Of a stretch of 64,000 bases of DNA, positions 1-64,000 are shown piece after piece. The stretch lies in contig NC_058370.1 in NCBI RefSeq assembly GCF_018350175.1, forward strand, positions 30,380,001 through 30,444,000. Reading direction: 5' to 3'. The DNA comes from Felis catus. Its lineage: Eukaryota. Position 1 is the stretch's first letter; each line of letters starts with the position of its first letter. The translations under genes were made by a program, and so were the position numbers. A model generated the notes under the pieces. That model made no database searches. It worked only from the letters and a program-made list of their open reading frames with translations, and was not told where the DNA came from.

Positions 1-77
1 GAGACCACATGGCCTGCAAAGTCTAAAATATTTACTATCTGGCCCTTTACAGAAAAAGTTTGCCAACTGCTGTTCTA
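1..77 (-). mobile_element. MER58A-like hAT-Charlie DNA transposon end (truncated by window edge)
   Basis: ggcctgcaaagtctaaaatatttactatctggccctttacagaaaaagtttgccaac matches the recalled MER58A terminal sequence. Confidence 0.7.
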
Positions 78-1289
78 AATTAACACACAAAGAGACCAAG
101 AAGGATACTCTATGGGACAAGTGACCTGGATTTTTCCACCACATCAGCTGCAAGAAGAAAAATAAATGGGGTAGGGGGTTCTAACTACCTATAAAGAAAG
201 GACATTTGGGGGATAACTGGAAAATGTGAATGGGGCTAGATCTGAGGTGGCATTAAGAAATATTAGCTGATCTCGTTGAGATAATGGACTTGTGTCATGT
301 AGAGATGTATGTCCTTATTTTTCACAGATACACACTGAAGTATTTAGAGATGAGCAACCCATGAATGACCTTGGCTAATCCGGGGAATGAAGAGAAACCA
401 CAGGGTGGCCTCCTAGTTGGGGGCTGGGCTTGCAGAGGACATGACCTTGAGGTCCCCTAGGTACCAAGCTGCCCCGGTAGCAGGCCTCAACTCCTTTCCC
501 ACTTCCCAGTGCAAGAGAAGCCCACCCAGCCCCGAGGGCCTCATGAGCATCATAAACAGCTCAGGTACCAGCCTCCCACAGATGTGAGGCAGCCTACAGA
601 GGTACAGCGAAGGGCAAGGCTTGGGTCCCAAGGTCCTAGGCCCTTCCCAGGCCCTCCCCCGGCCCCTACCTCAGCTAGCTCCCAGGCCCAGGGAACAGGG
701 AAGGGAACTATGCCCCCACTTATCTCTGGTCAGTGCCACTCTGGGGTCAGTCCCAGAAAGGCAGCCCCTTAGCCCTGGAATGCTCAACTCATCCCCAGAG
801 AGCCTGGTCCTTAAAGAGAGGCCTGCCCCCCAACCCACCTACTCCAGCCATCTGCTGAAGCTGTAGACTCAGAACTATGTAAAAAATGTGAAAAATGACC
901 AAGCACGAAGGTACCAGGCCCGCTTCCTACCTTCTGCAGAGGCTGCTCCAGCCACACCTCTGCAGCCACAGGCGAACAACAACTCAATGCCCGCAAGGTC
1001 CCCCCATCTCCCAAGACCCTTCCTGCAGGCCCGGGTGAAACTCTTAACCAGTGGCTGGTGAGGAAAGGCTCCTGGAGACTCCTTCCACAAACACTCTGAC
1101 CCACTACATGCAGGAACCCCTCCCTGTCTTTCCCAATAACCCACTGCTATGGCCTGCCTGCCTCCGTCCAGGCCCTCCCTCCTGCCTGGAACAATCCCCT
1201 GCCCCCATCCAAACCTTAGCCTCGGTCTCAGCCCCAGAGGACTTTGTTAGGGTAGCACAATCCTCATTTTATGTTCATTATTTTATGTT

Positions 1290-1410
1290 CCCCACCTTAC
1301 CAGGGCAAGGACTGTGTTTTTGCCAAACTCTTTGTCCCCAGTACCCAGCCCAGCACCTGGCAGGGAGCAGCTGTATCCAGTTTATATTCGTTAAATGAAT
1401 GAATGACCAA
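1290..1410 (+). mobile_element. L2 LINE 3' end fragment
   Basis: gggcaaggactgtg...cccagcacctggca...ttaaatgaatgaatga, typical L2 3' terminus with (AATG)n tail. Confidence 0.6.
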
Positions 1411-2029
1411 ACTAAGGGGAACCCAAGCATAGGCCTTGGCTGGACCCTCTTGGTAGATGTGACATGTCAAGGCCAGTGACTCTAAACCGGAAGCTCTCAG
1501 AAAGAGGAACTCACCCTGCTCTCTTAGCCAACCCTTGCCCCAGAGGGCACTCCCCTCCCCCCATCTCACGGAGTGTGGCCTCCCGCTGGGCATTATTCTA
1601 GCCTTGCCACAATCAGTTGCTCCCCTTGAGATGGAATGCCCTCTGCACTGCCCAGAGCTCAGTACAGAGCAGGCATTCAAGCATGCCTGTAGCGCTTGGG
1701 CAGTGAGAACACAGAGATGGAAGGCAAGTGACTTAAGGGGCCAGAGGAGGCTAGAAAAAGCAAGCCTCCTTTCTCAGCAGAGAGCCCTGTCAGTCTCTGT
1801 CCCGTGGGAGCCAGACTCTCATCCAAACACAATTCCACAGCAGAAGCAGGAGGAGAAGGTATCTAGCTTCCCCCTGCTGCAGCTGTGTCCACAGGAACTG
1901 CTAGGCCCCCTCGTAACCCCAGGCCTCTTCCCGTGCTAGCCAAGCCCTGAGTGTGGCCCAAGCTGCACAGCCCCACAGAGACAGTGGGGACGTGGTCAGG
2001 AGCATGGGCTCCAGGGCCCAGCAGTGCTG

Positions 2030-2105
2030 GTTCACATTCAGGCAGCATGGGAAGTTACTTTCAGTCTCTATGCCTCAGTTTCCTCATCTGTAACACAGGA
2101 ATAAG
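2030..2105 (+). mobile_element. MIR fragment
   Basis: aagttactttcagtctctatgcctcagtttcctcatctgtaa = MIR core. Confidence 0.65.
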
Positions 2106-4249
2106 CAGTGACCTCTTCCTCCGAGAGTTTGGTGCAGCTGGTACTTGAACCTCTTGACAGAGCTGCCCATTCCACCCGCATCTTTGCAAAAGCAAATCCC
2201 AAAGGCCCGGTTTCTAAAGCAACAGCAATTTCAGGGTAGCAGTGGTAGAGAGGCTCTTGACGCTAATCCTGGAATGGCCCTCTGGGTGGGCCCCAGGGAC
2301 TTCAGCTTTCTCAGAAAGCAGCTCAAGGGGTGAGGGGCCTCCCCCCCTTCCCTTCTCCTGCCTCTCTCCTCCCCCATTCCCAAGCCAGCCAGGTCCCCAG
2401 TGATTGCCAGAGAGCAGACTTGCAGACTGCTGCCCCCTTCAACCAGAGGAAGATGTGATGAATGTATATTCTGAGAAATGTCCCAACCCCAACAACAAAA
2501 ACAAGACCCCCTCCCCAGATTAGATAAACTGTCAACAGGTCACCGGTGGTGATACCATGGACAGTCACAGGATGGGGAGGGATGGAAAGCTGGAACAAGG
2601 GCCTTACAGGTCTTGTCTGGTTCTTAGTTACTCTCAGGGAAACTGGAGGAACAGTCTCTTTGGGAGACAGAGAGCTGAGGTCCCTCTCAGCTTTAAAGAG
2701 AAAGGCTGCTTCTAGGTTACCCTATCTAGGGCAGGGCTCAGCCAGGCCCGGTGGAACCTCTGGCATGAGATTGTCCAGGGACACGCAAGTGAGCAAACAG
2801 AAGGACAAATGGACAGTTACCCAGAAACCCGGAGTTCTCAGCCCCCTAGGCTCCTGTCCCACAGGGTGCTAGCTGCTACTCCAGGCTGTCCCAAGATAGG
2901 GCCCAAGGCTCCAGACTGAAAAGAGCACCAAGACAGTACCCATGGCAAATTGGAGCTCCAGAACATGCCATGCTTGCCCTCCATCCCACAGCTGCACCCC
3001 TGATACCACTTCTCGGCCTCAGAAGCAGCCCTCAGATCCCAGGCATCACAGGGCAAGCCCCAGCTAGTCCTCCGCTTTGCGGCTGGGGGCACGGCCCCAA
3101 ACTCTTGGGGTCTCTTTCTCATTCATTCCTCCATCCCCACCCTCAACCTGTGCAAGGACTTTCTGAGCCAGGAACTCCACGACGTTCTACCTCCCCGCCT
3201 CCCCCACTCCCACCCCACCCTAGCCCACAGCTAAATCCTGGCTTAAGGACGCAGTCCAGCAGGAGCACTGTCCAGCCTCTCATTAAAGCTCAAACTTGTA
3301 AACAGAGTGCCCATTGAGAGGACACTGACCTGCTGATTCCAGAACCTGACATAGGACTGGGCACACAGTGAGGGAATTGCATGCCTACAACAAAGCCTGG
3401 AAAGGCAAGGCTGGGTGCCAGGTTTGGTGGTGGCAGTTTTACATCAACTCAGTCTGGATGTGACTCCATTTCCTCTCTCTCCACCAGGCAAAAGTGCAGG
3501 GTTAAATATAGTGTCTCTCTCTCACAAGCAGGGGTGAAGTGGGGAAGAGACCCCTACCATCCCACACACTTGTGTCTCCCCAAACTCGTCCCCCATGCCC
3601 CAGCTAGAGGGTTCTTAGACCCCTCTAAACTCCAGATTGCCTGCCCCACCGAGGCCTTGCCCTGAGCCTGTCACCTGAAGACCCCAAGAAGTAGAGGCCA
3701 GGCCTGGTCCAGGGAGCGACACTTGCCCCTGACCTTCTTTAGCTCCCAGGGGAGAGAAATGCCCTACTCCCACTTCCCAATACCAAGATTCAAGAAAAAA
3801 GGCAACCTAAAGATTCTCTTCTCAGTCCAGCAGAGCTCCTGGTCCAGAACTTAAATAAAACCGCTCCTGCTGTGATGATAGGAAGGATATGGCCAAGCCC
3901 CCAAAGGCATCAGCGGCCCGGGTGTAAGACCCTGTATCCTCTCAGGGCCTCCATCCCCGTGGGTGTGGCGCCCCATCACCGCCCCTTTCTCATCTTCTGG
4001 GGGAAGAGATGCAGTTAGACGTCCCCCCTCCATCACACCCCTCGCAGGCTTCTAGGTGGCAGCTCTGTCCCTCATAGATAATCCTCTGCCCTCCCCACCC
4101 TCACCTCTGCTGACGCAGGAGTCTCAGGAGTCCGCACTGCCCGACATCACCGCCCTCCTCCCTGAAGATGTCGAGAACAAGGGGTTCAGAGGCTACTGGT
4201 CCAAGGTCACACAGCGAGGCAGTGACAATAGCGGGGGAGGGATACGTGT

Positions 4250-5450
4250 GTGCTGACGGTGCTGACCCCATTACGCCCCCACCCTCGCTGTGTCACACGT
4301 GCCCCCGACAACGCGCCGCGGAAAACATCCCGTCTCCACCACCTAACGGTCACCCGCGGCCTCCGGACTGACATTTCCCCAGCTCAGATGCCAGAGAGCA
4401 CCCCGGTGCGGACCGACAGCGGAACCGTCGCCCCAGCCCGGTGGGGTCCTAGTCACCAACTGCCTAGGACGGCGCTCTGCCGGGAGGAGATCTCGCCGAG
4501 TGGGGCGGAACTGGGAGGTGGCAGGAGGAGGAGCATTCTCACCGTGCAGGGCGCACCCCGGGGCCAGTCGGGCACGGTCGACCGCGGTGGCAGCGGTGGC
4601 GGTCGCGGCGGCAGCGGGGACTCAACGCCGGGCACGAGGAGGGAACCCCGCGCCGCCGCCGCCGCCCGCTTCACCGGCACGCCCCCGCCTCCGCCCATTG
4701 GCCGACCGAGGGGGTGGGGCGAGGACTCTTCCGACCAATAAGAGGACGCCAGAGAACCGCCAACGGGCGTTGCGCCACTGCATCACGTGCAGGGGGCCCT
4801 CTGCTGCGCCAGGCGAGCCTACACCTACCGGCGAGTTCTCGCGATGAAAGGATCCAGGCAGCCAGACGTGGCTAGGGGCCAGCATGGGGCGGAAAGGGGA
4901 GAGGGAAGGAGGAGCGTCTCGAATAGGCCCCGCCCGCGTCCCAACTTCAACGGTGGAGTTTGCACGACCCAACTCGAAAGGGGGCTTTCCTGGGCTCTGT
5001 CCCCTCGAGCAGCCATAAGGCAGGACTCAGAGATAGGTGGGGCGCCTGTAGGTCTCTTTTCTCCCTAGGCTTACAAGCCCGCATCGGCAATCGATATGGG
5101 CATAGCTAGGTCCTCCGGTTCAGGAGCTGAGAAACCTCCATCCTTCCCACTTTGCGACCTCGGGGTTTCAGCCTCTTCCTCTTCCACCCTATCCCTCCGC
5201 CTCAAAGGAAGCGCTCTCGCGCAGACTCGAAAGGCGTCCTGGGAGCCGGGCCGGCCCGATTAAGCATCAGAACAAAGAAGGCACGCGGGATGGGCCCCGG
5301 GGGACCGCAGCCTCTGCTCCTGGTCTCCATGGAGGCGGTCGCCATGGCAGCGGGATGCGCGTAGCTCAGCGTCTCGGGGTGGGATGTGAGCACCTGCACG
5401 GAGACTGGGAGCGAGAGGCGTGGTCCTAGGGTCTTTAGGAATTCCAGTAG
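4250..5450. promoter_or_regulatory. CpG island promoter (ADISSP/C20orf27 by synteny)
   Basis: Dense CpG; GC boxes; ATTGG 4697-4701; CCAAT 4735-4739; CACGTG 4784-4789. Confidence 0.8.
4543..4690 (-). other. ADISSP: Probable non-coding first exon of ADISSP (C20orf27); coding exons lie left of the window
   Basis: Minus-strand donor CACG|GTGAGA at 4543/4542 inside the CpG island, downstream of CCAAT boxes. Identity inferred only from conserved gene order ADISSP-SPEF1-CENPB-CDC25B-AP5S1; TSS approximate. Confidence 0.55.
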
Positions 5451-6932
5451 CTGCTCTGCGGGTGGTCCTGGAACAACAGTCCTCCTCCCACATTTCGCTG
5501 GCCTTGACAGGGTCCCTAAAGTGCCTGCGGGGAGCCTTCCAGAGCCCGAGGTTCTCTCCTTCCAATGTAACTAGGGGGAGAGATGGTATGGCGCGGCTTA
5601 GGGTCGGCTTCCTTTTAGAAGGACCTGGGTCGCTGCCTTTGGGGACCCGTCAAGGTTCCTGTCTTCCGATGGATACCCGTGACTCCTAACCTATCCCATG
5701 GCCTCTGGCCTCCACACTGTTGGCAAATTAATCTTACTGAGCTATTGTTTCCATCGCATCTTCCCCTCCTCCAAAACCTCCGTGTTCTGGGACTGTCTCA
5801 AGCAGAATTTCACAAACTTTTTAGAAGCATTTTGGGTGATTCATGCGCACTCTGGCGTTTGAGATACTGCCCTCCAGCGTGGGCATTGGGAGATTCCTAC
5901 GTTCTGATCCCAGCCCATCCACTTCTGCCAGATGATCTTTCACTACCCAGCCCCACCGTTCCATGTGCCCCACTATGCTCCCTCCGCTAAATTGTATTCT
6001 CATGTCTATTCGATTCTGCAGCGTTTAAAGTTGGCAGACCGTGGGCCTAAAGGAGACTACAGATATATTTTGTTTAGCCCACACGAGGCGTTTAAAAATT
6101 CTACTGCTTCTTCCTTTTATCCTCCTTTCTCTTCCTCTCTTTCTTTTTCCTCTTCCTCCTCTTCCTCTTCTTATTCCCCTTTTAAAATATCAGAAGACCT
6201 AACAACGTGGTCTCACATTCTAGCCTGGCACCAAAGACTGGCACATCAACTTGCTGTCTTGTCCCCACCAATCCCTGTTTTCTCACATTGATTTTACCTT
6301 CTGGGACTGTGCAGACATTTGCTTTCATGATACCCTCCTTATGCTACCTTTCCACCTAGAATGCCCTTTCCACTCTCCTTCCATGGACAGAACTCACACT
6401 CCCTTCAAGACCAAGTTAAGACCTGCCTTTATTATGTCTTTGAAGACGACTTCTTCTCCAAACTATCCCTGGTGTGGGCTGTTTCAAATAGAGACTAGCT
6501 GCTAACTGGGCACTGCCTGGGGCCATTTCCTGTCAACTTCTTTAAGCAAATATTGACTAAGTGTGTATGATGAGCAAGTCACTGTGCTAGGCTATGGAGT
6601 TACAGGTTCTCACAGTTCAGGGTGGGAGTACGCCACACAAAAACAGCTGTGGTTTCTTGTCCCTGCCAAACACTCTTCACGCTCCTAGGTGCTGGGCAGT
6701 TTGGCTGACTGGCCAATTGAAAGGATCTGCAATACAGAGCTGCCCATGCCCTGGGATACTACAGGCTCCATTGCAGCCCAATGGGTCTGTTTACCAAGAA
6801 GAGGGATGCTAATATCAGAGTGGCACCCAGGCCCTGGGACTTCCTGTGCAGAGGGCCTTAATAGAGCTTTGAGGGAAGCCACAGGCACCCTGGAGATTGG
6901 GGCAGTATGGGAAGGCATTAAGAACAACTCCA

Positions 6933-7123
6933 GGGGCACCTGGGTGGCTCATACTTTCTCTTTCTCTCTAAAATAAAAAATAAAAGGGGCACCTGGGTGG
7001 CTCAGTCGGTTAAGCATCTGACTCTTGATTTCCATTCAGGTCATGATCTCACGGTTCTCTGACAGCGCAGAACTGGCTTGGGATTCTCGGTCTCGCTCTC
7101 TCTGTGTCCCTCCCTCGCTCATG

Positions 7124-7172
<49 letters not shown>

Positions 7173-7204
7173 CAAAATAAATACATAAACATTAAAAAAA
7201 AAAA
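6933..7204 (+). mobile_element. Composite Can-SINE: internally deleted SINE (6933-6985) plus second SINE (6986-7204)
   Basis: Two ggggcacctgggtggctca heads, (CT)n and A-tail; one TSD aagaacaactccag at 6920-6933 and 7203-7216. Confidence 0.85.
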
Positions 7205-7339
7205 GAACAACTCCAGTTTAGGAGAACAGACTGAACTCATGTAAAATACCCATTCCAGCTCCAAACATATGGTATTCTGGACTCTATTCTTTTTAATAAA
7301 AATTAAACAATTGTAACTTGTTAGAAAACTGCTGGGCAG

Positions 7340-7620
7340 TATTAAAGCTGAAAATGCCAACCCTTTGACCGAGCAGTTCCATTCTTAGTTACATACCAAA
7401 AGACGTGTATACAAATACGCATGGCAGCACCATTTGGAATGGCCTCAAACTGGAGACAACCTAAGTGTCCATCAACAACAGAGTGAATAAATGAACTTCA
7501 CTGTATTCATACAATGGCCTATCATACAGCAGTGACATAAAACAGCCTCTACTGAATATGTGTAACAACATGGAGGATTCTCACAGGCAATATTAAGCAA
7601 AAGAAGCCTTGCACAAAGAT
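7340..7620 (+). mobile_element. Old L1M 3' region fragment
   Basis: ccctttgacc...caaactggagacaacctaagtgtccatcaacaacagagtgaataaat...tattcatacaatgg, typical L1M 3' sequence. Confidence 0.7.
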
Positions 7621-7819
7621 AGTATAAACTGTATTGTGTATTCTAGTACCCACCTCGGTAAACATATATATGCAATTGCTCTTGAGTATATATTGAGGAA
7701 TGAAATTGCTGGGGAATAGCTGTGATGCCTTTATAAGGTGTCAACTTAGCTGTGGTGAACTACATTTCCCAGAATTCCCTTCCAATTAGGGTGGGCCACA
7801 ACAGTCATTTGTAAAATAT

Positions 7820-8047
7820 GTTTTTATTTTTTATTTTATTTTAAAAAAATTAATGTTTATTTATTTTTGAGAGGCAAAGCATGAGCAGGGGAGGGTCAGA
7901 GATAGAAGGAGATGCAGAACTCGAAGCAGGGGCTCCAGGCTCCGAGCTGTCAGCACGGAGCCCGATGCAGGGCTCAAACCCACAAACTGTGAGATCATGA
8001 CCTGAGCTGAAGTTGGATGCCCAACTGACTGAGCTACCCAGGCGCCC
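7820..8047 (-). mobile_element. Can-SINE (SINEC)
   Basis: Reverse-complement SINE with T-tail, ending cccaggcgccc. Confidence 0.9.
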
Positions 8048-8285
8048 TTTTTCCTTTTAATTTATTTTATTTTAAATTTTTTTAAATGTATTTATTTTTG
8101 AGACAGAGAGAGACAGAGCATGAACAGGGGAGGGTCAGAGAGAGAGGGAGACACAGAATCTGAAGCAGGCTCCAGGCTCTGAGCTGTCAGCACAGAGCCC
8201 AACGCGGGGCTCGAACCCATGGACCGTGAGATCATGACCTGAGCCGAAGTCGGACGCTTAACCGACTGAGCCACCCAGGTGCCCC
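8048..8285 (-). mobile_element. SINEC_Fc
   Basis: Full-length felid SINE consensus, ending cacccaggtgcccc. Confidence 0.92.
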
Positions 8286-8474
8286 TTTACTTTTTATTTT
8301 AGAGTGAGTGTGATCTGGGGAGAGGGGCAGAGAAGGGGGGGAGGGAGAATCTTAAGCAGGCTCCACACTCAGCACGGAGCCCAATGCAGGGCTCAATCCC
8401 ACGACTCTGGAATCATGATCTGAGCCAAAATCAAGAGTCAGATGCTCAACCTACTGAGCTACCCAGGCACCCCC
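8286..8474 (-). mobile_element. Older Can-SINE
   Basis: aatcttaagcaggctccacactcagc...aaaatcaagagtcag variant. Confidence 0.85.
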
Positions 8475-9465
8475 AACAGCGAGCATTTTGGCATGATGTT
8501 CAGAGGGCAAAAGAAAAGCAGTGGCTGTATTGGCAGGCTTGCAAAGTCTAGGCAGAAGTTGTCTAGCTCATACACTTTGTTACCTGTCTGCTGGCTCACG
8601 TCATTGACATGGGATCATAGTCAGGCTTGCAACTACTTCACCCTTCCCTGGATCCTCCTTCAGTTTCTTTGACTCCTGGGTCAGATAACAGAGGGCACCA
8701 GCCTCTCCTGCAAGACACCCATATCATCAAGTTTGGAGGTAGTGGGAACTGACACGAGCTCGAGCTGGCAATCAAAGCTTTCAGCTTATTCTCATGGGTT
8801 CCGGCTTGTCCTTTCTCTCCCCCCACTTTATATCCATCCTCCCTTCCCAACGGCATGACCTGTGGACTTTAAGCTCCAGCATCAGATACAAAACAACAGT
8901 CTTACAGAAATTGTTTAACAGTTGACCCAAAGCCAACTATGTTTCTTGTTTCTATGTTTCTATGATTAAACACTAACTGACACAATAGCATAGGCAGGTG
9001 TTTAATTTTATAGGAAACTGCCAAACGATTTTCTGAAATGGTTGAACTCATAGCCCATCAGCAGAGTACTAGGAGAGTTCTAGTTGCCTCACCTCCTCAT
9101 CAGTACAAAAATTACCAGTTTTGTAAAAACATGACACTGTGCAAACCAACACAGGGCAACAGGCCACCAGTCTTCAGCCTCTGCTCTGAACCATGCCCTT
9201 GCTAAGGCCAGTTTCACAATATCCATCAAGATTACAAATGTACGTATTCTTTGGCCTAACGTAGAATTAACCATGCAGCTATACTTGCATGAAATACTAA
9301 ATATGGATGCAGGAGGTTATTCATTGTTGCATTATTGTTTTTAATAACAGAAACAACTTACATGTCCATGAACAGAGGACTGAGTAATTAAGTGTTGTAC
9401 ACACAATATAATTTTATATGGCTTTTAAAACAGGAAGTTTTCAATGTAACGGTATGGAAAAATAT

Positions 9466-10212
9466 TGTATTAGTTGAAGTTCACCAGAGAAACAGAACTA
9501 ATGGGAGACGATATAGAGACAGGGCTTTAGGTTATATAGGTGATACAGATACAGACTTATTATAAGTAATAAGCTCTTGTGATAAGAGAGCTAACTAGCA
9601 AGTTGCAAGATCTACAGAATGAGTCAGCAAACTGGAACCTAGGAGAGTCAAATCCAAAGGCTGGCAGGCTCAAGACAAAGGAAGAATTGACATTTCAGTT
9701 AGAGTCCAAAGGCAGAAAGAAAAAAAAAAAAAAGTCCCAGTTCAAAGACCATCAGAAAGAAGAAAGTTTCTCTTACTCAGGGAAGANNNNNNNNNNNNNN
9801 NNNNNNNNNNNNNNNNNNNNNNNNNNNNNNNNNNNNNNNNNNNNNNNNNNNNNNNNNNNNNNNNNNNNNNNNNNNNNNNNNNNNNNNNNNNNNNNNNNNN
9901 NNNNNNNNNNNNNNNNNNNNNNNNNNNNNNNNNNNNNNNNNNNNNNNNNNNNNGAAGGAAAGGGAGAGAGCGTCTTAAGCAGGCTCCATGCCCAGTGTAG
10001 AGCCCGACATGGGGCTCAGTCTCACAATCTTGAGATCATGACCTGAACCAAAGTCAGACGTTTAACCAACTGAGTCACCCAGGTGCCCCTACCTTTAAAT
10101 TTAAATGCAAATCTCATCTGAAAACACCCTCACAGAAACACCAAGAATGTTTGACCAAATATCTGGGCACCCTGTGGCCCAGTAAAGTTGGCATATAACA
10201 TTGACCATTGCA
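9466..10212 (-). mobile_element. MLT2C/D-type ERVL LTR with inserted SINE (9954-10089) and N gap (9787-9953)
   Basis: tgtattagt...ccagagaaacagaac and ctcacagaaacaccaagaatgtttgaccaaatatctgggcaccctgtggcccag match recalled MLT2 consensus. Confidence 0.8.
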
Positions 10213-10489
10213 TACCTGTAAGAGATTGTATGGAGTGGAAAATCAAGATACAGGACAGAGTGGGTAGTATGCTTCCCTTTTATGGTAAGAAAAGGGGGGG
10301 GGGAGAAGAATAGCCATAAAGGTGAATATTTGCTTGCATTCACAAAAAGACATTCTGGAAGAATGCACAGAAACCAAAATTAACCCTATTGCCTGTGTGT
10401 GGGCACCGAGTGGACTTTTTACTTTTTATGTGTGTTTTATCTATTCAAAACATTGAGTAACAACAAAATTTAAGTATCTTTTTGCATGC

Positions 10490-10610
10490 CTTCTCCTCTT
10501 CTAGGATTGTAAACACTTGGGGAGACAAATTGTGTTTTATATTTGTGTTCCTGGCATTTAGTACATAGTAGGCACTAAATAAACATTTGAGGAATTAATA
10601 AATGAATGAA
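10490..10610 (+). mobile_element. L2 3' end fragment
   Basis: tagtacatagtaggcactaaataaacatttg...aatgaatgaa. Confidence 0.65.
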
Positions 10611-11571
10611 CCAGAAGAAATCAGATTTCCTGTGGGTCAGAAAGGGAAGAGGGGTGTGAGGATCAGAGGGGGAAAATATGGCAATGGCTGTCAGAGGGGA
10701 AGTTTGGAGAATAACAGAGATGTTGAGAAGAGTTATAGAATTACAATGTGTGATGTAATCCACTTTCATATTTATGCCCAAGAAACATTCAATAAAATTC
10801 CCCATTGTTTGGGGGATATAATTTGTAGGGTTTCGAACATGATTTTAGATTCAGGCACATCCAGGTGTTAGGAATAGCCAGGGTTGGGGCAGGAACTCAA
10901 GGAAGAGGAACCTCCAGGACTTGGCCTAGCCTCTGCCGTGGAGGAAGCCAGCAGACTCTTGAGAGGGTGATCCCTGCCACCACACCTGTACTCTGGGCCC
11001 ACTGTCCTCCCGTCAGGCAGAACCATACCCTACCCAACTTCCTGGTCCCCAAGCCCCTCCACAAACGGTTCCTACCAGCTCCACACATAGGAGTTTCCAG
11101 GTGTGGTCCATGATGACAGATTCAGAGAACAGAACTTTGGAGAATCAGTGCAGACCATGGCAAGATAACAGTGCTAGAGCTGGGGTCAATATGTGTGAGG
11201 GCTGGTGGTTAATTTGGGGAAAGTAGAAGGTCAGGCTGAAGCCGGTGTTAACCTAAGACCAGGTTGAGTGCAGAGAAGAGGCAGGGAAGAGGCTCAGACC
11301 AAGGTCAGGAGTAGTCATCAATTGTATTTTTATTTATTATTGTAGGAGCTCAGGTGAACAGAATTGGGCTGCCCATAGTCCTTAGTTCATAATGCTCTCT
11401 CCCTGCTTGTCCATAAATAGCCCACTATGAACACCTGTAAACCCACCACCTGCCCAAGGACTAAAACATTAAAAATAACTCACTCCTATGCTTCTTGCGT
11501 CTCTGCCTTCTGCTTCCTCTCAGAGGTAACCACTATCCTAGATTTTATCCTTTCATTGCTTTTTTCCTCCT

Positions 11572-12130
11572 TGTGGTGGACAGACAGCTTCTACAATGGC
11601 TCCCAATGATCCCTGTCTCCTGGTATTCACACCCATGCACACCTCTCCCCTTGAATGTGGGCTGGACCTCATGACTTGTAATAAATAGGATACAGCAAAT
11701 GTGATGGGTGTCCCTTCTGTGATTATATTAGATAGGATTGTAATTGCCATCTTGCTAGAAGACTCTGTTAACTCTCTCCCTCGCTGGCTTTGATGAAGTG
11801 AGCTAGCATACTGGAAGTGACCAAATGGCAAGAAAATGAGGGCACCAGCCAACAACTAGCAAGAAACTGAAACCCTCGGTCCTACAGCCCACAAGGAACC
11901 GAACTCTGTCAACAACCAAGTGAGCTTGGAAGTGAATCCTTCCCCAGTTAAGACTTCAGGTGAAACCACAGCCCTAGCCACCACTTTGAGTGCAGCCTTA
12001 TGAGAAACTCTGAAGCAGAGGGCCCAGCTAGGCCACACCTGGACTCTTGACACACAGAAAAGATGAGATAATAAATTTGTGCTGTTTTAAGTTTGTGGTG
12101 ATTTCTTACACAGCGATAGAAACTAATACA
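11572..12130 (+). mobile_element. MaLR LTR (MLT1E/F-like), near full length
   Basis: TGTGGT...CTAATACA termini; aatggctcccaatgatccctgtctcctggtattcac; ataataaatttgtgctgttttaag. Confidence 0.85.
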
Positions 12131-12772
12131 AGTTATTTTCAATTCTTTTCTATTACAAAGAATGTTGCTATGACTATTGCTATACCCGTGTTACAGAATA
12201 CAGAACACAAGAGCTTAAGTTTCCCCTGGGTATATGCTGAAATATGTCTAGGAATAGAATTGTGGGGTCTCAAAATGTAATATTTCAGAGTTAGGGTCAT
12301 ATCATGGCCATAGTATCTTGGTCAGGGTTGGGAATCAAGCTTGGCCTCAGTCCATAGAACTATGGATCAAGTCTGTGAGCAGGGTTGGGAGTCACACAGA
12401 GGACAGGGTTTAGGGGCCAGTCCATGGGCAGCGTTGAGGGTGAGGGTGTGGCTACATTTGGGGAGAATCTGAAGCCTGGGTTTGGAGTTGGGTTTGGACA
12501 GGGCTAGAAGATTCTGTGAGGGTGAGTATGGGGGTCAATCTAAGGCCAGTGTTAGAAGTCAGGCTGTTCTAGGGCACAAGACCTGACCCTGTGATATCGT
12601 CAACCTACCAGGCAGCGGCCACCCAGGGCCCAGCTGACCAAAGGTGAAACCCACTCTGGGCCTACAAGGCTCTTTCACTCAAAATGGGGGGAGGGGGGAC
12701 GGGCAGTGAGGCTTAAGAAGGGCAAGAAATCTAGACAGAGAAGGCAGTCGCGGGAAAGATAGCACAACTTCT

Positions 12773-12778
12773 TTAATG
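12773..12778 (-). terminator. Probable SPEF1 poly(A) signal ATTAAA
   Basis: tttaat on + strand about 700 nt past the SPEF1 stop. Confidence 0.55.
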
Positions 12779-13477
12779 GGGGTAGTGCGGTCCTGTATCT
12801 CCAAAACATTCTCAAAGGTGCCCCCCCTAGGAGGGGAGGGAAGAGTGTTTGGAACAGGCACAGCCCATGTCTTCCCCACTCCTGGCTGAAGCCACTCCTC
12901 ACCCCTTCCTCTCCAGCTGCTGTGCTCTCCAGCCTCGAGTTGGGCCCCAGGTGAGCGCGCCGGAGAGGGAAGCTTCTCCCTCAGCTGCCTCGGGCAGCTT
13001 CCCCCGAGGTCCAGAGCGCAGAGAACTAGCCCGGACGGAGACGCCGCTGTCCTCAGGGCTGGGCGGGGACCTGTTTCTAGGGGTGTGCACCGAGTCGGGG
13101 CACCGCCCCCTAAGGCCCATAGCAGGGAGCACCAAGGTGGGGCCCCTGGTGTCGGGCATGGCTTTGGGGAGCATGCCAGGTCTCTGCACGTGGCTTCTGG
13201 GTTCTGGAAAGCGGTCCATTCTCCTGACCCGGATGGAGTGGAAGGAGGTGGGTCAGTCCGGGGGGCTACATTCTGAGGGCTCCTGCCTCACTGCCCCCCA
13301 ACTCACCCCCACCCCAAGGGAGGGGAGCGCTGGCACCCCATGAGACTCTTTGGAGCTGCTGGCTCCGCGCGCCCGTAGATCCGTCAGTCCGTCGGTGGGT
13401 GCGTGGGTGGGTGCGTCGGTCTCGGCGTCCGGGCTCTGGCGGGTACTGGGGAGTCCCCGCGCGGCCCCGGCCGCCGC

Positions 13478-16407
13478 TCACCGCTGCTTACGCTCTGCCT
13501 GCTGGAGCCGCCGGGAGAGATCGTCGATGCGCACGTTCTTGAGCTGCAGCAAATGCTCTAAGCGCCTCACCTTCATCTGCAGGACCTGGGCCGCGCCGCA
13601 CAAAGGTCAAGCCAGAGGCCCGCTGCCTTCTGTCCCCACCACAGCAGGCCCTAAGCACCCACCGCCCCACCACCACCCGCGCCTTCCCAGTCACCCTCAC
13701 CTGCACGGTCTCCTGAGAGGCCAACAGCTCCTGCTCCTTTTCAGCGATCTGGAGGACGAAGCTTGGGTCGCCCTGCAGTGCCTGACTATATCCCGGAGGT
13801 CGGGGCGCCGGCAGCCGGCCCCCCCTGGGGTGGGAAGCAGCTTAGCGGAGGCCCGAACCTCAGGCCCCATTTTCATCCTTCCAATGCCCCTCGGCCAGGC
13901 CTTTGCTCCCCGTCCCCTACACCCCCACTTCCTGCTTTCCCAGGAACAACCTGCCACCACCCTTACCTGCCAGCCCTGTGTAGGGAGATCACCAGGCCTG
14001 GTGAGGTAGGAACTCCCAGCCTCCTTACCTGAGCTGCCCTCCTCCTTGGGGGTCCGGGGCACCTTCCCCTCGGGCCTTCTGGGACAAACCTGAGACCAGG
14101 CAAGTGGAGGAGTTAACCGTGCTGGAGTCTTATTTTCCTGACTTCTCCCTTGCTTCCCCCAACCCCGGCCCCCCTTCCCCCATAGGAAGGAAGGACAGGA
14201 GGAAATCTTCTCCTGGGAGAGAAGAAAAGTAAAGGCCACTTTACCCACATCCATGTAGCCAGTGCCATCCTGGGGAGCCAGCTCCTGAAAGAACCCCCAG
14301 GGTTTACTGTGAGGTAGGATTCACTCATCCCCAAGGAGCCCTATGTCTCTTCCGTGGTCCCCAAGACCAGGCTCCCTTTGCCAGACACCCTTCTCCCACA
14401 CTTCTTGCCAAGGCCGGTCTTCCCGCTGCCTGGGAAGCTCCCACAAGTAGTGGGAGAAACTTGAGTGGGGTGGCACCTGTAAGGAGCCCGCGCCCTGCTT
14501 CCTGCGCCTCTGGCGCTCCTCCAGGCGCTGCCTCAGCGGAATGAGCACTAACTCCACCACGCCTGGCGCGCATTGCGCGATCTTGCGCATCACGTCCTCT
14601 GGTACCGAGAAGTTCAGCTTGTTCAGCACCTTCCTGGGAATAGACACAGGAATGGCGGACTGGGTCCTCGGGGAATGAAGTGAGGGGCGTGGGGGAGAAG
14701 GAAGGGGGTGCAGCCCTGGGGGAATGAGCCAGAATCTTGGTTGTCACGTTTCCTTTGTCTCCTCAAAAACAACAACAAAAAACCCTTGATTTTGTTATCA
14801 GTTCTGCCTGCGTTGTCCCTCCCTACCCTGACACCAACAGAGTCCCAAGCTTCCTGGGATCCTGGGGGGGGGGGGGGAGGGGGGGACGGGGTTAGAGATT
14901 TCGCTAGTGCACCCAAGTATTCTGCTACCTGTTTAGGTGACCCCAGTTGTTGAGCTTCTGTTGAAGAGAGTTGGCAGGGACATAATTGTGCATCTCCACC
15001 ATCTTGGGGAAGTAAAACTTGATGACTTCTGCGACCAGGACTGAGGGAATGGAAGCAGATGTGGAAAGTGGGGGAGGAGGCAGTAGGTAAGGGAGAAGGA
15101 GTAGGGAGAAGATGTGCGTGTAATGAGAGAATCGGGGGTTACAGAATGGTGTGACCAAGCGGATGGGTGGAGGTGTGGAAAGGGAACGGATGATAGGGAG
15201 GGAGGGGTGGTGGAGGAGAGGGAAGGAGTTCAAGAAAGCAAGATTAGAAATGAGTGATCAGGGGCGCCTGGGTGGCGCAGTCGGTTAAGCGTCCGACTTC
15301 AGCCAGGTCACGATCTCGTGGTCTGTGAGTTCGAGCCCCGCGTCGGGCTCTGGGCTGATGGCTCAGAGCCTGGAGCCTGTTTCCGATTCTGTGTCTCCCT
15401 CCCTCTCTGCCCCTCCCCCGTTCATGCTCTGTCTCTCTCTGTCCCAAAAATAAATAAATGTTGAAAAAAATTTTTTTAAATAAAAAAAAGAAATCAGTGA
15501 TCAGCCTCCCCTCCCTCTCTGCCCCTCCCCCGTTCATGCTCTGTCTCTCTCTGTCCCAAAAATAAATAAATGTTGAAAAAAATTTTTTTAAATAAAAAAA
15601 AGAAATCAGTGATCAGCCTCCAGCATACCCCAGAGAAGCAGCATCCCATCCCCATTAACTCAAGCATATGAAAACTGAGGTGTCTGGTCTTCAGAGAAGG
15701 AGTCTCCAAGAGAGCCTATCAGGAGCCTGGGGCCCCACCCTAGGCATTCACATGGACACACACACACACACACACACACTCCAACAGCAAAGTCCCAGGA
15801 TCACAAACACATAGGCACACAAGACCCCCTACATGCATACAGGACAGAATGTATCAACAAACATATGCACATACACAAGCTCAGAATCCCACAAGACAGA
15901 TGTATAGAATATAGTAATGAACAAGTACATACAAAGAGATGCACAAAAACATACACAGACACACGTCTTAGTCATTAAAGTCCCAGGAGGGCATCACAGA
16001 CTCACACTCAGACACCACAACCACACATGCCTAACGAATAGAACAAGGGGACATACATATAGACCCACACACAGCCATATTCCCACAGATACAGATAAAC
16101 ACACACGCGCACACATTTGTATAATTGAAGTTCCAGGAGATAGTCAGACCCCCCCCCCCCAACATACACATACCCACACGCACAGAAACACAAAGAGACA
16201 CATGCACACAGACCCCTTACACACGTACATACAGAATGTGTAGACAAATACGGACACATGGGACACACACAGGGGTGCACACACACTAAGGTGCACACCT
16301 CCATCACTGAAGTCCCTGGAGAGATTTCTCTTGGGCCGGGATAGGGGGATGTTGTCTACCCACAGGTACAGCTGGTGCAACGCCTCCTCGTCCACGCTGC
16401 CAGCCAT
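13478..16407 (-). CDS. SPEF1: Sperm flagellar protein 1 (CLAMP; CH-domain microtubule-binding protein), 236 aa
   Basis: Exons 16407-16299, 15040-14929, 14633-14477, 14284-14245, 14089-14029, 13824-13701, 13585-13478; all GT-AG; total 711 nt; MAGSVDEEALHQLYLWVDNIPLSRPKRNLSRDFSDGVLVAEVIKFYFPKMVEMHNY...LQQAERKQR*. Confidence 0.97.
15261..15490 (+). mobile_element. Young SINEC_Fc in SPEF1 intron 1
   Basis: CpG-intact consensus ggggcgcctgggtggcgcagtcggttaagcgtccgac; TSD agaaat(g/c)agtgatcag. Confidence 0.95.
15397..15620. repeat. Perfect 112-bp tandem duplication (15397-15508 / 15509-15620)
   Basis: SINE 3' half, tail, TSD and flank repeated at offset 112. Confidence 0.9.
15750..16298. repeat. 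CA/TG-rich low-complexity tract with degenerate 150-190-bp periodicity
   Basis: (CA)n runs separated by a recurring (a/g)aagt(c/t)cc(a/t)gga motif at 15789, 15977, 16127, 16309. Confidence 0.7.
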
Positions 16408-16571
16408 TGGCACCCCCAGCAAGGCAAGACCGTTCCAGTCGTGCAGCGTCAGCGCCAAACCGCACGATCTCTCAGATGCCTCTTCTTTCGCCACCGAAGG
16501 CGCCCAGACCGGCCTCTGCCTCTCAAACCGGGAAACTCGCTTCCCAGCTGGGAGCAGCCATATTGTTTTCT

Positions 16572-16629
16572 GAAACCATGGCAACTCTCCTTGACTCGGA
16601 GGGGAACAGGGGCTTCTGGGAATTGTAGT
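16572..16629 (-). promoter_or_regulatory. SPEF1 promoter: RFX X-box-like site and ZNF143/THAP11 SBS motif
   Basis: GAAACCATGGCAAC 16572-16585; revcomp ACTACAATTCCCAGAAGCC at 16611-16629. Confidence 0.75.
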
Positions 16630-17459
16630 TTTCTCCCTCTACCTACTCTCAGGCCCCAGCTTTGAATAGGCGATTAGGTGGCCTTGTCCTCCCCCACTCT
16701 GCGCCCACTCCACCTGATCAGCCACTGGCCCACCCTGGGACCTGCCAAACCCAACTGGGCCCTCAGAATCCCTGCCCCAGCATCCTCAGGGCCGAGATTC
16801 CCCTTCTGGATCCTTCAGCTGTCAGTCCCAAGTGAAGGCAGCATCCCAATGTTCCTCAGCTTTATCTGGGTGTCCACTGTAATTAATCATCTGCTGCTTC
16901 CCATCTGGATTGTGTGATAGGCTGTGTGACAGTGCCTCCTTGCTGGGTCCCTCCTCAAAGCTCTGTGCTATTAAGGCCATCACCACTACTGCCCTTCCCA
17001 GCAGTGTCCTGGTAGGGCATTTAATGTCACCCAGACTCCCAAGGAGAATATGAGGGCTCAAGGCCAGTGCCTCGGGCAGGTTATTTAACTCCTTAACCTT
17101 ATTTTCCCCCTTTGTGAAGTGGGAATGGTTCTATTTGTCCCAGTGGGGTAAGAGGGAGGAAAATGAGAAGGGTACTTACAGATCTGCATTTGTATGGGGA
17201 CTGAGGATATGGGAATTGGCTACAGGTATAAAAGCTGTAATAGCTCCTGTAAACACTCCCATAATCCCTCATCTCCCTCCAAAGAGCTGTTCTTCCTTGG
17301 GTTAAAATGGACTTCAGTAGCCAGTTTCATTTCAAAGGAGCACTATTTTTAGAAGGGTTAGGGATGTGGGTTCTGCCATAGTGAAAGGACACAAAGTAGC
17401 AGTAAAGGGGCTCCTAGGGTCAGCCAGGGAAGAAAGTTTGCTTCCACCGAAGACTAGCA

Positions 17460-17620
17460 ATGTGGCTTTGGACACATTACTGGACCTCTCTGTGTCTGTT
17501 TTCTCGTGGTTTCACCTACCTCATAGGGGTTTTGTGAGCATCTAAAGTGCTTAGCACAGCGCCTGGCACACAGCAAGGGCCCTATTAACATCACTTGGTG
17601 CCATCATTATTGAGATGATC
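17460..17620 (+). mobile_element. MIR fragment
   Basis: ctacctcataggggttttgtgagcatctaaagtgcttagcacagcgcctggcaca. Confidence 0.65.
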
Positions 17621-18272
17621 TCAGTTCCAGCAGAAGAGAAGACAAATGGAAATGATTTGCCTTGTTGGTATTTGAGATGAGGGACTGGGTTGAACAGGGG
17701 CACCTGGGGAGAAACCTACCGCTCCCATCTTACTCCAGAGCAGGCCAGGGGGTAGGCTGGGCTTCCTTAGGACTTTCCAGTTTCCTCCTCCATAGCTCAG
17801 ATGGAGGTAAGGGGAATCCCAACTACTTTTTGCCGTCACTTAGTTTCATTGCCTTTAAGGCTTACAGGGAAACCCTGAGTTCCAGGAGTGTGGAAGGCCA
17901 AGTATGGAATCGTCACTCTACCTTCTTGTTTTAAAATCATACATATTGGTCTTGCCTTTCTGAAGGTACCACACCCAGGGCAGGCAAGGGACAAAAGATG
18001 GCCTAGATATCCCCCCACCCCCAACATTCCAGGGTGGAGAGAGGAAGAACTGAAAGGAAGTAGTGGGGAGGGAACCACAGTGGTGATGTGCCAGCCCTGG
18101 TGAAGGTGGGAAAACCGGTTTGGGGCCCAGAGCTGCCTGGTCTCCCCAAGCCCAGGCCCTCCCCTAGTTGGAACCAAGGGGGCCTGAGGGCCTCAATGAG
18201 GGAGGGGCTGGGCCCTGACAGGAGAAAAGGGGTTAGAGATCAGCAGAGGCACCAATCTTCACCTTTGGACTG

Positions 18273-18292
18273 GGTGCCCCCTGGAGGGCACC
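18273..18292 (-). promoter_or_regulatory. Candidate CTCF site
   Basis: Revcomp TGCCCTCCAGGGGGCACC fits the CCASYAGRKGGCRS core. Confidence 0.5.
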
Positions 18293-18948
18293 ACAAAGTG
18301 AGTTGCCATTCTTCCTCAGCCTCTTGGGGGTGCAATGTATCCCAGGAATTTTATCTTCCTCCTGTACTGTCCCCAGGATAACCAGCCACCAGGCTCAGAA
18401 ATGCTAATCACTGAAAGGCCTAAAGGGCTCCCTCTTTAAGCATCAAAAGAAAACCAAGGGAGGCCCTGTATGTACCTCCGAACTCCAACCTGGACCACAG
18501 GAATTGCCCCAACACTCCTTTTGCTCTGCCTTCTGGCCCCACTCCTACAAGAACCAACTTTAACGGGCTTGATAGGCCTAGTTCCCAGTTTAATTTGGTC
18601 CAACAGCGATTGCTGGCTCCCTCCCTTCCCTCCTAGCCAACTGATCCTGAGCTGCTTCTTTCTAACTCCAAAGCAGGATAAGGCCCGACTTCCTCAAACC
18701 CAAGGAGATACACTAAAGACCCCTTCCTCCCCAAGCTTGGATAATACTTAGATATGGAGGTGGTCCCTCACCCCAGTCAGGGTGTAGGCTGTGGCCGCCC
18801 TCTCAACGCTTGGTTCCATGTCCCACCAGAGCAAGGACCAAAGGGAGCCAGGAAAGGACGTGTTCCCAAGATAGACGCAAGCCCAGACCATGAAGGATGC
18901 ACCCTTGGCTGTTAAAACGTTCACCCCCACAAAAGGGGGGTGGACAGA

Positions 18949-18954
18949 TTTATT
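18949..18954 (-). terminator. CENPB poly(A) signal AATAAA
   Basis: tttatt on + strand about 780 nt past the CENPB stop. Confidence 0.75.
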
Positions 18955-19733
18955 GAATTCAGACTGGGAAAGGAGCGGCTGGATGGCTGGACTCTGGGCC
19001 CAGCCCCAGGCACCCTGCCCAGGATAGGGCCCTGCCAGAGAGGGAGGAGAGGCATGGGGCCTGCAGCTACCCACAAGGGAAGTGCCCATTATCACTCCCC
19101 TGGAGGGCCTCTTGGGAACCTCCAATTTGGAAAGAAAACCAAGGGCCACAGTAACCTGGACTGGGCCAGAGAAAGGGATTGGGAAGATGGGGAAGCAGGC
19201 AGAGGCAGGCTCAGGAGCCTGCGGTGAGTTAGACTGTGCTTCTCAAGGCGGCCCAGGGGCAGGGTGGGGGGCTGCCAGCCTTGTGGCGGCCTAGGCTGGA
19301 CTTTCCTCTGGAGCCCTTCCCAGAATGGCTTTGGGGTCCCCCCCACCAAACACCTGGTGTGGACGGCAGAGGGGAGAGGCACTCTCCGGCCGGGAGCATC
19401 CAGGGCCCAACCCTGGCTGCTACTGTGGCCTAGTCCACTGATGGCACGGTGTGGTAGCACCGGACAGCTCCCCACCCTCCCCACCTGGTCCCCCAAGCCC
19501 AGGGGCAAATGGGGAGGAAAGAGGACTCTGAGAAAGAGGCAATAAGCAGGCAGTGAGGCTGACCCCAGCCCTGGGCCCTACCGAGGTGGCTGGGCCTGTC
19601 ACAGGGCCAGAGGAACATCACTAAAGGATCTGGAGCTCCCCATTCTGGCTCCATCCACAGCGGCTGCCCAGAGAGTCCTCTGCCCTGGGCTGGTGCTGCC
19701 ACATCTGGGTCGGGCATGGCTAGGCCCAGTGGC

Positions 19734-21554
19734 TCAGCTCTGATGTCCAAGACCCCGAACTCCTGCCTGCCGGGCATGGTTCTTCCTGGTCACGTGGACC
19801 AGATCGTGTTCCAAATGAAGGATGTGGCTCTGCACACGGTCATCAATGGGGAAGGAAGTCAGGTACCTCTTGNNNNNNNNNNNNNNNNNNNNNNNNNNNN
19901 NNNNNNNNNNNNNNNNNNNNNNNNNNNNNNNNNNNNNNNNNNNNNNNNNNNNNNNNNNNNNNNNNNNNNNNNNNNNNNNNNNNNNNNNNNNNNNNNNNNN
20001 NNNNNAGTCCTCTTCACCCTCCAGGAAATGGAGAGTAGGGCACTGGGCCTCCTCCTGGGCACTGTAGCCCCCGAAGCTGCCACCAGCTTCTACTACCCCC
20101 TGGGCCCAGTCCTCAGCCTCCAAGCCCTCAGAGGAGCTCTCTTCCTCCTCTTCCTCCTCCTCTTCATCACTGTCATCAACATCACCCTCCTCTTCCACCT
20201 CCTCTTNNNNNNNNNNNNNNNNNNNNNNNNNNNNNNNNNNNNNNNNNNNNNNNNNNNNNNNNNNNNNNNNNNNNNNNNNNNNNNNNNNNNNNNNNNNNNN
20301 NNNNNNNNNNNNNNNNNNNNNNNNNNNNNNNNNNNNNNNNNNNNNNNNNNNNNNNNNAGTGGTGATGGTGGCATTTGGGCCACCCCCGAAGCCAGCCTCA
20401 CGAAAGCAGGCAGCTATGTCCGAAGGCTCCACTGCCTGCCAGGCGGCAGCCACGAAGTGCAAGGCCTCCATCAAACCTAGCTGCAGGCCTGAACGATCCT
20501 GGCCCTCTAGTGCGGCCATGGCCTTGAGTAGCATAGCCTGGCGGTAGTGGCCCTTCACCTGTTGGACCACTCCCCGCTCCAGCGGCTGCACGGTGCCCGG
20601 CGGGAAGAAGGCCAGCTGTACATGCCGCAGGCCGGAGGTATCCAGGGATTGGGCAGCCAGGCGGCCGGCCAGTAGCAGGACTCGGCGAGACTCTGCAGCC
20701 ATGCGAGTGTCCAGGGCCTTCAGGTACTTGGCCAGGGCCTGCGTGGTGACACCACCCTTAGAGTTGGCGGTGTAGTCGCAAGGCAGGCCGGCTTGGCCTG
20801 CACGGGGCTTGGCCGACTTGCCGGCCACAAGCGGGGGCAGCTTCTCGCTACCGTCTGCGTTGGCGCACAGCAGGACGCTCAGGCGCTGGGTGGCCCTGCG
20901 CGCCCGTCCATCGCTGCCGCACAGCCCCGCAGCCTGGTCGGGCAGGAAGTCGTACCACAGACTGGTCTCAATGGCGCTGAACACGTCCTGGGAGGCGTAG
21001 CCCTCGGCCACCGACGGCGGCTGCTCCTCCCGAGCGCGCCAGCCCGTCGAACCCCCGCCGCTGCCCTCCGAGGGCACCGCAGGTGGGCTGGCGGGAGCCG
21101 CTGGGGGCCGGGGAGCAGCACTGCGCGACCGGGCGCGGGCCACACCGCTNNNNNNNNNNNNNNNNNNNNNNNNNNNNNNNNNNNNNNNNNNNNNNNNNNN
21201 NNNNNNNNNNNNNNNNNNNNNNNNNNNNNNNNNNNNNNNNNNNNNNNNNNNNNNNNNNNNNNNNNNNNNNNNNNNNNNNNNNNNNNNNNNNNNNNNNNNN
21301 NNNNNNNNNNNNNNNNNNNNNNNNNNNNNNNNNNNNNNNNNNNNNNNNNNNNNNNNNNNNNNNNNNNNNNNNNNNNNNNNNNNNNNNNNNNNNNNNNNNN
21401 NNNNNNNNNNNNNNNNNNNNNNNNNNNNNNNNNNNNNNNNNNNNNNNNNNNNNNNNNNNNNNNNNNNNNNNNNNNNNNNNNNNNNNNNNTCCTCCACCTC
21501 CTGGATGATCCGCGACTTCTCCCGGAACGTCAGNNNNNNNNNNNNNNNNNNNNN
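19734..21554 (-). CDS. CENPB: Centromere protein B, intronless domesticated pogo/Tigger-family transposase, about 606 aa
   Basis: Visible peptides LTFREKSRIIQEVE, SGVARAR...GGGPNATITT, EEVEEEGDVDDSD..., KRYLTSFPIDDRVQSHILHLEHDLVHVTRKNHARQAGVRGLGHQS*. ATG is inside N-run 21534-21698; placed at 21554 assuming the conserved MGPKRRQ precedes L8 (21533-21531). Confidence 0.96.
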   Translation of the reverse strand, partial: XXXXXXXLTFREKSRIIQEVEXXXXXXXXXXXXXXXXXXXXXXXXXXXXXXXXXXXXXXXXXXXXXXXXXXXXXXXXXXXXXXXXXXXXXXXXXXXXXXXXXXXXXXXXXXXXXXXXXXXXXXXXXXXXXXXXXXSGVARARSRSAAPRPPAAPASPPAVPSEGSGGGSTGWRAREEQPPSVAEGYASQDVFSAIETSLWYDFLPDQAAGLCGSDGRARRATQRLSVLLCANADGSEKLPPLVAGKSAKPRAGQAGLPCDYTANSKGGVTTQALAKYLKALDTRMAAESRRVLLLAGRLAAQSLDTSGLRHVQLAFFPPGTVQPLERGVVQQVKGHYRQAMLLKAMAALEGQDRSGLQLGLMEALHFVAAAWQAVEPSDIAACFREAGFGGGPNATITTXXXXXXXXXXXXXXXXXXXXXXXXXXXXXXXXXXXXXXXXXXXXXXXXXXXEEVEEEGDVDDSDEEEEEEEEESSSEGLEAEDWAQGVVEAGGSFGGYSAQEEAQCPTLHFLEGEEDXXXXXXXXXXXXXXXXXXXXXXXXXXXXXXXXXXXXXXXXXXXXXKRYLTSFPIDDRVQSHILHLEHDLVHVTRKNHARQAGVRGLGHQS

Positions 21555-22070
21555 NNNNNNNNNNNNNNNNNNNNNNNNNNNNNNNNNNNNNNNNNNNNNN
21601 NNNNNNNNNNNNNNNNNNNNNNNNNNNNNNNNNNNNNNNNNNNNNNNNNNNNNNNNNNNNNNNNNNNNNNNNNNNNNNNNNNNNNNNNNNNNNNNNNGGT
21701 GACCCGGCCGGGCCGGGGGCACCTTCGGGGGCGCCGGCGGGCGCGGCGCCGGGCGGCGGGCGGCAGGCGGCGGNNNNNNNNNNNNNNNNNNNNNNNNNNN
21801 NNNNNNNNNNNNNNNNNNNNNNNNNNNNNNNNNNNNNNNNNNNNNNNNNNNNNNNNNNNNNNNNNNNNNNNNNNNNNNNNNNNNNNNNNNNNNNNNNNNN
21901 NNNNNNNNNNNNNCCTCCGCGCCCACCCCCCTCCCCGCCGCCCCGGACCGACCGCGGGGGGGCGCTGCGGCCTGCTGGACCCGCTAGCGCTCGGGCGTCC
22001 GGAGACCCGCGGGCGAACGCGCGGGCAGGGGCGCGGTGCCCGGCCTCTGCGCCCAGTGGGCACCGACCTG
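20380..22070. promoter_or_regulatory. CpG island over the CENPB 5' half; bidirectional CENPB/upstream-CDC25B promoter
   Basis: Very high CpG density in non-N sequence; TATAAA on + at 22076-22081. Confidence 0.8.
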
Positions 22071-22120
22071 CTGTTTATAAAGAATAACAACTGTGTTTTG
22101 TGGTTTTTGTTTTGTGACAG

Positions 22121-22194
22121 CAAAATCTACGGAATCTGAAAAATACAGGAAACTAAAAATCATCTTTCACCCCAACACCTGGAGAAATGCGCAG
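22121..22194 (+). other. CDC25B: Candidate alternative upstream exon of CDC25B carrying an in-frame ATG (22187)
   Basis: Acceptor ttttgtggtttttgttttgtgacag|, donor GCAG|GTAACA; ATG CGC AG joins exon 2 (T GAG ACC) in frame to give MRSETPK. Confidence 0.7.
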
Positions 22195-24155
22195 GTAACA
22201 TTTTGGTACGTTTCCTTCCAGTCTTTTCTCTAGGTTCATGCAGTTTTCTTTTTAAAAATTTATTGCATAAAACTGGCATCAGATGTATACACTGTATAAC
22301 TGGCATCTCCTGCTGTTTCACCTGGCATCAAGTGATGAGAATTTTGCCACTTGATGAAGTATTGCCAACATGCTTTTTAATAGTTGTATGTTGTTCCAAT
22401 TATGGGTGAACACTAATCTGTGTGGCCTATTGTTACCCATTTAGATTATTTTTACAAGCAGCATTAGAATTTTAAATCTATTTGCTAGTAATCCCCAAAT
22501 CCATAGATGAACACTGATAACATCTCCGTGTGTCACCTTCTGGACTTTTCCATGCATACAGGCATAAATGTGTTTTCAGCTACAGAAATAATGTCGTTTA
22601 TATATATAAAAGCATACATACACATGAATCCCTGAAACCTCCTCCTGCGCCAAACAAATAAAAATGACATATTCTTAAAACAATGAATGCTTTGCAGTAG
22701 TTTAAAAAAAAATCTATTAGAGTAGCTTGAGGTGTGTAGTCAAAGAGGAAGGCTGTGACCCAGGGGGATGGGCTAAGGACCTGGGATGATCTGGATGAGG
22801 CTACAAACAAGTGGATGTGTACAAAGAAGAGGACCAAGGACAGTGCCCTGGGCTCTCCAAGGTTAAGGGTTCAAGAAAGGACTAACAAGAAATTCATGAA
22901 AAACAGCTGAAGAGGTTGGAGAAACACCAGACCTGTATGGTGTTCTGGAGGCCAAGGGAAGAAAGTGTAACTCACTGCTGTGTTACCATGTATATTTCTT
23001 TGAATGCCATTTGAATGTGAATTTTCTAGTCATACTTTTTGTCCATGTTTCTCTTGTATTTGTCTTTTTGTGGACTTACAGGAGCTCTTCATATGCTCTG
23101 AACACAAAATCTTTGTTAAGTATATTGCAAATATTTTCTTCCAGTCTGCTACTTATCCTCTAACTTAGTCTAGGGAATCTTAAATATGAGAAGTTTGTAA
23201 CCTTTAAGTAAGCAGCTGTGTCAATTTTTTCCTTTATTGTTTCTGGGTTTTGTGTCTTACCGTAGGCCTTTTCCACTCCTGAGACATAAAAAATATTCTT
23301 CTAATCACAAGGTCTAGAAGAACATGGGAGATTTTTCCCTACAGGGGCCAGATCAGTGCTTGGCCCATAATGGGTATATGGTCCCTGTGCAAAGGTGAGT
23401 GTAAGGCTACGTGTCCGAGACTCCTTGCCACACATTTTCAGGAAACTGTGTCTACATTTTGGTGGTTTCATCAATGTACACATATGTCCCTCCTGCCTCT
23501 TCGCCCATCTTGGCTTGTAATCAATGTGTGTTTGGGTGAATGGACAATGGGTGGGCTTTTTTTTTTTTTTTTCTACTTCGCTGAATTTTCCCATAAGCAA
23601 GTACAACAGGACCTTTAAAATTAAAAGGAGAATGGAAAGATTGCTGAGGGGCATGAGGAATAATGATTAGGTAGGTAGAATGGGTATTAGGCCTAGTGGG
23701 TAGCTTTGGACAGCCTAGGCCAAGATGAGAGAAGGTGGACTGTAGACTTCTCTAAGGTGGGGAATTGGAAAGGTGGGGCTTACAGAGGGAGGTGGGGGGA
23801 TCCCAGGGCTCCAGATGGATCGACATAGGAATTGCTCAGCTGAGAGGGAGTGGAAATGGGCCCTATGCCCTGCTACAGACAGCAGGTAGACCAGATATCT
23901 GGAAATGGCTGTGCTGTCAACACAAGTGTGTGACTTCTTTTTTGTCCTGGAAGTGGCCATACTGGTATTTTTTTGTGGGAACCAAGGATGGGCCTGGAAG
24001 GTGAAGACAATATGGGCCTATTGATAGAGGTGTATACAGTTACTAGGACAGAGATTGTCTAGATAATTGAGGACATCTCTAGAGTTTCTAGAGCCAAGAG
24101 TCCCAAGAGAAATACATTTCTCCCCTAATCTTCCATAATTCTACTCACACTTTCA

Positions 24156-24366
24156 TTTTTTTTTTTTTTAATTTTGAGAGAGAGTGAGGAAGAGCATGTG
24201 AGAGCAGGGGAGGGGCAGAGAGAGAGGGAGAGAGAGAGTCGCAAGCAGGCTACACACTGTCAGCACAGAGCCCAACGTGGGGCTTGAACTCATGAAATGA
24301 GAGATCATGACCTGAGCCAAAATCAAGAGTCAGACACTTAACTAACTGAACCACCCAGGTGGCCCC
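24156..24366 (-). mobile_element. Can-SINE
   Basis: Reverse SINE with (GA)n and T-tail. Confidence 0.9.
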
Positions 24367-24375
24367 ATCCTTTCA

Positions 24376-24600
24376 TTTTTTGAAGTTTATTTATTTATTT
24401 TGAGAGAGAGAGAGAGAGAGCAGGGGAGGAGCAGAGAAACAGGGAGAGAGAGAATCCCAAGCAGGCTCTGCACTGACAGCACACTTTGCTGTCAGTGCAG
24501 AGCCTGACTCAGGGCTCGAACTCACAAACCGTGAGATCATGGCCTGAGCTGAAATCAAGAGTCAGACACTTAACTGACTGAGCCACCCAGGTGCTCCCCC
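24376..24600 (-). mobile_element. Can-SINE containing an internal perfect hairpin
   Basis: Reverse SINE; TSD ccatcctttcatttt; inverted repeat 24462-24506. Confidence 0.9.
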
Positions 24601-25070
24601 CATCCTTTCATTTTAACAGCTTTATTGAGATATATTTCACGTATCATACAATTCACTCATTTAGCATATACAATTCATAGATACATGCAACTATCACCAC
24701 AGTCAGTTTTAGAACATTTTCATCACCTTAGAAAGAAACCCCTGCTTGGATACCTCATATGAATGGAATCAATAACACATGTCTTTTATGACTGGCTTCT
24801 TTCACTTAGAGTCATATTTTCAAGATTCATCCATGATGAACTATTTGTTAGTGCTTTATTCTTTTCTTACAGCTGAATAATACTCTATTGTATGGATATA
24901 AGACATTTTTATCCATTTATCATTTGATGAACATTTGGATTATTTCTGTTTTGGCAGTTACGAATAATGCTGCTGTAAGCATTTGTTTGCAAGCTTTTGT
25001 GTGAACATGTTTTCATTTTTCTCGGGTATATAGCTGGGAGTGGAGTTGCTGGGTCATATGGTAACTCATG
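24600..25070 (-). mobile_element. Old L1M 3' fragment
   Basis: ttttaacagctttattgagatata...tatgactggcttctttcacttag...aataatgctgctgtaagcatt. Confidence 0.8.
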
Positions 25071-25294
25071 TTTTTTTTTTTAATTTTTTTTAACGTTTAT
25101 TTATTTTTGAGACAGAGAGAGACAGAGCATGAACAGGGGAGGGTCAGAGAGAGAGGGAGACACAGAATCTGAAACGGGCTCCAGGCTCTGAGCTGTCAGC
25201 ACAGAGCCCGACGCGGGGCTCGAACTCACGGACCGTGAGATCATGACCTGAGCCGAAGTCGGACGTTTAACCGACTGAGCCACCCAGGCGCCCC
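25071..25294 (-). mobile_element. SINEC_Fc
   Basis: Full felid SINE consensus. Confidence 0.93.
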
Positions 25295-26258
25295 AGGTAA
25301 CTCTTATGTTTAATTGTCTGGGGAACTACCGGATTGAGTACCAGATTCAGGTCTTTGAATTAACTTGAAAATTGTACCTGTTCTTTGGAAAATATTTTAA
25401 AATACAGAAGATGTTGAGGGTACAAACATTTAATTCCACTATTCAGAGAATATTCTTGTGGGATACTTTTCTGTGCATATCGTTTTTAGTGGGACCATAG
25501 TTGGCATAATATTTTGTAGCCCATATTGTGAACATCTTTTCACGTCAATAATTATTTTCATCAGTGAGTTTCAACTTTCTTTTACGCTAGGAACCCTCTC
25601 TTGAAAAGACCATCTTCTGAGAGCCCATTGTGTAATCACTCAAATATCAACAATTACTTATTGGGCCCCTGCTGGATGCCAAGCATCCCTACCTGCCCCC
25701 ATGCCCATTCTCTTTAAAAGCTGCAGGTATTACACAGTATAGAGGAGTCACCTCATTAGCTGCTCCCCTGTAAGAACACCCAGCTTGCTCTCTGCATTTC
25801 ATTGTTACTAACGATGACTCAATGAACAAACATCTGTGTGTACTTTTATCATCTCTTTAAGAGAAATCCATAGAGGTGGGATGTGGGGTCAGAGGCCAGC
25901 CTTGGCCGTGGGCCCATATGAGGTGCCTGGAGATGAGAGAAGAGGCAAATGACTTGGTCCCTGTTCTGCAGCTCAGTCAGCTTGAGGAAGTGACATTCGG
26001 GAAAGGGAAAAGGAGATTTCAATAAATAAAGCTCATATCTTGCAATGGTTCCTTTTTAGGAATTCATTCTGTGTATGCCTGCCGCATCAATGTAAAAATG
26101 AGTAACCTGAATGTTCAGCATTAGGGAATTGAGTAAATATATGCCTTTATGGTACTCATATGGATCCACCTCCAAGTAAAAGAAAGCAAGGGGTAAAACA
26201 ATGTTTCACATACTGTTTGTTATATCTGTAAAAATATGGACATATGCTTGTACACATA

Positions 26259-26765
26259 TAGACCTACACTGCCCACTATGGTAGCCACTAATAGCATGTG
26301 ATTATTGAGCACTGGAAATGTGGTGAGTACAAGCTGAGATGGGCTGTGAGTGTAAGATGCACATTGGACTTTGAGACTTGGTACCAAAAAAAAGTATCTA
26401 AAATATCTAATTAGCAGCACCTAATCTCACAGCTCGTGCGTGGGTTCAAGCCCCGCATTGGGGTTACCTGCTGGAAGCCAGCTTGGGATTTTCTCTCTCT
26501 CTCTCTCTCAATCCTCCTCCACTCATGTGCTCTCTCTCTCTCTCTCAAAATAAATAAACTTTCAAATAAAATATCTAATTAACAATTATTATATTGATAA
26601 TATGTTTAAATGATAACATTTTGAATATATTAGATTAAATAAAATATTAAAATTTCAACTGTTTCTTTTATATTTTTTAATGTGGTTACTAGAAGATTTT
26701 AAATTATGTATATGGCTCATATTTGTGCCTGCCATTATGTTTCTATTGCCTAGGACTGTCATAGA
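26259..26765. mobile_element. MER33 (hAT-Charlie) interrupted by a 5'-truncated SINE (26414-26570)
   Basis: actgcccactatggtagccactaatagcatgtgattattgagcactggaaatgtgg...; SINE TSD aaaatatctaatta. Confidence 0.8.
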
Positions 26766-26908
26766 CTATCTCCAGAATATGCAACAAGTTTATGATAGTG
26801 ACTGCATCTGTTCTGAATGTTTGTGTGGGATGGAAGATTGACTTTTCACTGCTGTTTTGTATCATTTGAATTTTCTCCCTTGTTCAAATTTTTGGTACCA
26901 TGAACCAA

Positions 26909-27124
26909 TTTTTTTAAGTTTATTTATTTGTTTTTGGGAGAGAGAGAGAGAGAGAGAGAGAGAGCTCACGAGGAGGGGAGGGGCAAAGGGAGAGAGAATC
27001 CAAAGCAGGCTTTGTGCTGTTAGCATGTAGCCCTACACGAGGCTTGAACCCACAAATGGTGAGATCATGCCTGAGCCAAAGTCAAGAGCCCGACACTCAA
27101 CTGACTGAGCCACCCAGGCACCCC
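26909..27124 (-). mobile_element. Can-SINE
   Basis: Reverse SINE with (GA)n. Confidence 0.88.
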
Positions 27125-27219
27125 AGTAACATGTTCCAATTTTAAAAAACCATTTAACATGTCACAAGCCATGACGGAAAAGGCACTAGAAAAATGAATC
27201 CCATAAAGATGCCATGTGG

Positions 27220-27864
27220 ATGGAGTACTATGTGGCAATGAGAAAGAATGAAATATGGCCCTTTGTAGCAACGTGGATGGAACTGGAGAGTGTTATGCTA
27301 AGTGAAATAAGCCACACAGAGAAAGACAGATACCATATGTTTTTACTCTTATGTGGATCCTGAGAAACTTAACAGAAACCCATGGGGGAGGGGAAGGAAA
27401 AAAAAAAAAGAGGTTAGAGTGGGAGAGAGCCAAAGCATAAGAGACTCTTAAAAACTGAGAACGGGGCACCTGGGTGGCTCAGTCGGTTGGATGTCCGACT
27501 TTGGCTCAGGTCATGATCTCGCGGTCTGTGAGTTTGAGCCCCGCTTCGGGCTCTGTGCTGACAGCTCAGAGCCTGGAGCCTGTTTTGGATTCTGTGTCTC
27601 CCTCTCTCTCTGACCTTCCCCCGTTCATGCTCTGTCTCTCTCTGTCTCAAAAATGAATAAATGTTAAAAAAAATTTAAAAAAAAAACTGAGAACAAACTG
27701 AGGGTTGATGGGGGGTGGGAGGGAGGGCAGGGTGGGTGATGGGTATTGAGGAGGGCACCTTTTGGGATGAGCACTGGGTGTTGTATGGAAACCAATTTGA
27801 CAATAAATTTCATATATTGAAAAAAAATAAAATAAATAAATTTAAAAAATAAATTTAAAAAAAA
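27220..27864 (+). mobile_element. 5'-truncated felid L1 (L1_Fc-type 3' end) with nested SINEC_Fc (27463-27681)
   Basis: gaaatatggccctttgtagcaacgtggatggaactggagagtg...gacaataaatttcatatattg plus A-tail; L1 TSD about atgcc(a/g)tgtgg; SINE TSD aaaaactgagaac. Confidence 0.9.
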
Positions 27865-29199
27865 TGCCGTGTGGGAACAGGCTTAGAAGCAGAAGGATTT
27901 TGCAAACGTGATAATTTTTCCTTCTTTTCTGCCAAGGTACTGGGGTCACACCAGACCCCCTTAAGCGAGCCCACAGCTTGATATGTACAGTTTAGAGGCA
28001 TGGTGTTCCTTTCATGGGAAGTGGAGCTTTCTGAAGCCCAGAACTGTCATTGTAACCAGGACCTGGCTGGATGTGGGGAGTTGTTTCTCATACAAAATGA
28101 TTGCAAATATCTATTTTAGCTTATTTTTATTGACTATCTTTTTTTTTTTAATTGGGCACGTAATCTGTGATCTAACTGGCAAAAGGAGATGTGGGAAGAT
28201 ACACAGAGCTGATGGGAGGAATGCTCTGGAATGACCCCTCTGTGGTCTTGGGCTCTCCTCACTGGCCCAGAGGTGACCTCTGACTGTGAGATTTCAAAGG
28301 ATTCAAGAGTGTCACGCTCCCCCACCTTTTGTTGACCACACACAGACACACCTTCCCCACACCCTGTAGAAGCCTGTAAGCACATTCGTGTGTGTGTGTG
28401 TGTGTGTGTTGGGGGGGGGATAACACCAGCTGGGTTGATTTTGAAAACGCAACCCTTCATTTTTATTTCTGGTCTTTGAAGTGGGAGGCCTCACAGACTG
28501 TCTCCTCCCCCAGTCCCCCATCCTGGGGACAGCCACAGCCTGGACTGTGAGTAGTGGCTAGAGATTGGGAGCTGGACCCTTGATCCAGGGCGGATGAACC
28601 TGAAACCTCAGCCCTGTCCAGCACTAAGTATAGCGCCTGACATCACAGAAGCTGGGCAAAATGTTGGGAAAAGGAAAAGTCATGAACCCCCACCCTCCTC
28701 CTCACCACTCTCAGGTAGGACTGGGGGTCTTTGCATCCCCTTCTTGCGCAAGTCCCCTAGCCACCCAACCTCCTACCGCCAGGCCCTCCCTTCGGCCACT
28801 CCCACCCACTGCACCTTGGCAGGAGGGATGGGACTACGCAAGAGGCACAAAGCCTCAGCTCCTGCTTTCCCAGCTGTGCTCCACCCCGCCAGAGGCCAAC
28901 TCCTTGCTGGGGAGATGGGATGGAAAAGCAGCTTACCACCCATTCACTTTTGGGTGCAGCCTTCCGGTCTCATTCCAGGAAAGCAGGATTGATGCAAAGC
29001 GATTAGTCCGAAGGTGCTCACTTTAAACTAGTGATAAATTCAGTTTCCCTCGTCATCAAAGACACAAATTAAACAATGTGATGCCATTGACATCACCTTA
29101 GCCAAACCGTCGGTGGGTGTGAGAAAGTTCCACTAATTGGGTTGAGGTCGTAGACACCTTCTTTGGCCCCAACCGCCAAAACCTATAGCTAGGTCAGGC

Positions 29200-30430
29200 A
29201 TTAGAGCCTCCTCTGGGGTTGCTGGAGAAAATTAGACCCCTCGGGGTCACATGTATCGTAGCCCCCCACCTCCGGTGTACCTCGTGTGCGAGGGGCGGGG
29301 GAAGGGGGGAGGCTCCGTTCGATGATTTTGCTTTAGGGACGCTCCGCGCTGTTAGTCGCGAGCGCAGGGAGGCTGCAGGAGCGCCTGGGGTGAATTTCTG
29401 CTCCACCACTTGCCCGGTGTGACCTTGAACGAGTTAATGAACTTCTCCACGCTTCAACGTCCGGGTCGATAGAGTGGCAAACCCAGACCGCACTTCATAG
29501 CCTTGTCTGGCAAACTCCTGGAATGGAGCCTTCTCACGGTGCCTACTGGTGAGTGTAGGTGATGTTAAATCTCGGGGTGGGGTGGGGGGTCCCTCTGAGG
29601 CCACCCTAGCGGGTGTTGGTTCCTCTGAGACCCTCTCGGCCGGGGGTGTGTAACTCCAAACCACATCCCGAGAAGCAGAATTTGGGAAGCCAAGATCCTC
29701 GAGTCCTGGCTGGAGGGGCGAGGGGGTGGCGTGTGGGGGCTCAGGAGAAACCCCAGTCCCTCAGCCCCAACCAAAGTCTGGAACTCGGCGGGGCCGGGCT
29801 GGCCAGCCTCCGCGCCTTTCACCCCGCGGGCCCCGCCCTCAGCCCCGCCCTCCTCTAACCAGAGCCCCCATTGGTGGCGTCCGGCGGCGCGGCTGCTGTT
29901 ATTTTTCGAATATATAAGGAGGTGGAGGTGGCAGCTGCTGCTTAGAGGTTTCCCGGACTGGTGGCTGGTCCCTGCGTCCCTCCACCCCGCCCCACCCTCC
30001 CCGCTTCCCTCTCCTCCCTCGCTCCGGCCCCGTGGCTCTTCCTCCCTCCCTCCCCCCCCTCCACCCCGCGCCCGCTCCCCTCCTCGCCCCGGCCAGCTGT
30101 GCCCGGCGTCGCCCTGCGTCCGGCCCTCCGGCCAGCCTTCCGCGGGCCACGCCGCGATGGAGCTGCCCCAGCCCGAGCCCGCGCCGGGCGTGGCTCTCAG
30201 TCCGGCCGGCGTGCGCGGTGGCGCCGAGCGTCCCAGCCACCTCCGGGGCCTCCGGCTGGGAGCTCTTGGCCTCGTGGGGTCCCCGGAGCGCGCGGCCGCT
30301 TCCTCGCCGGTCACCACCCTCACCCAGACCATGCACAACCTCGCCGGGCTGGGAAGGTAGGGCGCCCCACCGACGCGGGGTGTGGGGTGAGAGGCCCCCA
30401 CTAGGGTGTTGGTCCCCGGCGTGGGAGTCG
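29200..30430 (+). promoter_or_regulatory. CDC25B main CpG-island promoter
   Basis: GC boxes about 29831-29850, ATTGG (NF-Y) 29870-29874, TATATAA 29911-29917, about 245 nt upstream of the ATG. Confidence 0.85.
29350..29560 (+). mobile_element. Highly diverged, CpG-rich MIR inside the CDC25B island
   Basis: ctccaccacttgcccggtgtgaccttgaacgagttaatgaacttctccacgcttca...cttcatagccttgtctgg...ccttctcacggtgcct is collinear with the MIR consensus. Confidence 0.55.
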
Positions 30431-32147
30431 AATCGAGAGGCTGAGTGGGGAGGTGTCCTGGGTAAGAGCCTGCTTCAGGGACCCGGGACTAGGGCAATGA
30501 GGCCAGGTCTGTGCTGCTCACACCCTCCAGGTGACTCGCTCTTGGCAGCACAAGCCTCTGGAGACCACTGTCCCACTTCCCGGCTCCCCCCCCTCCCCCG
30601 CTGCCCCCCTAATCTCTGCCCTAATCACCACTATTTTGCCCCAGGCAGGGGATTCTGAGCTTGGAGTGGGAACTTGAGGGTGGCAGAACAGACTGGTTCT
30701 CCTATGTCCATGCCCCTGCTCCCTCCACCCCTAGTCCTTTCCCAGGGTTAAGGGGTTAAACACTGGTCCTGCTTCCTGAACAGGCCTGCAGTGTCCAGGC
30801 TGGGTTGCCCTCAGCAGCAATAGAGACTAAAGTATTGGTCCTAGTTCCAGAAAGGCTTGTGGATGGGTAGGGGTCTGAAGAGTTCCGATGAAGGCCCTCC
30901 AGGCTCCTTTCCTGCCCTGCCATCCCCCAGAGTGGCCTCCAGCCCAGCTTCTTGCTCTTGCTCTGGGCTCACCTCTTTCTTAATCAACAAAGAAAAGACA
31001 CTTAGGGCTTCTGCAGAAGGCCCAGAGAAGAGGGTAAGCCCTCAGTGCCATCGCCTCTCTGGGGCAGTGGTGGGTCCTTCAGAGGTGTGGCCAGTGGGAA
31101 CATGGGCCAGCCAGCTCTTGAGCCCCATGTTTACATTTCTCCTTCCCTGGGTCCCTGTTGCCTTCCCAGTGAGACCCCAAAGAGTCAGGTAGGTGGCCTG
31201 CTCACACGCCTATCCCTGTCCCGGAGACGAGCATCTGAATCTTCCCTGTCGTCTGAGTCCTCTGAATCTTCTGATGCAGGTGAGTCTCTTAGGGCCCCGG
31301 GGGACTTGGGGGGCTGCCTGAGTCTCCCCCACTTCCCTGCCAATCACACTAACATTTTCCCCACAACCGGGAGCCTCCACCTGCCCACTTCTGGTGGGGC
31401 TTACCACACCCAGCCCAGACTGGCTGAGCGGCTGTAGGGCGGGGCCCACTTGGGGAGAGGAGATCTTACCTATTTAAAACCAGGCGCCAAAGTCCCTGAA
31501 CCACAGCCCCACCTGGGAGGCATTAGGGCTGACACTTGGTCATTTTATAACATTCGCTTGCCTTCAGCTATAACCTTTTCTTTAAAAAGCTGTTATCTCT
31601 TCTAGAACAAATTACTTTAAACCAGTTTAAGAAAAATGCTTAGCAAAATTTTGGTTTAAAAACCCATACAGAGGAGGGGCACCTAGTGGCTCAGCTGGTT
31701 AAGCTTCAGACTCTTGATTTCAGCTCACGTCATGATCTCAAAGTTCTCCGTGCCGACAGCACACAGCCTGCTTGGGATTCTGTCTCTCTCCCTCTCTCTG
31801 CCCTGTTACATTTTTTTTTTTTTTTTTAATGTGTCAAGATCTAAAATAGAAACAGGTTTTTTCTTTCTTGAATAGGGTTGGGACATGGTGGGGGAAAGTG
31901 CAGAAGATGGGCACTACTTTCAAACCAAGGTGCTCTGTCCCCTCAGGTCTCTGCATGGATTCTCCCAGCCCCATGGACCCCCAGATGGCAGAGCAGACGT
32001 AAGTACAGAAAAGGGATCTCCCCTGGGGCACCTGAGTGGCTCAGTGGGTTGAGCATCCGACTCTTGATTTTGGCTCAGGTCATGATCCCAGGGTCGTGGG
32101 ATTGAGCCCTTTGTCAGGCTCCATGCTGAGCTTGGAGCCTGCTTAAG

Positions 32148-32198
<51 letters not shown>

Positions 32199-35100
32199 AA
32201 AAAAAAAAAAAAAAAAAGTGAAAGGATCCTCACTATCAAGGAGTTGGTACCTGCCTTTGGGAATCCCAGTTTCAGCATAAACCCACTGGGGAAGCCTGGG
32301 AGAATGCCCAGACCCCTCCTATCCCCATATACCTGGTACTAATTGACCTTCCCAAGCCCTGAGACTTTGCTTCCTGTCAGAAAAGGGTCTGCTCCTATAG
32401 GAGCAGCCAACTGTGGTCTCAGGACCAGGTAGTGGGGATAGTGGCTTCTGGAGCAGTGGATACTTCAGCCAGCCCGTGGCTTGTGGGAATACAGGCCTGG
32501 TGTGTGTCCTGTTTTTCTTTTGCCTATACAGATGTTTATTTTTTTTTTTCTGTGAAATATAACAATTTTAAAACATGGTCCAATTGATTCAAAACTTTGA
32601 ATTTGCTATAGACCAAACAAAACAGTTGGGGCAGGTTGGTCCAGCCCTTGGCCATCCTATCAGCAACCTCTGGACCAGGCACTTTATGAGAGAGAGCATG
32701 GAGAGGGAGTTCTGCTGAGGACAGATCCCTTCCCCTTGGGTGTGGGGCATGAGTAGTATCTTCCAGACCACAGCTGTTCCCATCCAGCTGTTAGAGCCCC
32801 AGCAGGGAGAGCAGCTGCCAGGCCTTAGTGGGGACAGCTGGGCATCCCCAGACTGGGCTGAGGGACTATGGCTTTGGGGTCAGAGCAGTGCCTATCTTTC
32901 CTCCCACTGCCTTTGATCAGACTGGGCTGGGCTACAGGGTTTGTTCACAAACAGGAAGCAGGGAGAGAAATGGGTGGGGGTGGGGGGACTGCAGGTCGGT
33001 TTTTGGTGGCAACACAGAGCTGTCCCTGCTTTACTCCCGAGGCCCAGGTGCAGATTGTAAATGAAGCCAATGCAATGTGGTGATTCCTGATGCCAGGTTG
33101 TCTGGGCACAACCACTCCCCACCCCTAGGAGTCATCCCCCTGACGCTAGCCCTCGGTGGGCCCCCCCACCTCTGCACCTGCTGTGTCGGTTACAGTTTCT
33201 CAGAAAGAAGCATGTGTGTGTGTGTGTGTGCCTGCGTTCGCATAGACGCACAAAAGCCTTGCGTGGCAGGTGGTCTCTGGTAACATAGCTAGGGGGTGGG
33301 GCCTATCTACAGAAGCTTGTGCCCCAGCCTCAAAAGGAACATCTGTTGGAATTCTTTGCCTGCTGGCCTCTTCTAAGGCAGGAGAAGGGGGTGGGACAGA
33401 GGCTGGGTCCTGGAAAATTCCATAGGAGGGAGGAGAGGATGTGACCCTGAACATTTGTCACCAGGGGGTCTGGCATGGCACACTGTGGCTGATCCAGGGG
33501 CACACTAAACTAGGCCCCTGTCCTGGGGGGAGCCAGGAGCGCCCCACACAAGGGGAGGGAAGGCATCCAGGCCCTGGAGATACCCACATTGTTGGCCACA
33601 GTCTGTCATCATGGGATGGATGGATGCCTTTCCTGGCCACCATATGGCCCCGCTGAGGTGATTTGCATACAGGTGGAAGGCCTGTGGGCAGGCTGGCGAG
33701 ACCGTTGCCTTGGTAGCGCTTCAGCAACCCTGTGACCTGCCCCAGCTGTCTCTATTGCTGCCATTCTCTGGGCCCTCTTCCATTCAGGGCAGCCTTCAAA
33801 ATCCCAGGCTGCTTCTCCTCTCCCCCCTCCCCAGTACCTGGACCCCCTCCCTGCATTCTTCCCTCCACTGTCTACTGGCCTGAGTCCTGGCCTCTGGGCC
33901 TTGTGGACTGGGGGCCTGATGCTGGGGGTGGGCAATGTGCTATAGGAGGAGGTGGGCTGCACAGGACGTTTCTCTCTCTTAGGTTTGAACAGGCCATCCA
34001 AGCAGCCAGCCGGGTCATCCGAAAGTAAGTGCTACAGCCTTCCTCAGGCCGGCTCTGGTAGTCTTGGTAGTCTACCTACCACAGGCTCTGTCCATGCTCC
34101 CCTCCCCTCCACCCCCCCCCCCACCACGTTGGGTGGAGTAGGCATGGGGAGGGTGCTGTCCCATTCCCTCCCACAGGGATGCATAGGGCTCTGCGGTGGA
34201 GGGGCATCCTGCCTGCTCTCCTGCACGGCCCTCCACTCTCCAGCCCTGACATATCCCCGTTTCCTTCTGCAGCGAGCAGTTTGCCATTCGACGCTTCCAG
34301 TCCTTACCGGTGAGTGCCCTCTGAGGCCTGACGCTGGAGGCCCAGGCATTGCCCAGGCTTGAGGAGGGGCAGGAGGGATCCAGGGTCGCCTCCCAGAGGG
34401 TGGACTTGAAGTGGTCTGGCGTCCCTGGTCTGGCTGTGGGAGATGGGGTTTTGGAGGTGGATGGGCAAGCTGGGGGATTCGAAGGAGGGATGGGAGAAGG
34501 TAGGGCCAGGGCTGATGCCAGAGGAATGCAGCCTTCAGTACCTGCTGCCCTACCTGGCTCTCTAGGTGAGGCTTCTGGGCCACAGCCCTGTGCTACGGAA
34601 CATCACCAACTCCCAAGCACCCGGCAGCTGGAGGAAGAGCGAGGCGTGTGGCCGAGCTGCCCGCAGCTCTGGGGAGGACAAAGAGAATGTGCGCGTCCAG
34701 AAGGCTGGAGTGGGAGCACTTCAGGGAGAGAAGGGGGTGTGCTGGGGTGGTTCTCTGGCGTTTGATGACACCCCCCCCCCCATCTTGCCCACAGAATGGA
34801 TTTGTTTTCAAGATGCCATGGAAACCCCCACATCCCAGCCATGCCCATGCTTTGGAAGAGTGGGCTGACCGAAGAGAAGCCTTTGCCCAGAGACCAAGCT
34901 CAGCCCCCGACCTGATGGTACGTCAGGAGAGCCAGACCATGCAGGGTGGGCTTGCATGTAGGGTTGGCACCCCTGAAGGCAGCCTGGGGGAAGGTGGAGG
35001 GTGATCCTGAACACTGAGGCAGTGGGAACCTTTTCTCAGAAGGATGGGGTTGGGGGCTGCCCGGGGTCCCCACCCTGAGCAGCTTGTGTCTGTCCCCTGC

Positions 35101-37219
35101 ACAGTGTCTCACCCCTGAGCGGAAGATGGAAATAGAGGAGTGGAGTCCCCCAGCCCGATCCCGCTTCCCCCTGACTGCCACCCAGGGGTCCTCTGAGGAA
35201 GATGATGGATTTGTGGACATCCTGGAGAGTGACTTAAAGGTAACCAGTCTTTCCCCAGGATCTCCCCAAAGAGGAAAGCACTGACCTCCTGCAGGGAGAC
35301 TACGCCATCATTCCAATGACAGAAGAGGAATTGGAGCTAATGGAGTCACAGCCTGACCTCTGGCCTACCAGAGACTAGCAGGCGACTGGCACTGGTGATG
35401 CAGTGAGGGAGGGCCCTGCAGGGCAGAGGGAAGCCTGGCACTCCACCATGGCCACGCTTCTCACGATTCTGTGCAAACAACTGGGGCCCTGCAATTTCCT
35501 GGTTCTAAGGGACCACCCTGTGTGGACATGGCCGAGGAGGGCCATGCTGAAGGACTTAGGGCCTATGAGGTTTGGCCTTTGCCTGCATGTTAACCATATC
35601 CTTGCTGATTTGGCCTCAGGATGACAATGTGGTCCCCCCAGGCATGGAGAGCCTCATTAGCGCCCCACTGGTCAAGACCTCAGAAAAGGAGGAAGAGCAG
35701 GTGGGTTTCTGGGGGGGCCGCTCAGAACTTGGAGGGGTGGAGCCCTACCCTCCAGGTGGGGTTAGTAGGGGGCAGGGGCTGGGCACTCTGACCCCCTACC
35801 TGCCACCCTTCCCAGGACCTCATCATATACAGCAAGTGCCAGCGGCTCTTCCGTTCTCCGTCCATGCCCTGCAGCGTGATCCGACCCATCCTCAAGAGGC
35901 TGGAGCGGCCCCACGACAGGGACCTGCCCATACAGAACAAGCGGAGGAAGAGCGTCACCCCTCCAGAGGAGCAACGGGAGGCCGAGGAACCTGTGGGTAC
36001 CCCCTAGGGTGGGGCTGGGCGGCCACTGTCCGAGTCCACCCCGCAAGCCCTTCTTGGCTGGGTTTGTGGCAGAGGGAGGGGGCAGGGAAAGAGGTACCAG
36101 CTGAATGGGGGCACTGAGGGGCAGCCTGCCCACCCCTGATCCTGGCCACCATCCACCCCACAGAAAGCCCGTGTCCTCCGCTCAAAGTCCTTGTGTCATG
36201 ATGAGATTGAGACTATCCTGGACAGTGACCACCGAGAACTGATTGGGGATTACTCCAAGGTACCAGCACTGGGGACCCTCCGCAGACTTGACCCCTTACT
36301 GTATGGCCCCCCCAAGCTCAGCAGGTGTTTTGACACCTTCCTCTCCCCTCCCAGCACACTTCCCCCCACTCCCTGCTTTGTCATTTGCAGCTTATCCTTT
36401 ATTCTTACCTAGACTCCTCTCTGGCTCTCTTTGGTCTCCTGACTCTACCTCAAATCTGTCTGGGGTATCAGTTGTGTTCCAACCTTGGAAAACATTGCCA
36501 AACTAACATCTAGCTTGGAGCCTCCTCTGGCCTCATCCGGGCGCTTTGCAGAGTGTGGGGGCAGCAGGCAGGGAGTTCATCTCTTCTGCTCTCTTCTTCA
36601 CTTTCCCCTTGGAATGGGGTTGCTCCCTGGATGTCAGAACCCAAGAGGCACCTCTTGGTTGCTATCGGAACCAGAGCTAAATTTGAAAGGTCAGAGCAGG
36701 TGTGGCCTTCTGTGCTTAGAAAAGAAACTCCATACTTACCTGACTCCTGGTCTTGCCAGTTTCACCTTTTTTTCCTCCTCGCTCTCTCTTTCTCCCATTT
36801 CCCTTTCTCAAACTCTCTCTCCTCTTCCCTTCAGGCCTTCCTTCTGCAGACTGTGGATGGGAAGCACCAAGATCTCAAGTACATCTCACCAGAAACGGTA
36901 TGTGGGGATGAGCCATTCTCCAGGCACACTTGGGACGTTTGCCTGTTAACCTTTTCTGGCTGGAAAAGGCCAGGGCAGCGGTAGGGTTGGGGTCAGCTCC
37001 CACCTGTCAGCCTGACCTGCTGGGACCCACCTCTGTGACCCACAGATGGCAGCCCTGTTGGCAGGCAAGTTCAGCAACATTGTGGAGAGGTTTGTGATTG
37101 TGGACTGCAGGTACCCCTACGAGTATGAAGGCGGGCACATTAAGGTGAGGCGGGCTGATGAGGACAGGCCCTGAAGACCCACCAGGTCTGTCCTTCCTCT
37201 GTGGGGAGAGTGACTCAGT

Positions 37220-37265
<46 letters not shown>

Positions 37266-38622
37266 GTGGCTGCACCCTATCTTAGGGAAGGATTCTGCCC
37301 AGTAAGAGGTGGGGTCACCTGTCTGAAAGTTGGGAACCGCACAGGGAGGGACCTGCCACCCAGGCCCAGGGCTACTGCCTGACCTCCAGCTCCTCTGGCA
37401 GACTGCCGTGAACTTGCCCCTGGAACGGGATGCTGAGACCTTCCTGCTACAGAGCCCCATCACACCCTGTAATCTGGACAAGAGAATCATCCTCATTTTC
37501 CACTGTGAATTCTCATCTGAACGCGGTCCCCGCATGTGAGTCAGCCAGCGGGTGTCTGCTCCTGACCTCTGCCCAGGCTTTGGGATGCTGGAGCCATCTG
37601 ATGCACAGGAGGCCCGGGCCCAGCCCCAGCCCCTCCTAGACCTGGGCCCCTGGTCTCCTGGCAGTGTGTAGTAGACCTCAGCCTCCCTTCCTGTGCATGG
37701 CACCCTCCTCCTACTTCCCTCTCCCCATCCTTCCCATCTGGCCTCATGTCCACCCACCATCCATTGCCACCCTCCCCCTCCCCCCCACCAAGATCTGGTT
37801 CTAAGTCTCCAAAAGTGTCCTTAACCTTCAAGGGCCCTGTCCCAAGCCTCGGTGATGTTGACCCTTCCAGGGTTTGACGGATCTTTCTTCTCCCCACCTC
37901 TCATCCTCACCAAGTCTTGTCCAGACCTCCTGAACAGATCTCTACAATTTTGTCTACTTCTCTCCTTCCTGTTTCCCCTTTCTTGGTCCAGGTCAGATAT
38001 CTCTAACAAAGATTGTTGTGAACTATCTTCCAGAAACAACTCCCTTGATTTACCTACTTTCTTCCATCTCCCCAACCTTTTCTGGACCCAGTAGCCAGAT
38101 GATCTAAGAGTGTTCTTGTGGCTGACATTCCTTTACTCAAGCCTTCTGTGGCTCCCCATGGCCCACAAAGGGGTGGGTGCAAAGAATAGGTCCCCTGAGG
38201 TATATCCCGCTGCACGCCCAGCTCTGACCCCTACACCCCTGCTGGTCTCAGGTGCCGTTTCATCAGGGAGCGTGACAGAGCCGCCAACGACTATCCCAGC
38301 CTCTACTATCCGGAGATGTATATCCTCAAGGGCGGCTATAAGGAGTTCTTCCCACAGCACCCGGTACCATGGGGTGTGGGAGGGTTGGACTGTAGGGAAT
38401 GGGTTCTGCCCAAGGAGAAGGGAGGTCTCCTCCCAGAGTTAACCATTCCCCGTATTGATGGACTCTCCCATCCTGCCCTAGACCTTCTGTGAGCCCCAGG
38501 ACTACCGGCCCATGAACCATGAGGCCTTTAAGGACGAGTTGAAGACCTTCCGTCTCAAGACACGCAGCTGGGCTGGGGAGAGGAGCCGGCGGGAGCTCTG
38601 TAGCCGCCTGCAGGACCAGTGA
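30157..38622 (+). CDS. CDC25B: M-phase inducer phosphatase 2 (dual-specificity rhodanese-fold phosphatase), 574 aa
   Basis: Exons 30157-30356, 31170-31279, 31947-31998, 33983-34024, 34273-34309, 34566-34688, 34795-34917, 35105-35239, 35620-35700, 35816-35992, 36164-36259, 36835-36897, 37046-37144, 37402-37535, 38252-38363, 38482-38622; all GT-AG; 1725 nt. Motifs: KEN, DDGFVD degron, RFQSLP/RPSSAP/RSPSMP 14-3-3 sites, [13 protein letters not shown], catalytic HCEFSSER. Confidence 0.98.
31676..31805 (+). mobile_element. Internally deleted Can-SINE (CDC25B intron 2)
   Basis: ggggcacctagtggctcag head; ctgcttgggattctgtctctc 3' part. Confidence 0.8.
32025..32217 (+). mobile_element. Can-SINE (CDC25B intron 3)
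   Basis: SINE head, (CT)n, poly-A. Confidence 0.9.
37220..37264 (+). repeat. Poly-G homopolymer, 45 nt (CDC25B intron 13)
   Basis: Direct count. Confidence 0.9.
37850..38165 (+). mobile_element. Old L2 fragment (CDC25B intron 14)
   Basis: ctacttctctcc...tggtccagg...actcaagccttctgtggctccccatggccca resembles L2. Confidence 0.45.
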
Positions 38623-39451
38623 AGGCCAGCACCAGTCCTGCCTACCTTCTCTTCCTCGTGGCCTGGGTGCCAGCCACCTAGGGCCCTGCAGGGCTGAGGG
38701 TCTGCTGGAGGCCCCAGGTGCCATCCAGGGGAAGGGCAGTGAGGGTGTCCTGTCTGTCTGCCCCCAGCCCTGGTCCCCATGTCTCCATTCAATCATACTT
38801 CAGACCCTTGTTCCACCCCCACCCCAGCCCAGCCCCTGGAGGAGCCCAGCCTGTTGATTTGGTGAAATTGGATTATGTCGAGCTCTAAGGAAGTATTTTG
38901 TGTCCAGCAGGGACCTTTTTTTGCTTTTTTTCCTTCCTTGTTTGAGTTAACCCTTTGTCTTCCCATGTCCAGGAAAGACCCGCCTTTTCTCTAGGGGCTT
39001 TGTTTGTATGTGGCCAGAGGAAAGCCACAGCCCCCCAGGATGGGCCAAGGCAGAATTCCTCCCTGTGAGGGGAGCTGGCACTGCGGCCGGGCCCTCTCTA
39101 GCACTCCTGGGTGTGTCTGCCGTGTTTTCTTTCTCTTTCTCTTTCCTGTCCCTCCACATGAACACCTCCAGCACAAACATAACCTCTTACTCTTTCCTGT
39201 TTCAGTGTTACCCGCACGCTTGATTCATTTGTCTGATTTGTTGCCCATCTCAGGACATTCACAGGCTGAGGATTAGGCTCCCCTCTCCAGCTGGGGTTAG
39301 AGACTCTGAACATTAATTAGCCACTTGACCCTAGCTCCTCAGGGGCCCTTGGGCCAGGGCTAAGGCCTGCATCCTGAGCCCCTGGAAGCCCAGACCTCAC
39401 CGCTGTGAACCCCGGGGCCTGACTGGTCAGAATTTGCTGCTGTCTTGTTGT

Positions 39452-39506
39452 GGATGGACAGATGGACGAATGGACGGATGATGGATGGATGGATGGATGG
39501 ATGGAT
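39452..39506 (+). repeat. (GGAT/GGAC)n microsatellite in CDC25B 3' UTR
   Basis: Direct reading. Confidence 0.85.
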
Positions 39507-39766
39507 AGCCATGGATGCCCAATGCCTTGCACACACAAACTGCTGAGTTGAAGCATTTCAGTGAGCATGACAGCCTGCGGCAAGAATATATATGTATCTG
39601 TCTGTGTGGACAAACTCTTTACACTTTAAGGTTTGGAAATATTCAAGGTGAAATGTCATAGAAGCAGCGAAGCCAAGGACAGAGCCACGTCCGGATTCCG
39701 AATCTCAGGATGTGTGGGGGGCTGTGCTTGAAGGCCCAGATGAGTCATCTGTTTGGGCCTTGGTTC

Positions 39767-39772
39767 AATAAA
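39767..39772 (+). terminator. CDC25B poly(A) signal AATAAA
   Basis: AATAAA about 1.15 kb after the stop, followed by GT-rich cattgtgtcc. Confidence 0.85.
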
Positions 39773-39939
39773 GCACTGAGCAAGCTGAGTAACCAGCATT
39801 GTGTCCTATGGGCCCTTGACAAGACCGTGGCAGACGCTGATGGCGGGGTAGGATAGCCACAGGTCAGTGGATGGGGGCCGGAAGACTCCTGCAGAGGTGG
39901 CCTCATGTTCTCTTCCCAAGGCAGCCTTGCCTCTCCTTC

Positions 39940-40255
39940 GTGTGTCTACTCAAACACCTCTAAGCTCACCCTTTCTAAACTGCACCAAGTAACCAAAGTG
40001 ACCCTGTCACTGCTCAAGAATTGTCAGTGGCTCCCCACTGCCCTCAGGATAAACTTATCCCTGCATGGCCCTTTAGGACCTGGGGCCTCCCCAGGCCCAT
40101 TCCTCACCTCATTTGACTCAAATCCCCATGCCTTGCTCTTCACATTTCCTTCCTTTGCACCTGCTGCATCATCAGGAATGTTCTCTCCCTGTTATTCCTC
40201 CTTTGAGACTCAATTTCAGATGTCACCTCCTCCCAGAAGCCTTCCTGCCCTGTCA
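39940..40255 (+). mobile_element. L2 fragment
   Basis: cagtggctccccactgccctcaggataaa...tcagatgtcacctcctcccagaagccttcctg. Confidence 0.7.
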
Positions 40256-41919
40256 GAAAACTGACTTTCCTCTCAGCGGCCCCAGCACCCCGCAGAGGTT
40301 CCACCACGTAGGGGGATGCCAAGTTCAAGATCAAGAGAGTGGAAAAGGGCCAATCTGGGAGAACGGGTCCCAGGCCCAAACCTGGTGTCTCAGGAAATTC
40401 CCTCAGAACACCACTGCAGGTGACCCTTGCCCCCAAATGCGAGTCTGTGATTGCCGGGCCTCCTTTGCACACATGTACAGATAAGGTACTACCTGATACA
40501 GAGTGTGTCAAACATGTGGGGCATCATTACCACTTTCTGTCAAAGTTCATCTACCTTCTGAAGTAGGTGGTGCTAACGATTATTCACTCCATTTTGTAGA
40601 TGGGAAAATGGAGGCTATTTCCTACCAGAGCAATAAAGGACTCCAGATTCCCAGGCTGAGTCTAAACAATGCTTGCCTTGTCTCCGGCTTTTCCTCCAAG
40701 ATTCTTACGCCCAAAGGCTTGGTCTTCCCTCTTGGTCCAGGCCCCGTGCAAGGGCACAATGCATGGGGGGCGTTGGGGTGTGACTTTGATGGTCTGGGGG
40801 CCTGGGCCTTTGCTCAGGGAGGGAGGGGCTCTGAAAGCTCCAAAAGCCCTATCCGCTGATCAGGCAGCTGACACCAAGGGTAGCATTTATTCGGGTAAGG
40901 GGACTTGCCCCAGAAAAAAAGTATCTGTGTAGACCCCTGAGGAACAGGGAGAAATGGGGAGTGGGGGGGAAGGCCCTGGGCACTGTCCTACTAAGATTTG
41001 CTTGCTCCACTCTGCTTAGGTGGTCCCAGGAAGCCCCACTCCCTCCTTCCTGGTTTATAGAGGAGGAAGGCTGCTGGATGCTCAGAGAGGGCATGTGGTT
41101 GCCTCCAAGTCACACAGCAGATACAAGCAGAGCAGGCATTCCAGCTGCCTAGGACTCTCCCACTTCTCACCTCCTGCCTTGGTCCCAGAAAAGCCAACTG
41201 GGTGGGGCTAGGTTGCCTGGTTTCTACTCTGAGTGTCCTCTTTCCACCCCATGGGTCAGGGTCAGGCCACGTGGGAGGAGAGAGCCATGGGTGTTGAGTG
41301 TAAACACATAGGCTGTGTGCCAGGTGCCGACATCTGAGACTACATCTGTCCTCCTCATATCCCACCATCGGAGCCATAGTTGTGGTCATGGGGCATTCAC
41401 ACTGTTCCAGACGGTTACACGTTGTCTCCTAAGCTTACCAGGTAGGTATATAGCTCATTTTGCAGGGAAAGAGGAGGAGGAGTCAGGGAGAGGGCCTTGG
41501 TCAAGCCAGGAAACAAAACATCCCCCAGAGAAGGTCCTGGTCCTCACATATACCTTGATGGGGGTGGACCTGAGTCTGGGAGAGGGAATGCCAGAGGTTT
41601 GCCTCTCCAACTCGGGCCAGGACCCCATCTACCCCTGGAGTTCAGGGGATGGGGCAGAGGTGCCCCAATCTCTCCTCCCCCTAGCAAGAGAAGCGATAAC
41701 TTCTTTCCTGGATGCTCATGAAGGGACGCAGATCAGGCAAGGAAGCAGTTTAAAATCCTGGGCTGCTGGCCAGTTTTGAAGGTTGTTTTGCCCGGGCCAG
41801 GGTAGTTAAAGAGCATCATAGGGCCAGGCACAGGTGGGAAGCTGGCCTGTGCCAAGCTGACCAAGTCAGTGGGCACTAGTGGGGTGTGGACACCAGCTGA
41901 ATCACTCACTGGGTCACTT

Positions 41920-42762
41920 GCAAAAACAATTTTAAAAAATGTTTTCTTTTTAAATTGAAGAATAATCAACATCTCATCAAGGGGCACACATCTTAAGCAG
42001 AGAACACAGACCCGAGGAACCATTACACAGCTCAAGATAAAGGACTTCTCTAGAATTCCATGAGGCTCTCTCTTGCTTCCTCCCAGTGCCTGCATCCCAG
42101 GGGTCCCCACTATTCTGACCTCTGTCAGGTAGATTCGTTTCTCCTGTCTTGAGCTTCATATACATGAAATCATACAGTTCATACCCTTACGTCTGGCTTC
42201 CTTCACTCAGCATGACTTTGAGATTCATTTATGTTTCCTTTAGCAGCAGTTTGTTCCTGTTCATTGCTGAATAGTTTTCCACTGTGTGACTATACTCCTA
42301 AATTGAATTATTCATTCTAAATTTTTTTCTTCTGGTTTTTACATTAAAAAATTAAGATACAGGGGTGCCTGGGTGGCTTAGTTAAGCATCTGACTCTTGA
42401 TCTCAGCTTAGGTCTTGATCTCAGGGTCGTGAGTTCAAGCCCCACATTGGGCTCTGTGCTGGGCATGAAGCCTACTTAAAGAATATATAAAAGTGAAGAT
42501 ATAGTTTATATATATCAAATTCACCCATTTGAGTGTACGATTCTGTGAGTTTTGACAAATGCATACAGTGTGTAACCACCATCACAATCAGGTATAGAAC
42601 ATTTTCATTGTGCCCTTGATGGATTATTTGAGGTGATTTCAAATGGTACCGGCAATATACCCAGGAGTGGAAATGCCGGGTCATAGTGTGTTTGCTCAGC
42701 TTTAGCGTTTTCTACCAGCAGAGTGAGAATTCTGCTGCCCCGTATGCTCATCACAATTGGTA
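41920..42762 (-). mobile_element. Old L1ME 3' fragments with a short Can-SINE (+, 42362-42480)
   Basis: tacgtctggcttccttcactcagcatg...; tgtgagttttgacaaatgcatacagtgtgtaaccaccatcacaatc. Confidence 0.7.
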
Positions 42763-42822
42763 AATTTTAATTTCTCTCTCTTAACCAGAAAACGTGAACG
42801 TTGTACATAGCAAAGAGCTCTG

Positions 42823-43166
42823 TTAAGTGCTGGACCTACACGTTGCGGTGTGGCAGCAGCAAGGCTCAAGCATTATAAGCCCAGCCTGTTTTCTGACTCT
42901 CCTACACTGAAATATTGGTCTTAATTTCTTCCTCAGGTCAGATTCTCTAAAAAAGTTAAAGTGACTCCTCAGAGTCAGTTGGCTGTACGTCATTGGCTTG
43001 AGCCCATCCATTGACGACAGCTTACAGCCATCTAGAAAACTTGGGATTTCTAAAAAGTCTTCGTATCTGGAATCGAACACGTAGGCGCCCACTTTCCAGA
43101 GGCAATGAAACTGTTCGTACAGAAAGGAGGGATGTTTAGACAAGGAGGTCCACGGTCTCATGGAAT
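42823..43166 (-). other. Unannotated candidate terminal exon with a 114-codon open frame (coding status unknown)
   Basis: Branch-like TACTCAAC, pyrimidine tract and CAG acceptor at 43167; ORF to TAA at 42823; ATTAAA at 42771-42766. Confidence 0.35.
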
Positions 43167-43819
43167 CTGGAAACAATCAGGAGAGGGAAGTTGAGTAATG
43201 ACGGGGAAGTTGCTGTTCTGCAGCCAGGAAAGCCATGCCTTGAGAGAACGCTGGAGGAAGTGGACTTGTTCACAGCCGATTGTTCAAAGGAGACAGTTGG
43301 TTACGGGACAGAAGGTAAGAAGCATTCCTGCCCAGCCCACACAGGAATTGGTGTGGGTGCCAGCCGTGTGCCGCTAGGCAGCCTCCGCCCCACCCAGCCG
43401 CACCAGCACACGCCCCTGGGAGGGCTGCCAGGCTCTGAGTCAGCGGGGCCTGAGGCAGCCGGAGGGGAGGAAGCCTCACGTGGCCGGGTCCCCAGCCGCC
43501 TCGTGGGGCCTTCTGGCTGTCAGCCCTGCAGGAAGCGCGGCTGTTTGAAAGGACGAATCACACATGGCCTCCTCCTCCTGGAGCCCAGCCAAGACTATTT
43601 CCATGGGGCCTGGGGCTCCCTGAGGGTGGGATGGAGCTCCCAGGGTTGGGTTGTAGAAGGTATGCAGGGCTGGAGTTGGAGGAGCCTTATGGTCTTCTGA
43701 AATTTGGAGCAGGGGCTGAGTCAGCCCCTGGGGCCACTGTGGGGGGACAGGGAGGAAGGGGGACACACAAGGTGGGGGGAGGGGCAGGCTGAAATCTACG
43801 GACATGCACATCTCCCTTA

Positions 43820-43990
43820 GCACGTAACCTCAGGAAAGTTACTTGAGTTCACTGTGCCTTAATTTCCTCATCTGTAAAATGGGGATTGTAAATGCCCCCC
43901 TTCAAAGGATTGTGGGTTGGATCAAATGAGTTAGTGTATGTAAAGCACTCAGAACAGAACCTGTATACAGTGAGTGCCATACAAGAGTTG
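43820..43990 (+). mobile_element. MIR
   Basis: aagttacttgagttcactgtgccttaatttcctcatctgtaaaatggggattgta...aatgagttagtgtatgtaaagcactcaga. Confidence 0.85.
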
Positions 43991-45194
43991 GCTATGGCTG
44001 TTACTACTTAGGGCCAGTGCGAGGATTAAAGAACAGACAGGTAAAAAGGATGAGCCTGAAAACAATTAGAAGAAAGGGGTCCAGGCCGAGGGTTTTGTCC
44101 CTTTTCTGCACATGGGCAAGCCCCAGGGTTGTAGGAGAAAAGCCCAGATGCTGTATGTAGGCTGGTGGTCTACTGCACCAGTCCAGGTAGCAGTTAGGAA
44201 GCTGTGGAAGGGGATGTGGTGGAGACAGAGGAGGAAGCCATCTGTGTGGCTGGTGGAAAGCTGCCCGCACAGGGCAATGCCATCTCTGAGATGACCCAGG
44301 GAGGTGGAGGGGGATGGAAGAACAAGCCTGGCCTGAATTTGGTCCCCTTTATTCTACAGCAGCCTTATCCACTTAATCTCAGCCCGCCTGGATTCTCAAA
44401 AAAGCAGATCCCTTCTTCTGCTTAGTTTGCTATTCTACTCTTTGAGAAATGGCTAGACATCCTTATCAGGGAGTCATTCAGAAAATCCACTGCCTGGGGC
44501 TGGCAGATTCTACCCAATGGCCCTCCCCACATCCAGAAGTAGGTGGTGGCTCAACTAGTCTGGCCTGAGGACTCAGGGTCTGTAAAGACCTTCAATATGG
44601 GTTCCCAGCTGTCAAAAACTAATGGGGCTGTCCCCAGGGAGTGAGTTCTCTGTCCCTGGAGATGTGTAAGCAGGACCTGGAGGTTGGTTCTAATATCTGG
44701 GAGAAGCAGCAGAGCTTCCCAAGCCAGGCTGCCCACCGGTGATCAGGACACTGCTACGGCTTGGGTAGGTGTGGAATGGAAACTGCTTTCCAAGTTGAAT
44801 CAGTATCAGTCACCGTGCACACATCACAGTGTTGGGCACCAAGGGGCATTGGAAAAGGCAGGCACCAGGCTGCCTGCCACCATGGGGTAGGCCTCACCCG
44901 GACATGGGTAGGGAGCAGTGGAGAATGGGAGTGTGGGGAAGGGGCCCAATGTAAGAGGGTACAGGCAACCCCCCACCCCGGTTCACAGGACCACTGAGAA
45001 GACCACTGGGGAGTGGCGTGATAGGCACCTCTGCACACAGCCAGAGGGAGGGGAGGGGGAATGATAGGAAGGTGTGATCCTGAGCCACTTCTAGACAGGT
45101 GGGCCAGGCCCTAAATCCAGCCACCTTCCTCATTCAATCTCCTCTAGTTTTTGTGTAGTGCTTTATTTTACTTTCCTTCTTTCTCTCTTCAGTT

Positions 45195-45204
<10 letters not shown>

Positions 45205-45246
<42 letters not shown>
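45205..45246. repeat. (CA)n microsatellite
   Basis: Direct reading. Confidence 0.9.
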
Positions 45247-45249
<3 letters not shown>

Positions 45250-45614
45250 CCATATCCCACAAACCCACATCTGCACCTATTGTATGCCTGGCCCAGCTGC
45301 AACCTGTAGGGTAACCACTATGAAAGGCTCACACACATGAACATGCAACGCATGTTGCTTCCACCGCACTCAGACGGTTCCATTCTGTCGTGAGGACCGG
45401 TCTTATAATTCCAGGAGGCACTGGAAGGTCAGCCTGTCCGTCCCTCTGCCTCCCATCAGACCAGAACACCCCACTTGCTTTCCAGTGCTGACCAACACCT
45501 CTCTGACACCTTCTCCTATCTTGCCTCTGTATTAAGGGTTGTCAACATGCATTGATTTACTGAGTGCCTACTATATGCCAGGCAACACCCTGACCACTTC
45601 ACGTTGCCTCAATT

Positions 45615-45880
45615 AGGCATGAATTAGACTGTATGTAACGGCAACCCCACACAGCTGTTTAACAAAATAAATGTGTGTGCTCCTCACTCAGCAAGAAGGC
45701 TCTGCAGCATCTTGGGGGACCCAGGCTCCTTCCTGCCTCACTGTCCTCAGCTCATGGCTTTAGACCTGGTAATCACAGGCTGGCTGAAGGCTGCAAAGAG
45801 TCAGGAATGGCACCTGAGTCTGCTCTGCTACTTGTCAAGACACTACCTCCATCTGGGTCCTCCAAAGCCCTGCATAGTAG
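45615..45880. mobile_element. MaLR LTR fragment (MLT1J/K-like)
   Basis: ttaggcatgaattagactgtatgtaac...ggacccaggctccttcctgcct. Confidence 0.55.
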
Positions 45881-45987
45881 TGGCTCAGGCTAGATTTTCA
45901 CTGCTGTCTCCTTCACATACCTCGCGAGGCCAGCCCCTCAGTGGCCTGGGACTTGGGAGTGGACTCACTGCCTAAGGAATGGACAGA

Positions 45988-46198
45988 GGGACGCCTGGGT
46001 GGCTCAGTCGGTTGAGTGTCCGACTCTTGATTTCAGCTCAGGTCAGGATCCCAGGGTCGTGGGATTGAGCCCCACATGGGGCTCCATGCTGAGTGTGTGG
46101 AGCCTGCTTAGGATTCTCTTTCTCCCTCTGCCCCTCTCCCCCATTTGGGCTTTCTAAAAAGAAAAAAAAAATAAATTTAAAAATAATTTTTTAAAAAA
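45988..46198 (+). mobile_element. Can-SINE
   Basis: TSD aaggaa(t/c)ggacaga. Confidence 0.9.
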
Positions 46199-47354
46199 GG
46201 AACGGACAGAGGCTGGAAAACTGTATTCCAGATGCCAGGTGGCCCCAAGCAACCACAGCCCTTGGCCAGGTCTCTGCTGTAATCAGCTGGCAGACATGGG
46301 TCCTGGCTGAGCGTGATAGGGACCAGCAACCAGGAACTGAGTCAACATGACCCCAGTCTTGTGACTGAGTTCTCACACTCTCTGGGCCTGCCCCTCCATC
46401 TACAAATATATGTTGTACATGTGTTCAAAATGCCCCTATGCCCTAGTCAGACCCTGCCCATCTCCTGTAGCCTTCCTTCAATGCCGCCCTGCCCAGGTCC
46501 TGTAGCCATTGCATGCCTTGCCCTTGGAGCGGACTGGCTCCAGGGTCCCCACCTTGGCTGCCCGGCTCTTCATTTCTTCAGTCACCAAGGAGTGTGTTCT
46601 TGTCGGCTCCAGGCCTACTTTGTGCGTGGCCCTGGGGAAGGAACATGTGTGCCATGGCCTGTGTATACCCCATGGGAGACATCACCACCACAGGCAGACC
46701 CTCAGCAATGGGTGCAAAGTCAGCAGCTGAACAGCAGTCCAGGCAAGAAAGTTTCCCCTAGGTTTTGGTCTGAGCACATTTTGAAGGGGAAAAAAGGGGG
46801 GAGGAAAGGGCATTCCAGGCTGAGGGAACAGCCAGTGTGGAAGCTCTGAGGAACAGAACACTGGGAGGCTTGAGTGGTTCACTTGCTAATAGGCAAACGG
46901 GTACATGCATGTGTGGGGATGCCCAGGGTAGGCAGTGAGGCTCAGGATAGACCTTGCTGGGCCCCCAAACACCTCTGGGCTGAGTCTCTAATTGGGGCTG
47001 GAGGCAGATGGTCTGCCAGGCCCCTTTTAGGTTGAAAGAATAAATCTCTTCACTATACCTTTGACAGCCTCCCTCAAAGAGGGGTCAACTTGTTAGAGGT
47101 GGAAGTACGAATGGAAAAACTGGTCAGCCTACTAAACCCTTCACTGGGGTCCAACGAAGTGACTCACCTGCCAGGAACACACAGCTTGTGACAGGGGTGG
47201 GCTAGGGGGATGGGGGGGGGCAGGGATAAATTTGAATCATTCTACTCGAAACCGAACCCTGGCCTTAACCCACCTCAGGAACCCACAACCCTAAACCCTC
47301 CCCGAAGAAATGCCTAAATATGCATCTTTGTCCTGAAGTCACAATTTCCAAAAG

Positions 47355-47422
47355 TAAAGCCCAGGAACCTGCATTTTAACAGGCACCCCACTGACTCCCA
47401 CGCAAAATGGCCAGTTTGAGAA
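47355..47422. mobile_element. MER5A-like fragment
   Basis: gcccaggaacctgcattttaacaggcacccca...agtttgagaac. Confidence 0.55.
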
Positions 47423-47429
47423 CAAGCCC

Positions 47430-48210
47430 CGCACCTTTAGGCCCCACGAGCCTCAGAAGGCTCGCAGGGACCTCGGGGTCCGAACCCCTCCTGCTCGCAA
47501 CTACGCGGCCGCCCGGCCTTTTCCGGAAGGTTCACATGCCGGGTCGCTGCGCCCTCTCGCGGTCGACGGGGGCTGTGGCCTGGGGCTCGGCTGGTCCAGG
47601 GGCTCCGAGTAGGAACACCCATACCCTGTCTGGAAATAATGGGCATGGGCCTTGCTGGGAGCTCGAAGCAAGGGGTCTTTGATCGGAGGGCGAAAGCTGC
47701 CCTCGCCGGGGGCCAGGGTGTCAGAACACCGCCCCTCCCCACTCCCGGAGCAGCACTCCGGGCGCGCGGGCCCCGCCCACCTTGCGCGCGTCACCTCGTG
47801 CGCGCTCTCGCGACCGGCGTGCGCAAGCGCCCAGGGGCTTCGCAGCCGCCATTACTTTCCCACTGCCGGGTCCTGCGGCCTGTTAGCAGAAGTCCGCAGG
47901 CAGGGAAGGAAGGGTGAGTACGACGCCTGGAGGACAGCGGCCCCGGGGCTCAGGAACAGCACACTCAGGGCGGGGTGACTGGCTTAGGTCTTGTCTGACT
48001 GGAGCAAGAAACTACAACCCCCCAAATGCCCTGCGCCCCAGGGTTGCGCGAGGCAGTGACGTGAGAGTTTTTGTCGCTACCATTTGTGGGCAGGGGAGAC
48101 GCGGTGGCGGAGGCTGATGACGCGCTCTTCTTGCCGCTGGAGGGTCACCGGAGGTCAGCGCCAGGTCAGCTGGCTCCCGCTCTCAGAGCGCCTTCGCGAA
48201 CCTTCCTGCT
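47430..48210 (+). promoter_or_regulatory. AP5S1 CpG-island promoter and non-coding exon 1 (about 47830-47913)
   Basis: CCGGAAG (ETS) 47523-47529; NRF1-like GTGCGCAAGCGC 47819-47830; YY1-like GCCGCCATT 47845-47853; donor AGG|GTGAGT 47913/47914; SBS-like ACTACAACCCCCCAAATGC 48011-48029. Confidence 0.8.
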
Positions 48211-48344
48211 TGACCAGTCTAAACTGACGATCTATTTACCCTTAATCACAGATAACAGATATTTGTTTACTGTGTACCCGCTGCCTTTCCATCCCTGGCT
48301 GGCCACTGAACCAGCCAGACACCCTTATTAGTATCATTACTTAG

Positions 48345-48780
48345 TAGTCTTTATTTTTAAGTAATCTGAAACTTACAGAAAATTTCAAGAGTTTCTTATA
48401 AAGAGCTATCTCATACCCTTTGATAATTAAGTTAGCTGCAGATACGATGCCATTTTAGCTCAATGTTTAGAGGTATGTCAGTGTATATTTTCTAAAAACG
48501 AGAACATTCTCCCACATTCAAAATTAGGTAACATTGGTCAAGACTATTATCTAGAATGTTTCCAGTTGCCCTACTAGTGCTGTACGTTGAAACTACCCTT
48601 TTCTTGGCTGGGGATCCCCCCCACACATCCCACACACAGGCAGCGTTCAGCTGGCCTTGTCTCTTTAGTCTCTTTCAGTCTGGAGCAGCACTCCCCAGCT
48701 TCTGTTGACTCTTTTTGAATATTCCTGGCCATTTGTTTTGTAGTTTTGTAGGTTTGGGGTTGTCTGAGATTTCTTCACTT
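48345..48780 (-). mobile_element. Old L1MC-type 3' UTR fragment (AP5S1 intron 1)
   Basis: aaacttacagaaaatttcaaga...tattttctaaaaacgagaacattctcc...gtctctttagtctctttcagtctgga. Confidence 0.55.
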
Positions 48781-49018
48781 GACCTTAGCCAAAAGGCAGA
48801 GAAGCAATTGAGATTTCTTCACCATTGACTTTGTTGTGAGCAGAAGTGCTGCTGACCCGACACCATTATGCCGAGGCGGGGAGTGTGTCTTGGGTAGCTG
48901 AGGAGCACCAGTGACCAGCCACAGCAGCCTCTGGACATGCTGCCTTGTGGCTGCCCTGTGACTTTAACACCCATCTCACTGAGGTCTCTGGCTTCCCTGT
49001 AGTGCCTGCCCTGGAGCT

Positions 49019-50890
49019 ATGGTCCACGCCTTCCTCATCCACAACTTGCGGGCTCCGCAGGCCCAGGACACGGGCCTTTGCCGAGTGCTCTACTCCTGCG
49101 TCTTTGGTGCCGAGAATTCACCTGATGACCCACGGCCACATGGTGCTGAGAGGGACAGGCTCCTTCGAAAGGAGCAGATTTTGGCTGTGGCCAGGTAACA
49201 CATGGGCCTTCACTGAACACATGCCTGATAATGATAGGTTTTCTGCGGGGCACAGAGAATCAGACTAAGAAGCAGAGACAGAGTTTTAGAGTAGTGTTTC
49301 CATGAGCTGTCCACAGTTGTTCACAAGCGTTATGTGAAAAGGGGTTAAAGAAATAATAACAGTACGGTCATCATCGTTAACTATTATAGTTAGCATTTAT
49401 TGAGCCTGTACATATGTGCTAAGAGTTTATGTTCTGAGCATTTTATGTATATGGACTCATTAATCCTTGTAACCATCTATTGAGATAGATACAGTTATTA
49501 TCCCTACCTTGCAGGTGAATAAACTGAGGTACAGAGACTTTAAGGAACTTAACCTGCCCAAGGTTATGTAACTAGAACATGGCAGAGCTGGGATTTGGGT
49601 GTAGGCAGGCAGATCCTGGAACATGCTTTGCAGTGCAGGACTTCTCAGGGCCATTAGTATGCCTGTAGGTTTTATGAATCCCTAAGGAGGAGTGAGAATG
49701 TCATACATGGGAATGCTGAGCCCAGAGCCTCCTGAAAGCCACTGAAAGAGCAGTGTGTGGGAAATACTGTTCCAGATGTAGTGGCTGGCCTTGGACCTTC
49801 CCATCCCAGACCCAGATGGAGCCAGCCAGTGCCAGAATCTCTTGACCTCTCTGCCTTTTGTGTCCGGGGATTAGCATTCTCGAATGGGCAGCCCTGTGTT
49901 AGCCTCTTGCCATCCCCTTGTTCCTCTGGGCCTCCACCCCCCTCCTGTAGCACAGAAAATTAAATGCCTTTAAAACCAGCCTGTGCATGGCCCAAATTAG
50001 AAAGTGATTCAGGAGGGATCAGAGAGTGATTTCAAAAACCTGAATGGCCAAGTGGACGGTCTTCTCTTTTTTATTTGGAAAGGGTTGCAGGATGGTGGTG
50101 GAGAGGTTGGACAGGCCAGTTGCGTTTCTTCATTTCTCATGGCTTGCGTTTCTTTATGTTAAGGAAGCCTCTGTGAAGCTAGTGGTGGCAGGATCTTTTT
50201 CCCCTGGTGCCCTTTCCGGGCTCAAAGAGCTGTGTTCAAAACCTGCCTTCTCTTGAACACATGGAGTGAAATGGTTCAGGGCCTGGAGATGGGAGCCTGG
50301 ATTCCTGTCATGGCTCATGCTTCCTGCTCTGTGGTCCTGGGCAGGTCACTTAGTCCCTCTGGGGCTAAGTGTCTACCTCTGAGATATGGAGTTAATAGCA
50401 CCTCTCAGTTTTAGGGGTGGTCATGAGGATGACAGAAATCAGTGACCCACCCACTCTTCCCAGGCAGGTGGAATCCATGTGCCAGCTTCAGCAGCAGGCA
50501 TCTGGCCGGACCTCCGTGGACCTGCAGCTTCAGTCCTCAGATGAGCCAGTGCCCCTGCATGAGGCCCCACATGGGGCCTTCCGCCTGGCAGCAGGGGACC
50601 CTTTCCAGGAGCCTCGGACAGTGGTGTGGCTGGGTGTGCTCTCATTAGGCTTTGTCCTGGTGCTGGATGCCCATGAGAACCTGCTGCTGGCTGAGAGCAC
50701 ACTCCGGCTGCTGGCACGCCTCCTTCTGGATCACCTCCGGCTGCTTACCCCCAGCACCAACCTCTTGCTTAGGGCTGATCGCATCGAGGGCATCCTTGCC
50801 CGCTTCCTGCCCCATGGTCAACTGCTCTTCCTCAATGACCAGTTTGTCCAGGGTCTGGAGAAGGAACTCAGTGCTTCCTGGCCCCGCTGA
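49019..50890 (+). CDS. AP5S1: AP-5 complex subunit sigma-1, 200 aa
   Basis: Coding exons 49019-49194 (exon starts 49003) and 50464-50890; 603 nt; MVHAFLIHNLRAPQAQDTGLCRVLYSCVFG...QFVQGLEKELSASWPR*. Confidence 0.97.
49370..49615 (-). mobile_element. MIR (AP5S1 intron 2)
   Basis: tcatttaatcctt...aaactgaggtacagag...cttaacctgcccaaggttatg. Confidence 0.85.
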
Positions 50891-51578
50891 CCCCTCACTG
50901 GGATGGGGCTTCCTGAGGGGCAGGGAAGGAGGACAGGGATGGATGGACACACAGCCAGGTGAATCTTGGCATTGGCCTCCTTCCCAGCCTGCTCCCAGCT
51001 CTGCTGTGCTACCACATCCAGGACAAGTGGACGGGACAAGCTGGCAGAAAAGAGGGCTGGGCAAAGGGTGGTGAGGAGGAATCCCGGAACATCCTGTGCC
51101 TGGAGCTGCCATGTGACTCATTTAGACTGCATAGTGGACCAGTCTCACCTGTCCTTGACCCCAGTTTCTCCCATCCCCGGCAGCCAGCCCCCAAAACAGT
51201 CCACCAGTTGCTAGTGTTGGAGCATGAGGAGTGGAACTCAGCCCACTTTCTCCTTCCAAACCCATAGTCCTCACAGTGCAAAAGGAACCTGAGACTCCCA
51301 GGGTGGGGGAGCTGGTTGCTGTATTTGCACTCACTTAGGCAACATTACCAACAAGGATTTTGTCAGTGAGGACTTGCTCAGTGTCCAGCCCCACCACAGT
51401 TCACAAATGTGTCTGTCGTTCATTCAGCAGGGGGATTCTGTAGCTCTCTTTGGGCCCATCCCTTGCCCACCAGGCAACTTCAAGATGATGCTAGGTTTCC
51501 TTTGTCTTCAGGGAGAGAAGATACCATCAGATGGGTGCAAGAAGTCTAGCCAGGATGAAGTTGTCTTTCTTGTTTTGA

Positions 51579-51584
51579 ATTAAA
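51579..51584 (+). terminator. Probable proximal AP5S1 poly(A) signal ATTAAA
   Basis: ATTAAA followed by GT/T-rich gattgtgtgatttcattctttgtttc. Confidence 0.5.
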
Positions 51585-52239
51585 AGCACTGATTGTGTGA
51601 TTTCATTCTTTGTTTCTGTAAGTTTGGATAATGTATATTTGCTCTTATGAGTACGTGTCTCTTTGGCACTGAGCTGGGTATCTGAGCTTTCATGATCAAA
51701 GATGCCCCCAAGAAGCATCTTGGGAGGTCTCCAGCTCTTGTGCCCCATATCACCCCTGTCGCCTTATGGGCCTCCTTTGGGTGGTAGTACTTGTTTTCTG
51801 TACCAAAATGTGGCAGGTTGGTGTGGATCTCTGAGAAGCAGAGCCTGAGACGAGGATTAGAGGATTAGAGGATTAGTTACAAGTCTCTTACATGGGAGGT
51901 GATTCCAGGAAGTACAGGAAGGGAAGGCAGCCCATACAGGTACATTATCTAGGGTGGGTCGGGAGCTTAGTGCCTTTGGGGGCTGTAACACAACAGTCAC
52001 TTTTGAGTGACCTTGCTTCAAGGGTGAGGGACTAAGAATGTTTGCCATTCTCTTCAGTCAGTGGTTTTGAGTTGGTCTTAAGACAAATTACCTGGCTCTT
52101 TCTGCCCCCAGAAAAAGGCATTGTGGTGCTGGGCCTGGCTGCATGATGGTCAAACCCAAAAGGATATGGGTGGGGCACCAAACTCCTGTTATGAGTCTTT
52201 AACCAGCAGCTCCTTGTGGTGGTTTAAAATGATTCAATT

Positions 52240-52420
52240 GGGGGCACCGTCTGTTAAGCACCTGACCCTTGGTTTCAACTTAGGTCATGATCTCATGGTT
52301 CGTGAGCCCCAAGTCGGCCTTCTTGGGATTCACTCTCTCCCACTCTGTCCCTCCCCTATTTGTGTGTGTGCATGCATGCACTCTCTATCTCAAATAAGTA
52401 AACGTTAAAAAAAAAAAAAA
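52240..52420 (+). mobile_element. Degenerate Can-SINE
   Basis: ggggcacc head with deletions, A-tail. Confidence 0.75.
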
Positions 52421-52429
52421 CTGGAAAAA

Positions 52430-53010
52430 AAATTTCTTTATTCTTTATTGTCAGTACCACACTGTCTTGATTACTGTTGCTTTAGATAGTAGTAAGTCTT
52501 CAAGGCAGATAGTGTCAGTCCTCCAGCTTTGTTCTTCAATAATGAGTTGGCTAGGGGTACCTGGATGGCTCAGTCAGTTAAGCATCCTGACTTCAGCTCA
52601 AGTCGTGATCTCATGGTTCATAAATTTGAGCCCTACATCTGACTCTGCTGTCAGCGCTGAGCCCACTTTGGATCCTCAGTCTCGCTCTCTCTGCCCATCC
52701 TATGCTCTCTCTCAAAAATAAATAATAAAAAAATAAAAGTATTTTAAAAAATAAAGAGTTGGCTAATCTCAGTCTTTTGCCTTTCCATATAAACTTTAGA
52801 TCAGTTTTTCAAATCCGCAAAATGACTTGTTGGGAATTTAATTGGGATTGCACTGAATATGTAGATCAAATAGATCACATTGGGAAGAATTGACATTTTG
52901 ACAATATCGAGTCTTCCCATCCACAAACGGAATATGCACTTACTTTGTTCTCCTTTTATTTCTTTCATCAGAGTTTTATGGTTTTCCTCATAACAAATCT
53001 TGTACATATT
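52430..53010 (-). mobile_element. L1 ORF2 remnant interrupted by a SINE (+, 52554-52752)
   Basis: Translation YKICYEENHKTLMKEIK...GRLDIVKMSILP...FSAIPIKFP resembles L1 ORF2p; SINE TSD aataa(t/a)gagttggcta. Confidence 0.88.
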
Positions 53011-53290
53011 TTGTTAGACTTGAAGTCTAACTGAAAAACTTGCACCCACCTCTGTCCCATCCATTCTGTTCCCCCCACTATCCCAAAGGGTAATAGCTTT
53101 CTATATTTTCTACATATCTATCTCTCTTATACAAATACAAGCAAATACGAACTTGGGTTCTTATTCCACTTCCTGCCTGCATTGTTTTCTTACACTATAG
53201 GCCAGCTTGATATAGGGTTCTGCACTTGCTTGTTTCACTTAACAGTGTTGCCTGGAGATCTTTTCATAGCAGTACATGGGATTCTTATTC

Positions 53291-53472
53291 TTTTTTTAAG
53301 TTTGTTTATTTGTTGAGAGAAATAGAAAGAGGGGGAGGGGCAAAGAGAGAGAGAGGGAGAGAGAATCCCAAGCAGGCTGTGTACTGATGCGAGGCTCGAT
53401 CTCACAGTGAGACCATGACCTAAGCCAAAATCAATAGTTGGACATTAACCAACTGAGCCATCCAGGTGCCCC
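53291..53472 (-). mobile_element. Can-SINE
   Basis: Reverse SINE; TSD ttattctttt. Confidence 0.85.
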
Positions 53473-53872
53473 TTATTCTTTTTATTCTTTACTCATTATA
53501 TGAGTATATTATAGTTCATTTAACAGATCTAAGAATTACTGTGAAATATCTCACATTTATAAAATGGTGGTTAGAATCATAATCTGAGTACCCATCATTA
53601 AACTTGCAAAAGCATTAACTCATTAATTTCTGCCATTTTTATTAAGTCCTTCCTTCTGTTTTCATTTCCTTCTGTTATCTATAACTCTTTAAGGGTGCTT
53701 AATTCTTTTGTTTTCAGGTTTAAAAAAAAATTGGTATTTGTGTTTTAAGTTAAGAATTTTCCTCTGACAACTGTTTAAGCTATATCCCGTAGGTGCTGAC
53801 ATGTGGTGTTTTCTCTAATGATATTTTCTGGAAAACCTGCAGTGTAATTTCTTTCCTCTTTGATTCCCTATT

Positions 53873-54093
53873 TAAAAAAAAAATTTTTTTTTAACGTTTA
53901 TTTATTTTTGAGACAGAGACAGAGCATGAACAGGGGAGGGGCAGAGAGAGAGAGAGACACACAGAATCTGAAACAGGCTCCAGGCTCTGAGCTGTCAGCA
54001 CAGAGCCCGACACGGGGCTCAAACTCACAGACCGTGAGATCATGACCTGAGCCGAAGTTGGACGCTTAACCCACCAAGCCACCCAGGCGCCCC
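53873..54093 (-). mobile_element. SINEC_Fc
   Basis: TSD tgattccctattt. Confidence 0.93.
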
Positions 54094-54330
54094 TGATTCC
54101 CTATTTTTACATGACCATGTAAGAACAATATTCCTGAGTTCTTGTATGTTCAAAAAAGTAACAATAATTTGGAACCTGTATACTTACCTTTTTGGTCTGG
54201 GTGCCCCAAAGATTCTTTATTTTCCAGTAATATTACTAGAATATATTTTGTAGTGTAAACATGGTGTGTTTTTTGTTCAAATGTAGATTTAAATTCTTAT
54301 TTCAGAAACATTTCCCTGAATTATATCTTT

Positions 54331-54441
54331 TTTTTTAAGGTTTTTATTTTTAAGTAATCTCTGCACCCAACATGGGGCTGGAACTCACAGTCCTGAGATC
54401 AAGAGTTGCATGCTGCACCGACTGAGCCAGCCAGGAGTCCC
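54331..54441 (-). mobile_element. Short (CT-less) Can-SINE
   Basis: TSD ctga(a/g)ttatatctt. Confidence 0.85.
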
Positions 54442-54569
54442 TGAGTTATATCTTTAATAGTTATTGTATTTCATTGGTTTTGTTCTCTTCAGGGATTCCA
54501 GTGAAGCACTAGTTGGCTCTCCTTTTCCTGTTATCCATGGCTATGTTTTTTCTCCCTAATCCTTTTTAA

Positions 54570-54830
54570 AAATCATTATTGTTGAAGTATGATTGACATA
54601 CAATGTTATATTAGCTGCAGGTGTACAACAGATTGAGTCAACAATTCTGTACATTATGCATTGGTCCCCATAAGTGTAGATACCATCTGTCACCATACGA
54701 CGTTACTACAGTATTACTGGCTATATGCCCTATCTGTATTTTTCATCTCTGTGATTTACATATTTTATACTGGAAGTTTGTATCTCTTAATTCCCTTTAT
54801 CTGTTTCACCCATCCTTTCACTACCTAATC
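54570..54830 (-). mobile_element. Carnivore L1 3' end fragment
   Basis: gttgaagtatgattgacatacaatgttatattagctgcaggtgtacaa...taagtgtagataccatctgtcaccatac. Confidence 0.75.
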
Positions 54831-55882
54831 TTTGTAACATGGCAGATCCCTGAAAGCATCAGAAAAGGAAAATGACTTTCTAAAGATGTATCTCGTATTT
54901 TCCAGTAGGAACGGCAGTGCAGAGGCTCCACTGGACCCAGTTTAGCTTAACCTAGGAGAGAGCTTGCAGGCTATGAAGTCCCTGAGGCTCACTTGTGTGA
55001 CTCAGACCTCTGCCTTCTGGATGGTTCCAGGTCCTCCATTCTGTGGAGCTGGTGCATCCCCTTAGTATTGCAGTGGCAGTTGGTCGAGCCCTCATCCCAC
55101 CTGCAGGGGGACACTGAGCACTGAGCACATCATATGTGTCTCTGAGGCATCACTTCTTGGCTTCTTGGCTTCTGTGCTGTTGTCAGGCTCCCTTGGGTCT
55201 CAAGACATGTGGCTCCTCTCTTCTCCCTGTCGTGCTGTGTCTGCCCAGACTCCGAATACATGCTCTTTCCCTTGATGCCCCAGAATCAGGCATTTGGGTG
55301 GTAGCAAACTTTAAAGGTTAGAGGGATAGAGAGGAGTTATCCTAAAGAACAGAGCAAAAAACTTAAGATTGATTGTTAGACATTTCTGTTCTCTGAGTCT
55401 CTAAACCATTCCCCCTAAAGGGATGTTCTTACTCTCAGTTCCTTCTGGAGCCTCAGCCACCCATCAGCTTTCAGGCTGCTCCCTTCTTTCTTATCTTTTT
55501 ATTAAAAATTGTTTTTCTTCTTTTTATTGTAAAGTATATATAACATAAAATTGACCATTTTAACTATTTTTAAGTGTACAATTTAGTGGCAGTAAGTACA
55601 TTCACAGTATTGTATCTGTTCCAGCATGTTTTCTTCATGTGAAACAGAAACTGCATCCATTAAGCAGTGCCTCCCCATGCTTCCTCCTGTACTCTCTGTT
55701 CTTAGCAGCCTTGTTTTATTCCTGTTCATTCCCCCCTGTCCTGTTCATACTGAGCAGTGTAAGGCCTCATCGCCCACCCAGCTTGGTTCCAGCCTACCTG
55801 TTGATAGTATATCTGTGCCCACTTAAAAAAGAGAAAGAAAAAGATTGTTCTGGGGTTCCATCTGCAGCAACTCAAAGCATAT

Positions 55883-56146
55883 TTCCTTCCTTCCTTCCTT
55901 CCTTCCTTCCTTCCTTCCTTCCTTCCTTCCTTCCTTCCTTCCTTTCTGTTATTTATTTATTTTGAGAGAGAATGAGAGAGCACAAGCAGGGAAAGGGCAG
56001 AGAGAAGAAGAGACAAAATCTCAAGCAGACTCCGCACCATCAATGCAGAGCCCAATGTGGGACTCGAACTCACAAGCCCACGAGATCATGACCTGAGTGG
56101 AGATCGAGAGTCGGATGCTTAACTGACTACGCCATCCAGGTGCTCC
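55883..56146 (-). mobile_element. Can-SINE with (TTCC)n-expanded tail
   Basis: (ttcc)n 55883-55943 followed by reverse SINE body. Confidence 0.88.
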
Positions 56147-57439
56147 TCAAACCACATTTTCAATGTTCTGCATTGAACTCACAAACTCTTATAGGAAATG
56201 ATTAAATTCTCAAGCAAGGCCTCCTTCCCCACTAATCTCTGTAAGCTGAAGGGGATCATAGAAAGATGTATTCTTCCAGACATGAATTATATATTCCCCT
56301 TAAGAAGCAGATACAGCGGTTTTAATTTATCAGTTTTCTCCGCCTCCCTCCACCCATCACATATGCTTATTTGTGTGTTATTTAGTTTAATGTTTTTTTC
56401 CCCATTAGGTTACACCTCCAGGAGGATTTACATTGTGTCTCTTGTTTTCTAGTTAAACATAGAACCTGGCACATAGCAGGCACCCAAAATATGTTAAATG
56501 AATGCACGAATGAATAGGTGGTTTATAAGAGACCCTTGGGGCCAGGGAGTCTGCAACATCACCATGTAACAACTTTTTATTTCTCCTGGGAAAGCAGAAA
56601 CAGCAGACTGCCTCTGCTATCTCTCAAGGATGGTAGGCCCAAGATCACATGTCCCTACCCCAGATGATAAACTACTTGTTACAGCAAAGAAACCGATGGT
56701 GTAAAATTCGCAAGTTTCCTGCTACAGGCCCCCTGTGTTCAGAACTTCTGCTGGCTTGCCTTCTACACTGCTGTTAATGAAAAGGAATGATCTTTCTCTT
56801 TGGTTAGTATTATTATTGGGTGTTAGCATAGGCCTGTGATTTCTGCCCCTAGGAATAGTGAGTAAAAAAGTGGTTAGAACTCCTCCTCTCTCTGAAATAA
56901 TCGCCTGAGTTTATGAAGCCTAGCAGTAGTCAGAGCAACACCTTCTATGTCCACCCTGATTATGCAGGCCATGGCAACTTGAGGGTCCAGAAGTCTTTGG
57001 CCCAGCAAAGACTCTGCCTGAAGCTGGAGCTGGCAGCACAGTGTTTACTCTCTGGGCATTGCTTGGTGTGGACACTTGATCAAGAGTAAAAGACATTAAA
57101 ACCCTTTGACAGGTTTCTGGCTCATGTGTTCCTGTAGTACTCATGTAATGAAAATGAAGTCAGTTCTGGCCAAGAGAGGAGCCTCTCCTGACTCGCAGAG
57201 GTTCTAAGGTGACAAAACTGATGAGCAAAATCCGTAAGTTTCCTATGTCTTTGGACGAGGAGTTAGTAAACACAGTGGAAGACATGACCCATTCAGGATA
57301 AAGACCAACATAAAATGCCTAGGGTTAGATGTAATTAGGGTTAGAGTGGATCCACACAAAGGTGCCTACGAGACACCACAACTAGTGAGTGAAAGGTTGG
57401 TGAGGGCAAGATTTTTATGTAGCCTCGAAGAGCCTTTCT

Positions 57440-57930
57440 ATGGATTACTTACTAATTAAAAATAGGGAAATAGTAAATTACAGTGGAGAGACCTGGAGGT
57501 GCCCCCTTTATCAAGTGATCAAAGTGAACATCCCCCATGATGGGATCATGCTGTGCCTCCCTGATTGCGGGAAGGACACAACACATGAGTGTCAAGAATG
57601 CTTAACCTGAATCTGATCAGGAGGAAACTTTAGCCAAACCCAAAGGGAAGGAAATTGTGGCCTGTGCTCTTGAAAACCATCAAGGCAGTGAAAGGCTGAG
57701 GAGCTGCTTTAGATGAAAGGAGACCACAGAAACATGACACCCCAAGGCAGTGGTGGCCACAGGCTAGACCCTGAGTCAGGAGAAACATTGTTACTGTCAG
57801 GGCACCATTGGGACAATTATGGGACCTGGAAACCACAGACCTGCAAAGGATCCATAGATATAATTCAGGGGATGATGCAGACTTGGGTGGGGGAAAAATT
57901 ACATCTTTTTCACTAATCACTAACTGAAAT
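57440..57930 (+). mobile_element. Old L1MC/ME 3' UTR fragment
   Basis: tacagtggagagacctgg...tcaagtgatcaaagtgaacatc...cttaacctgaatctgatcaggaggaaa. Confidence 0.6.
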
Positions 57931-59159
57931 TAATATCCCCCCCCCTTTTTTTGAAGATGTTTGCAGTTGTATCAGGTACAAATGGCATACAATGAGCTGC
58001 CACAAGGATAAATAAATACAATTTTTTTGTTTAATAACAGGGAGGTAGCTGCTTCTCTCCTCACCTTAGGATGTCACCTTAAAAAATATCAGAGGCCTGA
58101 CCATTGGTCAGGAATTCGATAACCTGAGCTGGATTTTACAATGCAGGCCTTCTGGTCTTACAACTCTGTTCGTGGAGCTCTAAGAGCAATTCACGAGTCT
58201 CTTAAAAGGGGGACAGGAAACTTCCAGTTTATTCATTTGTCTCCTAAGGGGAGGAGAGAACATTTAAGTGTATAAAATTTAAGTATAAAATGTGTGAACT
58301 GCTCCCTAGGCTTTGTAGTGTCTCGTGATATACCTGCATGTGTGTGAGCTCCCTGCCTTTTCAGTAATGGTATTTTCTCTCCTCTGTGTGGGTGTCCAGG
58401 GGTCTTGCTGTTGACAGGATTCTTTATTTCCCAACCACTACACGTATTTTAAAGTGTACAATTTGATGAGATTTGACATAGGTATGTACCTATGAAACCA
58501 TTATCACAGTCAAGATAATGAACATATCCATCATCCCCCAATTACAAAGTTGCCTTTTGTAGTTTCCTTCCTTTTTAAATGTTGGCCACCGGCGACAATG
58601 ACATTAGCAGAATCTAAGACTTGGTCACTAAAAGAAATTATGGGTGTTTTCATATCACAATAAAGATACCTCAGATTATCATTTATGCATAATGCTACTT
58701 AAACATTTGTTTAATAGTTTAATGATTGTATTTCAATATAATTGGGATTTTTTTGGGGGGGGGTAATCCTGTGTATCTTTAATTCCTTTAAAAACACTAT
58801 TCTGAACTCTGAACTTTACCAGACAATCCAAGGGGTCATTGGCCTGAACTAGGTTAAGCACCCATGCTCTAAAGAAACAGAATAGCCCCATACATGAACC
58901 TCTTGTGTTCTGGCCTATAGGGCCTCCTCTACAGGCCAGTCTGCATCTGGCTGCCCCAAAAGGAAGCCAACCAGTGGATGTGCAGTGAACTTCCCCAGTG
59001 CTTTTTATTGCCTCATTCATTCTTAATGCAAACAAAGTTCACCAGACAGGGGAGAGACTGCAACACAAAAGAGAAACTAAGCTAATAGCACAAAAAAAAA
59101 AAAAAAAAAAAAAAAATGATTTCAGAGGAAAACCATACAGGGAATATCAGAAAAAAAAT

Positions 59160-59374
59160 TTTTTTTAAATAAAGTTTATTCATTTATCATTAGAGAGAGA
59201 GAGCAGCATGCACAACCAGGGGAGGAGCAGAGAGGGAGAGAGACACAGAATCTGAAGCAGGCTCCACGCTATGAGCTGTCAGCACACAGCCTGACAGAGC
59301 TGGAACTCAGGAACCTCGAGATCGTGACCTGAGCTGAAGCTGGATGCTTAACCAACTGAGCCACTCTGGCACCC
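59160..59374 (-). mobile_element. Can-SINE
   Basis: Reverse SINE consensus. Confidence 0.88.
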
Positions 59375-59684
59375 TGAAAAAAAAAAAGTGTTTTTCAAGA
59401 CTCTCTAATTGCTACCCTCAGTAATTAGATTCAGGAACATATTACATCCAGAAGGCAAAGATGGAACATCAGACAATAAGAATGAATTCTCAGGAAATAA
59501 AGGCATTATTGGTTACATTAAAAATTAATTTGAAGACCCGGAAAATAAAGGAACCCAGGAGAAAGCAAAATGAAGGAACAGAAAAGGTGAGATAGAGGGA
59601 ATTTTACTGCTTTGCACAGAAAAGAAAAAGGGTACTTAGCATTTGCTGACTAGTTCCAGGAGTTGGGGGTATGGTGTGTGCTGT

Positions 59685-60140
59685 GGGCTAGTATGGCAGA
59701 TTGCCCTGACTTCTCATTCCACTCTTTATTCACACCCTTGCACTGTGGCTTTACATCACCTTCTGGAAGAGGCGGAATCTGTTTCCACTCACCTTTAACC
59801 TGTACCAGCCTTAGTGACTTGCTTTGTCCAGCAGAATGGCAAAAGTGATATGCCATATTGAAGCCCAGGCCTAAAGAGCATTTTGAACTCTCCTGGAGAC
59901 CTGTCCGGCCATGATGAAAAAACCAAGTCTAGGCGGGCCTGCTGGGGAATGACAGACCACATAGAACAGAGATGATCCATCCCAGCTGAGCCCATCTCAG
60001 GCCAGTCAGTTCCCATCAGAATTGGTAACTGGCATGAGGGAGCCCAAAGAAGATGAGAGCTGCCTAGTTAAGCCCGGTCCCAGATCACCAACCTGCAGAA
60101 CTGTGAGCTAGATAAATGGTGGCTCAGTTACATTTGGGAT
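59685..60140 (+). mobile_element. MaLR LTR (MLT1G/H-like)
   Basis: ccttagtgacttgctttgtccagcagaatggc...cctgcagaactgtgagctagataaatgg. Confidence 0.7.
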
Positions 60141-60146
60141 AGCTTT

Positions 60147-60748
60147 TTTTTTTTTTTTTTAAGATTTTATTTTATTTTATTTTTTTTCAACGTTTATTTA
60201 TTTTTGGGACAGAGAGAGACAGAGCATGAACGGGGCAGGGGCAGAGAGAGAGGGAGACACAGAATTGGAAACAGGCTCCAGGCTCTGAGCCATCAGCCCA
60301 GAGCCTGGCGCGGGGCTCGAACTCACGGACCGCGAGATCGTGACCTGGCTGAAGTCGGACGCTTAACCGACTGCGCCACGCAGGCGCCCCTTAAGATTTT
60401 ATTTTTAATCTTTATTTTTTTTTTAATTTTTTTTTCAACGTTTTTATTTATTTTTGGGACAGAGAGACAGAGCATGAACGGGACAGAGCATGAAGGGGGG
60501 AGGGGCAGAGAGAGAGGGAGACACAGAATTGGAAACAGGCTCCAGGCTCCAAGCCATCAGCCCAGAGCCTGACGCGGGGCTCGAACTCACGGACCGCGAG
60601 ATCGTGACCTGGCTGAAGTCGGACGCTTAACCGACTGCGCCACCCAGGCGCCCCGCTATTTTAATCTCTACACCCAACATGGAGCTGGAACTCACAACCC
60701 TGAGATCAAGAGTCACATGATCCACAGACCGAGCCAACCAGGCACCCC
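60147..60748 (-). mobile_element. Three stacked SINEs: SINEC_Fc 60147-60390, SINEC_Fc 60391-60654, older short SINE 60655-60748
   Basis: Three consecutive ...caggc(g/a)cccc heads; separate TSD-like repeats. Confidence 0.9.
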
Positions 60749-61249
60749 TGGGTTAGCTTTTTCACTCAGTAAAAGCCAGCTGAAACAACGGGCTCCCTCT
60801 GCCTCCTCATATGGGGTGCTTTCCTGTGTTTCACAGAGGCTGAGAGGTGGGGAAAAACACCTTCCAGATTCTTTTGCAGCTAGAGTTCATATAAAATGAG
60901 ATCTGACAATGAGATGCCCCATCAGAGATTTGGGGGATCAAGGCTATCTCTCTAACCACAGCAAGGACACAAATATGTGAAGGCCTAAAGCCAGACTTGG
61001 CATTCCTGCATCCACTTGACATTGAGACAGAGCTGTGTGGAGCTGGGGCCTTCTCACTTCCAACTATGGTTATGGTAATGTGGTCTTGAGCTCGGGTACT
61101 CCTTTGGGAGCCTCCTGCTGCCTGCAGTCCTCCACCCCTGCCCCCCAACCACCAATTTTGAAACAAAGTAATTCTCTGTATTATATTCCTTCCTGGGGGG
61201 GGGGGGGGGGTTGCGGGGAAAGAAACTGGCCTTGTTAAGGGTTGGTAAA

Positions 61250-62460
61250 GAGCACTGGATTATCACACCTGAAACCATCAATAGATGGCTGGTGGGGGTG
61301 TAAAGTGATGAACCACTTTGGAGAATTGCTTGGAAGCTTCTAATTAAGCTAAATATACCCTATTGCCCAGCAATTTTTAAATGAGTGCATAACTTCACAA
61401 AAAGATTCATACATGAATGTTCATAGTAGCTTTATTACTATTAGCCCAGACCCAGAGAAGCCCAAATATTCCATAGAAAATAGAATGAATAGGGGGTGCC
61501 TGGGTGGCTCAGTCGGTTAAGCGTCCGACTTCAGCTCAGGTCACCATCTCGCGGTCCGTGAGTTCGAGCCCCGCGTCGGGCTCTGGGCTGATGGCTCAGA
61601 GCCTAGAGCCTGCTTCCGATTCTGTGTCTCCCTCTCTCTCTGCCCCTCCCCCGTTCATGCTGTGTCTCTCTCTGTCTCAAAAATAAATAAACGTTAAAAA
61701 AAAATTAAAAAAAAAGAAAATAGAATGAATATACACATTGTGGTATATTCATATAATAGAATACTACTCAGCAACAAAAAGAACAAATTCCTGATACATG
61801 CAACAACATAGACTGACATCAAAAACATGTTGGGTGGGAGGTGCCTGGGTGGCTCAGTCAGTTAAGCGTCTGACTTCGGCTCAGGTCATGATCTCACCGT
61901 TCATGGGATTTGAGCCCCTCATCGGGCTCTGTGCTGATGGCTCAGAGCCTGGAGTCTGCTTCAGACTCTGTGTCCCTTGCTCTCTGCCCCTCCCCCACTC
62001 ATGCTCTGTCTCTCTCTCTCTCTCTCTCTCTCAAAAACAAATAAACATTAAAAAAAATTAACAAAACAAACAACAAAAAAACGTGTTGGGTAGGGGAGTG
62101 CCTGGCTGGGTCAGTGGAGCATACAACGCTTGATCTCTGGGTCATAAGTTGGAGCACCTTGTTGGGGGTAAAAATTACTTAAAAAAAAAAAAAAAAAAAA
62201 AAAGATGGGTGAAAGATGCCAGACACCAAACAGCATGTATTATTTGATTTCATTTGTATTAAAATCAGGAACAGGCAAAATAACTATGGTGATGGAATCA
62301 GAATAATGGACTGGGGTTAAGATTGATAAAGGAGTACAAGGGAACTTTCTGGAGAAATGGAAATATTGTAGATTTTGATCCAGATGCTGATTACACAGGT
62401 ATTTACTTAGATAAAAATTAATCAAGTGGCACATTTAAGATTGATACATTTCACAGAAGG
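61250..62460 (+). mobile_element. Old L1ME 3' region interrupted by SINEs at 61493-61715, 61836-62080 and 62094-62205
   Basis: aaccactttggagaattgcttgg...tgttcatagtagctttatt...acacattgtggtatattcatataatagaatactactcagcaac; SINE TSD agaaaatagaatgaata. Confidence 0.8.
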
Positions 62461-62490
62461 TAAATTATGTTTCAAGAAACAAAACCCCTT

Positions 62491-62690
62491 GGGGCACCTG
62501 GGTGGCTCAGTCAGTTAAGCATCTGATTTTGGCTCAGGTCATGATCTCATGGTTCATGAGTTCGAGCCTCGTGTCGGGCTCTGTGCTGCCAGCTCAGAGC
62601 CTGGAGCCTGTTTTGGATTCTGTGTCTCCCTCTCTCTCTGCCCCTTCTCTGCTCTCTCTCTCTCTCAAAAACAAACAAACAAAAAACCCT
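62491..62690 (+). mobile_element. SINEC_Fc-type SINE
   Basis: Consensus head and tail; TSD about aaacaaaa..ccctt. Confidence 0.88.
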
Positions 62691-63789
62691 TCATGCCCAA
62701 AATAACTACAGTGGTTTCTGTTTTCTGCACTGAGTTCCAGATCCTAGGGGAGGGACCCTATGACAACAGACTGCAAAAGGGGCTGAAAGCAAGCAAGGCA
62801 CCAGCTGTGTGGCAGGAAGCTGGAGCCATGGAGGGATGTGGTCAGGGGGAAGGCTCCTGTATTGCGGGAGGCCTGTGAATTTTAGGAACTCTGGCAACTT
62901 GGAAGCTGTGTCCTGCCCATGTATTCATTTGCTTGTTTTCCCACAAATTTCAGTAAATGTCTGTTGCCAAGCAGCTTACGTCAGTGGTTCTCAGAAGGAA
63001 GGGTGAGACAGCAGTCCCTGAGTGGCAGGTGACCAGCAACACAATGCCCTGAGGCTGGTGAGGAGGCCGTGCTGACCATGGGGGCTAAGGCCTGGAGGAG
63101 CCCCCTGCAGGAGGGACTGACTCACAAGCTGACATGGACCAAGCCCTCTTCTGAGACCACTGAGAGGTAAGGTGAGCTCCTACCAGACCCTATTATGTCC
63201 AGAGATCTCATGTGGTTGGTCAAGGCTTCCTCTGGAGGCCAGAGGACTCAGAGGCCCATTATTTTAGAAAAGAAAATACTAGAAGAAAAGACACCGGAGT
63301 GTCACTAGCAATTTTTCTTGAGTAGTAGCCTTATGAGTACAGATTTTGGTTTTCTTCATCAGGCATTTCTGGTTTTCCCCATATCATGTATACAAGCATA
63401 TAATTTTCCTCCAGTGTTACTGAAAATAAATTAATTTTTTGGTAATGAAATTGGCAGTGTGAAAAATAAAATAGTTTAAATAATAACAGTTTAAAAACTT
63501 ATCTGAAACAAGGTTGTAAAGGCAGGGTTTATACTTTATTTTTCAGTCTTGGAGAGTTCCCTGAAGGGACTCAGACATGAGAACATTTCTGTTTTGGGGG
63601 CCCTCGGTCACTATTCTCTGGGTCTGACTGTGCTCTCTGGGGGGAAACGTGAGCTGGTGGTTGCTGAATCATCACATGTGAGTCACAGCCCTCCTTGGAG
63701 CACTGGCCTGGGGACTTGGGCCACCTGTTAGGTTATGAGCTTTAAAGGGGAGGAGAACTCCAAAGGCCCTCACTGGAGGGGGGTGGTAC

Positions 63790-64000
63790 CTGGGATATAG
63801 ATCACTCTCTTGCCCTTCCACGAATAAATAGACAGTGATCAATAAACTACTCATGGAGAAAGAGAGGGAGAGAGAGAGAGAGGAACCTAGAAACAGACTT
63901 TTAACTATAGAGAACAAATTGCTGGTTACCAGAGGGAGGGGGGGACGGGCGATATAGGTAATGGGGATTAAGAGCACACTTATTTTGATGAGTACTGAGT
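63790..64000 (+). mobile_element. Carnivore L1 3' end fragment (runs off window)
   Basis: aaacagacttttaactatagagaacaaattgctggttaccagaggg...ggggattaagagcacacttattttgatgagtactgagt. Confidence 0.8.

What the first reader, a model, noticed from the sequence alone, without database searches (positions are those of the whole stretch)
22070..22200. Hidden CDC25B exon beside the CENPB promoter encodes an in-frame, N-terminally truncated phosphatase
Seen: TATAAA (22076-22081), a strong acceptor (T-rich tract, GACAG| at 22120), a 74-nt exon and donor GCAG|GTAACA (22194). Its only ATG (22187, G at -3) gives ATG CGC AG, which joins exon 2 (phase 2, T GAG ACC...) to yield [10 protein letters not shown]..., 510 aa, lacking residues 1-66 of the 574-aa form. 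Known: that segment contains the nuclear export signal region ([13 protein letters not shown]), and stable nuclear N-truncated CDC25B isoforms from an upstream promoter have been reported in human. Inference: a head-to-head CENPB/CDC25B promoter co-regulates a centromere protein and an export-deficient mitotic activator. It may be a TATA-driven first exon or an internal exon of a transcript overlapping the CENPB 5' end antisense.
Basis: partly seen in the sequence, partly recalled or inferred. Interest (0 to 1): 0.7.

Follow-up and report, generated by a model that had tools for sequence, protein, structure and literature searches.

The report
Known alternative first exon of CDC25B
This cat DNA next to the centromere gene CENPB is the start of an already-catalogued shorter form of the cell-division enzyme CDC25B, likely the same as the known human short form; its start codon and splice site likely arose by mutation inside an ancient repeat, and its use in cat cells is not shown.

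Summary
The sequence features are real. ATG 22187 and donor 22194|GT join exon 2 in frame, giving 510 aa versus 574. The isoform is not hidden. Cat UniProt A0ABI8AKM6 equals this splice form minus exon 9, letter for letter, and human RefSeq isoforms 4-6 start MHS at the same position. Stable nuclear N-truncated CDC25B was published in 2011 (title only seen). Models in 18 species show R/H/C/Y/S at residue 2, mostly the CpG-decay series of CGC, which points to one orthologous site. New here: the exon end lies in a dispersed old repeat (55 matches vs 0 control), and 0 of 29 other copies carry its AG|GT donor. The 74-nt TATA/acceptor model is unsupported: two contig sets run unspliced through TATA, acceptor and donor, and none of 13 raw reads lies on the exon. 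No cat junction was seen. Verdict: already known, with a modest new origin story.

The parts
19734..21554 (-). CENPB coding sequence (partly masked; start codon inferred at about 21554, inside an N block)
   Evidence: ORF 20702-19734 hits Pfam CENP-B_dimeris and DDE_1; start placed 21 nt before the first visible codons using a recalled CENPB N-terminus
21698..22075 (.). CpG-island edge with GC boxes; likely shared promoter of CENPB (-) and the upstream CDC25B transcript (+)
   Evidence: CpG o/e and GC content; GC boxes at 21751, 21758, 21938; sharing is inferred
21971..22194 (+). Likely upstream first exon of CDC25B (5' end not mapped; 21971 is only the furthest contig start seen)
   Evidence: contigs X14 21971-22436 and X6 22018-22411; annotation match
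22076..22081 (+). TATAAA; lies inside the laid contigs, so probably not the main core promoter
22101..22120 (+). Acceptor-like T tract plus CAG; no use seen
22157..22243 (+). Old dispersed repeat fragment (likely antisense 3' end of an L1M-type LINE; family name recalled) that holds the ATG and donor
22187..22194 (+). Coding part of the exon: Met, Arg and the first two bases of Ser
   Evidence: the only ATG-Arg-Ser|G[TC] site in 21914-31169
22195..22200 (+). 5' splice donor GTAACA; read unspliced, the frame stops after Met-Arg-Arg
22657..22712 (+). AATAAA (22657) and genomic A9 run (22704-22712), where 5 oligo-dT reads end in extra A's
30157..30356 (+). Canonical CDC25B exon 1 coding part (residues 1-66), skipped by the short form; NES-like residues 52-62 start at 30310
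31170..31279 (+). CDC25B exon 2, the shared acceptor exon (phase 2); predicted intron from 22194 is 8975 nt
31947..38622 (+). CDC25B exons 3-16: regulatory region, basic NLS-like motif (343), KEN (186), DDG motif (262), catalytic HCX5R (480), all kept in the short form

Best explanation
This is the coding end of an upstream first exon of cat CDC25B, already in UniProt and likely orthologous to the human exon of RefSeq isoforms 4-6, which is predicted to splice to exon 2 and give a 510-aa phosphatase without residues 1-66. Likely mechanism: polymerase starting in the CENPB CpG island in the opposite direction transcribes into an old repeat fragment, in which point mutations likely created an ATG and a 5' splice site in a boreoeutherian ancestor. 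The splice site would let the divergent transcript escape early termination and join exon 2, 9 kb away. The protein keeps the NLS-like motif and catalytic domain, loses the NES-like segment, and would therefore stay nuclear, as reported for human N-truncated CDC25B in G2/M checkpoint recovery. Shown: sequence, frame, identity to annotated proteins, repeat location, and + strand RNA just downstream of the donor. Inferred: orthology, repeat origin of the signals, promoter sharing, splicing and protein in cat, localisation.
For: Cat A0ABI8AKM6 (483 aa) is identical to ATG22187 + exons 2-16 minus exon 9, and 22187 is the only site in 21914-31169 that could supply it. Human NP_001274445/6/7 begin MHS; two have BAG cDNA-type records listed and one is also in Logan assemblies. 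28 of 326 CDC25B-like proteins fetched, from 18 species, have a two-residue leader: H 14 (primates), R 10 (squirrel, bat, cetartiodactyls, carnivores), C 2 (horse), Y 1, S 1. R/H/C/Y is the CGC CpG-decay series, and R recurring in four orders is hard to explain by forced projection of human MH. Repeat: 55 matches vs 0 for the reversed control; 22157-22186, outside the search core, scores above 99.99% of background; among 29 other copies AG|GT 0, G at 22195 1, T at 22188 1, G at 22189 0. All 13 raw reads have first mate on -, which implies + RNA if the library is a usual stranded one. U1 sites suppress early polyadenylation within about 1 kb (PMC4085477 passages); an AATAAA lies 460 nt after the donor.
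Against: No junction or loose end at 22194 in any of 4 runs laid. Two contig sets cross the donor unspliced, none of the 13 raw reads lies on the exon, and one run laid nothing. Joints to exon 2 could not be seen directly because the laid stretch ended at 23100; only about 2% of the raw run was read; contigs drop rare forms. 13 of the 14 non-primate leader proteins are UniRef-only and none is listed with an NCBI XP accession, so they are probably projections from human and not independent expression evidence; they also show only species where the signals survive. No cat RefSeq model seen (X1, X3, X4) has the leader, but only 15 of 27 members of the main felid cluster were listed. DNA of other mammals could not be aligned. 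The LINE label is only weakly tested: Pfam gave no hit for the comparison peptide, and window 22224-22720 matched no other copy's flank by blastn. The 10 nt holding ATG and donor are only about 1.2 sd below other copies.
Confidence: 0.7

Rival explanations
1. The exon is orthologous but largely vestigial in cat: the CENPB promoter makes a short, unspliced divergent RNA that ends near 22712, the ATG reads only Met-Arg-Arg-stop, and the cat protein entry is a projection from human.
For: Unspliced contigs across the donor; reads at about 22234-22990 with an oligo-A end at 22712 in 5 reads; AATAAA at 22657; no non-primate XP model with the leader among those listed.
Against: The oligo-A end coincides with a genomic A9 run, 42-50 nt after the AATAAA, so internal priming on pre-mRNA explains it equally well. 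ATG and frame appear kept in 11 non-primate species while codon 2 drifts. Coverage was thin, and X6/X14 are only guessed to be RNA.
Confidence: 0.2
2. One reading: a 74-nt exon (22121-22194), either started from the TATA box at 22076 or spliced from a transcript that overlaps the CENPB 5' end in antisense.
For: TATAAA and a usable T-rich CAG acceptor exist.
Against: Contigs start 58-105 nt upstream of the TATA and cross the acceptor unbroken, with no loose end at 22120. TATA+30 (22106) falls upstream of the acceptor, so the two features cannot both define one exon. The acceptor is at the weak end of the gene's range.
Confidence: 0.07
3. Chance motif in a decayed repeat, unrelated to the human exon.
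For: In-phase ATG-plus-donor patterns occur about 0.8 per kb nearby.
Against: Same Met-x-Ser leader in human RefSeq, and Arg at position 2 in four mammalian orders; unique fit of this site.
Confidence: 0.03

Closest known systems
Felis catus UniProt A0ABI8AKM6 (UniRef100_A0ABI8AKM6, 483 aa)
   Same: Identical, letter for letter, to the window's ATG22187 splice form without exon 9.
   Different: Lacks the 27-aa exon 9; the 510-aa form with exon 9 was not among the cat records listed. Probably a projected model, not RNA-proven (inference).
Human CDC25B RefSeq isoforms 4, 5, 6 (NP_001274445.1, NP_001274446.1, NP_001274447.1)
   Same: Two-residue leader joined to exon 2, loss of residues 1-66; isoform 4 (516 aa) aligns end to end with the 510-aa cat form, 453 identities.
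   Different: His instead of Arg at residue 2; human exon 2 region is 6 aa longer. That the human exon lies beside CENPB is recalled, not tested.
N-terminally truncated stable nuclear CDC25B isoforms (Jullien et al. 2011, Cancer Res 71:1968, PMID 21363925)
   Same: N-truncated and nuclear, role in G2/M checkpoint recovery per the title; a distinct promoter is recalled from the abstract.
   Different: Paper not held; that its isoforms equal RefSeq 4-6 is my inference. Nothing tested in cat.
Repeat exonisation at divergent promoters, U1 versus polyadenylation-signal model (reviewed in PMC4085477; Wu and Sharp 2013 seen as a reference title only)
   Same: A 5' splice site close to a CpG promoter in the antisense direction, ahead of a polyadenylation signal.
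   Different: Here the divergent transcript would be captured by an existing neighbouring gene and give a protein isoform; no paper linking this to CDC25B appeared in searches or 61.

Membership tests
CDC25B (M-phase inducer phosphatase 2) | M-inducer_phosp plus rhodanese domain with HCX5R | tested here: met
   Pfam PF06617 and PF00581 on P0215; HCX5R at 480; exon-1 peptide 100% identical to cat CDC25B X4
N-truncated CDC25B isoform (human RefSeq 4-6 type) | Met-x leader spliced in phase 2 to exon 2, open to the normal stop | tested here: met
N-truncated CDC25B isoform (human RefSeq 4-6 type) | Loss of the N-terminal NES segment, NLS kept | tested here: met
   NES-like pattern at 52-62 is lost, basic motif at 343 kept; function of these motifs is recalled; other NES-like patterns (74, 140, 422, 544) remain
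N-truncated CDC25B isoform (human RefSeq 4-6 type) | Spliced transcript exists in this species | tested here: inconclusive
   no junction or loose end in 4 runs; thin coverage; exon 2 not in the laid stretch
N-truncated CDC25B isoform (human RefSeq 4-6 type) | DNA-level orthology with the human first exon | not testable with these tools
   no mammalian relative genomes held; indirect support from residue-2 pattern
N-truncated CDC25B isoform (human RefSeq 4-6 type) | Stable, exclusively nuclear protein acting in checkpoint recovery | not testable with these tools
   needs cell experiments
Bidirectional (head-to-head) promoter | Opposite-strand starts under 1 kb apart in a CpG island | tested here: inconclusive
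   start codons about 633 nt apart, + strand RNA inferred; transcription starts not mapped, part of the region masked
Bidirectional (head-to-head) promoter | Co-regulated output in both directions | not testable with these tools
   FOXM1 is reviewed as activating both CDC25B and CENPB (PMC8235333 passages), but not through a shared promoter
Interspersed-repeat-derived exon | Exon sequence homologous to a dispersed repeat | tested here: met
Interspersed-repeat-derived exon | Splice site and start codon absent from other copies | tested here: met
   0 of 29 AG|GT, 1 of 29 GT; 4 of 29 have some ATG nearby, but T at 22188 is in 1 and G at 22189 in 0 of 29 aligned copies
LINE-1 (L1M-type) 3' end | Co-oriented L1 ORF2-end remnants at a fitting distance; match to a Dfam model | tested here: inconclusive
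   5 of 29 copies have a co-oriented L1-like piece 650-1060 nt downstream vs 1 upstream co-oriented, 1 downstream reversed, 2 upstream reversed; the L1 label of the probe is recalled, Pfam blank; no Dfam on hand

The most novel reading that the evidence does not exclude
The checkpoint-recovery form of CDC25B was born when antisense transcription from the CENPB promoter (itself a domesticated transposase gene) acquired a start codon and splice donor by a few point mutations in a dead LINE fragment, before primates, rodents, bats, ungulates and carnivores split. It would be a datable, functional example of a protein isoform arising from divergent transcription, and would tie nuclear CDC25B output to the CENPB promoter.
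Probability: 0.4. Interest if true: 0.5.

Novelty: already known. Interest (0 to 1): 0.25.

Why it matters
The isoform itself is annotated in cat and human, and its human counterpart is published, so it adds little. The added points are modest but testable: the start codon and donor look like gains inside an old repeat, the residue-2 pattern suggests the exon is shared across boreoeutherian mammals, and the promoter appears to be the back side of CENPB's. If confirmed, this gives a worked example of isoform birth from divergent transcription, and warns that CRISPRi or deletions at the CENPB promoter would also hit short CDC25B.

Tried and rejected
Run search: no holder on record as RNA; not used as evidence. 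Read laying: 4 of 24 listed runs laid, on 21914-23100 only; X1 laid nothing; no junction could be scored against exon 2. Flank profile HMMs were swamped by SINEs in the flanks; only the upstream-only hit at 22100-22186 (E 0.04) and the anchored matrix test are used. The bacterial promoter scan does not apply to a mammal. Pfam did not recognise the L1-like comparison peptide. Jullien 2011 and review PMC4862931 are not held. Ten full-text searches showed no paper describing the exon, a CENPB/CDC25B shared promoter or a repeat origin; only listings were seen for most hits, subscription papers are missing, and no supplements were opened, so genome-wide tables of bidirectional promoters or repeat-derived exons may list it. 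Passages read in PMC5377395, PMC6270710, PMC13753363, PMC5671937, PMC12154277, PMC2825247 and bioRxiv 2026.10.29.762835 added nothing on the short isoform beyond reference titles. Earlier scan notes: none near, none in relatives, none naming CDC25B or CENPB. No structure or complex prediction was run, as it would not bear on the question.

Full report
Setting. The window is G000:C10:30380001-30444000. The canonical CDC25B exon-1 peptide is 100% identical to Felis catus CDC25B isoform X4, so this is a cat genome. CENPB lies on the minus strand just upstream (Pfam DDE_1 and CENP-B_dimeris), partly masked by N.

Observation. TATAAA at 22076, CAG ending 22120, one ATG at 22187 and the donor after 22194 are present. 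Sixteen exons rebuilt by coordinate give 574 aa; swapping exon 1 for 22187-22194 gives an open 510-aa frame. The signals are ordinary: acceptor 11 of 17 pyrimidines against 11-17 for the 15 real acceptors, donor 7 of 9 on a consensus count. Eleven comparable ATG-plus-donor patterns occur in 13.4 kb of nearby sequence, so the motifs alone prove nothing.

It is already annotated. A search limited to short proteins and cluster listings returned human RefSeq isoforms 4 (516 aa), 5 (502 aa) and 6 (489 aa), all starting MHS; BAG records (recalled as cDNA clones) are listed for isoform 5 and for a 489-aa form. Cat UniProt A0ABI8AKM6 is identical to the window's splice form without exon 9, and 22187 is the only place in 21914-31169 that can supply Met-Arg-Ser before a donor. 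The 2011 paper on stable nuclear N-truncated CDC25B in G2/M checkpoint recovery was seen as a reference title only (not held). That its isoforms are RefSeq 4-6, and that the human exon lies beside CENPB, are recalled or inferred.

Conservation. Of 362 proteins fetched, 326 were CDC25B-like and at least 300 aa; 28 of these, from 18 species, have a two-residue leader. Residue 2 is His in 14 primate records, Arg in 10 (squirrel, Molossus bat, pig, peccary, blue whale, cat, lynx, panda), Cys in 2 (horse), Tyr in 1 (meerkat) and Ser in 1 (mink). Arg, His, Cys and Tyr are what CGC gives by CpG decay. Arg recurring in four orders argues for one real orthologous site, since a forced projection of human MH would not settle on Arg. 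Against: 13 of 14 non-primate records are UniRef-only and none is listed with an XP accession, so they are probably projected models, and species that lost the signals would be invisible. One mouse-containing and one elephant cluster (8 members each) showed no leader form, which is no proof of absence.

Expression in cat. Four of 24 listed runs were laid on 21914-23100. Raw oligo-dT run X24 (about 2% read) gave 13 reads, all first mate on minus, between about 22234 and 22990, none on 22121-22194; five end in extra A's at 22712, a genomic A9 run. Contigs of X14 (21971-22436) and X6 (22018-22411), guessed to be RNA, run unbroken through TATA, acceptor and donor; X1 laid nothing. No loose end appeared at 22120 or 22194. 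So plus-strand RNA diverging from CENPB is likely, the 74-nt and TATA versions are unsupported, and the splice is not shown. The test is weak: exon 2 was outside the stretch, coverage was thin, and contigs drop rare forms. Unspliced, the ATG reads Met-Arg-Arg-stop.

Origin in a repeat. The exon end matched two other genomic places at 87-93%, and a 27-nt pattern just after the donor matched 55 places against 0 for the reversed control. In the 29 other copies fetched (30 loci returned, one being the window), similarity extends outside the core: 22157-22186 scores above all but 0.01% of background, 22224-22243 above all but 0.45%, 22121-22156 only weakly (6%). At the signal positions the window departs from the family: T at 22188 in 1 of 29, G at 22189 in 0, G at 22195 in 1, AG|GT in 0. 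The exact 23-mer is unique in the genome at two mismatches. Five of 29 copies have a co-oriented L1-like piece 650-1060 nt downstream, against one upstream co-oriented and three reversed. The L1M label is recalled; Pfam did not recognise the probe peptide, and the window's own downstream 500 nt matched no other flank.

Mechanism. Most likely the CENPB CpG island fires in both directions. On the plus side a 5' splice site gained in the repeat, 460 nt ahead of the first AATAAA, would recruit U1, which suppresses cleavage within about 1 kb (PMC4085477 passages), allowing elongation over the 8975-nt intron to exon 2. The product loses the NES-like stretch 52-62 and keeps the basic motif, KEN, DDG and catalytic motifs, so it is predicted to be nuclear. 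The Kozak context is moderate, and in-frame Met107, 113 and 117 could give shorter forms by leaky scanning. Co-regulation is untested; FOXM1 is reviewed as activating both genes (PMC8235333 passages), without mention of a shared promoter.

Verdict. The repeat origin of the start codon and donor did not appear in ten searches of the held library (no supplements opened), but repeat exonisation is a well-known process. Interest 0.25; novelty: already known.

Noticed in passing
window 22234-22990 (+): Plus-strand RNA reads downstream of the donor with an oligo-A end at 22712: a short divergent polyadenylated RNA, or internal priming on pre-mRNA at a genomic A9 run.
   Followed up: partly
window 30265-30268: Cat has Leu37 where cheetah and most others have His. 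This removes an out-of-frame ATG that in horse, whale, deer, sheep and bat models starts MASWG/MAFWG-type isoforms joined to exon 3.
   Followed up: no
window 37219-37264: A run of about 45 G in CDC25B intron 13; possible assembly artefact or G-quadruplex-forming tract.
   Followed up: no
window 50423-50890 (+): ORF resembling AP5S1 proteins. A 731-aa Fukomys model (KFO20523.1) sits in a cluster holding both CDC25B and AP5S1, suggesting an annotation fusion of the two neighbours.
   Followed up: no
window 27200-27830 (+): Young L1-like 3' end with an open ORF2-tail-like peptide, interrupted by a SINE, inside the predicted 9-kb intron; labels recalled.
   Followed up: partly
window 22129, 22412, 22424, 22445, 22476, 22649, 22684, 22931: Other letters in the laid runs, four of eight A>G; probably alleles, editing not excluded without matched DNA.
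   Followed up: no
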